Source: Escherichia phage PP01. Taken from it: a stretch of 64,000 bases of DNA. The notes below the pieces were generated by a model. It saw only the letters and a list, made by a program, of their open reading frames with translations, was not told where the DNA came from and did no database searches. The translations under genes were made by a program, and so were the position numbers. The stretch lies in sequence record NC_054930.1. One strand, given 5' to 3'. The number at the start of each line of letters is the position of its first letter. The stretch's first letter is position 1. Below are positions 1-64,000 of the stretch, in pieces.

Positions 1-1474
1 TTTCAGCAATATCACGCCAAGTAAATAAAAGAGCAATATCAATTCGTGCTTTTTCACCTTGACTAAATGAAGCATAACTAAAATCTTCACGACCACGGGA
101 TTTAATTGTCTCATTAAATTCTTCATCTAATGTAAACACATAATCCGCTTCCATTATTTTAAGATAATGGTTAATCTGCTTATTAAATAATGGAATGTAC
201 TTTTTAATAATAGCACCTTTAATACCAGAATCTTTGAGCATATCAGTCAAAATTCCTCGGTGGTATTTTTCCATTACTAAATTAGTTTTTGTCTTAACAA
301 TTTTATCAAGTTCTTCTTGAAGCAGTGCTATTTCATCAGCATGGTCAATAAACTCAGAAGATGCTTTTTCTATAGCCGCTTTAACCTTTTTAGCTTTATC
401 TACCGTCGTGATTAGAGATTGCTTTTTATTGCGAATATCATTTGCCAACGACTGTTGGGTTTTAATATTATCTCGGTATTCATCAACAAGAACTTTTAAA
501 TTATCACGATGTGTTGAAAGCTGTTCAAACGAATGCGTACATTCAGAAACTTTATCTTTAATTTTAGAAACAACTTTATCACCGGAACTTAATTGTGACA
601 AACAGGTTGGACATAATCCACCTTCGTGATACATATTAATGACTTTATTATACGAGTCAATTTTTGATTTAATTAAAACTGCTTCTTGACCGATTTTATT
701 AAATGCATCAGTAGGGTCTTCATCTAAAACAATATTAACTAATCTTTCGTTAGCTTCTTCTATTTCCGATTTTAGCGTTCTAGCTTCTTTTGCCAAATCA
801 TCATACATATTTTGCAGACGAGTAAGGTTGTCACCCGTTAATTTTTTCTGGCGTTCAACGTTATCATTATATATTTTAATTTGTTGGATAATACTATCTT
901 TTTTAACATCAAGCACTTGGTTCTGCGAATTTAATTCACGTATTAGTGCTTTATTAAGCTTATCCATTTCAGCTAATGTTCCTACCTCAAGCAAGTCTTC
1001 CACAAGCTTTCTTCGTGCAGGGGTCGACAAACCCATGAAAGGGGTATACCCTGCTGTACCAAGAACAACAATCTGCTTGAAACTGGCATATGACATTCCG
1101 ATAAGCTGTTCAAATTCTGCTTGGAAATCTTTACTGCTGGCAGATTCATTAAGACGTGTACCGTTAACGGTGATTTCGAAAACGTTTGGTTTTTGTCCTC
1201 TTTTGATATAGTACTTTTTCTCATCATATTCCATCCACAGTTCAACTAAAAGTTCTTTCTTATTTGTGCTGTTTATTAATTGACCTTTCTTTACATCACG
1301 AAATGGCTTGCCAAAAAGCCCAAATGTGATGGCTTCTAGCATAGTAGACTTACCACCGCCATTTCGCCCAGTAATAAGAGTTTTTTGAACCTTATCTAAT
1401 TGAATGTCAACTCCATTTTGACCAACTGACATTATATTTTTATATTTTACTCTATTAAGTTTAAATGATTTCAT
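1..1474 (-). CDS. 46: Recombination endonuclease subunit gp46 (SbcC/Rad50-like ATPase); 3' part cut by window edge
   Basis: Minus-strand frame open from window start to an ATG at ~1472-1474; N-terminus MKSFKLNRVKYKNIMSVGQNGVDIQLDKVQKTLITGRNGGGKS with Walker A. Absent from ORF track because it has no in-window stop. Confidence 0.85.
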   Translation of the reverse strand, partial: MKSFKLNRVKYKNIMSVGQNGVDIQLDKVQKTLITGRNGGGKSTMLEAITFGLFGKPFRDVKKGQLINSTNKKELLVELWMEYDEKKYYIKRGQKPNVFEITVNGTRLNESASSKDFQAEFEQLIGMSYASFKQIVVLGTAGYTPFMGLSTPARRKLVEDLLEVGTLAEMDKLNKALIRELNSQNQVLDVKKDSIIQQIKIYNDNVERQKKLTGDNLTRLQNMYDDLAKEARTLKSEIEEANERLVNIVLDEDPTDAFNKIGQEAVLIKSKIDSYNKVINMYHEGGLCPTCLSQLSSGDKVVSKIKDKVSECTHSFEQLSTHRDNLKVLVDEYRDNIKTQQSLANDIRNKKQSLITTVDKAKKVKAAIEKASSEFIDHADEIALLQEELDKIVKTKTNLVMEKYHRGILTDMLKDSGIKGAIIKKYIPLFNKQINHYLKIMEADYVFTLDEEFNETIKSRGREDFSYASFSQGEKARIDIALLFTWRDIAE

Positions 1475-1489
1475 TTTGTATCCAATTGT

Positions 1490-2344
1490 TCACAATGAAG
1501 AAAATTCTTTAACTAAAGCCTGTAATGAAGCCTCTATTGGATATCCATTCTTAACTAACATTTTCCTAAACATTACATGTTTAGGACGATTATATGATAT
1601 CCACAATTCATACAATTTATCTTTATTATCCCAATGATAGCCTTTTCGTCGAGATGCTATATGAGCTTTTCTAATCTCCGGATTTTTCCAACTAGCAGCT
1701 ACTGAATTTGATATAGCTATTTTATATTCAGGTTTTGATAAAGCAGCACGAACAGCCTTTTGGTGTTTAATTTTATTTTCTTCGTTATTAAACCATTCCC
1801 TTGAAGCCATTGAAATTTTTTGTTTTGTTTTAAAATTATTTAATCTTTCTTTATTATCTTTCCTATTTTTTGCTACTGAAAAATATTTTAATGCCCTTTC
1901 TCTAGCAGCATTTCTATTTTGCGGATTTGAATAATACTGTTGAAGCCTTTTTGATATTGTGTCACTTACATCTTGTTTTATAAAACTATATTCAGCAGCT
2001 ATTAAATCAACTTCGGCTAAAGATAAATTTTTATATGTTTTTCCTGACATCATTCTATTTAAAGCATTTAACATTTTTCCATTTTTACCTTTTGCTAATA
2101 AGAAGTGTGCTTTAAAATGATTAAAATGACTTAAATTAACTAAATTCCATGTAGATTTTAAATATTCAGGAAATATTGATTTAGGAAGCACGTGGTGTGC
2201 TTCCGTTTTACCTGGAGTTTTAACAGTTGAATTCACAGAAATAAAATTAATGTAAGACTTGGCGTCTTCTTCACTCAACGCTAATTTTTCAACTAATTCC
2301 TTTATTAAAAATTCATCATTAATGTCAAGTTTAAAATTCTTCAC
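1490..2344 (-). CDS. Free-standing HNH-family homing endonuclease-like protein (Mob-like), 284 aa
   Basis: ORF track; HNH-like motif EAHHVLPKS...NLVNLSHFNHFKAH; basic C-terminal half; GTG start overlapping the stop of the upstream small ORF. Confidence 0.6.
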   Translation of the reverse strand: MKNFKLDINDEFLIKELVEKLALSEEDAKSYINFISVNSTVKTPGKTEAHHVLPKSIFPEYLKSTWNLVNLSHFNHFKAHFLLAKGKNGKMLNALNRMMSGKTYKNLSLAEVDLIAAEYSFIKQDVSDTISKRLQQYYSNPQNRNAARERALKYFSVAKNRKDNKERLNNFKTKQKISMASREWFNNEENKIKHQKAVRAALSKPEYKIAISNSVAASWKNPEIRKAHIASRRKGYHWDNKDKLYELWISYNRPKHVMFRKMLVKNGYPIEASLQALVKEFSSL

Positions 2345-2556
2345 AAAAGATTCCTTTTAATGTATCTTTTAGACCATTCTATCATATCATCATAATCTAA
2401 AAAGTATTCATCAAATTCAGCCATGCAAACAACACCTTGTGCTGTTTTTGATGTAATATAAATTATTCCAACATATCTAGAATCTTCTTCGGTATAATCA
2501 ATGTTTGCTATGAATTCATCATTAATGTCAAATGTCGAAAACTTCACAGTATGCAT
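2341..2556 (-). CDS. Hypothetical small protein (~71 aa; start taken at internal Met)
   Basis: ORF track 2341..2604; internal start MHTVKFSTFDINDEF avoids overlap with upstream ORF and shares the ...DINDEF N-terminal motif with the adjacent HNH ORF. Confidence 0.4.
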   Translation of the reverse strand: MHTVKFSTFDINDEFIANIDYTEEDSRYVGIIYITSKTAQGVVCMAEFDEYFLDYDDMIEWSKRYIKRNLL

Positions 2557-2791
2557 CCTTAATACAAGATACAGCCATATCTCGCAATGATTTAGGTGTG
2601 TCATTATCTAAAATGTTGAAGTTAAAAGATACAGCCCAGTCAGTGCAGACCGTAACCTTTTTAATACAATTATCTTCAACCTCTAGCGGTTCAAACCAAT
2701 ATTCAATAATTTCTTTATGCCCAATATCATCTTTTACTTCGCATTCAAAATGCTGACTCATCATAACATTTTTAAATTCATCAAAAGTCAT
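2528..2791 (-). CDS. Hypothetical protein, 87 aa
   Basis: ORF track; same strand as neighbours; stop overlaps the next gene's start. Confidence 0.45.
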   Translation of the reverse strand: MTFDEFKNVMMSQHFECEVKDDIGHKEIIEYWFEPLEVEDNCIKKVTVCTDWAVSFNFNILDNDTPKSLRDMAVSCIKDAYCEVFDI

Positions 2792-3807
2792 TGTGTTGCC
2801 TCTACATATAACTGATTTGCATATTGAATAAGTGCTTCGCGGTCAGAATCAGTGATGTCTGGAATTGCATTAATATATTCTTCCATCAACGTTTGAAGAG
2901 ATTGAACTTCAACTTCTTCACTATCATCTGACTCGACAGAGTTATCAATCTTTGACACAACTCGTAATGAATGCACAACTTTTTCTAGTTCAGATTCGAA
3001 CTTCGTTAGATTTTTGTCTACTTCAGTTACTATAACACGTACTGATAGATTTGTAAAATCTTTATAGTCAATTTTTCCTTTAAATGGATAATGAATTCTA
3101 CGATGCCAGGTAGTATTGTTTGGAATAAATTCCATTCGTTCTGTTTCTGTATCAAACATCCAGAACCCGCGAGGGTCATTCTCGTCACCTGCAGTTAGTG
3201 TCCATGGTGTCCCAATATATCTGACGTTTGCAGCCTCAGAAATAGTATGGAAGTGACCAGACCACACTTCTTTATAAGTCTTAAGGAAATCAGGTTCAAG
3301 ACCGTGAGATTTCATTCCTTTATAAAAATAAAATCCATTCAGTTCCCAGTGACCAACACAAAAAGAAGCAGATGAAGTTTTGATGTGTTCAAGAATTTCA
3401 CCAGTATTTTCTTCGCACATCCAAGGAATTAAATCAATCAAACATCCGTCAAAATCTACTGTAGTAGGCTTATCATATACTTTAACATTAGGATATTTAG
3501 CCAAAAGCTCAGTAGAAGCATTTGGAGTTAAAGTATTTTTAAAGTGCATATCATGGTTTCCTACAACAGTATGTAGGGTAATACCAGCATCATCAAGCAT
3601 TTGAACTATTTCACGAGCGAACTCCATAGTTTTATGCGTGATTGCTTTTCGCACATCAAAAATATCGCCGTATTGAATCCATGTAGTAATTCCGTTTTTC
3701 TTAGAATATTCTATTGCTTGTTTAATTCCATCCAACTGAATGGATTGAACCCACTCATCATCGGCTTTAACACCTAAATGCCAATCACCTAAATTTAAAA
3801 TTTTCAT
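2788..3807 (-). CDS. 47: Recombination nuclease subunit gp47 (Mre11-like metallophosphoesterase)
   Basis: 339 aa, same length as T4 gp47; phosphoesterase motifs GDWHLG, GDIFD, GNHD, GHWE, GHFH. Confidence 0.9.
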   Translation of the reverse strand: MKILNLGDWHLGVKADDEWVQSIQLDGIKQAIEYSKKNGITTWIQYGDIFDVRKAITHKTMEFAREIVQMLDDAGITLHTVVGNHDMHFKNTLTPNASTELLAKYPNVKVYDKPTTVDFDGCLIDLIPWMCEENTGEILEHIKTSSASFCVGHWELNGFYFYKGMKSHGLEPDFLKTYKEVWSGHFHTISEAANVRYIGTPWTLTAGDENDPRGFWMFDTETERMEFIPNNTTWHRRIHYPFKGKIDYKDFTNLSVRVIVTEVDKNLTKFESELEKVVHSLRVVSKIDNSVESDDSEEVEVQSLQTLMEEYINAIPDITDSDREALIQYANQLYVEATQ

Positions 3808-3967
3808 ATATCAAGAACCGTCATTGAAATGCAAAATAAAATTATTGAAATAAATCCATCTGGAGTACTAAAGAACCCAATCCAACATGCTCTGGTGAAT
3901 AGATAAAACGCTAGAAAAAGTATCACATATCCAAGAAATATCATTATATCAAACTCCGTATAAAGCT

Positions 3968-3985
3968 AAAGGGCCGAAGCCCTTT
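3968..3985 (-). terminator. Stable stem-loop with UUCG tetraloop on the minus-strand RNA, at the a-gt stop
   Basis: aaagggc-cgaa-gcccttt palindrome (loop reads UUCG on the minus transcript). Confidence 0.5.
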
Positions 3986-5186
3986 ATTTTGTAATAATGT
4001 CAAACTGTTCTTTAAAGCAGAAGCTTGAATCTTGATGCTGATACAAAAATTCATAAGCTTTTTCGCGTTCACGGTCATAAAGAGCTCGGTCAGATGACAG
4101 TTCTTTAATACGCTCAAATGTTGATTCCATGTCATTTTCATCAAACCAAACGATACCGCTATCATGAGAAATTAACGGAGTATTATCAACACGGAATTTT
4201 AAATTTTCGCCAGTAGATTTCCAAAATACCGGAATTGTTCCACACGCACCAAGCTCGAGATGAGTATATTCTAAAGAACGCTGTAGATATTTTTTATCTA
4301 ATTTACTCAGCTGATAACCAAATCCGGATTTACTCATGCGTTCAAGCATTTCGCTATTTACATAACGGTCGAGAATTTGCGTTGGCAAATTAGGAGCAAT
4401 TTTAATTTGGTCTACTTGATGAAGACGATAATACTCGTATGGAATTCCTTTTTCTTTAATAGGAATGAACGCTGGAGAACGTTCCAGACCTTCCATAACA
4501 GTACTTAGTCCTGCAGGTTTAAGATGTTTTTCGTGAAAATCAAACATCTGATAAAAGCCTTTCCATGTAGTAGTACGACCAATCCAACGGTTGATATTCA
4601 TGTTAATTTCAGAAACATCTTTCCAGTAAGTTGATCGAACCTTCGCAATATCCATAGGAGGCTGAAAGTTATATACGGTCGGTGCTTCTTCAATATCATC
4701 AAACAAAGAAACTGTTTCTGGATACCATTCTTTCATTAAAACTTTATTAAAATCACCATTATCAGAATGGCTAAAAATAACATCAGCTCGACGAACAGTT
4801 TCTTCTAATCCCAAATTTCGGCGCAAAGAAAGAGAAGAATGGTCATGTTGATAAACTACAACACGAACCGAAGGTTTAATGTTATCAATAATTTTTTTAT
4901 AGTTATTAATCGTGTCTTCTTCAACTGAAGTAGCAGGAACTGAATTGATAATTAGAATATCACAATCATTTACCAACTTAAGTGTTTTATCGTATTCTTT
5001 TGCCAATAAAACCGGAATTGAAAATGACTTATAATCATGTGCGCAATTACGAGTAAATGATTTATCTTTAGCATAAACCAAAGTTACTTCATGACCATTT
5101 TTAATAAACCAATCACGTTGCTCAAGAGAAAATTTAGTTACACCACAACCTTCAAGACCTCGAGCCATAAAAATGCATACTTTCAT
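3984..5186 (-). CDS. a-gt: DNA alpha-glucosyltransferase (HMC-DNA glucosylation)
   Basis: 400 aa, same length as T4 alpha-GT, and N-terminus (MKVCIFMARGLEGCGVTKF...) matching my recollection of it. Confidence 0.88.
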   Translation of the reverse strand: MKVCIFMARGLEGCGVTKFSLEQRDWFIKNGHEVTLVYAKDKSFTRNCAHDYKSFSIPVLLAKEYDKTLKLVNDCDILIINSVPATSVEEDTINNYKKIIDNIKPSVRVVVYQHDHSSLSLRRNLGLEETVRRADVIFSHSDNGDFNKVLMKEWYPETVSLFDDIEEAPTVYNFQPPMDIAKVRSTYWKDVSEINMNINRWIGRTTTWKGFYQMFDFHEKHLKPAGLSTVMEGLERSPAFIPIKEKGIPYEYYRLHQVDQIKIAPNLPTQILDRYVNSEMLERMSKSGFGYQLSKLDKKYLQRSLEYTHLELGACGTIPVFWKSTGENLKFRVDNTPLISHDSGIVWFDENDMESTFERIKELSSDRALYDREREKAYEFLYQHQDSSFCFKEQFDIITK

Positions 5187-5253
5187 TTAATATCCTCATT
5201 GTTTTGGTTTATTTTACCAAAAATTTATAAAGCAATATAGGAGCCGAAGCTCC

Positions 5254-5426
5254 TATCCACATAATACACCATACAGAGGCTCATTAGAGCTTCTAAATTT
5301 TATGCGCTTATATGTTATAGTTCCTTCTGCTTTAGCTTTATCATGAGACTCTTTAAAGCGTCTCATCATTTCTACTTTAGAGGAACGAATTTTATTATAA
5401 TCTATTTCAGAAGTCTGGGCGTTCAT
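5254..5426 (-). CDS. Small hypothetical ORF (~57 aa), below ORF-track cutoff
   Basis: Hand translation of minus strand: MNAQTSEIDYNKIRSSKVEMMRRFKESHDKAKAEGTITYKRIKFRSSNEPLYGVLCG; stop lies in a UUCG hairpin; coordinates approximate. Confidence 0.3.
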
Positions 5427-5429
5427 CTT

Positions 5430-5636
5430 TCACAGTTGCCACCATTTTTTGACTTGATAAGAATCAACCCACACTTTCATATTAGGGTCTGCTCTTACAA
5501 TAGGAGGATTAACTTCTTTGATTGAACTATCATGGTATTCTTTTTCAGAAATTTTCACGCAAAGATGACCATTCAAAGATTCAGTAAATCCTGCATTAAT
5601 TTTAAGACGCTTGAATTTTACGTGTGTAAGCATCAA
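5430..5636 (-). CDS. Hypothetical protein, 68 aa
   Basis: ORF track; co-directional early-region ORF. Confidence 0.4.
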   Translation of the reverse strand: MMLTHVKFKRLKINAGFTESLNGHLCVKISEKEYHDSSIKEVNPPIVRADPNMKVWVDSYQVKKWWQL

Positions 5637-5919
5637 TCATATCCTCAATCTGCGATCTAGTAGTCTTCCAAAGAATACTAATAAGTTCATCGTTATATGG
5701 CTGTTTTAGAATATCCCGACTTTTCTTGATAGCATATTCGTATTGAGCAAAATTATTGTTTTCAGCTGCAATCTGAGCGTGCTTGTAAAGACGGTTCAGT
5801 TCGCGTTTGTTTTTAGACAATAACTTATTTGCTTTTCTTTCTGCTTCAAGACGGTTCTTTTCTTCAATAGAAGAAATAAGCTTTTCCACTTCATCATTAA
5901 TTTCGGGTTTATCAGTCAT
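5602..5919 (-). CDS. Hypothetical coiled-coil protein, 105 aa
   Basis: ORF track; charged heptad-rich sequence. Confidence 0.5.
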   Translation of the reverse strand: MTDKPEINDEVEKLISSIEEKNRLEAERKANKLLSKNKRELNRLYKHAQIAAENNNFAQYEYAIKKSRDILKQPYNDELISILWKTTRSQIEDMIDAYTRKIQAS

Positions 5920-5920
5920 A

Positions 5921-6139
5921 TTATTTCTCTAATATAAAATAAAAATCATCATCTGTTAAATGATACCGATAGTTTAATTCTACACCATTAGATTTAAAAG
6001 CGGTATCATACGGATTTTCTGGATCAATATCAATGTCAAGAGCTAAAACTTCCCTGAGATACATTTTAAGTAAATAGGGAATAGCTTCAACTTCAGGTAT
6101 TTCTTCCAAGAATCCGGAGAGGTTAATCGTTAGCCTCAT
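5921..6139 (-). CDS. Hypothetical protein, 72 aa
   Basis: ORF track; tightly packed with neighbours. Confidence 0.5.
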
Positions 6140-6680
6140 ATAAAAAATCCAAACTAGGAGAATCGTCTACAACACTTTTCTTTTCAGCCCCTGGTGTTCT
6201 ATAGGTTGATTCTTCGTAATGCGTCATTTTATCGTAGATGTCTTGAATAAAAGTTTCATCTACTAACGCAACCATATCGTCGTCACGACTGTCATAGACA
6301 TTGTGAACGAAGTAACTATATTTCTTTGCAACTTCCTTACGTTCTTTTTTAATACGTTGGACGAATGCATTAAAACAAGCTTGAGTTATATATGCATGTG
6401 GGTTTTTATATTTCGTTTCATCAAAATTATGAAGCCCCTTAATAGAAGCTTCTATACCATCTGCAATCATTTCTTGTTTCCAAGACTGGGTGTATCCTGA
6501 AAAGTTGAAACGTTTAGATAAGCCTTCTGCAATAAGCATAATGGCTAATCCGATGGTATCATTCTGACGAACTACTTTATTTGGGTCTTTATTATTTGCT
6601 AATTCTGTTTTCCAATCAATAATAGCTTGTAAAAGCTCTTTATTGTTTACGTAATTATATTTAGGCTTAGTTTCTGACAT
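6123..6680 (-). CDS. 55: Late-transcription sigma factor gp55
   Basis: ORF track 6123..6686; sequence [30 protein letters not shown]... matches T4 gp55 (185 aa when started at MSETK). Confidence 0.92.
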
Positions 6681-6758
6681 TTTCACCTCTTAGCTCAATT
6701 CATAGATCTATTATATCATAATATTTGAAGATCTATCTTAAAGCATAGAGGATATCAG

Positions 6759-7028
6759 TTATCTAAGTAAACAGTATGCTTGGAATACTTTCTCCATCAT
6801 CTTTTTAAATTCATGAATATCTATATAATGACTAGTTAGATCAGCATGATATAAAAAGTCTAAAAACTTTTCATGTGTACTAACATATTCACTTTCATTT
6901 AATTCAGAAACATGGCTTTCCCAATATCCAACACCAGTCTTATTTGGGAAAAATGAAATTTTCATGTATTGGTCAACATAGAAAATGCCATAATTTTCAA
7001 TAGTAATAGAAATATTAATAAATTTCAT
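6759..7028 (-). CDS. Hypothetical protein, 89 aa
   Basis: ORF track. Confidence 0.5.
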   Translation of the reverse strand: MKFINISITIENYGIFYVDQYMKISFFPNKTGVGYWESHVSELNESEYVSTHEKFLDFLYHADLTSHYIDIHEFKKMMEKVFQAYCLLR

Positions 7029-7240
7029 ACATTCATCAACTTAGCCGCTTCGAGAGCTGCATCTAGTGAATCAAATTGATCGACATATTCAATCAGTTTG
7101 CCGTAATTAGCGTATAACCACCATTGGCTAAATTCATACTCAAGGATAAATCCATTTCCTTCAATTTGAGTTAAACCAATGCCATTTGTATTTACTTCAT
7201 ACCCAGCAAGACGTAAATCGTTAATAAGAGCTTCGTTCAT
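7025..7240 (-). CDS. Hypothetical protein, 71 aa
   Basis: ORF track; start/stop overlap with neighbours. Confidence 0.5.
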   Translation of the reverse strand: MNEALINDLRLAGYEVNTNGIGLTQIEGNGFILEYEFSQWWLYANYGKLIEYVDQFDSLDAALEAAKLMNV

Positions 7241-7242
7241 AA

Positions 7243-7569
7243 TTATACCTTAGTAATTTTCAGGTCTGCAAATTTTTTCTTGCGTTGATTTTTCATACGA
7301 CGAATAGTTTTATCGGAAATTTCATGCTTTTGATAAGCTTTAGATTCTACACCAAAAGCTTTAACATCAAATTCTGACAAGATATATTGAACCAACAATT
7401 CACGGACAGTATTTCGTCCAATTTTCTGATCATTCTGTTTCATCGTCTGATGAAGCTCTTTTTCCCATTTATCCAAAATTTGAGGAGTTACAATATCGCC
7501 TTTTTCTAGCAAAGAAACTACTTTATCATATGCGTAAGAATTGATGGCGTTTTTAATTTGAATAGTCAT
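7243..7569 (-). CDS. Hypothetical protein, 108 aa
   Basis: ORF track. Confidence 0.55.
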   Translation of the reverse strand: MTIQIKNAINSYAYDKVVSLLEKGDIVTPQILDKWEKELHQTMKQNDQKIGRNTVRELLVQYILSEFDVKAFGVESKAYQKHEISDKTIRRMKNQRKKKFADLKITKV

Positions 7570-7608
7570 ACATTATCCTCAATTACGTTAAAATTTTATT
7601 ATCCAAAA

Positions 7609-7622
7609 AGGGCCGAAGCCCT
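7609..7622 (-). terminator. UUCG-tetraloop stem-loop after the 66-aa ORF
   Basis: agggc-cgaa-gccct palindrome immediately 3' of the ORF stop on the minus strand. Confidence 0.45.
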
Positions 7623-7822
7623 TAGCTAAACTGTTTGGCACCCTTCCAGCCTTCGTACATCATTGCGACTGACAATGACAAAGCTCCTTCGCATGCTGCA
7701 TACTTATTATTCCAGAACCAATTTAGAAAAACTTCATCCTCAATACCATTGTGTTTCATGTTCTGGAAAAATTTGGCGCGTTCTTCACGAAGCTTTTGCG
7801 ATAACATAGATTCAGGATTCAT
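7622..7822 (-). CDS. Hypothetical protein, 66 aa
   Basis: ORF track. Confidence 0.45.
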   Translation of the reverse strand: MNPESMLSQKLREERAKFFQNMKHNGIEDEVFLNWFWNNKYAACEGALSLSVAMMYEGWKGAKQFS

Positions 7823-7961
7823 TTAAATTTTCCAGTTACCGTTTTCATCAATAAATTTAATCCAGTCATTTACTGACCACTTAGTTGTATCGCCTTTTGG
7901 AGTAACATTTAAAGTATATAGCCCTTGCTTAAAAAGCATTCGTTTGATATTCATATTTTCC

Positions 7962-8294
7962 TCAGCTGTAACGATAGCACTCGTTTGATTTACGCTTAGC
8001 AACTAGTTGAGAAGTATTATAATCAAAATCATCGTCAATGTAAACTGATTTTTTCAACTTTCTTACTTCACCACGTAATTGGCGATTTAGCTCATCTTTA
8101 ACTTCTGAATCAATACCTTTCATTCTACGCCATTTATCTGAGCGAAAAATGTTTTCAACCATATCTTTATGACTTACACCGTCTGGAGCTTTACGCTTTC
8201 CAAAATAGTCATAATCACGCACTTTTAAGTCTTTACGACGATACGTTTTACCCATGGAGTTTAATTTCCTTAGCAACTGAACTAAATGCAGCAC
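7962..8294 (-). CDS. Hypothetical basic protein, 110 aa
   Basis: ORF track. Confidence 0.5.
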   Translation of the reverse strand: MLHLVQLLRKLNSMGKTYRRKDLKVRDYDYFGKRKAPDGVSHKDMVENIFRSDKWRRMKGIDSEVKDELNRQLRGEVRKLKKSVYIDDDFDYNTSQLVAKRKSNECYRYS

Positions 8295-8430
8295 GATCGC
8301 AAATCATGCGTTTATGTAACTTGAGTATAATATAGCAAACTTCAAAACTATTTACATGAGTAACACGAACAGCATTACCATTAATGAGATAATACTGTCC
8401 CTTTTTAATTTCTTTATCAACCACAACCAT
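8248..8430 (-). CDS. Hypothetical protein, 60 aa
   Basis: ORF track; sits directly downstream of an early promoter. Confidence 0.35.
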   Translation of the reverse strand: MVVVDKEIKKGQYYLINGNAVRVTHVNSFEVCYIILKLHKRMICDRAAFSSVAKEIKLHG

Positions 8431-8460
8431 ATCAAATCCTCAAAGGCAATTCATATGTTA

Positions 8461-8512
8461 ATAATACCACGGTTTGAACTTGTTGTAAACAACTTTGTGA
8501 AAAATATTTTAG
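8461..8512 (-). promoter_or_regulatory. T4-type early promoter (-35 GTTTAC, extended -10, A/T-rich upstream element)
   Basis: Plus strand reads ataataccac...tgtaaacaactttgtgaaaaatatttt, the reverse complement of the conserved early-promoter pattern that recurs across this window. Confidence 0.6.
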
Positions 8513-8588
8513 GGAATGACAAGAAGGGAACGATAGCTTAGAATGGTAATATACAGAATGCGAGAAAGAAAGGCCCAGAGGGCCCGTC

Positions 8589-8882
8589 TTAATCTTCTAT
8601 GATATCTCTATCATATCCAAGTGAAATGAGAGTTTCTTTGAAGTGTTTAATGTTCTTTTGTCTAGAATCATTAATGAAAATGACTGGATAACGAATGTTA
8701 AGAGATGTGAATCCAGCGCGTTTAGCAAGAGATACAATCAGCGGACGATCATACTCAATCTTACCATTATTTGTAAGAACTTTATAGAAAGTAAAAGGAG
8801 CATTGAGCTCCTTTAGAAGTTTTGTAACTGATTGACATCCAGGACAACGACCTACTTCATCTGGAATTCCATAGACTTCAAT
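8589..8882 (-). CDS. nrdH: Thioredoxin-fold redoxin (NrdH/glutaredoxin-like, CPGC active site); start codon uncertain
   Basis: ORF track 8589..9041 contains EVYGIPDEVGRCPGCQS; its first ~53 codons overlap ORF 8884..9195 and no in-frame ATG/GTG/TTG follows the overlap, so the true start may be non-canonical. Confidence 0.55.
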   Translation of the reverse strand: MEVYGIPDEVGRCPGCQSVTKLLKELNAPFTFYKVLTNNGKIEYDRPLIVSLAKRAGFTSLNIRYPVIFINDSRQKNIKHFKETLISLGYDRDIIED

Positions 8883-8883
8883 C

Positions 8884-9195
8884 TTATTCTTTAAGTTCGA
8901 GTTTTGTTCCACGAGAAATAATTCCTTGGTAAGCCCAATAAGGAGGATTAACAGAATCCTCACCAGAGTTTTCTTCAGGAAAATAAACCTGGATAACGAA
9001 GCCGGATTCATCAAAGGTAAAATAAACCGTAGGCAGTTCACCTAACAAATCGGCACGAGCGTTGATTTCTTCGAGGTCTTGTTCACGTCCAGCCCAGAAG
9101 CTTGGGTTCAGACTACATTCATAGAAATAATAGTCATTACCGAACATATCAAAACCATTCCAACTCTCTACTACATACCGCTCAAAACTAATCAT
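8884..9195 (-). CDS. Hypothetical protein, 103 aa
   Basis: ORF track. Confidence 0.5.
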   Translation of the reverse strand: MISFERYVVESWNGFDMFGNDYYFYECSLNPSFWAGREQDLEEINARADLLGELPTVYFTFDESGFVIQVYFPEENSGEDSVNPPYWAYQGIISRGTKLELKE

Positions 9196-9197
9196 AA

Positions 9198-9413
9198 TTA
9201 AGCCTTTTTATCAAGAACAGCATTCAGCTTATTAGTAATTTTATCCAGACGCTCATTGAACTCACTAGAAGATAGTCCTTTTTCTGGAGAAATCAAACTA
9301 ATCACGAAAAATATAGCAATAAAAGGAATAAGGAAAATAGCTCCAACTGCCATAAACAAAAAGAATGTTACGGTTGTAAGAAAATCAGCTAAACCTTTAC
9401 GAAATTTATACAT
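9198..9413 (-). CDS. Small membrane protein, 71 aa
   Basis: ORF track; hydrophobic span LTTVTFFLFMAVGAIFLIPFIAIFFVISLI. Confidence 0.5.
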   Translation of the reverse strand: MYKFRKGLADFLTTVTFFLFMAVGAIFLIPFIAIFFVISLISPEKGLSSSEFNERLDKITNKLNAVLDKKA

Positions 9414-9528
9414 ATTTTACCCTTAATTAATTAACCAAGCATTGATAAGCACTAAACTATATTGGGAATAAAATTCTGGACCAAAATGAAAAATCATATC
9501 ATTTATAGTATCCATAATGTAATTCAAT

Positions 9529-9999
9529 TTAATCATGTTTCCACACCCCATCGGTATTTGACCAAAGTCGCTGATTATCTGATCCTCGCCACAGCTTTTT
9601 GGTCGGAAGATTTTTCTCATACTTCCCATCAATAATAACATCAACATATTTAAGCATTTCTAGTTGTTTAATATCTTCAAACTTATATCCTGTCCACAAC
9701 CAAATGCTTTTATTTGGATAAAGATTTTTTACTGTTTGAACAATGCAATGAACAACATCTCGGTTATCAGGATAGAGAGGGTCTCCTCCAGTTATAGTTA
9801 ATCCTTCTATATAATCATTATTCAAACATTCAATTAATTGTTCCAGCGTTTCACCAGTGAATGGAATGCCATTTCTAGCATTCCATGTTGATTTATTATA
9901 ACACCCTTCACATTTATGCAAACAACCTGTAACGAAAAGAACGACCCTGCAACCAGGGCCATTCACAAAGCAGCACGGGTATATTCTGTCATAATTCAT
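9529..9999 (-). CDS. nrdG: Anaerobic ribonucleotide reductase activating protein (radical SAM)
   Basis: ORF track 9529..10020; Cys cluster CCFVNGPGCRVVLFVTGCLHKCEGCYN; start at MNYDRIYP gives 156 aa as in T4. Confidence 0.85.
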   Translation of the reverse strand: MNYDRIYPCCFVNGPGCRVVLFVTGCLHKCEGCYNKSTWNARNGIPFTGETLEQLIECLNNDYIEGLTITGGDPLYPDNRDVVHCIVQTVKNLYPNKSIWLWTGYKFEDIKQLEMLKYVDVIIDGKYEKNLPTKKLWRGSDNQRLWSNTDGVWKHD

Positions 10000-10826
10000 A
10001 ATAATATCCAATTTTTCCAAGCTTCATCAGTAGAATTACAGCGTTTTAGTATAAGATGTCTAGAAACTTTTATGGCATTTGAGCACTTTTTAATTGAATC
10101 ATATTTAATACCGTCAACTGAAACGGTTTTGCTAGTTGGAGAAATTTTTCCATACATTGGATTTTTTGAACCAACTTGAAGTCCTTTTAAAGCTTTTGAA
10201 AGCTTTTGTCTAGATTCCAATGACATGGGAGAATTCTTTTTACCTTCAATAATTCGCTTGCGATGAAGTTCGCGTTCTTCTTCACTCAAAGAATTGTAAT
10301 ATTTTTTAACACCGTTTGATATAGATAATTTATCTTTCTCAGACCGCTCTCCAGCTAATTTACTTCTAACATCTTTTCGCTTCATAGCTATGCTTACGGC
10401 TTTATTTAAATTTGCTTGATGCTCTGGCGTACGTTTATATTTCTTTAAAGCACGTGAAATAGCTATTTTAGTTTCTTCTGTTCTCTTTTTACCTTTATTT
10501 GCTAAACTATTTTTGCGGCGATGTTCAAGTGTCTGTTCATAGGCAGTTCCACCTTTTCCACCAGGTTTAATATTATATGTATTTTCTTTTAGACAATACT
10601 CTTCGGTTACAAGTTCAGCTTCTTTATCATACATTTGTTTTTCATTATCAAAAACATGTAAAATTTCTTTATTAAAATTTTTTCTACCATATTTTAATAA
10701 AGCGGCACGAATCAATGTTCCTGACCCCATATAACCGTCATTTATGTTATCGGTGCTATGCGCACCGATATATTCCTTTGAATTAATTATATTTGTTATT
10801 TTATAAATTATATAATACCTATGCAT
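9996..10826 (-). CDS. GIY-YIG homing endonuclease (Seg-like), 276 aa, free-standing between nrdG and nrdD
   Basis: N-terminal GIY-YIG module YIIYKITNIINSKEYIGAHST...YMGSG; N-terminal ~70 aa closely parallel segB in this window; basic C-terminal DNA-binding half. Confidence 0.8.
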   Translation of the reverse strand: MHRYYIIYKITNIINSKEYIGAHSTDNINDGYMGSGTLIRAALLKYGRKNFNKEILHVFDNEKQMYDKEAELVTEEYCLKENTYNIKPGGKGGTAYEQTLEHRRKNSLANKGKKRTEETKIAISRALKKYKRTPEHQANLNKAVSIAMKRKDVRSKLAGERSEKDKLSISNGVKKYYNSLSEEERELHRKRIIEGKKNSPMSLESRQKLSKALKGLQVGSKNPMYGKISPTSKTVSVDGIKYDSIKKCSNAIKVSRHLILKRCNSTDEAWKNWILL

Positions 10827-12636
10827 GTTTTACTCGTTTTACCATTTCTTTCATTTTACCTAAATTCCATGGAACAACGCTAGGAGTTCCAAGATAACCG
10901 CATGTTCTTCTTATGGTGTTCATCTTTTTAGGATCAGTTTCTCCACAAATAGAACAAACAAATCCGTTTTCAGTAGGAGTCATTTCATGGGTACTTCCAC
11001 ACGTAAAACATTTATCTACCGGCATGTTAACACCAAAATAATCTAAATGTTGTGCAGCATAATCCCATACGGCCTCAAGACCCTTTAAGTTATTTTTCAT
11101 ATCAGGAAGTTCAACATAAGAAATGTGACCGCCTGTCGCAATGAAATGATATGGCGCTTCACGAGAAATCTTTTCAAACGGAGTAATATTTTCTTCTACT
11201 GAAACATGGAAACTGTTAGTGTACCAGCCTTTATCGGTAACATCTTTTACGCTTCCATATTTTTCTGTATCGAGTTTACAGAAGCGATAACAAAGGTTTT
11301 CAGCAGGAGTAGAATACAAGCTAAAAGCAAAACCGGTTCTTTCAGTCCACTGCTTAAGACGAGCATTCATTTTAGTCAAAATTTCCTGTCCAATATCACG
11401 ACCGACAAGAATATTCAATTCGTGAATACCAATGTATCCTAGGGACACTGAACTTCTACCGTTTTTAAATAACTCAATTATGTCGTCATCAGGTTTAAGA
11501 CGAACCCCGAATGCACCTTCTTGGTAAAGAATAGGAGCAACAGTCGCTTTAACTCCTTTTAAGGAACTAATTCTACACATCAAAGCTTCAAAACACAAAT
11601 CCATACGTTCATTGAATAATTCAACAAATTTCTGTTCATTGAACTGTGTTCCAATATAAGAATCTAACGCGATGCGAGGAAGATTCAGTGTTACAACACC
11701 AAGATTATTACGTCCATCAAGAATTTCATTACCAGTCGAATCTTTCCATACGCTCAAGAAACTACGGCAACCCATTGGAGAAACAGGAACAGATGAACCA
11801 GTGATAGCTTTATTGTTCTTAGCTGAAATAATATCAGGATACATCCTTTTGCTTGCACACTCTAGAGCAAGCTGCTTAATATCATAGTTCGGATCGTCTT
11901 TATAAAGATTAACACCTTCTTCAACGAACATAACAAGTTTAGGGAAAATAGGAGTTATCCCATCACGACCAAGACCTTTAATACGATTTTTCAGAATTGC
12001 TTTCTGAATCATTCGTTCAGTCCAGTCAGTTCCCGTACCAAATGTAATTGTTACAAAAGGCGTTTGTCCGTTTGAACTAAAGAGAGTATTTACTTCATAT
12101 TCATAAGCTTGGAACGCATCGTATACGTCTTTTTCTGTTTTAGATTGGGCATAATTCAACGCGTCAGCGATTTGCCATTTTTCTGCATCCTCAATATGTT
12201 TTGCATAGGTGCGTTTAACATAAGGAGAAAGGACTTTATCTACATTCGCAAAAGTCGTTCCACCGTATTGATGGGAAGCAACCTGTGCAGTAATTTGTGC
12301 CATAATTGCAGTAGCAACACCGATTGATTTAGGAGTTTCAATCTGTGCATTACCGAGCTTAAATCCGTTCTCAAGCATTCCTTTTAAATCTACTAAACAG
12401 CAATTAGTAAATGGAAGAGCAGGGGAATAATCAATATCATGGAAATGAATAATTCCGCTTTCATGCGCTTTCATAATAAAAGACGGGACCATATTTTTGG
12501 CAATGTGTTTAGACACAATACCAGCCATAAGGTCCCGTTGAGTTGGAAAAACACGAGAATCTTTATTAGCATTCTCGTTTAAAAGGTCTTTATTAGTTTT
12601 ATGAATCAATCCTTCAATTTCTTTTTCAATTGTCAT
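10819..12636 (-). CDS. nrdD: Anaerobic ribonucleoside-triphosphate reductase (glycyl-radical enzyme), uninterrupted
   Basis: 605 aa; C-terminal Zn ribbon (CFTCGSTHEM...CSICG) and glycyl-radical motif RRTCGYLG; one continuous ORF with no intron. Confidence 0.93.
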   Translation of the reverse strand: MTIEKEIEGLIHKTNKDLLNENANKDSRVFPTQRDLMAGIVSKHIAKNMVPSFIMKAHESGIIHFHDIDYSPALPFTNCCLVDLKGMLENGFKLGNAQIETPKSIGVATAIMAQITAQVASHQYGGTTFANVDKVLSPYVKRTYAKHIEDAEKWQIADALNYAQSKTEKDVYDAFQAYEYEVNTLFSSNGQTPFVTITFGTGTDWTERMIQKAILKNRIKGLGRDGITPIFPKLVMFVEEGVNLYKDDPNYDIKQLALECASKRMYPDIISAKNNKAITGSSVPVSPMGCRSFLSVWKDSTGNEILDGRNNLGVVTLNLPRIALDSYIGTQFNEQKFVELFNERMDLCFEALMCRISSLKGVKATVAPILYQEGAFGVRLKPDDDIIELFKNGRSSVSLGYIGIHELNILVGRDIGQEILTKMNARLKQWTERTGFAFSLYSTPAENLCYRFCKLDTEKYGSVKDVTDKGWYTNSFHVSVEENITPFEKISREAPYHFIATGGHISYVELPDMKNNLKGLEAVWDYAAQHLDYFGVNMPVDKCFTCGSTHEMTPTENGFVCSICGETDPKKMNTIRRTCGYLGTPSVVPWNLGKMKEMVKRVKHA

Positions 12637-13106
12637 TTTAAACTCTTTCTAAGCTGCTTCTTAAATGAAGCTATTAATTGTGTTTTAGTGTCAGATTCAT
12701 TATATTCAAATCCTCTTTGAAGCATCTCAGCCATCATTTCCTCTTTTCCTAAACGAGAAAATTCCTTTGATTTATCTCCAACGAAGTTAGGGTGAATATT
12801 ATTTTGGGTGTAATCGGATTTTAAATAAGTAAGTAAATTTTCTAGCCATTCAAGATAATCAACACCTTGTCCCTTTAAGCCAGAACGATTGAATTTATGC
12901 TTCATTTGACCTTCTGCAGCATTACAGAGATTACATAGCAACCCACGTACCTTTCCTGCTTTTGGTCCATTTAATTCATGGTCATGGTCAAGGTGATTAG
13001 CTTGAACATCAGGATTTAGTTCTCGTTGGCAAATTAAGCATTTACCGTTTTGTGCATCATAAAATTTCTGTTTTTCTTCTTTGTATAATTTGCCAGTCAA
13101 TAACAT
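12633..13106 (-). CDS. 49: Endonuclease VII (Holliday-junction resolvase)
   Basis: 157 aa; Zn-binding CLICQ...HLDHDHE...CNLCN motifs as in T4 endo VII. Confidence 0.9.
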   Translation of the reverse strand: MLLTGKLYKEEKQKFYDAQNGKCLICQRELNPDVQANHLDHDHELNGPKAGKVRGLLCNLCNAAEGQMKHKFNRSGLKGQGVDYLEWLENLLTYLKSDYTQNNIHPNFVGDKSKEFSRLGKEEMMAEMLQRGFEYNESDTKTQLIASFKKQLRKSLK

Positions 13107-13112
13107 AATAAA

Positions 13113-13141
13113 ACCCTTACCTTGAATAGATAAGGGTATTT
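13113..13141 (-). promoter_or_regulatory. Stem-loop spanning the gene 49 ribosome-binding region
   Basis: accctta...taagggt palindrome immediately 5' of the gene 49 ATG on the minus strand; T4 gene 49 has a hairpin that sequesters its initiation site in the long transcript. Confidence 0.45.
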
Positions 13142-13147
13142 ATTATT

Positions 13148-13323
13148 TTCAAGTATTGTAAAACATTCGATGCAATCGCTTATATTGTCGAATCATCTTT
13201 TTAGTAGGACGAGAATAAGTTCCTATACAAGTGGTCATATTAGGGTCAGTAGGACTTCCTTTAATAAAAAGTTTCCAAACCTTACCGCCATTTAACTTTT
13301 CAGTATAAATTAATTCGGTTTTC
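13148..13323 (-). CDS. Small hypothetical ORF (~58 aa), below ORF-track cutoff
   Basis: Hand translation: MKTELIYTEKLNGGKVWKLFIKGSPTDPNMTTCIGTYSRPTKKMIRQYKRLHRMFYNT; coordinates approximate. Confidence 0.3.
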
Positions 13324-13324
13324 A

Positions 13325-13789
13325 TTAAAACGCTCGGTCAGAAAAAGAAATTTGAGTTTCAAGCCATTCAATATATTCTGCCGCAGCTTGCATCAAATTT
13401 CCTTCATAACCATCGTTATTTTCTTGTGCAGCTAATTTAGCTAATGCATATGAAATGCGTTCACCTTGAAAAGCGGCTTTAGGTTTATGAATAACTTGAT
13501 CAACTCGTTCTACGACCTCTTCAATTTCGCCATTTTCTGTGGATTCAGTATTCCACAAGCACCAATACGTAATTGGCTTATCATAGATGTTAATAATCTT
13601 TCCATCAGAAAGTTCAATTTCAATAATTCCAGTATCAGGTTCTATATCATCTTCGCATTCTTTTGCAAGTTCACGAACTTTAAAGACAGTACCTGCACTA
13701 AGTTCCGGCCAGTAATTACACAGCCCTTTATCAGCACGATTAATTCTAAACCACTTATCTACTGTAATCATGTCCCATCTCCATATCAA
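13325..13789 (-). CDS. Hypothetical protein, 154 aa (at the position of the 49-to-nrdC interval that holds pin in T4)
   Basis: ORF track; identity with T4 pin not verifiable from sequence alone. Confidence 0.5.
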   Translation of the reverse strand: MIWRWDMITVDKWFRINRADKGLCNYWPELSAGTVFKVRELAKECEDDIEPDTGIIEIELSDGKIINIYDKPITYWCLWNTESTENGEIEEVVERVDQVIHKPKAAFQGERISYALAKLAAQENNDGYEGNLMQAAAEYIEWLETQISFSDRAF

Positions 13790-13894
13790 TTAAGTCATTT
13801 ATCGTTGGTTCATTATATACTGTTTCTTCATCAGTGTAAACCGGTTCTTCCGGCTCTGGCTCTACAGTTTCCCATCTAGCCGCCCACCAGGGTT

Positions 13895-14215
13895 TTATAG
13901 CGTAATCCATTCTCGTATTGTCTGAGTTACTACGCGTTCACGAGGCTCGACTAGTTCAACAGTTGGAACTGCATAATACCAGTCAGAATGGTAAGAACCT
14001 GAGCGAGATTCATTTACGGAAACATGTACATTATGTTTCGGACTAAAATAAACGCACTGCCGATATTGGCATTTGCCATCTTGTACCCAATCTTCTATTT
14101 CGACAGGTTTAAGATAATCCGAAAAATCGAAATCATAATTTTCTGAAAATGCATCATGGTCTTCGATGATTTCACTCAGAACTGCATCAACATCTAATTT
14201 ATTTTCAATAGTCAT
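13895..14215 (-). CDS. Hypothetical protein, 106 aa
   Basis: ORF track. Confidence 0.5.
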   Translation of the reverse strand: MTIENKLDVDAVLSEIIEDHDAFSENYDFDFSDYLKPVEIEDWVQDGKCQYRQCVYFSPKHNVHVSVNESRSGSYHSDWYYAVPTVELVEPRERVVTQTIREWITL

Positions 14216-14226
14216 TTGTCACCACT

Positions 14227-14436
14227 TTAATTTCGCAATTTATTAAGTTCTTCATAATCAATCCAGGATTCTAATCCTGATGGCAAATCAGATTCAATTT
14301 CCCAAAGAAGCTCTTCAATTTTCTGAAGACGATCTAATTCTTCGGCAGGAATAGTAACCATTGACGGAGTTCTTGATACACTAATATCGTAAATCATATT
14401 TACCCCAGTTTGACCATGCAATCGCCATATTTCCAT
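14227..14436 (-). CDS. Hypothetical protein, 69 aa
   Basis: ORF track. Confidence 0.45.
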   Translation of the reverse strand: MEIWRLHGQTGVNMIYDISVSRTPSMVTIPAEELDRLQKIEELLWEIESDLPSGLESWIDYEELNKLRN

Positions 14437-14615
14437 TTAGAAATAGACTTTTCACCGTTAGAATAATAAACTTCGAGTTTAGCACGATTATTTTTAATTT
14501 GAATAACCTTTGCTGTCATCAAAGTTCCATACCCGTAATAAACTGCAACCTCATCACCTACATATACCGCGCTTCCGCGGTAGTCATGGATATAATCAGT
14601 TCCTTCGAGCATCAT
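14400..14615 (-). CDS. Hypothetical small protein, 71 aa
   Basis: ORF track. Confidence 0.45.
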   Translation of the reverse strand: MMLEGTDYIHDYRGSAVYVGDEVAVYYGYGTLMTAKVIQIKNNRAKLEVYYSNGEKSISKWKYGDCMVKLG

Positions 14616-14875
14616 TTAAAGTATTCCCGCAATTGGTCAAATCCACCAATATGACTTCCATCAGGAGCAAATACTTGTGGCATTGTCAACCCAATTTGAG
14701 TATCACGACCTAGTTTCGTCAGAAGCTCAGCGATTTTCTCATCATCAAAAACACCTTTTTCCGGCATAATGTTGATAAATTCAAATGGCTGTTTCTTCAC
14801 AGTCAAGAGACGTTTTGCATTATCGCAATACACACATTTATGGATGCTGCTATCATAACCATATACTTTAAACAT
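14612..14875 (-). CDS. nrdC: Phage glutaredoxin/thioredoxin
   Basis: 87 aa; active site CVYC; length and sequence as T4 NrdC. Confidence 0.88.
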   Translation of the reverse strand: MFKVYGYDSSIHKCVYCDNAKRLLTVKKQPFEFINIMPEKGVFDDEKIAELLTKLGRDTQIGLTMPQVFAPDGSHIGGFDQLREYFK

Positions 14876-14876
14876 A

Positions 14877-15119
14877 TTATTCCTTAATTCCTAGTACTTG
14901 TTTAAAAGTCTCGTCGTAATCAAGACTTTGACCTGTTTGTTCTTTATGTTTGTATATAATATCACTTACTTCTGATAGCATATTTTTATATGAACGAGTT
15001 AAAGCAGATTTAAGCACGCTATATCTATCAGGAAATTTACCGTGTTCATTATAATACGCTATTGCTAATTCACGGACTGCCTTTTCAGCAGTCTCCATAT
15101 ATTCTTTACGCTTTGTCAT
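14877..15119 (-). CDS. Hypothetical protein, 80 aa
   Basis: ORF track. Confidence 0.5.
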
Positions 15120-15402
15120 TTTCTTCTCGGTTAAATCGGTGTTTGCAATGACGGCATTTATAACGAAGATTACTAGTCTGCCAATGAACTAATTGTACCT
15201 GTTCGGTACCACATTCAGGACAATTAGGAACGTTTTTAGAAGCCCTTTCGCGACGTTCAACCATAGCCATAATGGCATCCCAAGCTGGAGGTTTAAAATC
15301 TAAATCGTCAGTAACTAGCAGTCCTTTATCAAACCCAGCGCATGGAGTCCATTCAGGAAAATCTGAAGCTTCGGCAATATCTTCTAATAAACGCTTTTTC
15401 AT
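15106..15402 (-). CDS. Zinc-ribbon protein, 98 aa
   Basis: CPECG...CRHCKH four-Cys ribbon. Confidence 0.5.
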
Positions 15403-16325
15403 TTCAGTACCTCAATAGCATCACGTAAACCATTTGCTTTGGCGGTTAAAGCCTTAATAACTTTAGTATGCTCTTCAATCTGTTTTTCAACTTCAATCAA
15501 ACGAGCACTGAGATATTCGCGTTCTTCTTTCATAGTATCATTCCCATGATTAGGCTTTGGCGTAGGTTTAAATTTACTAGGGTCCTTTAACTTAATAACA
15601 ACTTTAGTTTCAAACAGTGAAAGACCATAATTCGTATTATCATCAAAGGATTCAACTACGTCCATTTTAGACAATAACGTGCGAAGATTATAAGTCAAAG
15701 AACGAATCGTTTTATTATGTTTATTAGCTTCACATGGTTTCATATATGGAAGATTTTTATATATTTCATGTGGAGCACAAACAATAATTGACAATTCAAA
15801 TGGTCCATTCTGTGATGATGGAATGAATTTAGCCGTAACCCAATCTTTTACATTTACATTAATAGTACGGTCATCGCCATGACAAAACAGTCTACGAGAA
15901 TGCTTAAAAAGCATATTCACATTATTATTAAATTCATGTGAAAACTCACTAGCAAATTTTTCTTTACTATTTTTAGAAAACCATTCTTCTAAATAAGTTC
16001 TTTTCACGTCATTAATAATATTAAATGTAACAACATTAGCATTTGATACATTAGTCTCAATGTAGCTTGGATACATAAATTTTTTAACATTATTAACAGC
16101 TATCACAGAAGATAGTAATCGGGAACGTTTGAACCACTCTAGCAAAGAACCAAGAGAATGTGAATACGCATTTTGTGTATCTTTACAAATATGGTTTTCC
16201 CATCCAATATAGTCTAAAAAATCACGAAGAATATTATTGATTACTGCTCTATGTCCTATCTGATAATTACGATGTTTAGTAATAAGACTGTCAAAATAAT
16301 CAATATAATGTTTACGAGTTTTCAT
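15399..16325 (-). CDS. Hypothetical protein, 308 aa, with C-terminal coiled coil (array member 1)
   Basis: ORF track; Pro/Lys linker (KFKPTPKPN) then heptad-rich C-terminus ([31 protein letters not shown]). Confidence 0.6.
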   Translation of the reverse strand: MKTRKHYIDYFDSLITKHRNYQIGHRAVINNILRDFLDYIGWENHICKDTQNAYSHSLGSLLEWFKRSRLLSSVIAVNNVKKFMYPSYIETNVSNANVVTFNIINDVKRTYLEEWFSKNSKEKFASEFSHEFNNNVNMLFKHSRRLFCHGDDRTINVNVKDWVTAKFIPSSQNGPFELSIIVCAPHEIYKNLPYMKPCEANKHNKTIRSLTYNLRTLLSKMDVVESFDDNTNYGLSLFETKVVIKLKDPSKFKPTPKPNHGNDTMKEEREYLSARLIEVEKQIEEHTKVIKALTAKANGLRDAIEVLK

Positions 16326-16377
16326 GTTCTTCTCACTTGGTTAATGATTTATACTCCGAGCCATCCTTGGCTTTAAA

Positions 16378-17379
16378 TTACTTAATTAACTGTAAAGCTT
16401 GTTCCAAACGATCAAGGCGATTAACAGATTCTTCCCAAATCCTTTTAGCCTTCTCATATTCTTTCTGCGCTTTATTAGAAATTTCTAGAACTTCTTTATA
16501 AGCTTTTTCTAGTGCAATAACTTCTGGACGAATTTCTATCGGTTCAGGCGAATCGTCAAGACATTCCATTAGTTCTTCAAGGGTAGTTTCTTCTTTAGGA
16601 GTATTCACAATTTCATCACATTTTTGTTGGTAAATTTCTTTATCAGTCGGTGAGTACGTACGTTTCACTTCACGAAGGCTAATTATAATTTTATATCCTT
16701 CCCAACCACACATATTTTTGAAAGGATATGTATGAATACTTTTTACGGTTTCCATACAGCCCAAAGCCGCCTCTAATTGATAAGTTATAGTGCTAGCAAT
16801 TGAGAAAAATTTATTAATATTCTTTTGGTTAGCGTTTGGTGTAAAAAATCCATAATTCACAAAAATAGCTACTTTATTTTTATCAAGCTCATATTCTTTT
16901 ACGATAATCATATCAGAAGCCAAAGGATGAATTTGACGATAATCGCCATAACATAATTTAGAAGCTGATTTTAGAATCTGTCCTTTGAAAAGCCTGAAAT
17001 TACTAATCCAACGACGAGTAAAAATATTCTCAGGGTCTTCTTTATTATTAAGATGATAAGAATTAACATCACCGAACCAATTATATCCTACTACATCTTT
17101 AGTTCGTTTAATTTCTTTCCCAAATTTACCAAGAATATCTCTGTTGACTAAGTATGAAAGAAGACGAGACCCTTTAAAGGTTTTCTTAATGTCATCTTTA
17201 TCTGTACGACTAGAAATTTCACGAACTTCGTGAATAAATCTGCTGGAAGAAACAATGCTTACATCAATATTATTGAGCCATTGATTGATAATAGAAAGAA
17301 CACTATTCTGACTAGACATAGGTTTAACTTTATCATCAATAACGCTATTGAATGATTTGATATATTCGTTACGAGTCAT
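16378..17379 (-). CDS. Hypothetical protein, ~333 aa, with C-terminal coiled coil (array member 2)
   Basis: ORF track 16378..17430; start moved to MTRNEYIK, which has a GGAG ribosome-binding site and lies downstream of the early promoter at ~17408-17460. Confidence 0.6.
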   Translation of the reverse strand: MTRNEYIKSFNSVIDDKVKPMSSQNSVLSIINQWLNNIDVSIVSSSRFIHEVREISSRTDKDDIKKTFKGSRLLSYLVNRDILGKFGKEIKRTKDVVGYNWFGDVNSYHLNNKEDPENIFTRRWISNFRLFKGQILKSASKLCYGDYRQIHPLASDMIIVKEYELDKNKVAIFVNYGFFTPNANQKNINKFFSIASTITYQLEAALGCMETVKSIHTYPFKNMCGWEGYKIIISLREVKRTYSPTDKEIYQQKCDEIVNTPKEETTLEELMECLDDSPEPIEIRPEVIALEKAYKEVLEISNKAQKEYEKAKRIWEESVNRLDRLEQALQLIK

Positions 17380-17407
17380 ATTAATCTCCTCAGTAGAAAG
17401 TAAGAAC

Positions 17408-17460
17408 ATTATACCACATCCTTGTGGCAAAGTAAACTAGTTTAGTGCATTTAGTGCATT
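17408..17460 (-). promoter_or_regulatory. T4-type early promoter
   Basis: Plus strand attataccac...gtaaactagtttagtg (reverse complement of -10 / GTTTAC / UP pattern). Confidence 0.5.
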
Positions 17461-18327
17461 GTTCAGTTTAGAACGTTGCTTCGTGAGATTTTTGACTTTT
17501 TCTTGAGCTTTTTCTAGCATCTTTTCAGCTTCTAGCACTTCATTAGTTGCTTTAACGAGTTCATCATCTACTGCCTTGATAGACTTCTCAATCGCATCGG
17601 CATGCCATTTTTCAACAGGTTTAAGACTCGGATTTTCAACAGGAAGAAAATTCACTTTATTGAATTTCCATGCATCCTTATTACCTGAACTATACATCCA
17701 AAATTTAGGATCGTTTGATGAGTAATTGGATAAATTTAAATTTAAGTTATCTTGCACTTCTTGCTTTTTCTCTTGCGTGACTTCGTCCTTTCTCAAAAAT
17801 TCATATTTAAATGAAACGATCATATCAAGTTCATATGTTGTTGTGTCTAATTTAAATCGTTCGAAATGTTGTGAAATCTTAGACTGAACAGCAGCAACAA
17901 CATCCATATACTTAAATGCTTCTGTCAACTGCGATTTAAGACATTCGCAAATTGAAAGAGAATTTTTTGTATTAGGTTTAAAGCTAATTCGTGCAGTTCT
18001 GTTATTTTCTTTTAATGGTCTTACTTCCATCTGAAGAGTATAACCGTCAAATTTCAGGTTCTTTAAGTTAATGTCAGAACCTTTTAATCGACTAGCCGTC
18101 GACAAAATTTGCTTTAATTGTCTACGGAACAGAGCAATAAATCTCCATTCAATACGATAATGATTTGGATTGAAAAATCCAGATGATAAATCGACCTTAC
18201 TTTGACCAACGCCTTGAACAAATAGAGGATTTTTATAATCAATAGTTTTACAGAAATCGGTGAGTTGCTCACGAGCAGTCATTTGTGTAATATACCCCCG
18301 CTTTACTAAAATGACGTAACCATTCAC
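17437..18327 (-). CDS. Hypothetical protein, ~296 aa, with C-terminal coiled coil (array member 3); start uncertain
   Basis: ORF track; C-terminus EVLEAEKMLEKAQEKVKNLTKQRSKLNNALNALN. Confidence 0.55.
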   Translation of the reverse strand: MNGYVILVKRGYITQMTAREQLTDFCKTIDYKNPLFVQGVGQSKVDLSSGFFNPNHYRIEWRFIALFRRQLKQILSTASRLKGSDINLKNLKFDGYTLQMEVRPLKENNRTARISFKPNTKNSLSICECLKSQLTEAFKYMDVVAAVQSKISQHFERFKLDTTTYELDMIVSFKYEFLRKDEVTQEKKQEVQDNLNLNLSNYSSNDPKFWMYSSGNKDAWKFNKVNFLPVENPSLKPVEKWHADAIEKSIKAVDDELVKATNEVLEAEKMLEKAQEKVKNLTKQRSKLNNALNALN

Positions 18328-18463
18328 TGCTATTCATATATTTAAAGTGAATATCACGATTAACTTTATCAGGGTCTAAATTATTTTGGCACAAAAATGT
18401 CATAACATCACGAGTATAGCTGGCATTACGAACCATATCTTCAATTTGAGAACGAGTTTTCAT
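18269..18463 (-). CDS. Hypothetical protein, 64 aa
   Basis: ORF track; overlaps the 5' end of the downstream ORF. Confidence 0.35.
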   Translation of the reverse strand: MKTRSQIEDMVRNASYTRDVMTFLCQNNLDPDKVNRDIHFKYMNSSEWLRHFSKAGVYYTNDCS

Positions 18464-18471
18464 GGTGTTCC

Positions 18472-19305
18472 TTAAGATTTAAGTAAATCAACAATTTTAA
18501 TTAACTTTTCACGCTCAGATTTAGCTTTACTACTCAATCCAGATAGTCTGAAAATTTCATCGTCATATTGTTGAATAGAAATATTCAGCTCTTCAATCTG
18601 CTTATTAAAATAATCAATTTGTTCAGAATGTTTTTCGTTACTACGAACTGGTACAGGTTTTGTAGGCAATTTAGTTGAACTGGATTCATCCGGGCGATAA
18701 ATTAAAATACAACTTGAACCAATAGGGCATTTTGCACCAGATGAATATTCTAATGTTCCAGCTTCTTTTAAAACTTCAAAAGCTAAACAGAGATGATGCC
18801 CCATATTAACATAATCTGTAGAGTGAGCTCTGATGTAATAATCATCGCCACGAATACTAAATTTAAAGCATTTAAGGTCTTCTGTATTATTGGTCTTAAA
18901 AATCATTTGTTTATCTAGACCTTTAGCTAATCGAGCGCCTAATGCTAATAATCGGCGTTGATTTTCCCACAAATCCGCAATCATTTGATCGAATGATAAT
19001 TTTGGCATCAGTCGACCATAAAGGTCATATCCTTTATTATAATTACGAAGAATTTCACTCGCATTAATACGAGACAACGCTCCAATTTTATTAAGGGCTT
19101 TCATAATACGATTAGATAAACTCATTCCAGACCCGTTTGTTCGCTGTAAATGTTTTTCTAATCCAAATCCAATATCAACTTTAAACTTATCTAAAATTTC
19201 TGCATGAACATCTCTGTCGATAACATTCAAATCCAAAGTTGAGTTAAATCTATGAAAAAATTTATCTGGCTCTGCACTGCGAAATACAGTCCATTCATTC
19301 ATCAT
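18472..19305 (-). CDS. Hypothetical protein, 277 aa, with C-terminal coiled coil (array member 4)
   Basis: ORF track; linker LPTKPVPV then heptad-rich C-terminus. Confidence 0.6.
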   Translation of the reverse strand: MMNEWTVFRSAEPDKFFHRFNSTLDLNVIDRDVHAEILDKFKVDIGFGLEKHLQRTNGSGMSLSNRIMKALNKIGALSRINASEILRNYNKGYDLYGRLMPKLSFDQMIADLWENQRRLLALGARLAKGLDKQMIFKTNNTEDLKCFKFSIRGDDYYIRAHSTDYVNMGHHLCLAFEVLKEAGTLEYSSGAKCPIGSSCILIYRPDESSSTKLPTKPVPVRSNEKHSEQIDYFNKQIEELNISIQQYDDEIFRLSGLSSKAKSEREKLIKIVDLLKS

Positions 19306-19368
19306 TTTTTATTAACTAAAGATTTAATTACTGCATTGACATTATTAATTACTACTGACATATTTTCC

Positions 19369-19776
19369 TCACTCAATTTCAATTTTACTAAATACACAGA
19401 ATATGATTGAACAGACTACATAAGCACCACACACAGATTGAACTAATACCATCCCAAAGAACCAAACAATATTATCAAACAATGTTTGTTTTACGTCGAA
19501 AGGACGTAAACTTACAGTAATATTATCACCTTTTTCTATTGAAGAATACATCTCTGGGGAAATATATTCACTAAATCTATAACCGTCTTTGAGTTCATAT
19601 ACGGCAATAAACGATAAACTAGACCCTTTTCCTTGTGTTCCTGTAATGGTATTAACTACAGTAACATCATAATCTTTATAATGCATATAATCATTAATTG
19701 CGTAATAACCGTATGCAACTACTACACATAAACAACATATCAATAAATTCAATCTTTTAATTATCAACTGTTTCAT
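19369..19776 (-). CDS. Membrane protein, 135 aa (N- and C-terminal hydrophobic helices)
   Basis: ORF track; hydrophobic segments LNLLICCLCVVVAYGYY and IVWFFGMVLVQSVCGAYVVCSIIFCVF. Confidence 0.55.
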   Translation of the reverse strand: MKQLIIKRLNLLICCLCVVVAYGYYAINDYMHYKDYDVTVVNTITGTQGKGSSLSFIAVYELKDGYRFSEYISPEMYSSIEKGDNITVSLRPFDVKQTLFDNIVWFFGMVLVQSVCGAYVVCSIIFCVFSKIEIE

Positions 19777-19831
19777 AATAATCTCAATTAAAAGGGCTTA
19801 GAACCATTATACCATCCTTGGTATAAAGCGG

Positions 19832-20359
19832 TTATGCGAGTGCCGTCTTTAACCGTTCTTCAAACTTCCGAAGAGTATTTTGGCGTTCAGCTCTTTGCTT
19901 TTTGTAAGTTTCAATACGCTCTGAAATGAGAGTGTATCGTTCATTTACTGATTCTTTCATAAAATCAGGAATTTCACGAGAAGCTTTAATCTCGTCAAAT
20001 TTATCAATAACAGCTTGCTCTTCAGCAATTAAGTTATCATACATTAAAATATCTTTCTTGATGAACTCAATATCTTCTTGAGTTACACGAGATAATTTAG
20101 ATGCTTTATCCTTTTTGTACTGTTCGTTAGTATCACGAGACCAATGTAATGTACGATTTTTATTCGTATTCTTGTAAATTTCTACAATACCAATCTCATC
20201 AATAATAACGATCCAATTCCAGCGGGATTTGTAAATTTGTCCTCCATCAACAGCGATTTCACCTCCGATTGAGATGTCGTTAAAGAACTTGCTTTGTGCT
20301 TCAGATTTAAATTTACCATCGTTGTAATTTACTAAGTTGAAAATATCTTTAGCGTTCAT
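19832..20359 (-). CDS. Hypothetical protein, 175 aa
   Basis: ORF track; GGAGG ribosome-binding site; downstream of early promoter. Confidence 0.6.
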   Translation of the reverse strand: MNAKDIFNLVNYNDGKFKSEAQSKFFNDISIGGEIAVDGGQIYKSRWNWIVIIDEIGIVEIYKNTNKNRTLHWSRDTNEQYKKDKASKLSRVTQEDIEFIKKDILMYDNLIAEEQAVIDKFDEIKASREIPDFMKESVNERYTLISERIETYKKQRAERQNTLRKFEERLKTALA

Positions 20360-20392
20360 TTTCTGTTCCTCCGTAGTTGATAGTTGTATAGT

Positions 20393-20445
20393 ACCACAGA
20401 GGAACAGTCTTGTAAACCACTAAAAGAAACTTCTTTCACAATTTT
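20393..20445 (-). promoter_or_regulatory. T4-type early promoter
   Basis: Plus strand gttgtatagtaccac...tgtaaaccact. Confidence 0.6.
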
Positions 20446-20734
20446 TTCCACTGAACCATGCGCTCACTGCTTTCTTAGTCTCAGGAGCAGTGTTATCCAT
20501 AAACCATTCAAAGGCAGCCTTTTTATGATTCTGGAGGGCTTCTCGGGCTTTAATCTGCTCACGGTCTATTAACACTAACATGTGAGCCTTTCTTGTCACC
20601 ATGGGCTTCTTATGATTTTTTGAATACTCCCAGTCATTTGTCCATCGCATTGTTGTTGCGAACTGAAATACTGCTTCTTTAATTTTAGTTTCGTAAATTT
20701 CATGAGCCTTTGAGTATAACATCACTACCTCCAT
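20420..20734 (-). CDS. Hypothetical protein, 104 aa
   Basis: ORF track. Confidence 0.5.
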   Translation of the reverse strand: MEVVMLYSKAHEIYETKIKEAVFQFATTMRWTNDWEYSKNHKKPMVTRKAHMLVLIDREQIKAREALQNHKKAAFEWFMDNTAPETKKAVSAWFSGKNCERSFF

Positions 20735-20823
20735 TCACCAGTTTAATTCTAGTCATCTTTTTAATGGCAGTCCATATAATCTATTTCTGAACTGCCTTTT
20801 TGTCATAGAAGTCCTCTTATGAA

Positions 20824-21804
20824 TTATTTCAGAAGAGTAACCTCAGCAATTTCTTCCCAACCGTTTTTGTCGGTCATAATAAAGTCAGCAAGATAAAGAG
20901 CAGTACGCAGTGAAACATTGCGTAAACGATTAACATTAACTTTCATCCATGATAATGCTTTATAAGTTTCTTCATCAGAAAGACCGCGCTTTTGCATCAT
21001 GTCAGTTGAAAGAATAACATCTTCAACCCTGACCATAATTTCTTCATTAGTGTGAACACCCAAATCTAAATAAACCGAGCGGGACACTAATGCTTGTAAG
21101 TGTGGAGCAAGTTTAGTACCACGGTCTAATTCGCGGTCAATGTCAACGTTTGTGATAAAAACAATCGTTCCTTTAAATTCAAACTCACGGTCAATGCCTT
21201 TTTCTTCTAAGTAAGAAGATGCAGTGCTCCAGCAGACTTTACGGGTCTCTCCAGTGTCCAGAGCGGCTTTTAGAAGATTAAGAATGTCCATATCAGAGAA
21301 AACATCCACATCATCAATCAAAAGGACAGAATTCTCTTCACGATTATTCCAAAGCTGCTCATAAAGACCAATACCAGAGATTTTACCATTAATGCTTTTA
21401 TATTCAATGTATCCGTTATCATTTGCTTTATTTAAAGCTTTATCTAAAGAATACGTTTTACCAATACCTGCTGCGCCAGAGATAATTAATGAACGAATAT
21501 TTCCATTAATAATACCATTCGTCATCATTCCCATAACATTAAATCTTTTATTAATGCGGGTTTTCATATCTTCATACGATTCTTTAACTTCTTCAACTTT
21601 TACACCATCATATGAAATATCTGATTTGTAAACCCAAACACCGCGACGTTTACCGTCAATTTCAACAAAAACTTTACCATCTCCTTGTGCATCTACCGGA
21701 GCATTATCTGGGAACCATTCGCCTAAGAGCTCAAAAGTTCCAGAGATTTCTTTACCGAAGTAGATACCCTTATTGATAGTTACAGTTTTCATTTTATTCT
21801 CCAA
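20824..21804 (-). CDS. AAA+/P-loop ATPase, 326 aa
   Basis: Walker A GAAGIGKT, Walker B VLLIDDVD; GGAG ribosome-binding site; early promoter upstream. Confidence 0.7.
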   Translation of the reverse strand: MENKMKTVTINKGIYFGKEISGTFELLGEWFPDNAPVDAQGDGKVFVEIDGKRRGVWVYKSDISYDGVKVEEVKESYEDMKTRINKRFNVMGMMTNGIINGNIRSLIISGAAGIGKTYSLDKALNKANDNGYIEYKSINGKISGIGLYEQLWNNREENSVLLIDDVDVFSDMDILNLLKAALDTGETRKVCWSTASSYLEEKGIDREFEFKGTIVFITNVDIDRELDRGTKLAPHLQALVSRSVYLDLGVHTNEEIMVRVEDVILSTDMMQKRGLSDEETYKALSWMKVNVNRLRNVSLRTALYLADFIMTDKNGWEEIAEVTLLK

Positions 21805-21823
21805 ATCTGTATCAGTTGATAGT

Positions 21824-21878
21824 TGTATAGTACCATAAAGCTTTATGCTTGTAAACCGTTTTGTGAAAAATTTTTGAA
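21824..21878 (-). promoter_or_regulatory. T4-type early promoter
   Basis: Plus strand gttgtatagtaccat...tgtaaaccgttttgtgaaaaatttttg. Confidence 0.65.
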
Positions 21879-21883
21879 ATAAA

Positions 21884-21905
21884 AAGGGAGCCCGAAGGCT
21901 CCCTT
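21884..21905 (-). terminator. Rho-independent terminator / UUCG-tetraloop hairpin
   Basis: gggagcc-cgaa-ggctccc with a U-run on the minus transcript, right after the stop of the 337-aa gene. Confidence 0.7.
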
Positions 21906-21906
21906 A

Positions 21907-22920
21907 TCATTTATAATAACTTCGGTGGTTTTCAAGATAAACCCTCTCAAGGAAGTCATCCCAGAAACTCATGTCTACTTTTTGCTGCATACCGTTCTTA
22001 GAAGCTTCAATGGATGCTGCTTCTACTTGATCGACCACATCTTCCAAAAACTCTTGAACAGTTTTAAATGGATGCTTACCCAACTTCACGTCGAGAATAA
22101 ATGAAGCATCTTGGAGTGGATAAACCAAGTCACCAGTTTTGTAAATTTCCAATAGTTGGAGTCCACCACGACAAGCATGGCTCAAAGCTTTCCAGTCAAT
22201 GCCCTCATTCGCTTCAGCTTTACGAGCGCGTTCACCGTATTCGGCATCAAGTTTATTCAATGACTGCTTGAGCTCTGTAATTGATAACGTTGTTTGGTAC
22301 TTACGTCCAAGAACAGTATAGAACGTTTGCGGGCCTGTTTTCTCATGATTATGGAACACCCATTCACAGAACTCGTTTTCAGGGAGTCTGTGTTTGATAT
22401 CTTCTACTTTAGTACGACGAAGTCTATCAGGGATTCCTTCTTGATAATCAACCCACTGGTCAGGGATTTGATTAACTACTTTCAATACATCACGTAATGC
22501 GGCCAAACGAGAACCCTTGACACCGTATTTAGAAGCTTGCTTGCGGACATATCCTAAATAGGATTTCATGTTAGTTGTATAAAACCGTGAACGATTGTCT
22601 TGGATAAATTTCCATACATCAGGCAAATCAGATTTAACCACTAGTTCAGGCGGAGTGTGAAGCATATCCAATGCTACAGTTTCACCATCTGCTGCTAATT
22701 TAAAGAAATACTTAAGACTGTATAGTTCATGGTCAATATCATCTTTAGTGTTTTTAGATGATGTGTTGTTAGTGTTTTTACTCATATGCTCTTTAACATT
22801 TCCGATAAGAATATCGCGAGCACGAGGAACAAAGATTTCTTTAAAATCTACATCAGATTCTGGAGTAGAAGTTCCATAAAGATGACTACCAAAATAGCTT
22901 TTCATTACTGTTTTCATCAT
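21907..22920 (-). CDS. Putative Pol-beta-superfamily nucleotidyltransferase-like protein, 337 aa
   Basis: N-terminal GS...DxD-type motif YFGSHLYGTSTPESDVDF; remainder unassigned. Confidence 0.5.
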   Translation of the reverse strand: MMKTVMKSYFGSHLYGTSTPESDVDFKEIFVPRARDILIGNVKEHMSKNTNNTSSKNTKDDIDHELYSLKYFFKLAADGETVALDMLHTPPELVVKSDLPDVWKFIQDNRSRFYTTNMKSYLGYVRKQASKYGVKGSRLAALRDVLKVVNQIPDQWVDYQEGIPDRLRRTKVEDIKHRLPENEFCEWVFHNHEKTGPQTFYTVLGRKYQTTLSITELKQSLNKLDAEYGERARKAEANEGIDWKALSHACRGGLQLLEIYKTGDLVYPLQDASFILDVKLGKHPFKTVQEFLEDVVDQVEAASIEASKNGMQQKVDMSFWDDFLERVYLENHRSYYK

Positions 22921-23378
22921 TCAGCCTTATATTCAATAACAGGACATACTTTAGCTTTACGCGCTTTTAAAAATTCGACGATAATAGATTTCTTGGGTTG
23001 AATAGGAGGTAAGCCTTTATACGCCCTATCAATATTTTCTACATGTAAAGCATAATCCTTTTTCCATTTATAATCTTTATATTTTTCATGCAGTTGTGCA
23101 GGAATAACAAATGAACCGATAATAAGTAAAACAACCAAAAGCGCAAGTATAAATGCTGATGGAAGAAGAGTCCATAAACTACCGAAAATAAGCCAACGTT
23201 GTAGGCTTTCTGCACAAATAATTGTTAGCCCTACGAGTATAGTACACCCAAAAATAGAAACGAAAAATGTAGGAATGGCAATAGACCAAAAATATGCGCA
23301 TAGTGTCTTAGGTCGTTGCCATTCATCGTTAAACAATTTGAATAATTTATAGTGCCAAGAGTTTTCATTAATAATCAT
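22917..23378 (-). CDS. Multi-pass membrane protein, 153 aa
   Basis: ORF track; several hydrophobic helices. Confidence 0.55.
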   Translation of the reverse strand: MIINENSWHYKLFKLFNDEWQRPKTLCAYFWSIAIPTFFVSIFGCTILVGLTIICAESLQRWLIFGSLWTLLPSAFILALLVVLLIIGSFVIPAQLHEKYKDYKWKKDYALHVENIDRAYKGLPPIQPKKSIIVEFLKARKAKVCPVIEYKAE

Positions 23379-23380
23379 AA

Positions 23381-23902
23381 TTATCCTTTCATTGAAGGCG
23401 TAACGGTTGTTAAATACTTAATCATCGCTTCAGCTTCTGATTTTGATAATGAAATTTCTCCATTGTTTTGACGAATAGAAATAAAATCCGGATGACGGTC
23501 ACCACCAGCTTTTAAAACACACATATAAGTATCAGTTTCATCTTCAATATTTGAAATGATTGAAGCAGTTCCGCATGAATGCGGTTTTTGATAAATCAAT
23601 ACAGCTTTTCTTCCGCCATTTGACTGTTCATAAACTTTTAATACATCAAACAAATCACTTCTTTTATCAATAGCTAAAATGTTATTTTCATCTTCAATGT
23701 TAAATCCTTCGGATACTTCATAAAGTGTTACCCATAAATCACCGATGTCAATAACAGCATTTACTTTTCCACGGCTTTCAAGAGTATGACAAATTTTCTT
23801 GATTTCGTCATAACTCATTTTAATAATATCATCTCCTTGACTAAGAAAGATGTCATTTTTAAATTCAACACGAATTAAACCGCTTTCACTTGAAATAAAC
23901 AT
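23381..23902 (-). CDS. Hypothetical protein, 173 aa (tandem paralog A)
   Basis: ORF track; shares GFNIE...and C-terminal ...EA.A(M/L)(I/K).YL..V.P(S/T)M motifs with the next ORF. Confidence 0.55.
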   Translation of the reverse strand: MFISSESGLIRVEFKNDIFLSQGDDIIKMSYDEIKKICHTLESRGKVNAVIDIGDLWVTLYEVSEGFNIEDENNILAIDKRSDLFDVLKVYEQSNGGRKAVLIYQKPHSCGTASIISNIEDETDTYMCVLKAGGDRHPDFISIRQNNGEISLSKSEAEAMIKYLTTVTPSMKG

Positions 23903-23908
23903 ATTTCC

Positions 23909-24454
23909 TCACTTTGAAATCATAGTTGGAATAACAGAATCAAGATAAGTCTTTAGTGCAATAGCTTCGTCTTTGGTAAATGTGACAATATGCGATCGAA
24001 AATCATCAATTTGACGAATAGTTAAGACATCTCCATCTTCATAACATTTTGATACGTTTAAAACAGTTTCATCATTCTGATTGCAAGCGTTAGTAATAAT
24101 AGCATTGCAATTTTTAAACCATTTTAAACTATGTTTTCTTTCATTAGAATAATAAAAATATTTAATCTTAGTTATAAAATTATCCCAATTATTAATTGAT
24201 AAGCATATTGACTCGCTTTCAATATTAAATCCTGGGCATAAAGAATAGAAATGAATTTTATGCTCATCATTAATGCTTACAATTTTATCAGTATAAGAAT
24301 TTTCAATTTGGGTTAAACGAACAATTTCGTTAGGCGTAAAATATAGCATATCGTCTTCTTGTGTCAAACGATACATATTATTTACTTTTTCTATAGCCAA
24401 TTCACCAAAAAGTGAACTAACTTCTAATACTAATCGTTTCGCCTCACTCATCAC
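23909..24454 (-). CDS. Hypothetical protein, 181 aa (tandem paralog B)
   Basis: ORF track; paralogous to 23381..23902. Confidence 0.55.
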   Translation of the reverse strand: MMSEAKRLVLEVSSLFGELAIEKVNNMYRLTQEDDMLYFTPNEIVRLTQIENSYTDKIVSINDEHKIHFYSLCPGFNIESESICLSINNWDNFITKIKYFYYSNERKHSLKWFKNCNAIITNACNQNDETVLNVSKCYEDGDVLTIRQIDDFRSHIVTFTKDEAIALKTYLDSVIPTMISK

Positions 24455-24584
24455 TGTATACTCCTCTGAATCATATCAATAATGTTGTTCACCAGATTAT
24501 AAGTAAACATTGGGTAATTATATTGAATCATCACATACACAACAAACAAAATTTTCATTCTCTTCTCCTTGACAGTTGACAAGA

Positions 24585-24635
24585 TTACTATACCATAACC
24601 TTGCCAACTTGTAAACCATTAAATGACGTTTTCAA
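24585..24635 (-). promoter_or_regulatory. T4-type early promoter
   Basis: Plus strand tactataccataaccttgccaacttgtaaaccatt. Confidence 0.5.
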
Positions 24636-24780
24636 TAAAATTCTGAAGCTTTGTGTGAGCATCAACCATGATTTTCATTTCTTCTTTTGCGAAAGCTGTA
24701 CCTCTTTCCCGAGCAGAATACTCATAGTCAGAAACTGCATTAGCATATTCTTCAATTAGTTTCATTAAAAACATCTGCTT
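24610..24780 (-). CDS. Small hypothetical ORF (~56 aa), below ORF-track cutoff
   Basis: Hand translation: MKTEKQMFLMKLIEEYANAVSDYEYSAREGTAFAKEEMKIMVDAHTKLQNFIENVI; coordinates approximate. Confidence 0.3.
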
Positions 24781-24781
24781 T

Positions 24782-24976
24782 TCAGTTTTCATTATTCCAC
24801 CTAATCATTTCAAGATATTGAACTAACTTAGCTTTAGATTTATCCAAATCCTTTTTAGCTGCTTCTATACCGTCGTATGAATATCCTTCACAATGCTCAA
24901 CTGCTAATTGATATGAATCTATTTCAATATCACGTGCTAATTTAATGATTTTTTCAAACTGTTCGCGTGTTAGCAT
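24782..24976 (-). CDS. Hypothetical protein, 64 aa
   Basis: ORF track. Confidence 0.5.
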   Translation of the reverse strand: MLTREQFEKIIKLARDIEIDSYQLAVEHCEGYSYDGIEAAKKDLDKSKAKLVQYLEMIRWNNEN

Positions 24977-24978
24977 AC

Positions 24979-25218
24979 TTAAACTCTCGTATTATGATCG
25001 ATAATTTCATCAAGAAACATATCTAACGCTTCTAAAGCATTATCAACTTTAGCTTCAAGTTCATCAATACCTTTATTTGCAATGCCTGACGAAAACCAAG
25101 CAAAGTCACTAAGTTCCTCATCTGCTTTACGAATTAAAGCTACCAATTCTTTAATCTTATCCGCTTGTTCGATACTAATCATTATTCCACCACATATGAA
25201 AGAGAGAATATTGCACAC
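24979..25218 (-). CDS. Hypothetical protein, 79 aa
   Basis: ORF track. Confidence 0.5.
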
Positions 25219-25370
25219 GCCATGTGAGTTGCAACTTCATCACACATATTATAACGTTTCTTAAGAAGTTCTACAAGTTCTTCACTAGTAACTTCATCCA
25301 TGTCGACGAAAAAATCACCATTAATGATGACGTAGATATTTCCTTCTTGATTAAGTGCTTCAATTTTCAT
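25182..25370 (-). CDS. Hypothetical protein, ~62 aa (start at MKIEALNQ)
   Basis: ORF track 25182..25415; internal ATG has a GGAG ribosome-binding site and lies downstream of the early promoter. Confidence 0.45.
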
Positions 25371-25393
25371 GATGTTCTCCTCTTTATCCGATG

Positions 25394-25440
25394 GTTGTAT
25401 AGTACCACGGCTCAAACGAAAAGTAAACCGGTAAAATGAA
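25394..25440 (-). promoter_or_regulatory. T4-type early promoter
   Basis: Plus strand gttgtatagtaccacgg...aagtaaaccgg. Confidence 0.6.
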
Positions 25441-25442
25441 AA

Positions 25443-25462
25443 AAGTCTCCCGAAGGAGACTA
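25443..25462 (-). terminator. UUCG-tetraloop hairpin terminator
   Basis: gtctcc-cgaa-ggagac after the stop of the 128-aa gene. Confidence 0.6.
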
Positions 25463-25465
25463 ATG

Positions 25466-25852
25466 TTATTCGAGGGAAAGAAGATACTTACTCTGGTAAA
25501 ACATCCCAGTAATATCATCTATCGTGCTTTGAATGGCTGGAGGCATTTCTTTATAAATGCTATTAGATTGGTCTAGTATGCGATCAATCATTTTAATTGT
25601 GTCGGTAGGAAGTTTACTGGCATCTGGAATTAAAGGTGTGTATTTTCTACCAGAATACCCCAAATATTGCTCACCAAATTTATCAATCAAATCTGGCAAC
25701 TCGGAGAAAATAAAATCGTATGCTTTGTGTCTAGCATAACTTTTAGTTTCAAAATGCGCAGAATGAAAATAAGCTTGTGCAGCCATTAATAAACCTAAGT
25801 ATTCATCTGCCTTTGAAGGTTTTCCACTTTGTGAAAAGTCGCTGAATTTCAT
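25466..25852 (-). CDS. Hypothetical protein, 128 aa (rI.-1 position)
   Basis: ORF track; immediately downstream of rI on the same strand. Confidence 0.55.
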
Positions 25853-26142
25853 TCAGTCTCCAATTTAATGTTCATAATTCTAGCGTATGATTGTGCCATC
25901 TCCGCGCCTCGTTCTATACATTCAAAATCAGAAGAGCACGGGTCATTTTTATAGGTCGTTCTCATAAAACTATAGAACTGTTCAGATGATTCTACGCTTT
26001 TATTTTCAAAAAGCATATAAACATGTCTAATACCAGATTCCATAAATTTATCAAAATGAGGATCGACATTCGCTTCAATCGATGGAGATAAAACAAATGA
26101 CAATCCTAGCATGGCAAATAGTGCCGTTGCTTTTAAGGCCAT
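25849..26142 (-). CDS. rI: Lysis-inhibition regulator RI (signal-anchored periplasmic protein)
   Basis: 97 aa; N-terminal signal anchor MALKATALFAMLGLSFVLSPSIEA; length and sequence as I recall T4 RI. Confidence 0.8.
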   Translation of the reverse strand: MALKATALFAMLGLSFVLSPSIEANVDPHFDKFMESGIRHVYMLFENKSVESSEQFYSFMRTTYKNDPCSSDFECIERGAEMAQSYARIMNIKLETE

Positions 26143-26154
26143 AAAGGCCTCCTA

Positions 26155-26367
26155 TCATTTTTGTCCTGTATTTACTTTATGCCGATGCACGGCCTTAACT
26201 TTATCAAGGTATTTTTCAAAATTTCGCAATCTAGTATAGTCTGCCGGAGATTGGTTGAGTGATACTTCTCGACGCAAAGCTGAAATGATATTTCCAACTT
26301 CCCTACGAATTTCATCTAATTGAAGCACAGTAAGATTGCGAAGTTGCTTTTCAGTTAATTGTAGCAT
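26155..26367 (-). CDS. Hypothetical protein, 70 aa
   Basis: ORF track. Confidence 0.5.
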
Positions 26368-26409
26368 ATATACCCCTTTAGTTAGATAAACCTATTTATA
26401 ACTTTTGCA

Positions 26410-26991
26410 CTAACCGAGCTTTTTAGTTAATTCATTCCAATGTTTTCTACACAAAGAAACATAAATTTCATCACCTATACAGATTTGATTACCTTCTTTA
26501 ACTGGTGTTCCATCTTCCATTAATCGAGCTGTCATGATCGCTTTTTTGCCGCAATGACAAACTGCCTTTAGTTCAATAAGTTTATCTGCAATCGCTAAAA
26601 GTTCTTTAGAACCTTCAAATAATTTTCCAGCGAAATCAGTCCTTAATCCATAAGCCATAACAGGAACATTATATGTATCAACAATTCGGCTCAATTGATG
26701 TACTTGTTCAGTTTTTAAAAACTGAGCTTCATCTACAAATACGCAATGAATATCTTTTTGTGCTTCAGCCCATTTATAGAATTCGAAAATGTCCATATCA
26801 TCTGTAATAATATTCGCTTCCTGCTTAATTCCAATGCGAGAAACGACTTCACAGACAGAATCGCGAGTATCAATAGCAGGCTTAAGAACTAATACACTCA
26901 TTCCACGTTCTTTATAATTATGTGCAGCAGTCAAAAGAGAAGCAGATTTTCCAGCATTCATTGCTGCATAAGTAAAAATTAAACTCGCCAT
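26410..26991 (-). CDS. tk: Thymidine kinase
   Basis: 193 aa; P-loop MNAGKS; Zn-binding CHCGKKA...C..C motifs. Confidence 0.93.
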   Translation of the reverse strand: MASLIFTYAAMNAGKSASLLTAAHNYKERGMSVLVLKPAIDTRDSVCEVVSRIGIKQEANIITDDMDIFEFYKWAEAQKDIHCVFVDEAQFLKTEQVHQLSRIVDTYNVPVMAYGLRTDFAGKLFEGSKELLAIADKLIELKAVCHCGKKAIMTARLMEDGTPVKEGNQICIGDEIYVSLCRKHWNELTKKLG

Positions 26992-27000
26992 ATCACCTTC

Positions 27001-27186
27001 TTAAAGCGTATTCACATAAGCTATTAATTCGTTTTCTTTCTTATCAAACCGGTCAGCAAATTCTTCTTGTTGTTCGGGAGATAGCGGGCCGTATTCATCA
27101 TAAAAGGTGTTTGCTTCTGCATGCTCATCTAGAAGTTCATGGATAAGCTCAAACAATTTATCTTTTTGTTCTTTACTCAGACTCAT
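27001..27186 (-). CDS. Hypothetical acidic protein, 61 aa
   Basis: ORF track. Confidence 0.5.
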   Translation of the reverse strand: MSLSKEQKDKLFELIHELLDEHAEANTFYDEYGPLSPEQQEEFADRFDKKENELIAYVNTL

Positions 27187-27355
27187 ATATTAATTTCCAG
27201 GAGTTTTAAAATAATTCGCTTTTGCTTAAATATTTCCGTAGTTAAATGGTCAGTATCTTTTTGACCGATTCCAATGGCAAAACCTTTATTAACAGCGAGT
27301 TCAATTAAATTATCAAGCTCACGTAACACTTCATATTGTAACTCAAAATTATTCA
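27183..27355 (-). CDS. Small hypothetical ORF (~57 aa), below ORF-track cutoff
   Basis: Hand translation beginning MNNFELQYEVLRELDNLIELAVNKGFAIGIGQKD...; coordinates approximate (my hand count around here disagreed with the ORF track by 1 nt). Confidence 0.3.
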
Positions 27356-27580
27356 TTTTGGTTTACCTTCTTTAACGAAATCAGGATAAGGATAAAATCC
27401 TGAATAAAATCCTTCACCTTTATGATTGATGCATCCTTTATTAGAACAATAGCACCAATAATCGAAATCACAAGCCATTTCATCATTACATAAAGCAAAA
27501 ACAACTGGCCATTCACACTTTTCGCAGTGGGCATTTTTAAGAATACTAGTTTGGCTCATAACCATGTAACCTTTAAACAA
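27353..27580 (-). CDS. Cys-rich small protein, 75 aa
   Basis: ORF track; multiple CxxC pairs (CEKCEW, CNDEMAC, CYCSNKGC). Confidence 0.5.
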   Translation of the reverse strand: MFKGYMVMSQTSILKNAHCEKCEWPVVFALCNDEMACDFDYWCYCSNKGCINHKGEGFYSGFYPYPDFVKEGKPK

Positions 27581-27768
27581 TATTCTTCTACGTGCTGTTT
27601 ACGACCTTTCTTATCAATAAAGGTATATTCAACGAATGTTCCAATATAGTCTTTATCTACATCATGAGGACTATTAATTGGGCATTTAGTACGGCAAATG
27701 CGTTCCCATTGACGAATAATTTCCACTTTGTTTTTAGGATCAAACGGATGCGGGTAATGTACTTTCAT
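27556..27768 (-). CDS. Hypothetical protein, 70 aa
   Basis: ORF track. Confidence 0.5.
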   Translation of the reverse strand: MKVHYPHPFDPKNKVEIIRQWERICRTKCPINSPHDVDKDYIGTFVEYTFIDKKGRKQHVEEYCLKVTWL

Positions 27769-28219
27769 AATCCACCACTATTAAATCAATATCAGGAGTA
27801 AACATGTCGATTAATTTAGAAACCTTATCCCAATCACCGCCAGCAATACCACAACCTATGCGTGGAATGTAAATTACTGGTTTAAACAAAAGGGTCTCTG
27901 CCTGTAGATTTAATTCTATCATGCAGTTTACTAAAGCACCATAATCAAGATTAGGACCCGGTTCGTATTGCGTATACAGGTTATAGCACATACTAAATCC
28001 TGTAGGATTATGTTTAAAAACAATAGACATATCGCCTAATTTATCACGAGAACCGTACTCGGTAGTAGTTTTATCTATTTCTAAAATTTTGGGATAGGCT
28101 CTTGCTAATTGACCCGCTACACCAGAGCCCATTGTGTGGAAGCAGTTGCATCCGTGCGCAATAATATTACCTTGAAGAAATAGGGCGACAATATCGCCCT
28201 TGATATATTTTACAATCAT
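27740..28219 (-). CDS. Macrodomain-like protein (ADP-ribose binding/processing fold), 159 aa
   Basis: Macrodomain signature pattern GDIVALFLQGNIIAHGCNCFHTMGSGVAGQLARAYP ... PRIGCGIAGGDW. Confidence 0.6.
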   Translation of the reverse strand: MIVKYIKGDIVALFLQGNIIAHGCNCFHTMGSGVAGQLARAYPKILEIDKTTTEYGSRDKLGDMSIVFKHNPTGFSMCYNLYTQYEPGPNLDYGALVNCMIELNLQAETLLFKPVIYIPRIGCGIAGGDWDKVSKLIDMFTPDIDLIVVDYESTLPASV

Positions 28220-28557
28220 CTAGTACTCAATCCTCGATTATAAGAATCTACCAAACGGTCAACCATTGAATGACAAGCGGCTTTATCTTTCTCCTCCGCA
28301 ACTGAACATTCTAAGGTATTCCACTTTTTAGCATATCGTTTTAACAATGTATCATTTTTATATCTGCTTGATTTATCTCTTTCTCCGTCTTTATATGCAT
28401 ATATTAATTTCTGCGCAAATTCAGCTTGGCATGCTTTATTTTTCCCACAATAATCCGCGGCAGTACGGTTTACATACTCTCTAATTTCAGTATATGATGT
28501 ATCTGCTAACGCAGAAAATGAAATTAATCCTATACATAAAACCAAAATTTTAGTCAT
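28216..28557 (-). CDS. Secreted small protein with signal peptide, 113 aa
   Basis: N-terminal signal peptide MTKILVLCIGLISFSALA; four Cys. Confidence 0.55.
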   Translation of the reverse strand: MTKILVLCIGLISFSALADTSYTEIREYVNRTAADYCGKNKACQAEFAQKLIYAYKDGERDKSSRYKNDTLLKRYAKKWNTLECSVAEEKDKAACHSMVDRLVDSYNRGLSTR

Positions 28558-29095
28558 TTACTATTTCCAAAAGTTTATTATTTTTAAGGTAATTAGCCTT
28601 TTCTAGGACTTCAGAAGCATATTTAGAACCTGCTTTAACATTCCATCCCGAATTATAAGAGGATATCGCCTTTCTTATATCGCCCTTATGTATATTTAAC
28701 CAATAAGAAAGTTCAATGTACGCCCAGGAAGCTGAATTGGACCGTTTATTCAACATTCTTTTTATTTCAGCATCGGTCATATTATAACCAAGTTCCTTAA
28801 CTCTTGCTCGCATAGTCGGCAAATAATTTTGGAACATTCCATAGGCATGATGCTTTGGTTTAGATTTTAAATTAACTCCGGCAGAGCTTTCTTGCCATAA
28901 AATAGCAGCCATTATATGACCTAATCCGCTCTTATGGATATTTTTGTGTGTTTTATATTTTCCATCCTTAGAAAATTGTTCCCCGAATTGATACGCGTAA
29001 CGCATGTTATCGAGTTGGACATTACTGAAAGTATGCTCGGAGCTATGTGCCATCATAGAAATGGCCAATAGACCAGCGAGTAGTGCTTTTCTCAT
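28550..29095 (-). CDS. Secreted lytic-transglycosylase-like (SLT-domain) protein, 181 aa
   Basis: Signal peptide MRKALLAGLLAISMMAHS; SLT-like catalytic region LWQESSAG ... SYNSGWN. Confidence 0.55.
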   Translation of the reverse strand: MRKALLAGLLAISMMAHSSEHTFSNVQLDNMRYAYQFGEQFSKDGKYKTHKNIHKSGLGHIMAAILWQESSAGVNLKSKPKHHAYGMFQNYLPTMRARVKELGYNMTDAEIKRMLNKRSNSASWAYIELSYWLNIHKGDIRKAISSYNSGWNVKAGSKYASEVLEKANYLKNNKLLEIVND

Positions 29096-29102
29096 GCTTA
29101 CC

Positions 29103-29564
29103 TCATTGAGTTTTAATTACTGCTTTAGAAGCCTTTCCTGGTAAACGACGACTGTTAATAATTGCCATCCTGCATTGAAGCGACGGGTCTTTGAACTTCG
29201 CATTAGGTTTACAAACTGTAAATCCAAGCCAAAGATTTCCATCTGTGATTTCTAAACGCCCAGGACGATATTCAACCCCATCAATAAAATCCTCGTCAAT
29301 GTCAGGACGCGGAGGCATACTCAGGAATTCATTAACTTCTAAAACATGGTCTTTTATTTTATGGAATAATTCAAAAACATATGTCTCATCAATCTCCCGT
29401 TGAATTGCACGATCAAGAAGATGTTGAGAATATTTTAGATGAAACGATGAGACCCCTGCTGCTTTTGATGCCTCACGAATCTCATTGTTAATTTGACGAA
29501 ACTCCGACTCAAAGTGACGACGGAGCTTATTTCGACGGATAAAAACTTCTATGTTGATAGTCAT
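29103..29564 (-). CDS. regB: Sequence-specific endoribonuclease RegB
   Basis: 153 aa; sequence (MTINIEVFIRRNKLRRHFESEFRQ...) matches my recollection of T4 RegB; early promoter just upstream. Confidence 0.8.
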   Translation of the reverse strand: MTINIEVFIRRNKLRRHFESEFRQINNEIREASKAAGVSSFHLKYSQHLLDRAIQREIDETYVFELFHKIKDHVLEVNEFLSMPPRPDIDEDFIDGVEYRPGRLEITDGNLWLGFTVCKPNAKFKDPSLQCRMAIINSRRLPGKASKAVIKTQ

Positions 29565-29589
29565 GTTATTCTCCTCTTAACTGATAGAA

Positions 29590-29640
29590 AAATTATACCA
29601 CAGTCAAGAGGAAAAGTAAACAGTTATTCTTTAAATCTAA
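29590..29640 (-). promoter_or_regulatory. T4-type early promoter
   Basis: Plus strand aattataccacagtcaagaggaaaagtaaacagtt. Confidence 0.55.
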
Positions 29641-29944
29641 TCAATTTATTCATAGACTTTGAAACTTCTGCACGAACCTCATGTAGGTTTTTAAGCTGTT
29701 CAAGACGCTGCTCATAGTAAGCAATTTCATCTTCTTCGAGACAGTCCTGCGAATCTTCTTTAAGATAACGTGCATAGTCCTGGAAAGCTTTACGGACTAC
29801 TTCCTGGAAGTCATCAAGACTTTGAATTTTCTTAGGAGCAACAGATACACGACGAGGGGCAGTATAATATTCATAACCAAACCCTGCGCTTAATTGAGCC
29901 ATTAATATTTTTCCTCTGGTTGGAACACAGCACGACAAGCCCAC
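29624..29944 (-). CDS. Hypothetical protein, 106 aa
   Basis: ORF track. Confidence 0.5.
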
Positions 29945-30168
29945 ATACTGGCTTCTTTGAGTTTCGTTTTAGCAATAGTTAACTGATCGAGGCTTTCAGC
30001 ATAATTCTTTGCGAATTCACAGTCTTCACAATTATCTAGTGCTTCCCAGAATTCATCATACAAAGCATCAAAGATAAGTCCTAAACGAACTTCAGCATCT
30101 TTGATAGCATTCACTTTACCGATTTTCTCTTCAGTGTGCGGCTTATAACCTTTAATGTCTTCAATCAT
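29902..30168 (-). CDS. Hypothetical protein, 88 aa
   Basis: ORF track. Confidence 0.5.
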
Positions 30169-30382
30169 ATTTTACTTCCTCGCCAGTACATAAATCATAT
30201 TCAACTAAACGAATAGGTTCATGAATGCCATATCCCTGAACAGAAATTTCTGTCGTAGGATAAATTCCACTAATATCACCCATGTTCCATGCTTCATTAA
30301 ATTGCTGTTCGCCTGAATTACTAAACCACTCGGCGAAAGCATTTAGCACATCTTTAGAACCTTCAATAATTATCTTTGCCAT
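30161..30382 (-). CDS. Hypothetical protein, 73 aa
   Basis: ORF track. Confidence 0.5.
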   Translation of the reverse strand: MAKIIIEGSKDVLNAFAEWFSNSGEQQFNEAWNMGDISGIYPTTEISVQGYGIHEPIRLVEYDLCTGEEVKYD

Positions 30383-30756
30383 TACAAGCTCTCAGTAAAG
30401 GTACGAGCGATAACGTCGCGCTGCTGTTCCGGAGTCAGAGAGTTAAAGCGAACTGCATAACCTGATACACGGATGGTCAGCTGCGGATATTTTTCCGGAT
30501 GCTTAACTGCATCTTCCAGAGTTTCACGACGCAGAACGTTAACATTCAGGTGTTGACCACCTTCAATTTTAACCGTAGGCTGTGGTTCAATTTCAATTTC
30601 ACGGGCATGCAAACCGTAGAAAATTTCCGGGTCTACAAAAGAGTCCTCTTTAAAGGTTTTAGAGACAATAATTCGTGCTTGAATACCATCTTCAAAATAA
30701 ATAGTACCTTTATGCGTGCCTTCAAGAATTTGATATGCTTTCATATAACCTCTCAA
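30382..30756 (-). CDS. Autonomous glycyl-radical cofactor (GrcA/YfiD-like; T4 Y06I-type)
   Basis: C-terminal ~60 aa ([60 protein letters not shown]) look essentially identical to E. coli YfiD, including glycyl-radical motif RVSGYAV. Confidence 0.88.
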
Positions 30757-31082
30757 TTAGAAAATAAATTTATCCAAGATTGCTCTTTAATTAAAAATGG
30801 CTCAGAATCATATGCCATTAAACTTTGGGTAATTAGTCCTTTAAAAGGCCCATCAATAAATTCCATGGTAAAATATGGAATTTTATTCATTAATCTTGCA
30901 TTAGGAGCCGTGCACAAAACTCTGCATCCTTTGAATACACCTTTTTGTAATTTGTATTGCTTAGGATAAAATTCGCTCAAGACGTTGTTATTTGCCAAAA
31001 TTTCAAAATGATTCACCAATTTATTTTTAATAGTTTTTGGCGAAAAATAAAGATATTCGAAAAGTTGCGTATCTGTCATCAT
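30753..31082 (-). CDS. Hypothetical protein, ~109 aa (start at MMTDTQ)
   Basis: ORF track 30753..31133; start moved to avoid overlap with upstream ORF. Confidence 0.45.
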
Positions 31083-31618
31083 TGCATTCCAATTACGAAA
31101 AACTGCGGACGAGTAATACCACCAATGCAACATTTACTATTGCAACAGTAATGCACAGTTTCAATATGAATATCGTAAATTTTATCCATATCAGGAGCTT
31201 TAACAGGCTCATCAATTATATACAAAATTCGTGAAAGCGATAAACCTCTGAACTTACTTCCTTTATTGCCAATAAAACTACGCACAGAATCAGTAAATAA
31301 ACGAAAACGTATATCATCATTAGAATAACGCGAAAATTCCTTTTTAATGTTATTTGCAGAAATTTTAGCGTAAGCTGAAGTGTTAGAAAGAACAATAACT
31401 GTTCCACCATCATACAGCCAATTAGCAGCAAAGTTAGTCACAGCAGTTGATTTACCAGATTGACGTCCACCATCTAGTCGAAGTGTGCAATACTGTTTGA
31501 GTAAGTCTTCAAATGGTGGGATATAATCGTTTTTACAAATTTCTTCTACTCTAGCATCAGAATGGTGTGTAAAAGCATTCATCAGGGATAGATAAGGACC
31601 AGTTAAAAATGTTCTCAT
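31079..31618 (-). CDS. P-loop NTPase-like protein, 179 aa
   Basis: Walker A-like GGRQSGKST; sits at the locus where I expect denV in T4. Confidence 0.55.
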   Translation of the reverse strand: MRTFLTGPYLSLMNAFTHHSDARVEEICKNDYIPPFEDLLKQYCTLRLDGGRQSGKSTAVTNFAANWLYDGGTVIVLSNTSAYAKISANNIKKEFSRYSNDDIRFRLFTDSVRSFIGNKGSKFRGLSLSRILYIIDEPVKAPDMDKIYDIHIETVHYCCNSKCCIGGITRPQFFVIGMQ

Positions 31619-31770
31619 TTCTTCTCTCTAAATTTGGGCCATTCCGTGGCGCATGAATTGTCCATTTCTGTATTTACCCATTACCGCACTTGGGCTCGAC
31701 CTTATTACAGGTTGGCGGGAATCCCTCACAGAACCATGAGGTCCAGCTTGTTCCCATATTTCTTATTTGC

Positions 31771-32244
31771 TTATTTGAACGATTTAACGTACTGAATAGA
31801 ACCTTTACTATTCACAAAGGCAATTTTACCATTTTTGTTATACATGGTAGCAGTACGTTGATAGCCATAAGTTTGTTTACCAGATTGATAACCAACTAAT
31901 GCAAAATTATCTTCACCCATTTTATTCTGTTTAGCGCGAATGCGTTCATGACCATGTGCCATAAGAACCTTAGCATCACCAGTTGCAATGGATCGACGAG
32001 TTTTTTCATCTTCAACTGTATTAACAAAGTCGTCAAATGAATCAAATTTAGCATGAGATTTATTATACAGTTTTCCATCTACTGCATAATTATATCCTTG
32101 TACATCCATCTCAACTTCTGTACCATCATCTAATACAGCAGTAATTTTCTGTCCTTTTTTAAATTTCAAAAGATCAGTAAAAGATTCAGCAATAATTTGA
32201 GAATTAATAGCTGCTTCAGTAATAAATTCTTGATATGTTTTCAT
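31771..32244 (-). CDS. Internal (head-packaged) protein with capsid-targeting leader, 157 aa
   Basis: N-terminal MKTYQEFITEA matches the T4 IPII/IPIII capsid-targeting sequence; located beside e like the T4 ipII/ipIII genes. Confidence 0.7.
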   Translation of the reverse strand: MKTYQEFITEAAINSQIIAESFTDLLKFKKGQKITAVLDDGTEVEMDVQGYNYAVDGKLYNKSHAKFDSFDDFVNTVEDEKTRRSIATGDAKVLMAHGHERIRAKQNKMGEDNFALVGYQSGKQTYGYQRTATMYNKNGKIAFVNSKGSIQYVKSFK

Positions 32245-32260
32245 GTGTATCCTTTAATTT

Positions 32261-32578
32261 TTATTCTTTAGGGAAGTTTTTAGAATATGCATCATAAAGC
32301 TTATTTCCAATACGGCGGAAAACTCTAGCCGCAAAACGATTTTCTGGGTTTTTAATCATGATTTGCATCATATAAGTACCCGCGTCAGAAAGAGCTTCTT
32401 CATAGTACCCGTTAATTTCTTTAAGAGTCCTACGTTTACCGCCAGGACCATCAACAGTGATTTTCCATTTACCTGTAGAAGTGCGACTTGGCGGCTCAAC
32501 TTGTTCAATCCAGATATAACCGCCTTCTACACGTTGTCCTGCAGCAGATTCTGCAATAAATTCTTGATAGGTTTTCAT
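32261..32578 (-). CDS. Internal (head-packaged) protein with capsid-targeting leader, 105 aa
   Basis: N-terminal MKTYQEFIAESA; early promoter upstream. Confidence 0.7.
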   Translation of the reverse strand: MKTYQEFIAESAAGQRVEGGYIWIEQVEPPSRTSTGKWKITVDGPGGKRRTLKEINGYYEEALSDAGTYMMQIMIKNPENRFAARVFRRIGNKLYDAYSKNFPKE

Positions 32579-32629
32579 GTGTTTCCTTTAAATATTTTAA
32601 TTAGTAATTTGTCTCTTCAAGCAACTGTG

Positions 32630-33635
<1,006 letters not shown>

Positions 33636-33654
<19 letters not shown>

Positions 33655-33998
33655 TCACTCACAAACTCTTTCATTGATTCATTTTCAATATAAGACATGT
33701 AGCTATTATATTCTTTTAATTGTATTTTGTAATCCTTTTTTCTTTGCCAATTTATTTTAAAATTATCATAATGAAAATATAACATGGTACCAAAGAATGA
33801 AAATAATGAAATAATTTTAGTATAGTGAAGTTCACTCCAAACTTCTGTTATATTTACTGTGCCGTCGATGTTTAAAATAAGACAGTCAATTAACAATCCA
33901 AAAAGACTACCCGCAAGAGCTGCAGCCAACGCCACAGCAAAAATTAAAAATGACTCAGGAAGCGAATATTTGGCTTTATTTAGTTTTGGCTTTTGCAT
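33636..33998 (-). CDS. Small two-helix membrane protein, 120 aa (membrane paralog 1)
   Basis: Hydrophobic helices FLIFAVALAAALAGSLFGLLIDCLIL and IISLFSFFGTMLYF; basic tail WQRKKDYKIQLKEY...MKEFVSD. Confidence 0.55.
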
Positions 33999-34393
33999 CG
34001 TGATTCCTTAACAAATTTCATAATTTCATCAAATTCATACGCAGCAAGTTTAAGCTGATATTCCTTTTTAATCTTTTTACACTGTGCTTTCCAATCACGT
34101 ACGCGTTTACGATAATGCCTTCCTTGATACCAGTATCCTACCCAATTTACAGGTACTAATAAAAATGGAACTATTAATGGAAGAATTAGCATTAATACAA
34201 GTATTTCGCCAGAATCAATATCAGTCATAACATCTAAAACACCTCCAATAATCAATAGAATTACAAATGATATGAGTATAACAGGACCTATTAATACATC
34301 AGTAGAAATTAGCTGGCGCTTTAATTCATACTTCAAAGGTTTACTTGGAAGGTATAGTGATGGCTTTGACATATTCTCTACATTCCTTAACAA
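33980..34393 (-). CDS. Small two-helix membrane protein, 137 aa (membrane paralog 2)
   Basis: Same architecture and similar tail (KKIKKEYQLKLAAYEFDEIMKFVKE) as 33636..33998. Confidence 0.55.
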   Translation of the reverse strand: MLRNVENMSKPSLYLPSKPLKYELKRQLISTDVLIGPVILISFVILLIIGGVLDVMTDIDSGEILVLMLILPLIVPFLLVPVNWVGYWYQGRHYRKRVRDWKAQCKKIKKEYQLKLAAYEFDEIMKFVKESRCKSQN

Positions 34394-34949
34394 ATTTTTC
34401 TAGTAATAAATCGCTTTCAAAATTAGGATTTTCCACGAATTTATCAAAAAGATCATCAACGATAGTTAAGATATTCTTTTTATTAAGAATACGCTTATTT
34501 TCATATTTTGTTTCAGAATCAACTATAAGAGTAAAGAAATATTTCTTGCCCCGAAATTTTACAGTAGTATCAATATAGAATAAATTTGACTTTTGTAAAT
34601 TACGTTTAAACCATGCATCACTTAAACTATAAACGCCGAGATAATCATAATCGTCGTTTAAATAACAGACCGTCCATTCAGGAGAAACAAAATCAGTAAA
34701 TTCAACGTCAAAATCGCATGTTAATAAATGAATTGATTCAATGCTGTTAATAAGTATTCCAGGACGTATTAAAGACTTTTTACCTCTAGAAAATCTTCCA
34801 GAAAGACTTTCATCAGTTTCATATGAAGAACCCCAATAATAATTACGCCCTTCTGCCATACGTTTAAGAGCATTTAGTAATTGGTCTGGAACATCAACCT
34901 GTCTTTGGAACTCTTCAAACATTGAATTGAAATCACTTTGCATTTTCAT
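34341..34949 (-). CDS. Hypothetical protein, 202 aa
   Basis: ORF track. Confidence 0.55.
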   Translation of the reverse strand: MKMQSDFNSMFEEFQRQVDVPDQLLNALKRMAEGRNYYWGSSYETDESLSGRFSRGKKSLIRPGILINSIESIHLLTCDFDVEFTDFVSPEWTVCYLNDDYDYLGVYSLSDAWFKRNLQKSNLFYIDTTVKFRGKKYFFTLIVDSETKYENKRILNKKNILTIVDDLFDKFVENPNFESDLLLEKFVKECREYVKAITIPSK

Positions 34950-34968
34950 TCCTATTTACTCCAAGTAA

Positions 34969-34984
34969 TAGGGGCCGAAGCCCC
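34969..34984 (-). terminator. UUCG-tetraloop hairpin
   Basis: aggggc-cgaa-gcccct between two genes. Confidence 0.5.
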
Positions 34985-34990
34985 TTATCA

Positions 34991-35584
34991 TTATTTCAGA
35001 GAATTAATATATTCCTGAACATCGGCAGAGGTAGTTTCAACCCCAGAAATATTACCATTAAAGGTTTCAACTCGAGCAAGGGTATCTTCAATATCAACCT
35101 TAGTCAGTGCTGCAATTTCAACTACATCATCAGCAGTACTAATTCCAAGGGCATTTGCTGCGCGAGTTTCACGGATATATTCCAATTTAACTGCGAGTTC
35201 TTGACGAGCATCATCTAACTCAACTACTTTCTTGGCGATTTCAATTCGCATTTCAGCATAACCGTCAGCTTTAGTAGTCAACTGCTCAGCTGTTCGACGA
35301 TATAGTAAACCGAGTTTAGCATGCATTGTTACATCTTGACCTTCGGAAAGAAGTTTACGAATTTCACGCTCTTTTGATTCGGCTTGTCGATTCTTTTCGA
35401 CAATAAGTTCACGAATACGCTTTTCTTCATTAATAGATTTAACGGAAGCAGTTTTTAGATCTTTAATCTTATCAAGTAGTTTTGCTGCCGCAGCAGTATA
35501 CTGTTCTTCAACAGATAGATTTTTAGCCATAGCAGAACCAAGTTTAGTGCGAATAAACTCAACAATTTTCTTCAGTGTGTTCAT
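34991..35584 (-). CDS. Coiled-coil protein, 197 aa
   Basis: ORF track; long heptad-rich helical regions; no enzymatic motif seen. Confidence 0.55.
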
Positions 35585-35640
35585 AGTATTTCCTTAGGTT
35601 GGTATAATTAGATAATATCACGTTTTAATAGATTGTAAAC

Positions 35641-35976
35641 TTATTCTTCGTCTAGCTCGTCGATAAAGACGTTGATGGCCTCGATAACGGCATCATTGAT
35701 AGCCAATAAAATAAAATCATCGTCAGTACCTTTAGAAGATTCTAAAGCATTGATATATGCTTGGTTGGCGAGTTCCCAAGCCTTTTTAAAATAAGGAGCT
35801 TCATCATCAGGACAAATATCCCGCACGCCTTCAAAGATACGTTTGGCATAATCTAACACCCATTGTACAGGCATGTTTTGAGAACGTTCGTTAAACTCTT
35901 TAAAGTCCTTAGATTCAAAAAGCTCTTCAGGATAATTATTTCTATTACAAAAAGCTTTACTAAAGTTACGTTTCAT
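35641..35976 (-). CDS. Hypothetical acidic protein, 111 aa
   Basis: ORF track. Confidence 0.5.
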   Translation of the reverse strand: MKRNFSKAFCNRNNYPEELFESKDFKEFNERSQNMPVQWVLDYAKRIFEGVRDICPDDEAPYFKKAWELANQAYINALESSKGTDDDFILLAINDAVIEAINVFIDELDEE

Positions 35977-36032
35977 AATGTTTTCCTCATTTGTATAGGC
36001 TCATAATATCTCAATCATGAGCCTATGTAAAC

Positions 36033-36308
36033 TTATTTCATATTATTGAAATATTCTTCTGCGATTTCGTCGTTATCATGGTAAACTTTAGAAGACAGTT
36101 TAACATAACTTTCAGCAGTGAACATGTTAATCACAACCTTTACAGTATACCACTGACCGTCTTCATTGCCCATTACCGCATAAGTTTCAAACATCGGATG
36201 ATCAGGACCGATAACTTTAATATCATTCACTGTACGACCGAAATCTTCTGAAACACATTTCATAAAGAAGTTGAACAGTTCGCCGTAATTATCCATTTCG
36301 TTCTCCAA
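36033..36308 (-). CDS. Hypothetical protein, 91 aa
   Basis: ORF track; early promoter directly upstream. Confidence 0.55.
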   Translation of the reverse strand: MENEMDNYGELFNFFMKCVSEDFGRTVNDIKVIGPDHPMFETYAVMGNEDGQWYTVKVVINMFTAESYVKLSSKVYHDNDEIAEEYFNNMK

Positions 36309-36334
36309 GTTGTTTTCTGTATCAGTAGTTGATA

Positions 36335-36395
36335 GTTGTATAGTACCATGGAAGAACAGGGATGTAAACAGTTTTGTGAAAAATTTTTAAAAAAT
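36335..36395 (-). promoter_or_regulatory. T4-type early promoter
   Basis: Plus strand gttgtatagtaccatgg...gatgtaaacagttttgtgaaaaattttt. Confidence 0.65.
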
Positions 36396-36505
36396 TTTAG
36401 AGAATTCTAGGGTCAGGAGGGGCAATTAAAAGGTAGGATAATATATTATAAAGGGTATAAACCAAATGATGCCTAGAGAGGCCCGGAAAGGCCTAGATAC
36501 CAAAA

Positions 36506-36529
36506 AGCCCCAACCTTTCGGCTGGGGCT
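36506..36529 (-). terminator. Rho-independent terminator hairpin (repeat copy 1)
   Basis: agcccca...tggggct stem with a U-run on the minus transcript; near-identical copy at 37063-37086. Confidence 0.6.
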
Positions 36530-36536
36530 AAGAATG

Positions 36537-37010
36537 TTATTTGATTTGTTTAGCAGACCAAATGCGGTCTTTAATAATTTTTTGGATGTCTTCAACATAC
36601 TCTAGGTCATGAGCATGTGGATTATCTTTGAAACTATAAGCACGAGCTAGCTTTTGGCCTTCAGTTTTGATTACTAAAAGCTCTTTAAGGATAGCTTCAT
36701 ATCTGGAGATAATTCCTTTAACAATATTTTTTTCTTGTGCAGCTTTAGGATCTGCTTTAGGAGCAGGTTTACCCGAAGCCTTTGCAAAAGCAGCGCCAGT
36801 AGCAACTAGACTTTTCCAGGCCATACTAACCGCATTTCCTGTAAATCCTTCTGCTTTCATGCCGCGAGCAAATTGGAATCGCGATTCGTCAGAAGCATCT
36901 TTATAAGAATATTTACCCGCTGCAATGGCTGCTTTTGCGACAGCTTGAATTTCGGTGCTAGATGCTTCATTTAACACCGCTTCATTTAAAAATTGAGTAT
37001 ATGATTTCAT
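36537..37010 (-). CDS. Putative internal-protein-like gene with capsid-targeting-like leader, ~158 aa
   Basis: ORF track gives 36537..37187; start moved to internal MKSYTQFLNEA (resembles MKTYQEFIAEA), which has an AGGAAA ribosome-binding site and a TATAAATA late promoter ~40 nt upstream; Ala/Lys-rich basic protein. Confidence 0.55.
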   Translation of the reverse strand: MKSYTQFLNEAVLNEASSTEIQAVAKAAIAAGKYSYKDASDESRFQFARGMKAEGFTGNAVSMAWKSLVATGAAFAKASGKPAPKADPKAAQEKNIVKGIISRYEAILKELLVIKTEGQKLARAYSFKDNPHAHDLEYVEDIQKIIKDRIWSAKQIK

Positions 37011-37048
37011 CTTATTTCCTGTTTTAATTCGTGGATTTAATATACTAA

Positions 37049-37056
37049 TATTTATA
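37049..37056 (-). promoter_or_regulatory. Late promoter (TATAAATA)
   Basis: Plus strand tatttata, reverse complement of TATAAATA, located between the terminator hairpin and the 158-aa gene's start. Confidence 0.6.
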
Positions 37057-37062
37057 CTAAAA

Positions 37063-37086
37063 AGCCCCAACCTTTCGGTCGGGGCT
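37063..37086 (-). terminator. Rho-independent terminator hairpin (repeat copy 2), 3' of the tRNA/stable-RNA block
   Basis: agcccc...ggggct stem with a U-run on the minus transcript. Confidence 0.6.
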
Positions 37087-37094
37087 AAGCCTTG

Positions 37095-37400
37095 CGGCAA
37101 CCTTGTCGGGGTTCCACCTGCTAAGGCAAGTGTTTGTACGAAACGCCGGGATTCGAACCCGGTTATTAAGTAGTTGACGCTACTCAATATTTTTAAAAGG
37201 CCATATCTCGACCATATCCGAACGTTCCGTCAAAAACGCTACTCGGCTTATGGCAAAGATATTTCCTCGAATCGATAATTCGGTGCGCCGTTTCTGCTGT
37301 GATATAAGGGGGCATTAACAAAACATAAAGATTTATTAATGCCAGTCCTTACCCAGGGAACATCAGTCCGACGACTTACCGGTAGCGACCCGGTTTCTTG
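37095..37400 (-). ncRNA. tRNA-like stable RNA region (candidate counterpart of T4 species 1/2 RNAs)
   Basis: No protein-coding signal; T-arm-like CCGGGTTCGAATCCCGG on the minus strand (~37146-37162) without canonical acceptor pairing; lies between tRNA-Arg and a terminator. Boundaries not determined. Confidence 0.35.
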
Positions 37401-37402
37401 TT

Positions 37403-37479
<77 letters not shown>

Positions 37480-37482
37480 TAA

Positions 37483-38148
37483 TTAAAATTTCATTTTTCG
37501 ACCTTTAAACCATCCTTCTGGAATTGGGTCAGTTTTCTTAATACGTTTAGAAACTTTTTCATCCAATGAATGAATCCACATCATGCCAAATTGGGAATTC
37601 TTTTCACCTTGTTGGTGTTTATTTCTGGCGTGAGATTCTTTCATTTTATTAATAGTTTCAGGAGTATGGGTCTTACCCAAGAAAGATTTAGTATTTAAAA
37701 ATTTCTCTCTATACTTAGGATTATCCCAAAGCTGTTTAAACCTTTCTGAACCCATTTTACGATATTTTTCTTTAAGGTCTGGGTCGTTCTCAAATCTGGT
37801 TTTAAAAGCGGCAGCTCCTTTTAAGGAAGCTTCTTTCTTTTTATCCAAATATTCTTTAGTGTTTAAATGGTCCCAACCACCTTCACCACCTAATTTCAGA
37901 TTATAAACATCAGGGCGCTTTAAAAACTCTTCAGTCACAATATTCTTTTCTGACTCAAACATAGAGGTTTTATCGTCAAAGAACTCTAATATTTCTTTAG
38001 AAAAATTTTCTATACCATATTTATCTTGGGCTCTTTTTAATAATTTACCAGAACCCATATATCCATCATCTAAATTTTCGGTAGAATGAGCGCCTATATA
38101 GATTTTATTATTAATTTTATTTGTTATTTTATAAATGTAATGGAACAT
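37483..38148 (-). CDS. segB: GIY-YIG homing endonuclease SegB
   Basis: 221 aa; GIY-YIG motif HYIYKITNKINNKIYIGAHST...YMGSG; embedded in the tRNA cluster as in T4. Confidence 0.85.
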   Translation of the reverse strand: MFHYIYKITNKINNKIYIGAHSTENLDDGYMGSGKLLKRAQDKYGIENFSKEILEFFDDKTSMFESEKNIVTEEFLKRPDVYNLKLGGEGGWDHLNTKEYLDKKKEASLKGAAAFKTRFENDPDLKEKYRKMGSERFKQLWDNPKYREKFLNTKSFLGKTHTPETINKMKESHARNKHQQGEKNSQFGMMWIHSLDEKVSKRIKKTDPIPEGWFKGRKMKF

Positions 38149-38189
38149 AAATATCTCCTATTTCTAAGAGTATTTATGTTCCCAAAATA

Positions 38190-38261
38190 TGGCCCTGGGT
38201 GGAATTGAACCACCATCTGGCGATTATGAGTCGCTTGCTTGAACCTTCCAGCTACAGGGCC
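38190..38261 (-). tRNA. tRNA with anticodon CAT (Ile, AUA-decoding, by analogy to T4; or Met)
   Basis: Acceptor GGCCCTG/CAGGGCC, anticodon loop CTCATAA, T-arm GGTGG-TTCAATT-CCACC. +/-2 nt. Confidence 0.7.
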
Positions 38262-38267
38262 TTGATA

Positions 38268-38340
38268 TGCTGATTGACGGAATCGAACCGCCGACGTCCT
38301 CATTACAAGTGAGGTGCTCTACCTACTGAGCTAAATCAGC
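38268..38340 (-). tRNA. tRNA-Thr (anticodon TGT)
   Basis: Acceptor GCTGATT/AATCAGC, anticodon loop CTTGTAA, T-arm GGCGG-TTCGATT-CCGTC. +/-2 nt. Confidence 0.8.
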
Positions 38341-38347
38341 GAAATTA

Positions 38348-38434
38348 CGGAGGCGATAGGATTTGAACCTATGAGTCGCCGGAGCGACTGCCGGTTTTCA
38401 AGACCGGTGCATTAAACCACTCTGCCACGCCTCC
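38348..38434 (-). tRNA. tRNA-Ser (anticodon TGA), long variable arm
   Basis: Acceptor GGAGGCG/CGCCTCC, anticodon loop CTTGAAA, T-arm ATAGG-TTCAAAT-CCTAT; 2-nt spacer to tRNA-Pro. +/-2 nt. Confidence 0.8.
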
Positions 38435-38436
38435 AG

Positions 38437-38510
38437 TCTCCGCGGCAGGATTTGAACCTGCGACATTCTGCTCCCAAAGCAGACGCTCTACCAAACTGAG
38501 CTACACGGAG
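38437..38510 (-). tRNA. tRNA-Pro (anticodon TGG)
   Basis: Acceptor CTCCGTG/CGCGGAG (one G-U), anticodon loop TTTGGGA, T-arm GCAGG-TTCAAAT-CCTGC. +/-2 nt. Confidence 0.8.
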
Positions 38511-38522
38511 TAAATTAAATTT

Positions 38523-38594
<72 letters not shown>

Positions 38595-38600
38595 AAACTT

Positions 38601-38687
38601 TGGTACGAGAAGTGGGACTCGAACCCACAAGGAAATCATTCCGCAGCATTTTAAGTGCTGTGCCTTTACCAATTTGACCATTCTCGC
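38601..38687 (-). tRNA. tRNA-Leu (anticodon TAA), long variable arm, CCA encoded
   Basis: Acceptor GCGAGAA/TTCTCGT, anticodon loop CTTAAAA, T-arm GTGGG-TTCGAGT-CCCAC; 1-nt spacer to tRNA-Gln. +/-2 nt. Confidence 0.8.
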
Positions 38688-38688
38688 G

Positions 38689-38761
38689 CTGGGAATAAAG
38701 GACTCGAACCTTTGCATCCTGGAATCAAAATCCAGTGCCTTACCAACTTGGCTAATTCCCA
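38689..38761 (-). tRNA. tRNA-Gln (anticodon TTG)
   Basis: Minus strand reads TGGGAATTAGCCAAGTTGGTAAGGCACTGGATTTTGATTCCAG...GGTTCGAGTCCTTTATTCCCAG, matching my recollection of T4 tRNA-Gln. +/-2 nt. Confidence 0.85.
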
Positions 38762-38858
38762 ATTATTAACAAAGGCTCTCTAACAAGAACCCTTGATGAT
38801 AGAGGGTATTAATCAGTGCGGTATGAGTTAATAATAACAAATAATTCTTAAAGCATAT

Positions 38859-39146
38859 TTACCATTTATGATAATACATATTTACGATGCATTCAAGACC
38901 TAAAGGATTCTTGAAAATATCATATTCAAGAGGACCTTTTTCCGTTTCAATAAAGAAATCAAAGTTAACTGTATTAAATTTACGGTCTTCCTTCACTAAT
39001 TTAACTTGAGAAGATGAACGGTCAATGTAAACCTTTTCAACTTCAAAACATGTTAAAACGCCATAATCATCAATCAAGGCTTTAGCCGCGTCTTGATCAT
39101 ATTTATATCCATTTTCAATGGACGATACTTTAGCATAAAGAATCAT
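38859..39146 (-). CDS. Hypothetical protein, 95 aa
   Basis: ORF track; no capsid-targeting leader. Confidence 0.5.
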   Translation of the reverse strand: MILYAKVSSIENGYKYDQDAAKALIDDYGVLTCFEVEKVYIDRSSSQVKLVKEDRKFNTVNFDFFIETEKGPLEYDIFKNPLGLECIVNMYYHKW

Positions 39147-39148
39147 TA

Positions 39149-39558
39149 TCAGCCTTCATCAACAATAGTATGAGTGTGGGCATTTACGATTTGCCACCAG
39201 TCGAAACGATTGGAACCATAATCTGGTTTATTTTCATTTTCTTTAATGATATCACGCAGTTTATCTTCTGTTTCAGCATACGCAATTAAATCATCATATC
39301 CGCCACAAGGATAATAATTATCACCTGCGAATAAAAGAAAATTTACCTTAGATGGATTTACGTAATAATGGTCTTTAGGATATTTAGTTCCTCTCCAATC
39401 AGTTACTTCAACATAACGGTAAGAAAATCCATTTTTACTTTCAATCCAACTCCACGCTTCAAAAGGAGTATTAAAAACTTTATCAGGTATTAAATTACCT
39501 TCAAAATGAGAAGGATTTGCATAATCCCAGCATAAACATAGTATTCGTTAATACTCAT
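39149..39558 (-). pseudogene. Frame-disrupted gene: 22-codon ATG-initiated ORF followed in another frame by a ~133-codon stop-free frame with no ATG/GTG/TTG
   Basis: Hand translation of minus strand: MSINEYYVYAGIMQILLILKVI* from ATG ~39556-39558; adjacent frame open from ~39547 to ~39149 (...CWDYANPSHFEGNLIPDKVF...NAHTHTIVDEG). Either a frameshift pseudogene or a recoded gene. Confidence 0.4.
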
Positions 39559-39744
39559 CTATTCACCTTTAGAAATTTTATCCATAACGATAGCGATTAA
39601 ACCAATTAAAAATGCTACTACAAGCGAAAACACATTTTCTGCTGTAGTTAATAATCCGCATATAAATCCAACAAACATTGAAAAACTAAAAGCGGAAGCA
39701 GAAATTGCAATAGCAACATTTCGAATTAATTCACAACGTTTCAT
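39559..39744 (-). CDS. Small membrane protein, ~61 aa (start at MKRCELIRN)
   Basis: ORF track 39559..39804; internal ATG has a GGAG ribosome-binding site and lies downstream of the promoter; hydrophobic helices. Confidence 0.5.
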   Translation of the reverse strand: MKRCELIRNVAIAISASAFSFSMFVGFICGLLTTAENVFSLVVAFLIGLIAIVMDKISKGE

Positions 39745-39769
39745 TTTATTCTCCTCAGTAGTTGATAGG

Positions 39770-39830
39770 GTAATAGTATCACTACTAAAACCCCGTGTAA
39801 ACAACTTTGTGAAATTATTTTAAATCTTCT
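39770..39830 (-). promoter_or_regulatory. T4-type early promoter (repeat copy A, 3' of the ipI-locus gene)
   Basis: Plus strand ggtaatagtatcacta...gtgtaaacaactttgtgaaattattttaaatc; near-identical to the copy at ~40100-40160. Confidence 0.6.
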
Positions 39831-40072
39831 AATCGTTTCTTCATCTTAGAACCATTTTTAGCGATTTCTCCTGCGTCAGAGCATAATGCTAAAAGTGCTT
39901 TAACTTTAGTTTGGTCTCCTTTAAAAGACGAAGGATCGACTGCAGCAGCAAGTTCTTTAATACGAGAGAAAAGACGCTCAGCTTCAGCTAAAGCCATTCC
40001 AAGCTTTACTTCCATACCATGAGAAGATTCAGTGATAATAGTTTCTGTAGCAAACTCTTTATAAGTTTTCAT
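39815..40072 (-). CDS. Internal-protein-like gene with capsid-targeting leader at the ipI locus, 85 aa
   Basis: N-terminal MKTYKEFATETIITE leader; located between the tRNA region and 57B, where T4 carries ipI; sequence differs from what I recall of T4 IPI. Confidence 0.65.
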   Translation of the reverse strand: MKTYKEFATETIITESSHGMEVKLGMALAEAERLFSRIKELAAAVDPSSFKGDQTKVKALLALCSDAGEIAKNGSKMKKRLEDLK

Positions 40073-40099
40073 TTTATTTTTCCTAATTAATTTTGATGA

Positions 40100-40842
<743 letters not shown>

Positions 40843-40843
<1 letters not shown>

Positions 40844-41568
40844 TATAGTACCTTTAGTGTATTTTTAATTTTAGAAAAAAGTTCTTCAAGAGAACCATCG
40901 TTTGTAATTACTAAATCGCCATCACGAATTGGCAATCCAGCTTCTGTAATATGTGTATCATTGGATTTTTGACCAGGACGAACTACATGAATTACTGTAG
41001 CACCCATCGCCCTAGCCGCATCCATTTCATGATCTTGACGGGTATCAGGAACGATATAATAATCATAACCTGAGTTAAATTTATCAAGATAATCTAAAGC
41101 AAATAATTTTACCCAGTACATGCGGTCGAAGTTATTAACAATCAAATCCGTACCTAGGGCTTGCATCAGACGACGGACTGACCATTGATCTTCAATATTA
41201 TTTATAACGTCAATAATCTTGTTAAATGCTACGAAATTAACTGATTCTTGTCCTTCGTCATCAAAAACAAACACACCTTTAATTGGGCTTTTACCATTAA
41301 GATAGCAAAATGCTTGTTCCATAATGGTGATTACTTCTAATTTAGTCAGATTTAAATTAGTCTCACGATCATAGTCAATTCCTTCAAACTCTTTACGAGT
41401 TAAGCAAGGATAGTCAGTGTTTGCTGCAAATACTCCCCATGCATAAGCCAATGCATCCTTAATAGGACCAGCAAGTTGATATTTAACTGCAGAATAATTA
41501 TTCATAATAAAATCTGCAGTAGTATCTTTTCCACTACGCTTTACACCACTTAAAAAGATTAGTTTCAT
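40843..41568 (-). CDS. 1: Deoxynucleoside monophosphate kinase
   Basis: ORF track 40843..41607; start at MKLIFLSGVKRSGKDTTADF gives 241 aa as in T4 gp1; P-loop GVKRSGKDT. Confidence 0.9.
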
Positions 41569-41617
41569 ATGTTTCTCCTCAAATTTAATTAAGATTATAA
41601 CACACAAAACTGAAGCA

Positions 41618-42148
41618 TTAAACTTCTGCTATAATTTTTCCATCTTTTTCTACTTGAAAATACGTATAAGGAATCGTTGCTGTACATACTAAAGCCGGGT
41701 CTGAATCTTCTGTGTAGCTAAATTCTACTTCAGACAGGTCAGAAACCCAGGGCTTATAAAAATTTATTGACATCACGATTTCAGTTTTACTATTATCTAA
41801 AATGTAAAGCGTAATGTATTCAGGACCTGTTTTTTGGGCAGTATTTTCGCCTGTAAGATAGTTACTAGTTCCTAGCATCCATTCATACATTCCTATCCAT
41901 GACTTAAGCTCTTCATCAACTATAAATCTCACGATGAGTGGATCATACTCGAATGTAACACCTGGACGTTGTGCTCGGCCCAGTCCAAACGGCCCAGTCA
42001 CGGTATCAGTAACAGGTATTCTAATTCCTGGAATAGGAACTGACTGAGCATTTAAAGTAAAAGCAGATGTAGTATTACTATGTGGTATTGATACTACAAA
42101 GTTAGTTGTATTTGCTTGGTTAAAAATTTGTTGCAGAGCTTGCGACAT
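41618..42148 (-). CDS. 3: Tail completion / sheath stabiliser protein gp3
   Basis: ORF track 41618..42229 begins at a TTG; internal ATG (MSQALQQIFNQ) has a GAGGAA ribosome-binding site and gives 176 aa. Confidence 0.82.
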   Translation of the reverse strand: MSQALQQIFNQANTTNFVVSIPHSNTTSAFTLNAQSVPIPGIRIPVTDTVTGPFGLGRAQRPGVTFEYDPLIVRFIVDEELKSWIGMYEWMLGTSNYLTGENTAQKTGPEYITLYILDNSKTEIVMSINFYKPWVSDLSEVEFSYTEDSDPALVCTATIPYTYFQVEKDGKIIAEV

Positions 42149-42254
42149 ATATTCCTCATAATGCTTTATAACTGTTGGTGGTATAATGGGTCTAAGTCCC
42201 TTCCATTCAATTCCATTTAGAACAAACAACAGAAAAGAATGGAAGATAATAGAA

Positions 42255-43079
42255 TTAGATATTTGACCAGACTTTGTTTGCAGAGAAACGTTTTCCTTTT
42301 GAAACGAACTGCTGAAGTGGCATCAACACAACGTTCGCCCAGTCTTTCGGGGCGATTTCAACAAGGCTACCCATAATATTACCAGGTATATATGCCTTAA
42401 TCATTTGGTCTGCACCCCTAAATCCTTTCACTTGACTCCAATCAATTTTTAATTTCGTTTTATTAGTAATAGTAGGTGTATTTGAATATTGCTTTAAAAG
42501 CTCTTCTAGGAATTGCTGACGAGCTTTAGGTGGAATATAGTGCAAGTTTAATCCGTACATTAAATTATGCTTACCTAAACCAAGGTAAATTATCAAAGGA
42601 AATTTATCCCAGTAAGGAAGAGTTTCCTTGTGTTTAGCATCATAAGCAAAAGCATATATTCGTCCCGGCTGCGGGCGAACAACTTTATGCCCTTTTACTT
42701 GCTTAATAGTTTCAGCAAACCACTTTCTGGTTTTATTATTAATTGCTGCGCCTTCATTACGAATTTTATCGCGCAATGTTTGTCTGAATGAATTTATCAT
42801 AAGCAGTTGTCTTTCTTGCTTATTGAGTTTATTCATTGGTTTTGATTCAAGCTTTTGAATCTTTTCAGCCGTTTTAATTCCTGAAGCATATTTTGACATT
42901 GCTGAAGTAAACGTAGAGTATTTGATTCCTCTTTCTTCAGCAAATTGCTTTCCTGTCATTCCTTTTGCTTTGGCCTTTTTATATTCAAGACCTATCTGAA
43001 TCCATTTCTTTTCGTTTAATGATTGCTTAACCTTTGGAACTTGAGGAGTGCTTTCATTAATTATTTGAAAAATAGCCAT
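42255..43079 (-). CDS. 2: DNA end-protector protein gp2
   Basis: 274 aa; position and length as T4 gp2. Confidence 0.88.
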
Positions 43080-43531
43080 TATGCCCCCTTAAAGCCAAGA
43101 GCTCGTAATCCATCTTCTGTTAGAATTCTAAATTTTATTCCACGCTTTTCAGCTAAAGATTGTGCTGCTTTCCATTTGTCAGTATTAACAGAATATGTAT
43201 AAATTTCATTCATAAATCTTTTCTTCGCTGCAGTTGTTAGATGTGCCGGTTTAACTGGTGGTTGTGTTTCTTTTTTAGGTTTTATTTCAATAAAAAATTC
43301 TTGTCCAGAAGAATCTTTCATCCAAATATCCATGAAGTATCTACGTTTTTTCCCTTCTGCATTACAAAAATAAGGAATTACTGCTGTTTCACTACCCCAT
43401 GCAATAATTTCTGGATTTTTATCTAACCATTCAAAAAAGAATTTTTCCCAATTTGATCTATACGTAATTTTTTTAGGGTCACCTCTATACTTTGATATAT
43501 TTTTAGGAACCCATTTTCCAGAATATGCCAT
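43079..43531 (-). CDS. 4: Head completion protein gp4
   Basis: 150 aa; position and length as T4 gp4; divergent from gene 53. Confidence 0.88.
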
Positions 43532-43542
43532 TGGATTCTCCT

Positions 43543-43550
43543 TATAAATA
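43543..43550 (+). promoter_or_regulatory. Late promoter (TATAAATA) for gene 53
   Basis: Exact TATAAATA ~30 nt upstream of the gene 53 ATG, in the 4/53 divergent intergenic region. Confidence 0.75.
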
Positions 43551-43578
43551 GATAATATATTTATAAACAGGAGGGCCC

Positions 43579-44169
43579 ATGCTCTTTACATTTTTTGATC
43601 CGATTGAATATGCGGCCAAAACGGTGAATAAAAACGCGCCGACTATTCCTATGACAGATATTTTTAGAAACTATAAAGACTATTTTAAACGCGCTCTTGC
43701 GGGATACCGCTTACGTACTTATTATATCAAAGGTTCACCACGCCCGGAAGAATTAGCAAATACTATATATGGAAATCCACAGTTGTATTGGGTTTTATTG
43801 ATGTGTAATGATAATTATGATCCATATTATGGATGGATTACTTCGCAAGAAGCTGCTTATCAAGCATCTATACAAAAATACAAAAATGTAGGTGGAGATC
43901 AAATAGTATATCACGTGAATGAGAATGGTGAAAAATTTTATAATTTAATATCATACGATGATAATCCATATGTTTGGTATGACAAAGGTGATAAAGCTAG
44001 AAAATATCCTCAATATGAAGGAGCACTTGCTGCGGTCGATACGTATGAAGCGGCTGTTCTTGAAAATGAAAAACTTCGTCAAATAAAAATAATAGCAAAA
44101 TCAGACATCAATTCATTTATGAACGACCTTATACGTATAATGGAGAAATCTTATGGAAATGATAAGTAA
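43579..44169 (+). CDS. 53: Baseplate wedge protein gp53
   Basis: 196 aa; GGAGGG ribosome-binding site; start of the plus-strand late block. Confidence 0.9.
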   Translation: MLFTFFDPIEYAAKTVNKNAPTIPMTDIFRNYKDYFKRALAGYRLRTYYIKGSPRPEELANTIYGNPQLYWVLLMCNDNYDPYYGWITSQEAAYQASIQKYKNVGGDQIVYHVNENGEKFYNLISYDDNPYVWYDKGDKARKYPQYEGALAAVDTYEAAVLENEKLRQIKIIAKSDINSFMNDLIRIMEKSYGNDK

Positions 44170-45880
44170 TAACCTTAATTGGTTTGTTGGTGTTGTTGAA
44201 GATAGAATGGACCCATTAAAATTAGGTCGTGTTCGTGTTCGTGTGGTTGGTCTGCATCCACCTCAAAGAGCACAAGGTGATGTAATGGGTATTCCAACTG
44301 AAAAATTACCATGGATGTCAGTTATTCAACCTATAACTTCTGCAGCAATGTCAGGAATTGGAGGTTCTGTTACAGGGCCAGTAGAAGGAACTAGAGTTTA
44401 TGGTCATTTTTTAGACAAATGGAAAACTAACGGAATTGTCCTTGGCACGTATGGTGGAATAGTTCGCGAAAAACCGAATAGACTTGAAGGATTTTCTGAC
44501 CCAACTGGGCAGTATCCTAGACGTTTAGGAAATGATACTAACGTACTAAACCAAGGCGGAGAAGTAGGATATGATTCCTCTTCTAACGTTATTCAAGATA
44601 GTAACTTAGACACCGCAATAAATCCCGATGATAGACCACTATCAGAGATTCCAACCGATGATAATCCAAATATGTCAATGGCTGAAATGCTTCGCCGTGA
44701 TGAAGGATTAAGATTAAAAGTTTATTGGGATACCGAAGGATATCCGACAATTGGTATTGGTCATCTTATCATGAAACAGCCAGTTCGTGATATGGCTCAA
44801 ATTAATAAAGTTTTATCAAAACAAGTTGGTCGTGAAATTACTGGAAACCCAGGTTCTATTACGATGGAAGAGGCGACGACTTTATTTGAGCGTGATTTGG
44901 CTGATATGCAACGTGATATTAAATCACATTCTAAAGTAGGACCAGTCTGGCAAGCTGTCAACCGTTCTCGTCAAATGGCGTTAGAAAATATGGCATTTCA
45001 GATGGGTGTTGGTGGTGTAGCTAAATTTAACACAATGTTAACTGCTATGTTAGCAGGAGATTGGGAAAAAGCATATAAAGCCGGTCGTGATTCATTGTGG
45101 TATCAACAAACAAAAGGCCGTGCATCCCGTGTTACTATGATTATTCTTACGGGAAATTTGGAATCATATGGTGTTGAAGTGAAAACCCCAGCTAGGTCTC
45201 TATCAGCAATGGCTGCTACTGTAGCTAAATCTTCTGACCCTGCTGACCCTCCTATTCCAAATGACTCGAGAATTTTATTCAAAGAACCAGTTTCTTCATA
45301 TAAAGGTGAATATCCATATGTTCACACAATGGAAACTGAAAGCGGTCATATTCAAGAATTTGATGATACCCCTGGGCAAGAACGATACAGATTAGTTCAT
45401 CCGACAGGAACATATGAGGAAGTATCACCGTCAGGAAGAAGAACAAGAAAAACTGTTGATAATTTGTATGATATAACCAACGCTGATGGTAATTTTTTGG
45501 TAGCCGGTGATAAAAAGACTAACGTCGGTGGATCAGAAATTTATTACAACATGGATAATCGTCTTCACCAAATAGATGGAAGCAATACAATATTTGTACG
45601 TGGCGACGAAACTAAGACGGTTGAAGGTAATGGAACTATCCTAGTTAAAGGTAATGTTACTATTGTAGTTGAAGGCAATGCTGACATTACAGTTAAAGGA
45701 GATGCTACCACTTTAGTTGAAGGAAATCAAACTAACACAGTAAATGGAAATCTTTCTTGGAAAGTTGCTGGGACAGTTGATTGGGACGTTGGTGGCGATT
45801 GGACGGAAAAAATGGCATCTATGAGTTCTATTTCATCTGGTCAATACACAATTGATGGATCGAGGATTGACATTGGCTAA
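44153..45880 (+). CDS. 5: Baseplate hub / tail lysozyme / cell-puncturing protein gp5
   Basis: 575 aa; central lysozyme domain (MLRRDEGLRLKVYWDTEGYPTIGIGHLI) and C-terminal VxGxxxxxx beta-helix repeats. Confidence 0.95.
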   Translation: MEMISNNLNWFVGVVEDRMDPLKLGRVRVRVVGLHPPQRAQGDVMGIPTEKLPWMSVIQPITSAAMSGIGGSVTGPVEGTRVYGHFLDKWKTNGIVLGTYGGIVREKPNRLEGFSDPTGQYPRRLGNDTNVLNQGGEVGYDSSSNVIQDSNLDTAINPDDRPLSEIPTDDNPNMSMAEMLRRDEGLRLKVYWDTEGYPTIGIGHLIMKQPVRDMAQINKVLSKQVGREITGNPGSITMEEATTLFERDLADMQRDIKSHSKVGPVWQAVNRSRQMALENMAFQMGVGGVAKFNTMLTAMLAGDWEKAYKAGRDSLWYQQTKGRASRVTMIILTGNLESYGVEVKTPARSLSAMAATVAKSSDPADPPIPNDSRILFKEPVSSYKGEYPYVHTMETESGHIQEFDDTPGQERYRLVHPTGTYEEVSPSGRRTRKTVDNLYDITNADGNFLVAGDKKTNVGGSEIYYNMDNRLHQIDGSNTIFVRGDETKTVEGNGTILVKGNVTIVVEGNADITVKGDATTLVEGNQTNTVNGNLSWKVAGTVDWDVGGDWTEKMASMSSISSGQYTIDGSRIDIG

Positions 45881-46409
45881 TATACTTCCAATGAGCGCTG
45901 ATTTAGGAGAATCCATGGAAGGTTCTTCTATCGACGTCACCTTTACCGCTCAATTAGAAACAGGTGAAACGTTAGTATCTATAAATATAACTAGTTACGA
46001 AGAAACTCCTGGGGTTTTAGTAGAAGAAAATCGCTTATATGGAACATATGAATCTGTATTTGGTTTCGGAAATGACGCGTTGAAATATCGTTTAGGCGAT
46101 GAATTTAAAACTGCTGCTTCATGGGAAGAACTTCCTACTGATTCTGATACTCAGCTGTATTTGTGGAAAGCTCCTCAAAATCTCCAGAAGACATTCACTT
46201 ACGAAGTAACATTAATATATGACTACCAAGAACAAAGTGAATCTGGAGGTTCTGGCAGTAATTCTAGGTCATCTTCTGATACTACTGAACCGACAGATCC
46301 TCCTGCTCCAGTAAGAAAAACACTTGTTAAAAATTATACTAAAACTATAGTTGGAAATTGGAGTCGTTGGGCTAATAAATTGAGAAGCTATGTATATGAG
46401 AGGCCATAA
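45852..46409 (+). CDS. 5.1: Gene 5.1-like protein (start uncertain; overlaps gene 5 end)
   Basis: ORF track 185 aa; sits between 5 and 5.4. Confidence 0.6.
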   Translation: MMDRGLTLANILPMSADLGESMEGSSIDVTFTAQLETGETLVSINITSYEETPGVLVEENRLYGTYESVFGFGNDALKYRLGDEFKTAASWEELPTDSDTQLYLWKAPQNLQKTFTYEVTLIYDYQEQSESGGSGSNSRSSSDTTEPTDPPAPVRKTLVKNYTKTIVGNWSRWANKLRSYVYERP

Positions 46410-46703
46410 ATGTCAGGATTAAGTTATGATAAGTGTGTTACTGCTGGCCATGAAGCTTGGCCTCCAACAGCTGTGAATGCCACACAAAGTAAAGTATTCA
46501 CTGGAGGAATTGCTGTTCTAGTAGCAGGCGATCCAATTACAGAACATACAGAAATTAAAAAGCCATATGAAACACATGGCGGAGTGACACAACCTAGAAC
46601 TTCTAAGGTATATGTCACTGGAAAGAAAGCTGTTCAAATGGCTGATCCAATATCATGCGGTGATACTGTGGCTCAGGCATCATCTAAAGTATTCATTAAA
46701 TAG
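46410..46703 (+). CDS. 5.4: PAAR-repeat spike-tip protein gp5.4
   Basis: 97 aa; compact Cys/His-containing PAAR-like fold ([20 protein letters not shown]...). Confidence 0.85.
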
Positions 46704-46711
46704 GATTTAAA

Positions 46712-48694
46712 ATGGCAAATACCCCTGTAAATTATCAATTAACAAGAACAGCAAATGCTATTCCCGAGATATTCGTCGGGGGTACGTTTGCTGAAATAAA
46801 ACAAAACCTCATTGAATGGCTTAATGGCCAAAATGAATTTTTGGATTATGATTTTGAAGGCTCAAGATTAAACGTTCTGTGTGACCTTTTGGCTTATAAT
46901 ACGCTGTACATTCAACAGTTTGGTAATGCTGCTGTATATGAAAGCTTTATGCGTACTGCTAACTTACGAAGTTCAGTTGTTCAAGCTGCACAAGATAACG
47001 GATATTTACCTACGTCAAAATCTGCTGCGCAGACCGAAATTATGTTAACATGCACTGACGCATTGAATAGGAATTACATTACAATTCCTCGCGGAACTCG
47101 CTTTTTAGCATATGCAAAAGATACTTCTGTTAATCCATATAACTTCGTTTCTACCGAAGACGTTATTGCTATTCGTGATAAAAATAACCAATATTTTCCG
47201 CGTTTAAAATTGGCCCAGGGACGTATAGTAAGAACTGAAATCATTTATGATAAATTAACGCCTATTATCATTTATGATAAAAATATTGATAGAAACCAGG
47301 TTAAATTATATGTTGATGGAGCGGAATGGATTAACTGGACGAGAAAGTCAATGGTTCATGCTGGTTCAACATCAACGATTTATTATATGAGTGAAACTAT
47401 TGATGGAAACACTGAATTCTATTTTGGTGAAGGTGAAATTTCTGTTAATGCTTCTGAAGGAGCTTTGACCGCTAATTATATTGGAGGTCTTAAACCTACT
47501 CAGAACTCTACGATTGTTATTGAGTACATCAGTACTAATGGTGCTGACGCGAACGGAGCAGTCGGATTTTCATACGCAGATACATTAACAAATATAACTG
47601 TCATCAATATTAATGAAAATCCAAACGGTGACCCAGATTTTGTTGGGGCAGATGGAGGCGGTGATCCAGAAGATATTGAGCGTATTCGCGAATTGGGTAC
47701 TATTAAACGCGAAACCCAGCAACGATGCGTAACTGCGACTGACTATGATACATTCGTTTCAGAGAGATTCGGTTCTATTATTCAGGCAGTTCAGACTTTC
47801 ACTGATTCTACTAAACCTGGGTATGCATTTATTGCTGCTAAACCTAAATCAGGTCTGTATTTAACTACCGTACAGCGTGAAGATATTAAAAATTATCTCA
47901 AAGACTATAATTTGGCTCCTATTACACCATCAATTATTTCTCCTAATTATCTTTTTATTAAGACTAATTTAAAAGTCACATATGCTTTAAATAAACTGCA
48001 AGAATCCGAGCAGTGGCTTGAAGGTCAAATAATTGATAAAATTGATCGCTATTATACCGAAGATGTAGAAATTTTTAACTCGTCTTTCGCTAAATCTAAG
48101 ATGTTAACTTATGTAGATGATGCAGATCATTCTGTCATTGGTTCATCAGCGACTATTCAAATGGTTCGTGAAGTACAAAACTTCTATAAAACACCTGAAG
48201 CAGGTATTAAATACAATAATCAAATAAAAGATCGTTCTATGGAATCTAATACGTTTTCATTTAATTCTGGACGAAAGGTTGTAAATCCTGATACTGGTTT
48301 AGAAGAAGATGTATTATATGACGTTCGTATAGTATCAACAGACCGAGATTCTAAAGGAATTGGTAAAGTTATTATTGGTCCATTTGCTTCTGGCGATGTT
48401 ACAGAAAATGAAAACATTCAGCCATATACAGGCAATGATTTTAATAAATTAGCAAATTCTGATGGACGCGACAAATACTATGTTATCGGTGAAATAAATT
48501 ATCCGGCTGACATGATTTATTGGAATATCGCTAAAATTAATTTAACATCTGAAAAATTTGAGGTTCAGACTATTGAATTATATTCTGACCCAACCGATGA
48601 TGTTATCTTTACTCGCGATGGTTCACTGATTGTATTTGAAAATGACTTACGTCCACAATACTTAACTATCGATTTGGAGCCTATATCACAATGA
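46712..48694 (+). CDS. 6: Baseplate wedge protein gp6
   Basis: 660 aa, same length as T4 gp6. Confidence 0.93.
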   Translation: MANTPVNYQLTRTANAIPEIFVGGTFAEIKQNLIEWLNGQNEFLDYDFEGSRLNVLCDLLAYNTLYIQQFGNAAVYESFMRTANLRSSVVQAAQDNGYLPTSKSAAQTEIMLTCTDALNRNYITIPRGTRFLAYAKDTSVNPYNFVSTEDVIAIRDKNNQYFPRLKLAQGRIVRTEIIYDKLTPIIIYDKNIDRNQVKLYVDGAEWINWTRKSMVHAGSTSTIYYMSETIDGNTEFYFGEGEISVNASEGALTANYIGGLKPTQNSTIVIEYISTNGADANGAVGFSYADTLTNITVININENPNGDPDFVGADGGGDPEDIERIRELGTIKRETQQRCVTATDYDTFVSERFGSIIQAVQTFTDSTKPGYAFIAAKPKSGLYLTTVQREDIKNYLKDYNLAPITPSIISPNYLFIKTNLKVTYALNKLQESEQWLEGQIIDKIDRYYTEDVEIFNSSFAKSKMLTYVDDADHSVIGSSATIQMVREVQNFYKTPEAGIKYNNQIKDRSMESNTFSFNSGRKVVNPDTGLEEDVLYDVRIVSTDRDSKGIGKVIIGPFASGDVTENENIQPYTGNDFNKLANSDGRDKYYVIGEINYPADMIYWNIAKINLTSEKFEVQTIELYSDPTDDVIFTRDGSLIVFENDLRPQYLTIDLEPISQ

Positions 48695-51600
48695 CAGTAA
48701 AAGCACCTTCAGTCACTAGTCTCAGAATTTCCAAGTTATCCGCAAATCAGGTGCAAGTACGCTGGGATGACGTTGGTGCTAATTTCTACTATTTTGTAGA
48801 AATCGCTGAGACAAAAACAGACTCGGGGGAAAATCTCCCGAGCAATCAATACCGATGGATTAATTTAGGATATACAGCAAATAATAGTTTCTTTTTTGAT
48901 GATGCTGATCCACTAACATCATACATCATTAGAGTAGCTACGGCGGCGCAAGATTTTGAGCAGTCTGATTGGGTTTATACAGAAGAGTTTGAAACTTTTG
49001 CTACGAATGCTTATACATTTCAAAACATGATTGAAATGCAATTAGCCAATAAATTCATTCAGGAAAAATTTACTCTTAATAATTCTGATTATGTTAATTT
49101 TAATAATGATACTATAATGGCTGCATTGATGAATGAATCGTTCCAATTCAGCCCATCATATGTTGATGTTTCATCAATCAGTAATTTTATTATTGGTGAA
49201 AATGAGTATCATGAAATACAAGGTTCCATTCAGCAAGTATGTAAGGATATTAACCGAGTTTATTTGATGGAATCAGAAGGGATTCTATATCTTTTTGAGC
49301 GCTATCAACCCGTAGTTAAAGTATCTAATGATAAAGGACAAACCTGGAAAGCTGTAAAGCTCTTCAATGACCGTGTAGGATATCCTTTATCTAAGACAGT
49401 ATATTACCAATCTGCAAACACAACATACGTTCTAGGATACGACAAGATTTTCTACGGCCGCAAATCTACTGATGTTAGATGGTCAGCTGATGATGTCAGA
49501 TTTAGTTCACAGGATATAACATTCGCTAAACTTGGCGACCAATTACATCTAGGATTTGATGTAGAAATTTTTGCCACTTATGCGACTTTACCAGCGAATG
49601 TATACCGCATCGCAGAAGCTATTACTTGCACCGATGATTACATTTACGTTGTCGCCAGAGACAAAGTTAGATACATAAAAACGAGTAATGCACCTATAGA
49701 TTCTGATCCATTATCTCCGACATATTCGGAAAGACTTTTTGAACCTGATACCATGACTATAACCGGAAATCCTAAAGCAGTATGCTATAAAATGGATTCT
49801 ATCGGTGATAAAGTTTTTGCTCTTATTATTGGTGAAGTTGAAACATTAAATGCTAATCCGAGAACTTCAAAAATAATTGATTCTGTTGATAAAGGAGTAT
49901 ATGTTTTAAATCATGACGAAAAAACATGGAAAAGAGTTTTCGGTAATACCGAAGAAGAAAGAAGACGTATTCAACCCGGATATGCGAATATGTCAACTGA
50001 CGGTAAATTAGTTTCTCTATCTTCGAGTAATTTTAAATTTTTAAGTGATAACATTGTTAATGACCCTGAAACTGTGGTGAAATACCAGTTAATCGGTGCT
50101 GTTAAATATGAATTTCCTCGTGAATGGTTAGCTGATAAGCATTATCATATGATGGCATTTATAGCGGATGAAAAATCTGATTGGGAGACTTTTACTCCTC
50201 AACCAATGAAATACTACGCAGAACCGTTCTTTAACTGGTCTAAAAAATCTAACACACGTTGTTGGATAAACAACTCTGATAGAGCTGTAGTAGTTTATGC
50301 TGATTTAAAATACACCAAAGTTATAGAAAATATTCCGGAAACATCACCAGATAGATTAGTTCATGAATATTGGGATGATGGTGATTGTACTATAGTAATG
50401 CCAAATGTTAAATTCACTGGATTTAAAAAATACGCATCAGGAATGCTTTTCTACAAATCCTCTGGTGAAATAATTTCTTACTATGATTTTAACTATCGTG
50501 TGAGAGATACAGTAGAAATTATTTGGAAGCCAACTGGTGTATTTTTAAAAGCATTTTTACAAAACCAAGAGCATGAGACTCCTTGGTCACCAGAAGAAGA
50601 GCATGGATTAGCTGATCCTGATTTAAGACCATTGATTGGCACAATGATGCCTGATTCTTATTTGCTACAGGATTCGAATTTTGAGGCATTTTGCGAAGCA
50701 TATATTCAGTATCTTTCTGATGGATATGGAACTCAGTATAACAATTTACGAAATTTAATTCGTAATCAGTATCCACGAGAAGAGCATGCATGGGAATATT
50801 TGTGGTCAGAGATATATAAAAGAAACATTTATTTAAATGCTGACAAACGTGATGCTGTTGCGAGATTCTTTGAATCGCGTAGCTATGATTTTTATTCTAC
50901 TAAAGGAATTGAAGCATCATACAAGTTTCTTTTTAAAGTTCTTTATAATGAAGAAGTTGAAATTGAAATTGAATCTGGGGCTGGTACTGAATATGACATA
51001 ATCGTTCAATCTGATTCTTTAACTGAAGATTTAGTAGGACAAACGATTTATACAGCCACAGGAAGATGTAATGTTACTTATATAGAAAGAAGTTATTCTA
51101 ATGGTAAATTGCAATGGACCGTAACTATTCATAATCTTTTGGGAAGATTAATTGCTGGTCAAGAAGTTAAAGCAGAAAGACTCCCTAGTTTTGAAGGCGA
51201 AATTATTCGTGGGGTTAAAGGAAAGGATTTGCTTCAAAACAATATAGACTATATTAATAGAAGTAGATCATACTATGTAATGAAAATTAAATCCAATTTA
51301 CCTTCTTCCCGCTGGAAATCTGACGTTATTCGTTTTGTTCATCCAGTAGGATTTGGATTTATAGCAATTACTCTTTTAACGATGTTTATTAATGTTGGTT
51401 TAACTCTTAAACACACAGAGACTATAATTAATAAATACAAAAACTATAAATGGGATTCTGGATTACCTACTGAATATGCTGATAGAGTAGCTAAATTAAC
51501 TCCAACCGGTGAAATTGAGCATGATTCAGTAACAGGCGAAGCAATTTATGAGCCTGGCCCAATGGCTGGTGTAGAATATCCTCTTCCTGATGACTATAAT

Positions 51601-51789
51601 GCTGAAAATAATAATTCAATATTTCAAGGTCAATTGCCGTCTGAACGACGTAAATTAATGAGTCCTCTATTTGATGCTTCTGGAACAACATTTGCGCAAT
51701 TTAGAGATTTAGTTAATAAACGTCTAAAAGACAATATAGGAAATCCAAGAGACCCTGAAAATCCAACACAGGTTAAAATAGATGAATGA
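48691..51789 (+). CDS. 7: Baseplate wedge protein gp7
   Basis: 1032 aa, same length as T4 gp7. Confidence 0.93.
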   Translation: MTVKAPSVTSLRISKLSANQVQVRWDDVGANFYYFVEIAETKTDSGENLPSNQYRWINLGYTANNSFFFDDADPLTSYIIRVATAAQDFEQSDWVYTEEFETFATNAYTFQNMIEMQLANKFIQEKFTLNNSDYVNFNNDTIMAALMNESFQFSPSYVDVSSISNFIIGENEYHEIQGSIQQVCKDINRVYLMESEGILYLFERYQPVVKVSNDKGQTWKAVKLFNDRVGYPLSKTVYYQSANTTYVLGYDKIFYGRKSTDVRWSADDVRFSSQDITFAKLGDQLHLGFDVEIFATYATLPANVYRIAEAITCTDDYIYVVARDKVRYIKTSNAPIDSDPLSPTYSERLFEPDTMTITGNPKAVCYKMDSIGDKVFALIIGEVETLNANPRTSKIIDSVDKGVYVLNHDEKTWKRVFGNTEEERRRIQPGYANMSTDGKLVSLSSSNFKFLSDNIVNDPETVVKYQLIGAVKYEFPREWLADKHYHMMAFIADEKSDWETFTPQPMKYYAEPFFNWSKKSNTRCWINNSDRAVVVYADLKYTKVIENIPETSPDRLVHEYWDDGDCTIVMPNVKFTGFKKYASGMLFYKSSGEIISYYDFNYRVRDTVEIIWKPTGVFLKAFLQNQEHETPWSPEEEHGLADPDLRPLIGTMMPDSYLLQDSNFEAFCEAYIQYLSDGYGTQYNNLRNLIRNQYPREEHAWEYLWSEIYKRNIYLNADKRDAVARFFESRSYDFYSTKGIEASYKFLFKVLYNEEVEIEIESGAGTEYDIIVQSDSLTEDLVGQTIYTATGRCNVTYIERSYSNGKLQWTVTIHNLLGRLIAGQEVKAERLPSFEGEIIRGVKGKDLLQNNIDYINRSRSYYVMKIKSNLPSSRWKSDVIRFVHPVGFGFIAITLLTMFINVGLTLKHTETIINKYKNYKWDSGLPTEYADRVAKLTPTGEIEHDSVTGEAIYEPGPMAGVEYPLPDDYNAENNNSIFQGQLPSERRKLMSPLFDASGTTFAQFRDLVNKRLKDNIGNPRDPENPTQVKIDE

Positions 51790-52786
51790 TTCAAGTGTTA
51801 TCTATCGTGCGATAGTTACTTCAAAATTTAGAACAGAAAAAATGTTGAATTTTTATAATTCAATTGGAAGTGGTCCGGATAAAAACACTATCTTTATCAC
51901 ATTTGGAAGATCAGAACCGTGGTCATCAAATGAAAATGAGGTGGGCTTTGCCCCACCTTATCCAACCGATTCTGTATTAGGAGTAACTGACATGTGGACG
52001 CATATGATGGGAACAGTAAAAGTTCTTCCATCAATGCTTGATGCAGTTATTCCTCGTCGAGATTGGGGAGATACTAGATATCCGGATCCGTATACATTTA
52101 GAATTAACGATATTGTAGTGTGTAACTCAGCTCCTTACAACGCTACTGAATCAGGCGCAGGCTGGTTAGTATATCGTTGTTTAGATGTTCCTGATACCGG
52201 AATGTGCTCAATAGCATCTTTAACTGATAAGGATGAATGCCTTAAATTAGGCGGAAAATGGACACCTTCTGTTAGGTCAATGACTCCTCCTGAAGGTCGA
52301 GGAGATGCTGAAGGAACAATTGAACCTGGGGACGGGTATGTATGGGAATATCTTTTTGAGATTCCGCCTGATGTATCTATAAATAGATGCACGAATGAAT
52401 ATATCGTGGTTCCTTGGCCTGAGGAATTAAAAGAAGACCCGACTAGATGGGGATATGAAGATAATCTCACTTGGCAACAAGATGATTTTGGATTAATTTA
52501 CCGTGTTAAGGCAAATACTATCCGTTTTAAAGCATATTTAGATTCAGTTTATTTTCCTGAAGCTGCATTGCCAGGAAATAAAGGATTTAGACAAATATCA
52601 ATAATCACGAATCCTCTTGAAGCTAAAGCTCATCCAAATGACCCAAACGTTAAAGCTGAAAAGGATTATTATGACCCAGAAGATTTAATGAGGCATTCGG
52701 GCGAAATGATTTATATGGAAAATAGGCCACCTATTATTATGGCAATGGATCAAACAGAAGAAATCAATATTCTGTTTACATTTTAA
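51782..52786 (+). CDS. 8: Baseplate wedge protein gp8
   Basis: 334 aa, same length as T4 gp8. Confidence 0.93.
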   Translation: MNDSSVIYRAIVTSKFRTEKMLNFYNSIGSGPDKNTIFITFGRSEPWSSNENEVGFAPPYPTDSVLGVTDMWTHMMGTVKVLPSMLDAVIPRRDWGDTRYPDPYTFRINDIVVCNSAPYNATESGAGWLVYRCLDVPDTGMCSIASLTDKDECLKLGGKWTPSVRSMTPPEGRGDAEGTIEPGDGYVWEYLFEIPPDVSINRCTNEYIVVPWPEELKEDPTRWGYEDNLTWQQDDFGLIYRVKANTIRFKAYLDSVYFPEAALPGNKGFRQISIITNPLEAKAHPNDPNVKAEKDYYDPEDLMRHSGEMIYMENRPPIIMAMDQTEEINILFTF

Positions 52787-52789
52787 ATT

Positions 52790-52818
52790 AAGGGAGCCCA
52801 TGGGCTCCCTTTTTTCTT
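52790..52818 (+). terminator. Rho-independent terminator after gene 8
   Basis: gggagccca-tgggctccc hairpin followed by a run of T. Confidence 0.8.
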
Positions 52819-52826
52819 TATAAATA
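52819..52826 (+). promoter_or_regulatory. Late promoter (TATAAATA) for gene 9
   Basis: Exact TATAAATA ~25 nt upstream of the gene 9 ATG, directly after the terminator. Confidence 0.75.
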
Positions 52827-52850
52827 TTATAAACTCATAAGGAAACCGCT

Positions 52851-53717
52851 ATGTTCATTCAAGAACCAAAGAAATTGATTGATACCGGCGAAATTGGTAA
52901 CGCTTCTACTGGTGATATCTTATTCGACGGTGGTAATAAAATTAATAGTGATTTTAACGCAATTTATAATGCGTTTGGCGATCAGCGTAAAATGGCAGTA
53001 GCAAATGGCACCGGAGCTGATGGTCAAATTATCCATGCTACTGGATATTATCAAAAACACTCTATTGCTGAGTATGCAACTCCAGTAAAAGTTGGCACTA
53101 GACATGATATTGATACCTCTACTGTAGGTGTTAAAGTTATTATTGAAAGAGGAGAACTTGGCGATTGTGTTGAATTCATTAACTCTAATGGATCAATATC
53201 AGTTACTAATCCTTTAACGATTCAGGCTATTGATTCAATTAAAGGTGTTTCAGGTAATTTAGTAGTAACTACTCCATATAGTAAAGTTACTTTACGCTGT
53301 ATTTCATCTGATAATTCTACGTCGGTTTGGAATTATTCTATTGAAAGCATGTTTGGTCAAAGGGAATCACCAGCTGAAGGTACATGGAATATTTCTACAT
53401 CCGGATCAGTTGATATTCCACTATTTCATCGCACTGAATACAATATGGCTAAATTGTTAGTTACATGCCAGTCAGCAGATGGAAGAAAAATTAAAACAGC
53501 AGAAATAAATATTCTTGTAGATATTATTAATTCAGAGGTCATTTCTTCTGAATATGCTGTCATGCGAGTTGGGAATGAAACCGAAGAAGACGAAATCGCT
53601 AATATTGCATTTAGTATTAAAGAAAATTATGTAACGGCGACTATAAGTTCTTCAACTGTCGGTATGAGAGCAGCAGTTAAAGTTATCGCTACGCAGAAAA
53701 TCGGGGTGGCTCAATAA
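52851..53717 (+). CDS. 9: Baseplate long-tail-fibre attachment protein gp9
   Basis: 288 aa, same length as T4 gp9. Confidence 0.93.
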   Translation: MFIQEPKKLIDTGEIGNASTGDILFDGGNKINSDFNAIYNAFGDQRKMAVANGTGADGQIIHATGYYQKHSIAEYATPVKVGTRHDIDTSTVGVKVIIERGELGDCVEFINSNGSISVTNPLTIQAIDSIKGVSGNLVVTTPYSKVTLRCISSDNSTSVWNYSIESMFGQRESPAEGTWNISTSGSVDIPLFHRTEYNMAKLLVTCQSADGRKIKTAEINILVDIINSEVISSEYAVMRVGNETEEDEIANIAFSIKENYVTATISSSTVGMRAAVKVIATQKIGVAQ

Positions 53718-55522
53718 TGAAACAAAATATTAATATCGGTAATGTTGTAGATGATGGTACCGGTGACTACCTGCGTAAAGGTGGTATAAAAATAAATGAA
53801 AACTTTGATGAGCTTTATTACGAGCTTGGTGACGGTAATGTTCCATATTCAGCTGGTGCCTGGAAAACTTATAATGCTTCATCAGGACAAACATTAACAG
53901 CAGAATGGGGAAAATCATATGCCATTAACACTTCATCTGGAAGAGTAATTCTACAACTTCCTAAAGGAACTGTTAATGATTATAATAAAGTAATTAAAGC
54001 TAGGGATGTATTTGCAACATGGAATGTTAATCCAGTTACTCTAGTAGCCGCTTCCGGTGATACTATTAAAGGATCATCGTCATCAGTTGAAATTAATGTT
54101 CAATTTAGCGATTTAGAATTAGTTTATTGTGCTCCAGGACGTTGGGAATATGTCAAAAACAAACAAATTGACAAAATTATTAGTTCAGATATTAGTAATG
54201 TAGCACGTAAAGAATTTTTAGTCGAAGTTCAAGGACAAACAGACTTTTTAGATGTTTTCCGTGGAACTAGCTATAATGTTAATAACATCCGAGTAAAACA
54301 CCGCGGTAATGAATTATATTATGGCGATGTATTTAGTGAAAACAGTGACTTTGGCTCTCCTGGGGAAAATGAAGGAGAATTGATTCCTCTTGATGGATTT
54401 AATATTAGGTTAAGACAGCCTTGTAATATTGGTGACACTGTTCAAATTGAAACATTTATGGATGGTGTATCACAATGGAGAAGTTCATATACAAGACGCC
54501 AAATAAAAGTATTAGATTCAAAATTAACGTCAAAAACTTCTTTAGAAGGAAGTATTTACGTTACTGATTTATCAACAATGAAATCAATTCCATTCTCTGC
54601 ATTTGGATTAATTCCTGGAGAACCTATTAATCCTAATTCTCTTGAAGTTCGTTTTAATGGAATTTTACAGCAACAAGCTGGAACAGCCGGATATCCTCTG
54701 TTTTTGTGTGAAGGTGCTAATTCAGATACGCAAGCAGGATGTATATCTCTTGGTGGTGAATGGAAAGAATCGAATACAGATTATTCTATAGAATATGAAG
54801 ATGGAAAACCTGTCAGTCTTTTATTTGATAGAAAATTTGAATCCGGCGATATAATCGTTATAACATGGTTCAATAATGATTTAGGAACTCTTTTAGAAAA
54901 AGATGACATTATTGAATTAACTGATGACCGTTATGTTAGTAAAGGATCATCTACTGAAGTTACTGGTGATGTAGCCTTAACAGATTTTGATAAAATCGGT
55001 TGGCCAAATGTTGAAAAAGTTGATTCTTATACTAGAACGTATAATTCAATATCATCTATTTTCGATAGCATTTATCCTGTTGGTTCAATTTATGAAAATG
55101 CTATAAATCCAAATAATCCAGTGACTTATATGGGATTTGGTTCATGGAAATTATTTGGTAAAGGGCAGGTTTTAGTAGGATGGAATGATGATGTTACAGA
55201 TCCAAACTTTGCATTAAACAATAATGATTTAGATTCTAGCGGAAATCCTTCACATACCGCCGGTGGAACAGTTGGTACAACATCAGTAACGCTTGAAAAC
55301 GCAAATCTTCCTGCGACTAAAACTGATGAAAGAGTTTTAATTGAAGACGAAAATGGATCAGTTATTATTGGAGGATGTCAATATGACCCAGACGAAACTG
55401 GTCCTATATATACAAAATATCGTGAAGACTACGCAACAACAAACTCTTCACATACTCCTCCTGCTAATATTAGTAATATTCAACCGTCTATTACTGTATA
55501 CCGTTGGATAAGGATTGCATAA
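53717..55522 (+). CDS. 10: Baseplate protein gp10
   Basis: 601 aa (T4 gp10 about 602 aa). Confidence 0.93.
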
Positions 55523-56181
55523 TGAGTTTACTTAATAATAAAGCGGGAGTTATTTCCCGCTTAGCAGATTTTCTTGGTTTTAGAACTAAGAAAAATGATA
55601 TTTCGGTTATGAATAATCAGCCGGTAGGCGCTGTAACAATTTCACAAATAGCAAAAGGTTTTTATGACCCAAATGTAGAATCTGCTATCAATGATGTTAG
55701 AAATATGGCAGAGCAACAGGTTGGAGCTGTATTAATTAATATAAGTGGCGTATCTCCTACCGGAGTGCAACAAACAGACTATTGGTCATTTGAAGGAACT
55801 GTTACTGATACTTCAGCCAAACCAGGTGACCCAGTTATTGTTAACATGTTTGGTATTCCAGTTAAAGCTACTAACGGAATGACTTCAATTGAATTTACCA
55901 GTGCCGTTAGAATAGCTCTACAGGAAATGGTTGCAAAATTTATTGCAATTGATTCATTTGAAGACCATCCTACCATAGGAAATAAAATACAAGTTAAGTA
56001 TTTGGATAACCAAGAACATATCTTAGAGCAATACTCTGATAAAGGAATTACTTTCAAACAAGAAATAATTTCTCCTTCTAAACCTGGATATGGAACTTGG
56101 CAATTATTAGGTGCGCAAACTGTCACGTTAGATAGTCACACACAACCTACAGTATTTTATTATTTTGAGAGAATAGCATGA
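55522..56181 (+). CDS. 11: Baseplate protein gp11 (short-tail-fibre attachment)
   Basis: ORF track 55504..56181; start at [12 protein letters not shown] gives 219 aa as in T4 and overlaps the gene 10 stop (TAATG). Confidence 0.9.
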
Positions 56182-57734
56182 GTAATAATACATATCAGCA
56201 CGTATCAAATGAATCAAAATATGTTAAATTCGATCCAGTGGGATCGAATTTTCCTGACACTGTTACGACGGTGCAGTCTGCATTATCAAAAATAAGTAAT
56301 ATCGGCGTAAATGGTATTCCTGATGCATCTATGGAAGTTAAAGGAATAGCAATGATTGCATCAGAGCAAGAGGTTTTAGATGGAACAAATAATTCTAAAA
56401 TCGTTACACCAGCTACATTAGCAACAAGATTATTGTATCCAAATGCTACTGAAACTAAATATGGTTTAACGCGTTATTCAACAAATGAAGAAACATTAGA
56501 AGGCTCAGATAATAATTCATCAATAACACCGCAAAAACTGAAATACCATACTGATGATGTGTTCCAAAATAGATATTCGTCTGAGTCGTCAAACGGGGTT
56601 ATTAAAATATCATCTACACCTGCAGCTTTGGCTGGAGTTGATGATACTACGGCAATGACTCCATTAAAAACCCAAAAACTTGCAATAAAATTAATTTCAC
56701 AAATAGCTCCTTCCGAAGATACTGCATCAGAATCTGTGAGAGGTGTAGTTCAATTATCTACTGTTGCGCAAACTCGTCAAGGAACTCTCCGCGAAGGATA
56801 TGCAATTTCTCCGTATACCTTTATGAATTCTGTTGCAACACAAGAATATAAGGGTGTTATACGTTTAGGAACACAATCGGAAATTAACAGTAATTTAGGA
56901 GATGTTGCAGTAACAGGTGAAACACTAAATGGTCGAGGAGCTACTGGTTCTATGCGTGGAGTCGTCAAATTAACGACGCAGGCCGGTATTGCCCCCGAAG
57001 GTGATAGCTCTGGAGCATTAGCATGGAACGCAGATGTAATTAATACTCGCGGTGGACAAACTATTAATGGTTCTTTAAATTTAGATCATCTTACAGCAAA
57101 CGGAATCTGGTCGCGCGGCGGAATGTGGAAAAATGGCGATCAACCTGTTGCCACTGAAAGATATGCGTCAGAAAGGGTTCCAGTTGGAACTATTATGATG
57201 TTTGCGGGAGATTCAGCACCTCCGGGTTGGATTATGTGCCACGGTGGAACAGTGTCAGGAGATCAATATCCTGATTATAGAAACACAGTTGGAACAAGAT
57301 TTGGTGGTGATTGGAATAATCCAGGGATTCCTGATATGCGAGGTCTTTTCGTCAGAGGAGCGGGCACCGGCGGTCATATTTTAAATCAACGAGGACAAGA
57401 TGGTTATGGGAAGGATAGACTTGGTGTAGGATGTGATGGAATGCATGTTGGCGGTGTTCAAGCACAACAAATATCATACCATAAACATGCTGGTGCCTGG
57501 GGTGAAAATGGAAATAACAGAGGTTATGCACCGTTTGGCGCATCTAATGGCAGTGGATATTTAGGCAATGGTAGAAGCGCCGACTGGGACAACCATTTGT
57601 TCTTTACTAATGACGGATTTGAAATGGGTGGTCCTCGTGACTCGTTCGGCACGTTAAATCGCGAAGGATTAATTGGTTATGAAACTAGACCATGGAATAT
57701 ATCATTAAACTATATTATTAAAATTCATTACTAA
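56178..57734 (+). CDS. 12: Short tail fibre protein gp12
   Basis: 518 aa; Gly/Asn-rich C-terminal receptor-binding region. Confidence 0.92.
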
Positions 57735-57743
57735 GGATTACAA

Positions 57744-59201
57744 ATGATTGAATTAAAAGATTTACCTTTTGTTGATAGCGTTCCTGGCGAAGGTCAGGAA
57801 CGTATTTCATGGATTAAAAATGGTGAAGAAATACTAGGAGCTAGTACTAAGTATGGAAACGATGGATCAATGAATAGACCAACTGTTTCCGTGTTTAAAA
57901 ATGTCGAAGTTCTTGATGAAAATGTGGGAATTCTTAAAACTGCCGTTGAAACATCACAGGAAGATATTAAAACAATTCAAGGCATTTTAGATGTATCAGG
58001 AGATATAGAAGCACTATCGCAGATCAGCGTTAATAAAAATGATATATCAAATTTAAAGACACTCACAAATGAACACACTGATATATTAAATGGTACAAAT
58101 ACTACAGTTGATCGCATTCTTTCTGATATAGGTCCATTTAATGAGCAAGCAAATTCAGTTTATAGAACGATTAGAAATGATTTGCTGTGGATTAAAAGGG
58201 AATTAGGACAATATGCTGGACAAGATATTAATGGTCTTCCTGTTGTAGGAAATAGCAGCACGGGAATGAAGCATCGTATCATTAATAATACAGATGCTAT
58301 AACTTCCCAAGGAATACGTCTAAGCGATTTGGAAGAAAAATTTATTGAATCTGATGTAGGTTCACTGACAATTGAAGTCGGAAATCTTAGACAAGAACTT
58401 GGACAAAGACCATCTTCATTCAGTGAAAGCATATATTCACGTGTGCATAATTTAGATCAATCTCAGATTAATCTTAGTTCCGAAATTAAATCTATCAAAA
58501 CTTCTATTGGATATCCAGGAAATACTTCAATAATCACAGATGTCAATGTCAATAGTCAAGAAATTTCAGCTTTAAATGATGAACTAAATAAAAGCGGAGG
58601 TGTTAAACAACGATTAACTATTATTGAAACATCGATTGGTTCAGATGATATTCCTTCTAGTATTAAAGGTCGAATTAAAGATAATACTACTTCTATTGAA
58701 TCTTTAAATGGAATTGTAGGTGAAAACACCTCGTCTGGTTTAAGAGCCAATGTTTCATGGTTAAACCAAATTGTTGGAACTGATTCTAGCGGTGGACAAC
58801 CTTCTCCTCCTGGGTCTCTTTTAAATAGAATTTCAACAGTTGAAACTTCCGTTAATAGATTGAACAATGATGTTCAAAACTTACAAGTTGAAATTGGTAA
58901 TAACAATTCCGGAATTAAAGGACAAGTTGTAGCATTAAATAAATTAGTAAATGGAACAAATCCAAATGGCTCAACTGTCGAAGAACGCGGATTGACTAAT
59001 TCAATAAAAGCTAATGAGACTAACATTGCTTCAATTAATCAAGAGATTCGTAGCATTAAAAGCGATGTATCTTCATTACAAAGGGATGTCCAGACTTTAC
59101 AGGAAGCCGGTTATATTCCTGAAGCTCCAAGAGATGGGCAAGCTTACGTTCGTAAAGACGGCGAATGGGTATTGCTTTCTACCTTTTTATCACCAGCATA
59201 A
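57744..59201 (+). CDS. wac: Fibritin (whisker) protein
   Basis: 485 aa; long coiled coil and C-terminal foldon [27 protein letters not shown]. Confidence 0.95.
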
Positions 59202-59204
59202 CAT

Positions 59205-59220
59205 GGGGCCGCAAGGCCCC
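59205..59220 (+). terminator. GNRA-tetraloop stem-loop between wac and 13 (possible attenuator)
   Basis: ggggcc-gcaa-ggcccc; no strong T-run follows. Confidence 0.4.
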
Positions 59221-59232
59221 AAAGGATTTTAA

Positions 59233-60934
<1,702 letters not shown>

Positions 60935-60975
60935 TAAATATTATAAACTAATTAAAGCCCAGATTAGGAGAAGTC

Positions 60976-64000
<3,025 letters not shown>

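Follow-up and report, generated by a model that had tools for sequence, protein, structure and literature searches.

A PspA/Vipp1-like early protein and a shared C-terminal tail motif in the e.3-e.6 region of T4-type phages

The leading gene of an early four-gene region in Escherichia phage PP01, the counterpart of T4 e.6, encodes a diverged member of the PspA/Vipp1(IM30)/ESCRT-III superfamily, as shown by profile comparison and by its predicted fold. The proteins encoded behind it, one soluble (e.5) and two membrane-bound (e.4 and e.3), end in a common tail motif. We see an even chance that the e.3-e.6 region represents a phage-borne, Psp-like membrane-maintenance module that is expressed before replication. 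In the literature covered, coverage of which was incomplete, no published link of T4 e.6 to PspA or to an array of tails was found; a PspA-like prediction for the PHROG that includes e.6 is already in print for a Kuttervirus (2022, PMC9409062).

Gene identity, gene order and expression

The window is the whole 64,000 nt stretch of Escherichia phage PP01 (NC_054930.1) that was analysed. It is assigned to Tequatrovirus and shares ~96% nucleotide identity with T4. Four minus-strand ORFs, all of which are present where a preliminary description of this DNA had placed them, correspond gene for gene to T4 e.3, e.4, e.5 and e.6. The statement of that description that none of them matches a T4 protein is thus wrong. 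Transcription proceeds in the order e.6, e.5, e.4, e.3 with the PspA-like gene in the lead. The genes and the adjacent signals are:

34991..35584, minus strand: e.6, 197 aa, first gene of the putative module, PspA/Vipp1(IM30)/ESCRT-III-superfamily protein by profile and model
34341..34949, minus strand: e.5, 202 aa, soluble alpha/beta protein with C-terminal tail, directly 3' of e.6 and its conserved partner
33980..34372, minus strand: e.4, 130 aa from the ATG at 34372, two-TM protein with variant tail
33636..33998, minus strand: e.3, 120 aa, membrane protein with C-terminal tail
35612..35639, minus strand: sigma-70-like promoter match just upstream of e.6 (TTTACA, 16 nt, TATTAT, with TG), a consensus match alone
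34968..34988, minus strand: hairpin GGGGC-UUCG-GCCCC in the gap from e.6 to e.5, not followed by a U-run

For e.4 a longer ORF of 137 aa (33980-34393) would begin with TTG, while the ATG at 34372 is backed by the T4 annotation and by the PHROG profile. Its overlap is 32 nt with e.5 and 19 nt with e.3. A phmmer search of the rest of T4 found no paralogues of e.3-e.6. Direct family scans of the four proteins gave nothing usable from Pfam and PADLOC, and from PHROGs only 'unknown function', the term under which e.2 to e.8 of T4 are listed as well (PMC11879866 supplement). Among 1,105 T4-type and related phage records e.6 is near-universal, being 100% identical in several Tequatrovirus records and ~98-99% identical in most others. 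Its homologues there are annotated as hypothetical or, which is misleading, as 'host specificity protein'.

In T4, all four genes belong to the early RNA class and their products appear in mass spectrometry data (PMC9697503 supplements). Sigma-70-like promoter matches are located upstream of the genes in the window and no late-promoter box was found there; the candidate promoter of e.6 agrees with the early class of its RNA in T4. The genes had been described as early, and this holds. We regard early expression as established, along with the gene identities and the pairing of e.6 with e.5. The hairpin between e.6 and e.5 probably serves to stabilise the RNA and not to terminate transcription. 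When e.2 to e.8 are knocked down, fitness in the laboratory is unimpaired (PMC11879866 supplement), hence any role of these genes is conditional.

Relation of e.6 to PspA, Vipp1 and the ESCRT-III superfamily

The structure of e.6 was predicted with AF2 (mean pLDDT 74.7). The model shows helices at residues 3-22, 25-80 and 86-145, followed at the C-terminus by short predicted helices at 156-161, 165-175 and 186-196. The pLDDT amounts to 81-94 over residues 31-130, to 75 over 131-140 and to 46-58 over 141-180. Two elements of the model correspond to PspA and Vipp1:

35519..35578, minus strand: e.6 residues 3-22, N-terminal helix predicted to be amphipathic and basic, resembling alpha0 and putatively membrane-binding
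35150..35512, minus strand: e.6 residues 25-145, predicted long helical hairpin equivalent to alpha1 and alpha2/3, i.e. the ESCRT-III core, aligned to Vipp1/PspA

Helix 3-22 aligns with residues 1-22 (alpha0) of Vipp1 and PspA. Its hydrophobic moment is 0.45 at a net charge of +4, comparable to the moments of 0.57 and 0.42 for the N-termini of Vipp1 and PspA, respectively. The core hairpin typical of ESCRT-III proteins is present in the predicted structure. The 197-aa product had been characterised as a long-helix coiled-coil protein; it is indeed predicted to be almost wholly helical, but the model shows a helical hairpin instead of one long coiled coil. Alignments to PspA and Vipp1 end near residue 146-180. 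Because the C-terminal third is of low confidence and the protein is shorter than PspA, alpha4 and alpha5 of e.6 are uncertain.

Searching the model against the PDB with Foldseek returned Vipp1 on all of ranks 1-8 (best E 3.7e-4, probability 1.0). Below these, archaeal CdvB, CdvB2 and PspA were matched, and the lower list includes many unrelated helical proteins. The narrow e.6 profile (A1) reaches Vipp1 at an E-value of ~1.4, so that widening was needed. The widened profile (A2) comprises 40 sequences, including remote members from a search of a representative library. Against the PDB it matches Vipp1 with an E-value of 8.6e-5 (residues 1-146 against 1-147), and eight of its nine best matches are Vipp1 or PspA. 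The HMMER match of A2 to Vipp1 scores 24.4 bits with a compositional bias term of 16.5. For the e.6 family and enterobacterial PspA, hhalign matches 168 columns colinearly, starting at residue 1, with an E-value of 8e-5 (probability 61%). The e.6 protein of the window itself has no match to PF04012 (PspA_IM30), even at E-values up to 1. Two distant members of its family, P0065 and P0066, reach 35.1 and 39.0 bits with PF04012, above the cutoff of 33.9, and match the e.6 profile with E-values of 1e-21 and 3e-20, respectively. Distant members moreover exhibit PspA-like N-termini, e.g. MGILSRIKEFL and MSIFQRLKSIF.

Long helical proteins are prone to spurious matches, a caveat that applies to the e.6 homology as well. 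Were e.6 merely a generic coiled-coil protein with a compositional likeness to PspA/Vipp1, the lack of a direct Pfam match for the window protein, the large bias term in the HMMER score and the unrelated helical proteins further down the Foldseek list would all fit. We consider this most improbable, given that four independent methods concur on PspA/Vipp1, that every alignment begins at residue 1 of both partners and fits the helix boundaries, that two family members lie above the curated Pfam threshold and that distant members carry PspA-like N-termini. The preliminary description had suggested a profile search of the 197-aa protein against membrane-remodelling families. This search matches the protein to PspA/Vipp1/ESCRT-III. 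The membrane-directed function that had been proposed for the locus is plausible.

In common with the PspA/Vipp1(IM30)/LiaH family (PF04012, the bacterial ESCRT-III branch), e.6 displays a predicted amphipathic helix at the N-terminus with a helical hairpin of ~120 residues behind it, colinear similarity of sequence and profile from residue 1 and its best structural matches within that family. In both cases genes for small membrane proteins come next. In contrast to these proteins, e.6 is phage-encoded, measures 197 aa instead of 222-267, is divergent and of low confidence in its C-terminal third and possesses conserved motifs of its own, including one of 17 residues and a C-terminal Y-x-x-S-L-K. 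Unlike PspA, the window protein by itself remains below the Pfam threshold. Since phage early promoters drive its transcription, e.6 needs no regulator of the PspF type.

The closest published case is Gp_125 of Salmonella phage SeF3a, a Kuttervirus. This protein (phrog_1203) was predicted by HHpred to be a PspA homologue, with a hypothetical anti-Abi function (Gendre et al. 2022, PMC9409062). Gp_125 and e.6 share both PHROG and protein family. Genes for a membrane protein and for a small TM protein whose tail is related follow Gp_125 as well. In that study Gp_125 was viewed as a peculiarity of a few Kutterviruses, with no link to T4 e.6 or Straboviridae and no mention of partners or a tail motif.

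A C-terminal tail motif on soluble and membrane proteins

Two strong hydrophobic segments are found in e.4 (TMs at about 27-48 and 56-78). The segment charges of +3/-4/+9 fit a predicted N-in/C-in topology, according to which the strongly basic C-terminal segment is cytoplasmic. In e.3 a strong TM at 17-43 is accompanied by a weaker second hydrophobic segment at 60-77 (mean hydropathy of ~1.3 for residues 61-76, estimated by hand). The two-helix topology assigned earlier to both proteins hence applies to e.4, and is likely but less secure for e.3. Neither e.5 nor e.6 contains a hydrophobic segment, and the 202-aa e.5 is soluble as had been described.

BLASTP aligns e.3 with e.4 over the full length (E = 0.001), and hhalign of the ortholog profiles gives an E-value of 4e-5 over 42 columns after TM2. 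The basic C-terminal tail that had been noted for both is thus shared above chance. Outside the post-TM tail, no homology among e.2, e.3 and e.4 was detected by hhalign. Since detectable homology is confined to the tail, paralogy of e.3 and e.4 is shown for this cytoplasmic part but not for the transmembrane part, to which it had been extended.

The tail follows the pattern Phi-[EDN]-x-F-[IV]-x-x-C-R and is common to e.3, e.4 (as a variant), e.5 and T4 e.2. It is encoded at these sites:

34377..34403, minus strand: e.5 tail LEKFVKECR, residues 183-191, strict form, within predicted helix 181-196
33998..34024, minus strand: e.4 tail IMKFVKESR, residues 117-125, variant with Ser for Cys and a Cys one residue past the Arg
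33648..33674, minus strand: e.3 tail MKEFVSDCR, residues 109-117, strict form
33645..33653, minus strand: TGCAGGAAA (Cys-Arg-Lys), recombination junction of an in-frame e.2 deletion, from comparison of the e.3/e.2 3' ends with T4T and teqdroes

The PSSM score of the e.4 variant lies in the top 0.2% of the null. T4 e.2 is absent from the window, i.e. was lost, and the recombination at the junction gave e.3 the e.2-type ending CRKLK.

Tail proteins were defined by the motif at a distance of up to ~20 residues from the C-terminus and by a gene position downstream of an e.6 homologue. In 40 loci the strict form F[IV]xxCR occurs within the last 20 residues of 89 out of 434 ORFs between e.6 and nudE, as compared to none of 532 ORFs upstream. 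The ORF immediately 3' of e.6 carries the motif in its last 22 residues in 36 of the 40 cases. Among the 310 ORFs of the window the motif is restricted to e.3 and e.5 together with the e.4 variant, and it is absent from the 803 ORFs in the rest of T4. None of the 40 loci lacks a tail protein, and one or more membrane-anchored ones are encoded in 34; the remaining six, which are of the Aeromonas type, exhibit soluble tail proteins only within the flank covered. The number of tail proteins ranges from 2 to 5 per locus, and number and sequence differ strongly between related phages. In carriers with two TMs the motif is located ~33 residues past TM2 in a basic segment, which implies that the tail is cytoplasmic.

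At the invariant positions of the tail, all six Arg codons, both Cys codons and both Phe codons are in use. This variety indicates that selection acts on the protein. The distance from the motif to the stop codon varies from 0 to 15 residues. A signal at the DNA level, namely a Shine-Dalgarno sequence for a coupled next gene (TGY-AGG-AAR), was rejected on account of both the codon variety and the variable distance to the stop. From the sequence comparisons, we regard the tail as established with respect to its reality, its specificity and its selection at the protein level. An essential chemical role of the conserved Cys (metal, disulfide, lipid) is unlikely, as it is replaced by Ala in Ackermannviridae and by Ser in e.4. 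The tails were also considered as mimics of the conserved C-terminal helix of e.6, and this was rejected: the tail PSSM ranks e.6 C-termini merely in the top 21-34% of the null.

In Pseudotevenvirus and Ackermannviridae, proteins encoded after the e.6 homologue contain MEKFIHSCKK, VESIVDRARTR, VLQIVDKARKR, IQKIVEQARKE or IDSIIKHARSR, with scores in the top 0-6% of the null set. The form beside the e.6 homologues of Ackermannviridae is degenerate, Ile and Ala replacing the Phe and Cys of the T4 group. Divergent orthologues of e.5 number 38. When the tails are removed, e.5 proteins still group into a single family, whose place is invariably the one behind e.6. Adjacency of e.6 and e.5 is invariant across the 40 loci. 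At the same time e.5 diverges fast, and genes are gained or lost through recombination in the tail-coding repeat.

Tandem duplication alone could account for the clustering of tail-bearing genes. A connection between tail and e.6 is not required if the tail is a helix for self-association, a degron or targeting signal for a host protease, chaperone or insertase, or a remnant of duplication, with e.6 acting alone. This reading draws on the facts that tandem duplication naturally leaves paralogues adjacent, that the tail-coding repeat is itself a substrate for recombination and that the e.6 C-terminus is unlike the tail, for which reason mimicry of e.6 is unsupported. We hold it to be unlikely, as no fewer than two unrelated scaffolds bear the tail (soluble proteins of the e.5 family and two-TM proteins), as its degenerate form lies beside the e.6 homologues of Ackermannviridae although the neighbours are otherwise dissimilar, and as e.6 and e.5 are invariantly adjacent in 40 loci.

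Possible function of the region

By analogy to PspA and Vipp1, we infer that e.6 would attach to the inner membrane on its cytoplasmic side via its amphipathic N-terminal helix and polymerise through the helical hairpin. The polymer may stabilise or reseal the membrane and thereby preserve the proton-motive force (PMF) of the host, whose own stress response can no longer be induced after the shut-off of its transcription by T4. The tail, a short cytoplasmic motif of amphipathic character, could be a common docking or assembly element on soluble e.5 and on membrane-anchored e.4 and e.3, plus e.2 in T4. It would join the membrane anchors and the soluble partner to e.6 or to each other, in the way PspB/PspC or LiaI act with PspA or LiaH. 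The physiological role may consist in general maintenance of membrane and PMF, in protection against abortive infection that collapses the PMF, or in control of lysis timing.

In E. coli (PspB/PspC) and B. subtilis (LiaI), small membrane proteins act as recruiters or regulators of PspA or LiaH (see also PMC11237479). Like them, e.3 and e.4 are small proteins of the inner membrane; their genes lie close to one of the PspA family, and their cytoplasmic segments could serve for binding. They differ by the lack of sequence similarity, by forming a variable array and by a tail that is also present on a soluble protein, and their role as anchors is a proposal by analogy. None of the PspB, PspC, LiaI-LiaF-TM and Toastrack families was found beside e.6, and e.3, e.4 and e.5 have no significant Pfam family. 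The layout of the phage locus, with its small membrane proteins, is hence analogous to that of a classical Psp/Lia operon, whereas the neighbours are not homologous.

The preliminary description had favoured superinfection exclusion or injection blocking. In this case e.3 and e.4 would be the effectors and the neighbouring soluble and helical proteins would be unrelated or accessory. As small, early inner-membrane proteins they do fall into the same general class as T4 Imm, and Imm, Sp (superinfection exclusion) and rIIA/rIIB (membrane integrity versus Rex) are likewise early T4 proteins, which by annotation act at or on the cell envelope. Nothing specific points to exclusion, however: BLASTP detects no similarity of e.3 and e.4 to Imm and Sp (best E 0.24 over 14 residues), and conservation between e.3 and e.4 lies in the cytoplasmic tail and not in the periplasmic loop. 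Moreover the tail is common to soluble e.5 and tied by synteny to a PspA-like gene in two phage families, which points to a joint function at the cytoplasmic face. We therefore consider exclusion very unlikely.

A device against abortive infection, in which e.6 specifically neutralises effectors of host or prophage defence that kill through permeabilisation of the inner membrane (Rex-, AbiZ- or other pore-forming ones) and the variable tail-bearing membrane proteins serve as adaptors or decoys for different effectors, is a more specific version of the membrane-maintenance reading and does not contradict it. Such a function was put forward for the same PHROG in a Kuttervirus (PMC9409062). It would go along with the dispensability of the genes on the laboratory host and with an arms-race-like pattern, i.e. 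2-5 tail proteins per locus, fast divergence of e.5 and recombination in the repeat. On the other hand, e.3-e.6 are not known to counter any defence system, PADLOC matches none of them and the near-universality of e.6 fits housekeeping equally well. In this specific form the idea appears rather improbable to us.

More generally, Straboviridae and, in degenerate form, Ackermannviridae may carry a self-contained viral ESCRT-III/PspA system in which variable, fast-evolving adaptors sharing one short C-terminal docking helix recruit a polymer-forming e.6 to the inner membrane or organise it there. We propose this tentatively, as a possibility that is less probable than its opposite. If true, the Phi-x-x-F-[IV]-x-x-C-R helix would represent a novel type of motif for interaction with ESCRT-III proteins, and lytic phages would possess an unrecognised route to control membrane integrity, PMF, lysis timing or membrane-targeting immunity.

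The assignment of e.6 brings tailed phages into the ESCRT-III superfamily, surveys of which had not considered phages. T4 is the reference lytic phage, and the PspA/ESCRT-III reading hands the genes of its e.2-e.8 region a testable function. Non-essential genes together with a defined short motif provide a tractable system for membrane targeting of the PspA type. It could also help to explain in what way a phage that blocks host gene expression keeps the host membrane energised until programmed lysis.

Gene content and layout of the e.3-e.6 region

The window derives from a T4-type phage. Over positions 33000-36400 it shares 96-97% identity with many Tequatrovirus genomes, and with T4 the value is 95.7%. 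Gene names were assigned by comparison with the T4T annotation. The preliminary description characterised the proteins accurately; its statement that none matches a T4 protein is wrong, as all four ORFs are T4 genes.

Features of the region
33636-33998, minus strand: e.3, 120 aa
33980-34372 (from ATG), minus strand: e.4, 130 aa; the ORF list runs on to a TTG at 34393
34341-34949, minus strand: e.5, 202 aa
34991-35584, minus strand: e.6, 197 aa
34968-34988: GGGGC-UUCG-GCCCC hairpin between e.6 and e.5, very stable tetraloop, no U-run after it

Transcription runs from e.6 through e.5 and e.4 to e.3, and the genes are tightly packed with overlaps of 32 nt (e.5/e.4) and 19 nt (e.4/e.3). Downstream of them lie nudE and the lysozyme gene e; upstream are e.7 and e.8 together with the tRNA/segB region. 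The listed start of nudE is a TTG at 33654 (151 aa, same as in the T4 annotation). Since an alternative ATG (start MKTLSAG...) shares bases with the stop codon of e.3 (ATGA at 33636-33639), translational coupling to e.3 and a start five codons later than listed are suggested.

Consensus matches to sigma-70-like promoters are located directly upstream of e.8, e.7 and e.6, and no late-promoter box was found before e.3-e.6. The hairpin probably acts in RNA stability or processing, not as a terminator. In T4, e.2-e.8 all show early RNA (PMC9697503, supplementary files 4 and 6); the proteins were detected early (e.4, e.5), in the middle phase (e.2, e.6) or late (e.3) (PMC9697503). The module genes are co-transcribed early in infection. 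Genome-wide knockdown in a laboratory host revealed no fitness effect for any of e.2-e.8, whose function is listed as unknown (PMC11879866, supplementary file 15).

Further upstream, a 157-aa ORF (36537-37010, minus strand) starts with MKSYTQFLNEA, a capsid-targeting type of N-terminus that the internal proteins (32261-32578 and 31771-32244; MKTYQEFI...) also have. The ORF is preceded at 39 nt by a late-promoter box (TATAAATA, 37049-37056) and enclosed by two near-identical AGCCCC...GGGGCT hairpins (37063-37086 and 36506-36529). The e.8-segB interval holds rnaC, rnaD and tRNA-Arg in T4T and is ~550 nt longer in the window. The region has the appearance of an additional cassette with an internal-protein gene.

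Family assignment of e.6

Throughout the T4-like phages, e.6 has homologues with 48-98% identity. An exhaustive profile search over 1.84 billion representatives returned only 45 clusters, all of ~200 aa, and a Pfam scan of the window protein gave no match. The AlphaFold2 model built from the family alignment (mean pLDDT 74.7) consists of a helix (residues 3-22) and a long hairpin of helices 25-80 and 86-145 (pLDDT 81-94 over residues 31-130), followed by short, poorly defined helices in a C-terminal third that is uncertain. Using Foldseek against the PDB, the best eight matches are Vipp1 (E from 3.7e-4), with archaeal CdvB/CdvB2 and PspA ranking below.

The preliminary description had proposed comparing the 197-aa protein with membrane-remodelling coiled-coil families by profile search, and the outcome is positive. 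The narrow family profile reaches Vipp1 at E ~1.4 only. Widened with remote members down to 18% identity (alignment A2), it finds Vipp1 as top PDB match (E 8.6e-5, residues 1-146 on 1-147) and Vipp1 or PspA in eight of the nine best matches, whereby HMMER scores for A2 contain a large bias term. In an independent comparison of the family profile with that of enterobacterial PspA, the alignment starts at residue 1 and spans 168 columns (E 8e-5, probability 61%). Five of 40 members match Pfam PspA_IM30 by themselves, two of them with scores (35.1 and 39.0 bits) above the curated cutoff of 33.9. Moreover, the N-terminal helix resembles alpha0 of PspA and Vipp1 in its amphipathic (moment 0.45) and basic (+4) character. 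We consider it highly probable that e.6 belongs to the PspA/Vipp1/ESCRT-III superfamily; a generic coiled coil is hardly credible beside these matches.

A PspA-like assignment has already been reported for phrog_1203, the PHROG of both e.6 and Gp_125 of Salmonella phage SeF3a. Gendre et al. 2022 obtained it for Gp_125 by HHpred, suggested an anti-Abi role and took the protein as a feature of a few Kutterviruses (PMC9409062). In BFVD, an Acinetobacter phage protein already bears the name 'PspA/IM30 family protein'. The name PspA appears on none of the 1,105 phage records with e.6 homologues. Many GenBank and UniRef records call e.6 (34991-35584) 'host specificity protein', a name for which our analysis of e.6 found no support and which looks like a propagated misannotation.

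The C-terminal tail motif

Neighbouring ORFs were mapped in 40 loci around e.6 relatives. The ending Phi-[E/D/N]-x-F-[I/V]-x-x-C-R, here called the tail, is shared by the ORF right after e.6 and by numerous small two-TM ORFs beyond it. Between e.6 and nudE, 89 of 434 ORFs have its strict form (F[IV]xxCR within the last 20 residues), versus 0 of 532 upstream of e.6. Of the 40 ORFs that immediately follow e.6, 36 have F[IV]xxCR within 22 residues of the C-terminus; the remaining four are truncated or show an FxNYCI variant. Among 310 six-frame ORFs of the window only e.3 and e.5 have the strict form; relaxing it brings in e.4 and, with a poorer match, one short plus-strand ORF. None of the 803 ORFs in the remaining ~107 kb of T4 has the strict form. 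Every locus holds at least one carrier (2-5 where the e.6-nudE interval is complete), and 34 of 40 hold at least one that is membrane-anchored. Carriers are either soluble (45 distinct proteins, 73-290 aa) or membrane proteins, of which 35 have two predicted TMs (median length 124 aa). In the two-TM group the motif follows TM2 by ~33 residues within a basic segment, which places the tail in the predicted cytoplasmic part. Across 94 distinct instances codon use at the invariant positions is varied (TTT/TTC 63/31, TGC/TGT 51/43, all six Arg codons) and the distance to the stop ranges from 0 to 15 residues. Hence selection acts at the protein level rather than on an embedded ribosome-binding site.

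e.3 and e.4 had been described as paralogous two-helix proteins with a conserved basic tail. In e.4 two strong hydrophobic segments are found, and the charges of its N-terminus (+3), loop (-4) and C-terminus (+9) point to an N-in/C-in topology. In e.3 a strong segment is accompanied by a weaker one, and none was found in e.5 or e.6. e.3 and e.4 align end to end with 22% identity (BLASTP E 0.001), their orthologue profiles over 42 columns after TM2 (hhalign E 4e-5), and T4 e.2 and e.3 over the final 19 residues (E 6e-6). The tail is real, and it is the only part for which homology is demonstrable. Superinfection exclusion by e.3 and e.4, as formerly proposed, is quite improbable: they lack similarity to the T4 exclusion proteins Imm and Sp, and their conserved part is cytoplasmic.

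Loci and sites related to the tail-protein array
33645-33653: e.2 deletion junction, TGCAGGAAA (Cys-Arg-Lys), common to the e.3 and e.2 tail-coding ends
L043 6650-7383, L047 4479-5365, L048 4694-6191: partner genes of Ackermannviridae e.6 homologues
L008-L041, e.6 homologue to nudE (e.g. L009 7953-9112, L013 7450-8489): runs of ORFs with W-[V/I]-S-S-S-x-x-C or SSC endings

e.2 is missing from the window and present in T4 and teqdroes as a two-TM tail protein (compared regions L001 3136-3623 and L002 1135-1623). The 3' end of the window e.3 is e.3-like through TGCAGGAAA and then e.2-like, ending CRKLK instead of CRKIK, so e.2 was removed in frame by recombination inside the shared tail-coding sequence. 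This loss shows how the tail-protein array changes copy number.

Remote e.6-family members belong to Ackermannviridae, e.g. phiEa2809 and Vi01-like phages. Here, and in one Pseudotevenvirus, a related C-terminal element recurs in proteins encoded directly downstream of the e.6 homologue (MEKFIHSCKK, VESIVDRARTR, VLQIVDKARKR, KGIIEQARKE, IQKIVEQARKE, IESILARARGQ, IDSIIKHARSR). These elements score in the top 0-6% of the null distribution with the tail matrix, most without the Phe and Cys that dominate it. The Cys-to-Ala change argues that the residue at position +4 is a small one at an interface and not a reactive cysteine. After the Ackermannviridae homologue come two single-TM proteins, one of ~170-250 aa and one of 55-70 aa, both ending in I-[IVL]-x-x-A-R. 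Partner architecture in T4 differs from this pair, whereas a related tail occurs in both.

In loci L008-L041 the hyperplastic interval between the e.6 homologue and nudE also harbours small ORFs (65-130 aa) with the SSC-type endings (GAWVSSSALC, GGWVSSSAEC, KIWYPSSC), a second C-terminal-motif family that is unrelated to the tail and absent from the window and T4.

Proposed working of the module

Taken together, the module combines a PspA-family gene, a conserved soluble partner, variable small inner-membrane proteins and one shared cytoplasmic C-terminal motif. Surveys of ESCRT-III evolution and of the Psp system leave phages unmentioned, and no paper linking PspA or ESCRT-III to T4 was found in the literature searched, of which coverage is incomplete. 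As far as can be told, the following are new: the connection of the family with T4 e.6, the near-universal presence of e.6 in Straboviridae, e.5 as its fixed partner and the array of tail-tagged partners.

The tail may be a common docking or assembly helix by which the anchors and e.5 are joined with e.6 or among themselves. Direct docking on e.6 is a tentative proposal; a function unrelated to e.6 (degron, targeting signal, self-association helix or duplication remnant) seems less likely still. PspB/PspC and LiaI would be functional analogues of the tail-bearing anchors, not homologues.

An anti-abortive-infection role, already proposed for the Kuttervirus homologue (PMC9409062), would be a specific form of a phage Psp-like membrane module and is rather unlikely. 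For the Psp-like module as such we see an even balance. By analogy with PspA, Vipp1 and LiaH, e.6 would bind the inner membrane via alpha0, polymerise via its hairpin and stabilise membrane and proton-motive force. T4 blocks host transcription, and the infected cell would therefore be unable to raise its own Psp response. Meanwhile the phage would puncture the envelope, load the membrane with its own proteins and need an energised membrane until holin triggering.

Follow-up and report, generated by a model that had tools for sequence, protein, structure and literature searches.

Gene content and signals of the rnaC–e.8 interval

We analysed a 64,000-nucleotide stretch of the genome of Escherichia phage PP01 (NC_054930.1), hereafter the window, whose best public match is Yersinia phage PYps55T (Tequatrovirus; 99.3% identity). 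In the part of the window considered here the gene order is that of T4, with seven tRNAs, a GIY-YIG homing endonuclease, tRNA-Arg, rnaD, rnaC, e.8, e.7, e.6 and e.5 all on the minus strand. An open reading frame that we refer to as ipA (37010..36537, minus strand; nucleotide start MKSYTQFLNEAVLNEA, protein start MKSYTQFLNEAVLNEASS) lies between rnaC upstream and e.8 downstream, its nearest neighbours by alignment to annotated T4. Because Rfam holds no model matching rnaC or rnaD, these two RNAs were placed via the T4 alignment. The features of the interval, all on the minus strand, are the following (a slash marks a predicted cleavage point).

36033..36296, minus strand: homologue of e.8 (protein start MDNY), assigned by alignment to annotated T4
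36340-36368, minus strand: early-type promoter TTTACA-17-TACTAT, upstream of the e.8 homologue
36506..36529, minus strand: downstream terminator hairpin H, AGCCCCAGCC-GAAA-GGTTGGGGCT plus T-run, right copy of a direct repeat (repeat unit 36497-36532)
36537..37010, minus strand: ipA coding sequence, 157-aa precursor plus stop codon (PHROG 2280)
36727..36733, minus strand: A7 homopolymer, ipA nucleotides 278-284, at the boundary between linker and C-terminal domain
36966..37010, minus strand: putative capsid-targeting leader MKSYTQFLNE/AVLNE/A, ipA codons 1-15
37016-37020, minus strand: ribosome-binding site AGGAA, ~5 nt 5′ of the ipA ATG, read from the sequence
37049..37056, minus strand: T4-type late-promoter motif TATAAATA, at the same position in homologues
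37063..37086, minus strand: upstream terminator hairpin H, AGCCCCGACC-GAAA-GGTTGGGGCT plus T-run, left copy of the direct repeat (repeat unit 37054-37089)
37137..37400, minus strand: small stable RNAs rnaD and rnaC, approximate, carried over from the T4 annotation by alignment
37403-37479, minus strand: tRNA-Arg, directly upstream of rnaD/rnaC

The elements named in a preliminary description of this DNA, namely an ORF of ~158 residues, a ribosome-binding site, the TATAAATA motif and both hairpins, are all present where they had been placed, with the ORF measuring 157 aa. Its location of the gene between the e/nudE block and the tRNAs gave the region correctly, and the exact neighbours are now refined to rnaC and e.8. 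The predicted protein has a pI of 9.5 and is rich in lysine (12.7%) and alanine (17%), and the base composition of the gene (GC 38.4%, GC3 23.4%; window GC 35%) resembles that of neighbouring phage genes. The further claim that ipA has a late promoter and ribosome-binding site of its own is borne out by the motif and the AGGAA, the positions of which are conserved in homologues. The motif begins 3 nt past the T-run of the upstream hairpin and lies ~38 nt 5′ of the ipA ATG. Across the AT-rich window TATAAATA is no more frequent than expected by chance (11 observed, 10.85 expected), so its weight as a promoter derives from conservation of position: (N)ATAAATA occurs at the equal relative position in G50, KK4, KpV477, PhAPEC2 and two metagenomic homologues (L011 and L013).

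A duplicated terminator hairpin and the allelic states of the locus

Each copy of hairpin H comprises a 10-pair stem (7 G–C), a GAAA loop and a T-run, and folds with ~-20 kcal/mol (z = -3.3 and -4.5), a value matched by none of 200 shuffles. Each copy is the core of one unit of a direct repeat (36 nt, 92% identity); one copy is positioned directly 5′ of the ipA promoter motif and the other directly 3′ of the ipA stop codon. With three mismatches allowed, the hairpin pattern is found exactly twice in 64 kb, where 100 shuffles give an expectation of 0 matches. The upstream copy closes the tRNA/rnaD/rnaC transcription unit and does not differ from the one hairpin found 3′ of rnaC in T4, and the downstream copy is followed by GGTATCTAGGCC, as is the single T4 hairpin.

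Alignment to annotated T4 shows one hairpin and no gene in the T4 rnaC–e.8 interval, from which the window differs by exactly one unit, consisting of the late-promoter motif, ipA and the second hairpin. The T4 hairpin has the sequence of the upstream copy in the window and the right flank of the downstream copy, GGTATCTA. The site is likewise empty in T2, T6 and Yersinia phage PST, and the statement in the preliminary description that T4 is not known to have an internal-protein gene here is therefore correct. Other relatives carry a second leader-bearing gene at rnaC–e.8, unrelated to ipA and named ipB (187 aa, start MKTYAEFLTEAA). It occurs without ipA in ESh36 and HY03, and downstream of ipA in G50, KK4 and the Mosigvirus PhAPEC2. 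The presence/absence comparison that the preliminary description had proposed thus finds a polymorphic site with flanking repeats, for which four allelic states are seen (empty, ipA as in the window, ipB, or both), with junctions exactly at the hairpin and its T-run. Each of the two genes has its own (T/A)ATAAATA motif.

An alternative reading is that the two hairpins are ordinary look-alike terminators that play no part in the gain or loss of ipA, as could be argued from the occurrence of hairpin H at this locus only within the window and from the different hairpin with which ipB closes at its 3′ end. We regard this as extremely improbable, given that identity between the copies is not confined to the stem (in the window it covers 36 nt at 92%, and KK4 has a perfect repeat of ~31 nt, as read from the flanks). 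Moreover, the indels that separate T4 from the window and ESh36 from KK4 are bounded at both ends exactly by hairpin and T-run, and the same duplicated hairpin brackets ipA in PhAPEC2, which belongs to a different genus.

The distribution of ipA was surveyed by tblastn against a phage collection, in which the gene was found in 466 records (≥80% coverage) and ipB in 165. The wider 1.2-kb region including the flanks was matched by ~750 records, such that roughly 60% of the sequenced relatives with this locus carry ipA (~466 of ~750), and the earlier portrayal of ipA as an “extra” gene, in the sense of a rarity, does not hold. Carriers include RB32 and RB51, and among the BASEL phages Bas44 (gene bas44_0246) and Bas46, but not Bas37. 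All of the ~500 GenBank copies among the matches listed are annotated “hypothetical protein”. Metagenomic homologues only 30-47% identical to ipA occupy the same place, after the tRNAs and a hairpin, with an ATAAATA motif, and before an early promoter and an e.8-like gene. Since the site is shared even by distant T4-like phages, ipA appears to be old and widespread, and for the same reason a deletion between repeated hairpins is the more likely origin of the empty site in the classic T-even phages, as opposed to an insertion in the window. A recent insertion unique to this phage was also considered and rejected, ipA being widespread and syntenic even in distant relatives.

Exchange of cassettes between genera is suggested by the ipB coding DNA, which is 95.6% identical between PhAPEC2 (Mosigvirus; L003 4089-4652) and G50 (Tequatrovirus; L005 635-1198). 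In the same comparison the DNA identity is 77% for ipA, 88% for e.8, ~68% for e.5/e.6 and 95% for the adjacent RNAs, and it is the excess of ipB over the 68-88% of nearby genes that points to a recent transfer of the ipB cassette. Taken together, the sequence comparisons speak for cassettes that are gained, lost and exchanged at a single locus, and not for hopping between loci, because hairpin H is found nowhere else in the window. The hairpin-bracketed cassette of the preliminary description is thereby upheld as regards its allelic states and its junctions at the hairpin, and set aside as regards movement from one locus to another.

Two further observations concern variation in and around the locus. 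In Escherichia phage vB_Eco_F26 (OP870145; 70380-71290) the match to ipB falls into two pieces and spans 911 bp instead of 561 bp, from which this copy of ipB is judged to carry an insertion of ~350 bp. In addition, the GIY-YIG homing endonuclease of the window (37483-38148, minus strand) lies within the tRNA cluster ~0.4 kb from the ipA cassette and is the counterpart of T4 segB by position and family; several relatives have tRNA-Asn/Tyr or other ORFs at its site instead. Co-conversion associated with homing by this segB-like endonuclease could drag the state of the neighbouring ip cassette along.

The leader of ipA and the internal-protein family

The N-terminus of ipA, MKSYTQFLNE/A, had been likened to the leader of phage internal proteins (Ips), and the likeness extends to the residues that matter: Y4, F7, L8 and E10 of the capsid-targeting sequence (CTS) are all kept. 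Experimental dissection of the CTS of T4 IPIII has assigned residues 4 and 7 to targeting and residues 8 and 10 to processing; cleavage by the prohead protease gp21 follows L/I-x-E (PMC9026906). Applied to T4 IPI, this rule selects ITE/A at residue 19 and yields the 76-residue IPI*, which is the known mature form. The ipA leader contains two motifs of the gp21 type (L8-N9-E10/A11 and L13-N14-E15/A16). Shorter members of the ipA family keep a single site, so the five additional residues of the leader look as if a cleavage site had been duplicated. A third motif, L-K-E ending at residue 110, might be cut as well.

The pattern MKxYxxFxxE occurs four times in the six frames of the window, in each case in an ORF on the minus strand. 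The three occurrences other than ipA lie at the ipI and ipII/III loci:

40072..39815, minus strand: leader-bearing ORF of 85 aa (MKTYKEFATE...) at the ipI locus, resembling IpV of PST
32578..32261, minus strand: leader-bearing ORF of 105 aa (MKTYQEFIAE...) at the ipII/III locus
32244..31771, minus strand: leader-bearing ORF of 157 aa at the ipII/III locus, matching IpIV of PST in length, N-terminus, pI and composition

Judged from these ORFs, the Ip set of PP01 differs from that of T4 at all loci. The leader of ipA is the most divergent of the four, with S3, T5, Q6, L8 and N9 as compared with MKTYQEFIAE. It is nonetheless retained in homologues of only 30-47% overall identity, among which F7 is invariant and position 4 is Y or F. 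BLASTP similarity of ipA to IpIII and to ipB is confined to the leader, and the mature part of ipA is basic and Lys/Ala-rich like those of IPII and IPIII; that the mature parts of Ips are unrelated to one another is described in the literature (PMC12373910). ipA therefore displays the traits of the family in its leader (Y/F4 and F7, and L/I-x-E followed by a small residue), its small size and basic character, its unrelated mature part, and its variability between conserved flanks. It departs from the family in location, at rnaC–e.8 and not at the ipI or ipII/ipIII locus, which is a matter of position only and not of protein properties.

A separate 69-nt repeat containing a T4 early-type promoter (GTTTACA...TACTAT) brackets the ipI-locus gene of the window (39762-39830 and 40093-40161; 86% identical), with a third, weaker copy (62%) upstream of e.8 at 36329-36397. 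Conserved blocks of a similar kind have been reported to flank the classical Ip loci.

Predicted structure and variation of the mature protein

An AlphaFold model of ipA from a 7-sequence alignment (pLDDT 72.7) comprises a confident four-helix N-domain (approximately residues 18-75), a flexible Lys/Pro/Ala linker (KASGKPAPKADPKAAQEK) and a long C-terminal helical hairpin (residues 88-154), with 19 lysines in the mature part. No clue to function emerged from searches with the protein or its model: no match was found in Pfam, among PDB sequences or in PADLOC, and in PHROGs ipA belongs only to an unnamed family of unknown function (PHROG 2280). Foldseek with the model returned nothing from the PDB and only ipA homologues from BFVD. 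A profile was also run against 1.8 billion representatives and picked up 11 proteins, of which those examined are T4-like phage homologues, fragments or chimeras, save for one weak match to a repeat protein.

The domain boundary is a point of variation among database homologues. Frameshifts at the A7 tract, just past the linker, truncate several of them (P0006, P0008 and P0011), in a +1 form ending ...AAQEKKYC before the stop and a -1 form ending ...AQEKIS.KEL..KSF before the stop, and in Tequatrovirus and Mosigvirus versions alike; they could reflect sequencing errors or a genuine mechanism by which the C-terminal domain is switched on and off. The homologue in the Jiaodavirus Klebsiella phage KpV477 (L004, 3495-4030) has the same N-domain, followed by an in-frame TAA at the domain boundary and then by a different C-terminal domain, and is possibly a split or read-through gene. 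A further database protein (P0013) is full-length with the KpV477-type alternative C-domain fused, and the pattern formed by these two sequences indicates domain swapping. A metagenomic chimera of 94 aa (P0010) joins an unrelated N-terminal part, which has a precomputed match to PF26894, to a near copy of the last ~30 residues of ipA (NPHAHSLEYVEDIQKIIKDRIWSAKQIK).

Probable packaging and a proposed role for ipA

A counterpart of ipA in Yersinia phage fD1, g140, is 97% identical and lies at the same site. LC-MS/MS of purified fD1 virions marked g140 as particle-associated (PMC8309999, Table S3; public dataset PXD026812), as it did g129 and g146, the other two CTS-bearing ORFs in the fD1 stretch examined. 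The list of particle-associated products has 113 entries, among them DenV, NudE, lysozyme e and thymidine kinase (PMC8309999, Table S3). Because it includes such obviously non-structural proteins the flag is weak evidence, and by analogy with g140 it supports packaging of ipA without proving it.

The low specificity of that proteome, together with the divergence of the ipA leader, leaves room for a late protein that stays in the cytoplasm and never enters the head, with detection in virions due to contamination and a leader that is a relic of ancestry or of recombination with ip genes. This we consider very unlikely, as ipA retains the four functionally critical residues of the leader, and homologues with as little as 30% identity still share the leader although the remainder of their sequence has diverged. 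An upstream terminator combined with a late-only promoter is also what would be expected of a gene expressed when proheads are assembled, and the adjoining ipB cassette bears the same leader.

We therefore favour, as the probable explanation, a packaged Ip-type protein encoded in a recombining cassette. In the scheme that we infer for its targeting, cleavage positions, injection and anti-defence role, the upstream hairpin would stop early transcription from the tRNA/rnaC unit, and at late times the phage's late RNA polymerase would start at TATAAATA to give an mRNA of ~0.5 kb ending at the second hairpin. The N-terminal capsid-targeting sequence (Y4, F7) would direct the 17-kDa precursor into the scaffolding core, where gp21 would cut it after E10 and/or E15 (L-N-E/A), yielding a mature protein of ~15.5-16 kDa and pI ~9.6. 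The predicted processed N-termini are AVLNEASS... (AVLNEASSTEIQAVAK) after E10 and ASSTEIQ... after E15. Mature ipA would remain in the DNA-filled head, be injected with the genome and act before any phage gene expression, most likely by disabling one of the host's first-line defences, for instance a type IV (modification-dependent) restriction nuclease. Recombination within the ~31-36-nt repeated hairpin, or within the conserved flanks in mixed infection, would allow cassettes to be deleted, added or swapped.

The anti-defence part of this scheme draws on characterised Ips. T4 Ip1, Ip2 and Ip3 each inhibit a distinct GmrSD-type enzyme (PMC12373910), and McrBC is the target of Bas37_0260, a CTS-bearing inhibitor encoded at the ipI locus and described in the HIDEN-SEQ preprint (bioRxiv 10.1101/2025.11.20.689424). 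Deletion of IPIII causes a specific host-range defect that is rescued by leaderless protein expressed in the host (PMC9391042). Because the mature domains of ipA match no known fold or family, such a role can be assigned by analogy only, and to an anti-restriction function of ipA specifically we give, tentatively, about half the credence accorded to the packaged cassette.

Packaged ipA could alternatively serve a structural purpose, as a histone-like, Lys/Ala-rich component of the packaged chromosome that binds DNA and neutralises charge, instead of inhibiting a defence. Its pI of 9.5, the 19 lysines of the mature part and the KASGKPAPKADPKAAQEK linker are compatible with this, and Ip lysines contact DNA phosphates in the T4 head (review PMC3012670). 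However, ipA is dispensable, in that T4, T2, T6 and PST are without the gene, and its presence/absence polymorphism and fast divergence (between genera its DNA is 77% identical, whereas the adjacent RNAs reach 95%) better fit a gene engaged in an arms race. Furthermore, defence targets are known for all four of the four characterised Ips (PMC12373910; bioRxiv 10.1101/2025.11.20.689424). We accordingly rate a purely structural role as unlikely, and retain the packaged, injected Ip-type protein as the preferred explanation.

Significance of the locus

Ips enter the cell before any phage gene expression, and each of the four characterised so far disarms a different modification-dependent restriction enzyme. 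To the two known Ip loci rnaC–e.8 adds a third slot with two leader-bearing genes. A bolder reading would make it a third, so far unrecognised Ip hot spot that supplies at least two injected proteins, ipA and ipB, with targets possibly beyond GmrSD/McrBC; this we consider possible, albeit doubtful. If it is true, the empty site in T4, T2 and T6 accounts for how ipA and ipB escaped sixty years of T-even genetics, and the two genes could explain differences in host range among therapeutic T4-like phages. They are in any event testable candidates for new anti-defence functions and for host-range determinants in therapy phages, and the empty T4 site, with its hairpin retained, offers a natural neutral landing pad for knock-in.

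Comparison with known systems

Two classical Ip loci, with variable leader-bearing genes and conserved non-coding flanks that allow shuffling, were reportedly described by Repoila et al. in 1994, and Comeau et al. in 2007 are said to have recorded more than 30 IP variants, which may already include ipA. Relative to this earlier work, the third Ip locus and the terminator-hairpin repeat would be new. The shuffling principle was generalised as PeSL cassettes by Arbiol et al. 2010 (PMC2839356), and the Ip loci were counted as two both in that paper and in a 2025 paper (PMC12373910). None of five sequence strings matched in the supplements of Silas et al. 2025.

The closest parallel is with the Ips of the T-even phages (IPI-III, IpIV-VI of PST and “internal head protein 7” of T2), which share with ipA a leader ending in L/I-x-E/A or S, a small, basic and Lys/Ala-rich protein, a mature part unrelated to other Ips, and a non-essential, variable gene between conserved non-coding brackets. 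The differences lie in the setting. The T-even genes occupy ipI (57B-tRNA.4) and ipII/III (denV-e), whereas ipA is found at rnaC–e.8, and ipA is flanked by a 24-nt terminator hairpin, as compared with the early-promoter block of ~69 nt that flanks the ipI-locus gene of the window. In contrast to the classical Ips, ipA has only a late-promoter motif between the upstream terminator and its ATG, and its listed copies are all “hypothetical”. Bas37_0260 resembles ipA as an Ip newly recognised by its leader in a non-T4 Tequatrovirus and without homology to IPI-III, but has the classical ipI locus and an experimentally shown target, neither of which holds for ipA.

In its mode of variation the ipA cassette recalls the PeSL (promoter-early stem-loop) cassettes of T4-type phages (Arbiol et al. 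2010, PMC2839356; Comeau et al. 2014, PMC4122927). In both, a gene with its own expression signals lies between repeated regulatory motifs, and a relative without the gene has just one copy of the motif, a state explained for PeSLs by recombination between repeats (PMC2839356). The PeSL unit, however, combines a sigma-70-type early promoter with a stem-loop and is present in many copies across hyperplastic regions, whereas the repeat unit at ipA is the stem-loop alone, in two copies at one locus with the late-type TATAAATA as the intervening promoter; the defining trait of a PeSL is thus absent from the ipA cassette.

The lambdoid morons offer a third comparison, being single genes with their own promoter and terminator between two unrelated transcription units, as is ipA. 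A foreign “moron” origin was rejected, since the GC and GC3 of ipA are native to the phage and a 36-nt direct repeat flanks the cassette. Unlike morons, ipA combines native composition with the same orientation as its neighbours and has its edges at repeats instead of at illegitimate junctions. The rnaC–e.8 locus is also a small and clear-cut case of genes being exchanged as modules at a repeated terminator.

Follow-up and report, generated by a model that had tools for sequence, protein, structure and literature searches.

The trna.3 locus of Escherichia phage PP01: a conserved T4-family gene split by one missing base in the sequence record

The locus and its neighbours

The stretch of Escherichia phage PP01 analysed here (NC_054930.1; 64,000 nt, referred to as the window) belongs to a T4-like phage (Tequatrovirus), and its best matches in the phage collection are about 97% identical. 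On the minus strand the genes are ordered gene 1 (dNMP kinase), 57A, 57B (Acb1), Ip5, trna.4, trna.3, trna.2, seven tRNAs, segB and tRNA-Arg. The locus at 39149–39558 on this strand is the ortholog of T4 trna.3, recognised by alignments, synteny and PHROG 1411, with a broken frame and a length of 410 nt vs 411 nt in relatives. Upstream of it is the trna.4 ortholog (39559–39744, minus strand), encoding a predicted membrane protein of 61 aa (phrog_1692, E = 6e-35; Pfam Phage_T4_Y07D), the TAG stop codon of which abuts the trna.3 ATG. Immediately 3′ is an intact trna.2 ortholog of 95 aa (38859–39146, minus strand; phrog_2023, E = 1.1e-47; Pfam Phage_T4_Y07B), which has its own Shine-Dalgarno-like GAAGG. 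The seven tRNA genes (Gln, Leu, Gly, Pro, Ser, Thr and Met) were placed by ARAGORN at 38190–38761 on the minus strand, and the eighth, tRNA-Arg, at 37403–37479 beyond segB.

trna.3 is an early gene, small and conserved, on the transcript that continues into the tRNA cluster. A promoter-like site upstream of trna.4 (39773–39801, minus strand) matches the consensus with TTTACA, a 17-nt spacing and TG-TACTAT, and no terminator-like site was found after it, which together fit a single transcript that takes in trna.4, trna.3 and trna.2 and goes on into the tRNAs. The site is a putative promoter, and it is probable that the trna.4–trna.3–trna.2–tRNA transcript would start there.

Two observations concern the wider surroundings. 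The slot of T4 ipI is occupied in the window by Ip5, an internal protein of 85 aa (39815–40072, minus strand); as in Shfl2, there is no Ip6 between Ip5 and trna.4, and Ip6 is present in T6, JK23 and e11/2. Elsewhere, about 860 bp at 1466–2327 of the window are missing from e11/2, and the ORF found there (1490–2344, minus strand; 284 aa), which bears an HNH-like motif (...EAHHVLPKS...N...H...), probably encodes a mobile homing endonuclease that has inserted close to genes 46/47.

Within 39149–39558 the coding sequence is spread over two frames of the minus strand. The 5′ fragment (39490–39558) is an ORF of 22 codons and a TAA stop, MSINEYYVYAGIMQILLILKVI*, which is opened by an ATG at 39558 and closed at 39490–39492. 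A preliminary description of this DNA had credited that ATG with a good context, and it does have one: the trna.3 ATG, directly past the trna.4 stop, is preceded by AAAGGTGAATAG, a Shine-Dalgarno-like sequence, and orthologs are arranged alike. The 3′ fragment (39149–39547, minus strand) lies in the −1 frame and consists of 132 sense codons, close to the 133 or so first reported, followed by a TGA at 39149–39151. It comes after ...DEY*, reads RILCLCWDYANPSHFEG...THTIVDEG, contains no ATG, GTG or TTG codon, and is the sole start-less stop-free stretch of at least 100 codons in the 64-kb window, where there are 227 open stretches of at least 60 codons. When the 5′ fragment is compared with ortholog proteins, its residues 1–11 (MSINEYYVYAG) are native Trna.3 and its remaining 11 are out of frame. 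The 3′ fragment begins with seven out-of-frame overlap codons (RILCLCW) upstream of the lesion and then codes for Trna.3 residues 12–136, including the conserved C-terminal core NFLLFAGDNYYPxGGY...FDWWQIVNA, defined by invariant columns in alignment A2.

The long frame had initially been considered real coding sequence on the ground that a run of this length is unlikely by chance. The conclusion stands, but its length gives it only mild support: shuffling the window 200 times yielded a mean of 0.54 stop-free stretches of at least 132 codons (none of them without a start), so that the length of the stretch, taken alone, is only mildly to moderately improbable. The frame is instead recognised as coding by its homology, as it matches PHROG 1411 (E = 2.6e-51) and shares 98% identity with a T4-type protein.

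The identity of the gene is clear from several lines of evidence. The translation repaired by one base matches phrog_1411 over residues 5–136 in a profile search, at the E-value given above, and the repaired protein is 98% identical to a protein (P0001) that bears the Pfam label PF26894 (Phage_T4_Y07C), an assignment resting on precomputed labels. The annotations of T4, T6, Shfl2, JK23, 303Ecol101PP, sb3 and KNP5 place one 411-nt gene, trna.3, between trna.4 and trna.2; its product used to be called 'uncharacterized 16.0 kDa protein in segB-ipI intergenic region'. The gene order typical of the Trna.3 family (Ip/ipI, trna.4, trna.3, trna.2, tRNA cluster) is preserved here, and substitutions relative to orthologs are mostly synonymous. 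In comparison with T4 itself, the gene sits in the same place, flanked by trna.4 and trna.2 and upstream of the tRNA cluster, and its DNA is about 97–98% identical; the difference is that the frame in the window has lost one G, so only a 22-residue peptide is possible as written. Family members otherwise have one unbroken ORF of 126–136 codons, whereas the window copy is split at 39526–39528, which makes the locus a member of the Trna.3 family that is either disrupted or mis-sequenced. A search of the literature on trna.3 and the segB–ipI region found nothing relevant.

Homologs of Trna.3, in 18 clusters, are limited to T4-like phages. Alignment A2 (with L005 1823–2206 and L012 41264–41647) separates two N-terminal types, the T4 one in proteins of 136 aa and another in proteins of 127 aa from e11/2 and ime09, both joined to a nearly invariant C-terminal half. 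At codon 135 the window has Glu, which it shares with the 127-aa variant, and the seven T4-type orthologs have Arg or Lys there; the match of the terminal IVDEG to the 127-aa type suggests a mosaic origin for the window gene. The conserved C-terminal domain (about 65 residues) is also found by itself, as a small protein, in unrelated phages (BFVD; phrog_17649, phrog_4811). Examples are a 70-aa protein of Salmonella phage Melville, with 69% identity, and proteins of Staphylococcus and Klebsiella phages, and all of them are uncharacterised.

The missing base and other homopolymer indels

The lesion is a GGG run at 39526–39528 (minus strand) in place of the GGGG of relatives. In alignments with Shfl2, JK23, 303Ecol101PP and L017/L018 (A1 and A3), the relatives have TAT GC(C/T) GGG GAT TAT GCA where TAT GCT GGG ATT ATG CA stands in the window, the sequences being otherwise colinear. 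The missing G sits at codons 11–12 (Gly-Asp) of trna.3. With one G put back, the product is 136 aa long; it agrees with the T6 and 303Ecol101PP proteins everywhere but at residue 135, and with T4 Trna.3 everywhere but at residues 131 and 135. Against the seven orthologs listed above, the window trna.3 has only two private substitutions, and the frame break has left no trace of decay in the gene. As there are just these two substitutions and no stop in 132 displaced codons, the lesion must be either very recent or not real. The comparison with orthologs had been proposed in the preliminary description as a check, and it places the indel at 39526–39528; since the orthologs are intact in a single frame, its outcome is the one which that description had itself set against recoding.

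The deletion was found nowhere else. It is absent from all 125 phage records matching a 101-nt junction query, every one of which spans 102–103 nt, and the ten contigs that encode an identical Ip5 neighbour all have an intact Y07C gene of 126–136 aa. A 28-mer of the deleted junction has no exact match in the GTDB genome set or the JGI metagenomes, in which one and three copies of the intact junction are present, respectively. An exact-pattern scan of IMG/VR found neither the deleted junction nor the intact one, which served as positive control, so this negative carries no weight. Two products of other broken ORFs of the window described below, the 277-aa product of nrdC.6 and the 64-aa product of nrdC.5, were looked up as signs of a second assembly, and neither is on record; reads of the phage were likewise not found. 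One further record, ABHPSE010000001, in which no trna.3 gene is called, was suspected of an independent loss; this was rejected, as the DNA there is unbroken and matches that of an intact 134-aa copy exactly.

The window was also compared with e11/2, Shfl2, ime09 and ECP2301 for private indels, and two more genes are affected. In nrdC.5 a G5 run at 18299–18303 (minus strand) stands where ime09, ECP2301, Shfl2 and e11/2 have G4 or fewer, and the 342-codon gene is broken up into two ORFs, one of 64 and one of 296 codons (18269–18463 and 17437–18327, minus strand). In nrdC.6 (18472–19361, minus strand) an A6 run at 19305–19310 (minus strand) replaces the A7 of Shfl2, ime09 and ECP2301; here the native frame ends after 19 codons at a TGA overlapping an ATG, and re-initiation at that ATG could give an N-terminally truncated product of 277 aa. 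The intergenic DNA of the window has four more private one-base insertions, at about 21904, 30751, 35993 and 40081. The sites of these intergenic insertions are a terminator-like hairpin, the Shine-Dalgarno region upstream of vs.6, the e.7/e.8 region and the Ip5 leader, the last with T5 in the window and a T4 run in relatives. No frame-breaking indel relative to e11/2 was found in the structural-gene block at 42267–64000.

Relatives have private one-base frameshifts of their own, at a lower rate. Shfl2 (L011, around locus 32500) has a private GG near the 5′ end of vs.8, where others have GGG, and e11/2 (L004, around 30623) has a private T5 vs T6 in nrdC.9 that alters the C-terminus. No private frameshift clearly inside an annotated gene was found in ime09. 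The apparent nrdC.9 frameshift in the comparison of the window with e11/2 was accordingly rejected as a lesion of the window, being private to e11/2. Set beside the examples in Shfl2 and e11/2, three private frameshifts in one window is a high number, though not an extreme one.

Origin of the split frame

The split frame is almost certainly a plain one-base indel in trna.3 and not a case of recoding. Both options had been put forward at the outset; the 1-nt indel is upheld by the 411-nt single-frame orthologs and the one missing G, and programmed frameshifting is left with a private layout and no signals. What remains to be weighed is how the base came to be missing from the record, and for this we infer from the sequences an even chance of an artefact, and a chance slightly below even of a genuine mutation.

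If the record is at fault, an option that the preliminary description had also named, the phage has GGGG and an intact trna.3, and the G was lost as a homopolymer miscount in sequencing or assembly, an account that we consider about as likely to be right as wrong. It draws on the three private one-base homopolymer changes (G4 to G3, G4 to G5 and A7 to A6), each in a gene that hundreds of relatives carry unbroken, on the lack of decay in trna.3 downstream of the lesion, and on the absence of the deletion from any other sample. It has more difficulty with where the changes fall, as essential genes are unhit and the 22-kb structural-gene block is without a frame-breaking indel vs e11/2. Furthermore, two of the three sites are runs of four bases, where platform errors are rarer than in the longer A/T runs that are abundant in this genome.

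A genuine and recent null mutation, in which replication slippage in the G4 run dropped one G in the phage lineage, is a strong contender that falls just short of an even chance. Trna.3 would then be cut to a 22-residue peptide and the gene would be a very young pseudogene in a dispensable region, which we hold to be nearly an even proposition. Spontaneous frameshifts in T4 classically arise in homopolymer runs, as in the Streisinger model and the rII hot spots, and the present case resembles those frameshifts in that a one-base length change in a mononucleotide run leads to a premature stop in a non-essential gene. All three lesions are in accessory genes without known function, and relatives too carry single private frameshifts in accessory genes. 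Essential genes make up about 40% of the window and none of the three lesions lies in them, an outcome with a chance of about 1 in 5; this confinement to accessory genes mildly favours real mutations filtered by selection. On the other side, trna.3 is intact in all 125 records and ten further contigs, which argues for purifying selection on the gene, and three simultaneous knock-outs without further decay would all have to be very recent.

Other accounts have far less to recommend them. It is improbable, to a degree that leaves little room for it, that the GGG is real and some full-length Trna.3 is still made through low-level unprogrammed −1 slippage at GCU GGG AUU, or that the isolate is a natural triple knock-out of trna.3, nrdC.5 and nrdC.6, in which case these conserved accessory genes would be dispensable or counter-selected on its host.

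Still less probable is that programmed −1 frameshifting, bypassing of the gene 60 type or transcriptional slippage fuses the 22-codon ORF to the long frame and so produces full-length Trna.3. Recoding does occur in T4, at gene 60, and a −1 shift exactly past the GGG would restore the ortholog sequence ...YVYAG-DYANPS... (spanning peptide ...EYYVYAGDYANPSHFEGNLIPDK). Restoration of the ortholog sequence by a −1 slip is, however, implied by any one-base deletion. The two-frame layout is private to the window; it is shared by none of the 125 phage records, and every ortholog examined is in a single frame. Programmed −1 frameshifting as known from dnaX and the phage tail chaperone G/GT is similar in that an upstream ORF overlaps a downstream −1 frame, but the window differs in having no slippery heptamer, downstream structure or conserved layout. 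There is no X XXY YYZ heptamer in the zero frame of the 57-nt overlap, where GGG and TTTT are the only runs, and the minimum free energy of the 146-nt region, calculated for pseudoknot-free folds, is −25.7 kcal/mol vs −23.7 ± 3.5 for shuffled sequences (z = −0.58). Transcriptional slippage is associated with an A or T homopolymer of about eight or more at the junction; the junction here is GGG, and a G3 run is far too short for it. The analogy with T4 gene 60 which had been drawn initially does not apply. The two cases have in common an interrupted reading frame and the phage family, but in gene 60 an untranslated insert of 50 nt is flanked by matching take-off and landing codons, whereas the window trna.3 has no inserted segment, and is colinear with intact orthologs and one base shorter. 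The like private lesions of nrdC.5 and nrdC.6 in the same window also speak against recoding.

Finally, the probability that the long frame without a start is open merely by chance, in DNA that is non-coding or antisense, is negligible, for although shuffles yield about 0.5 stop-free runs of at least 132 codons, the idea is refuted by homology (PHROG 1411, E = 2.6e-51; 98% identity to annotated proteins) and goes against the conserved synteny and the mostly synonymous substitutions vs orthologs.

Consequences for annotation and for the phage

Returning to the one-base indel, expression of the locus as written can be pictured from the arrangement of its frames. Ribosomes would start at the normal ATG, probably by coupling to trna.4, because the TAG and ATG abut; they would translate 11 native codons and then 11 wrong ones, and would stop at 39490. 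The other 125 codons, holding the whole conserved core, would be left without a start codon. Should the lesion be real, the conserved core of Trna.3 is lost and about 340 nt of untranslated RNA lie ahead of trna.2, conceivably with some polar effect on trna.2 and the tRNAs.

The locus is an ordinary copy of a known conserved T4-family gene, frameshifted or mis-sequenced, and has no bearing on translational recoding. Its main relevance is to annotation and quality control, for which the lesions to be considered are those at 39526–39528, 18299–18303 and 19305–19310. An annotation should name the locus trna.3 and mark it as frameshifted, either as a pseudogene or as a suspected sequencing error, and not as a recoding candidate. 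If all three lesions are real, the phage is a natural knock-out of three conserved T4-family genes, which would be modestly useful for tests of their function.
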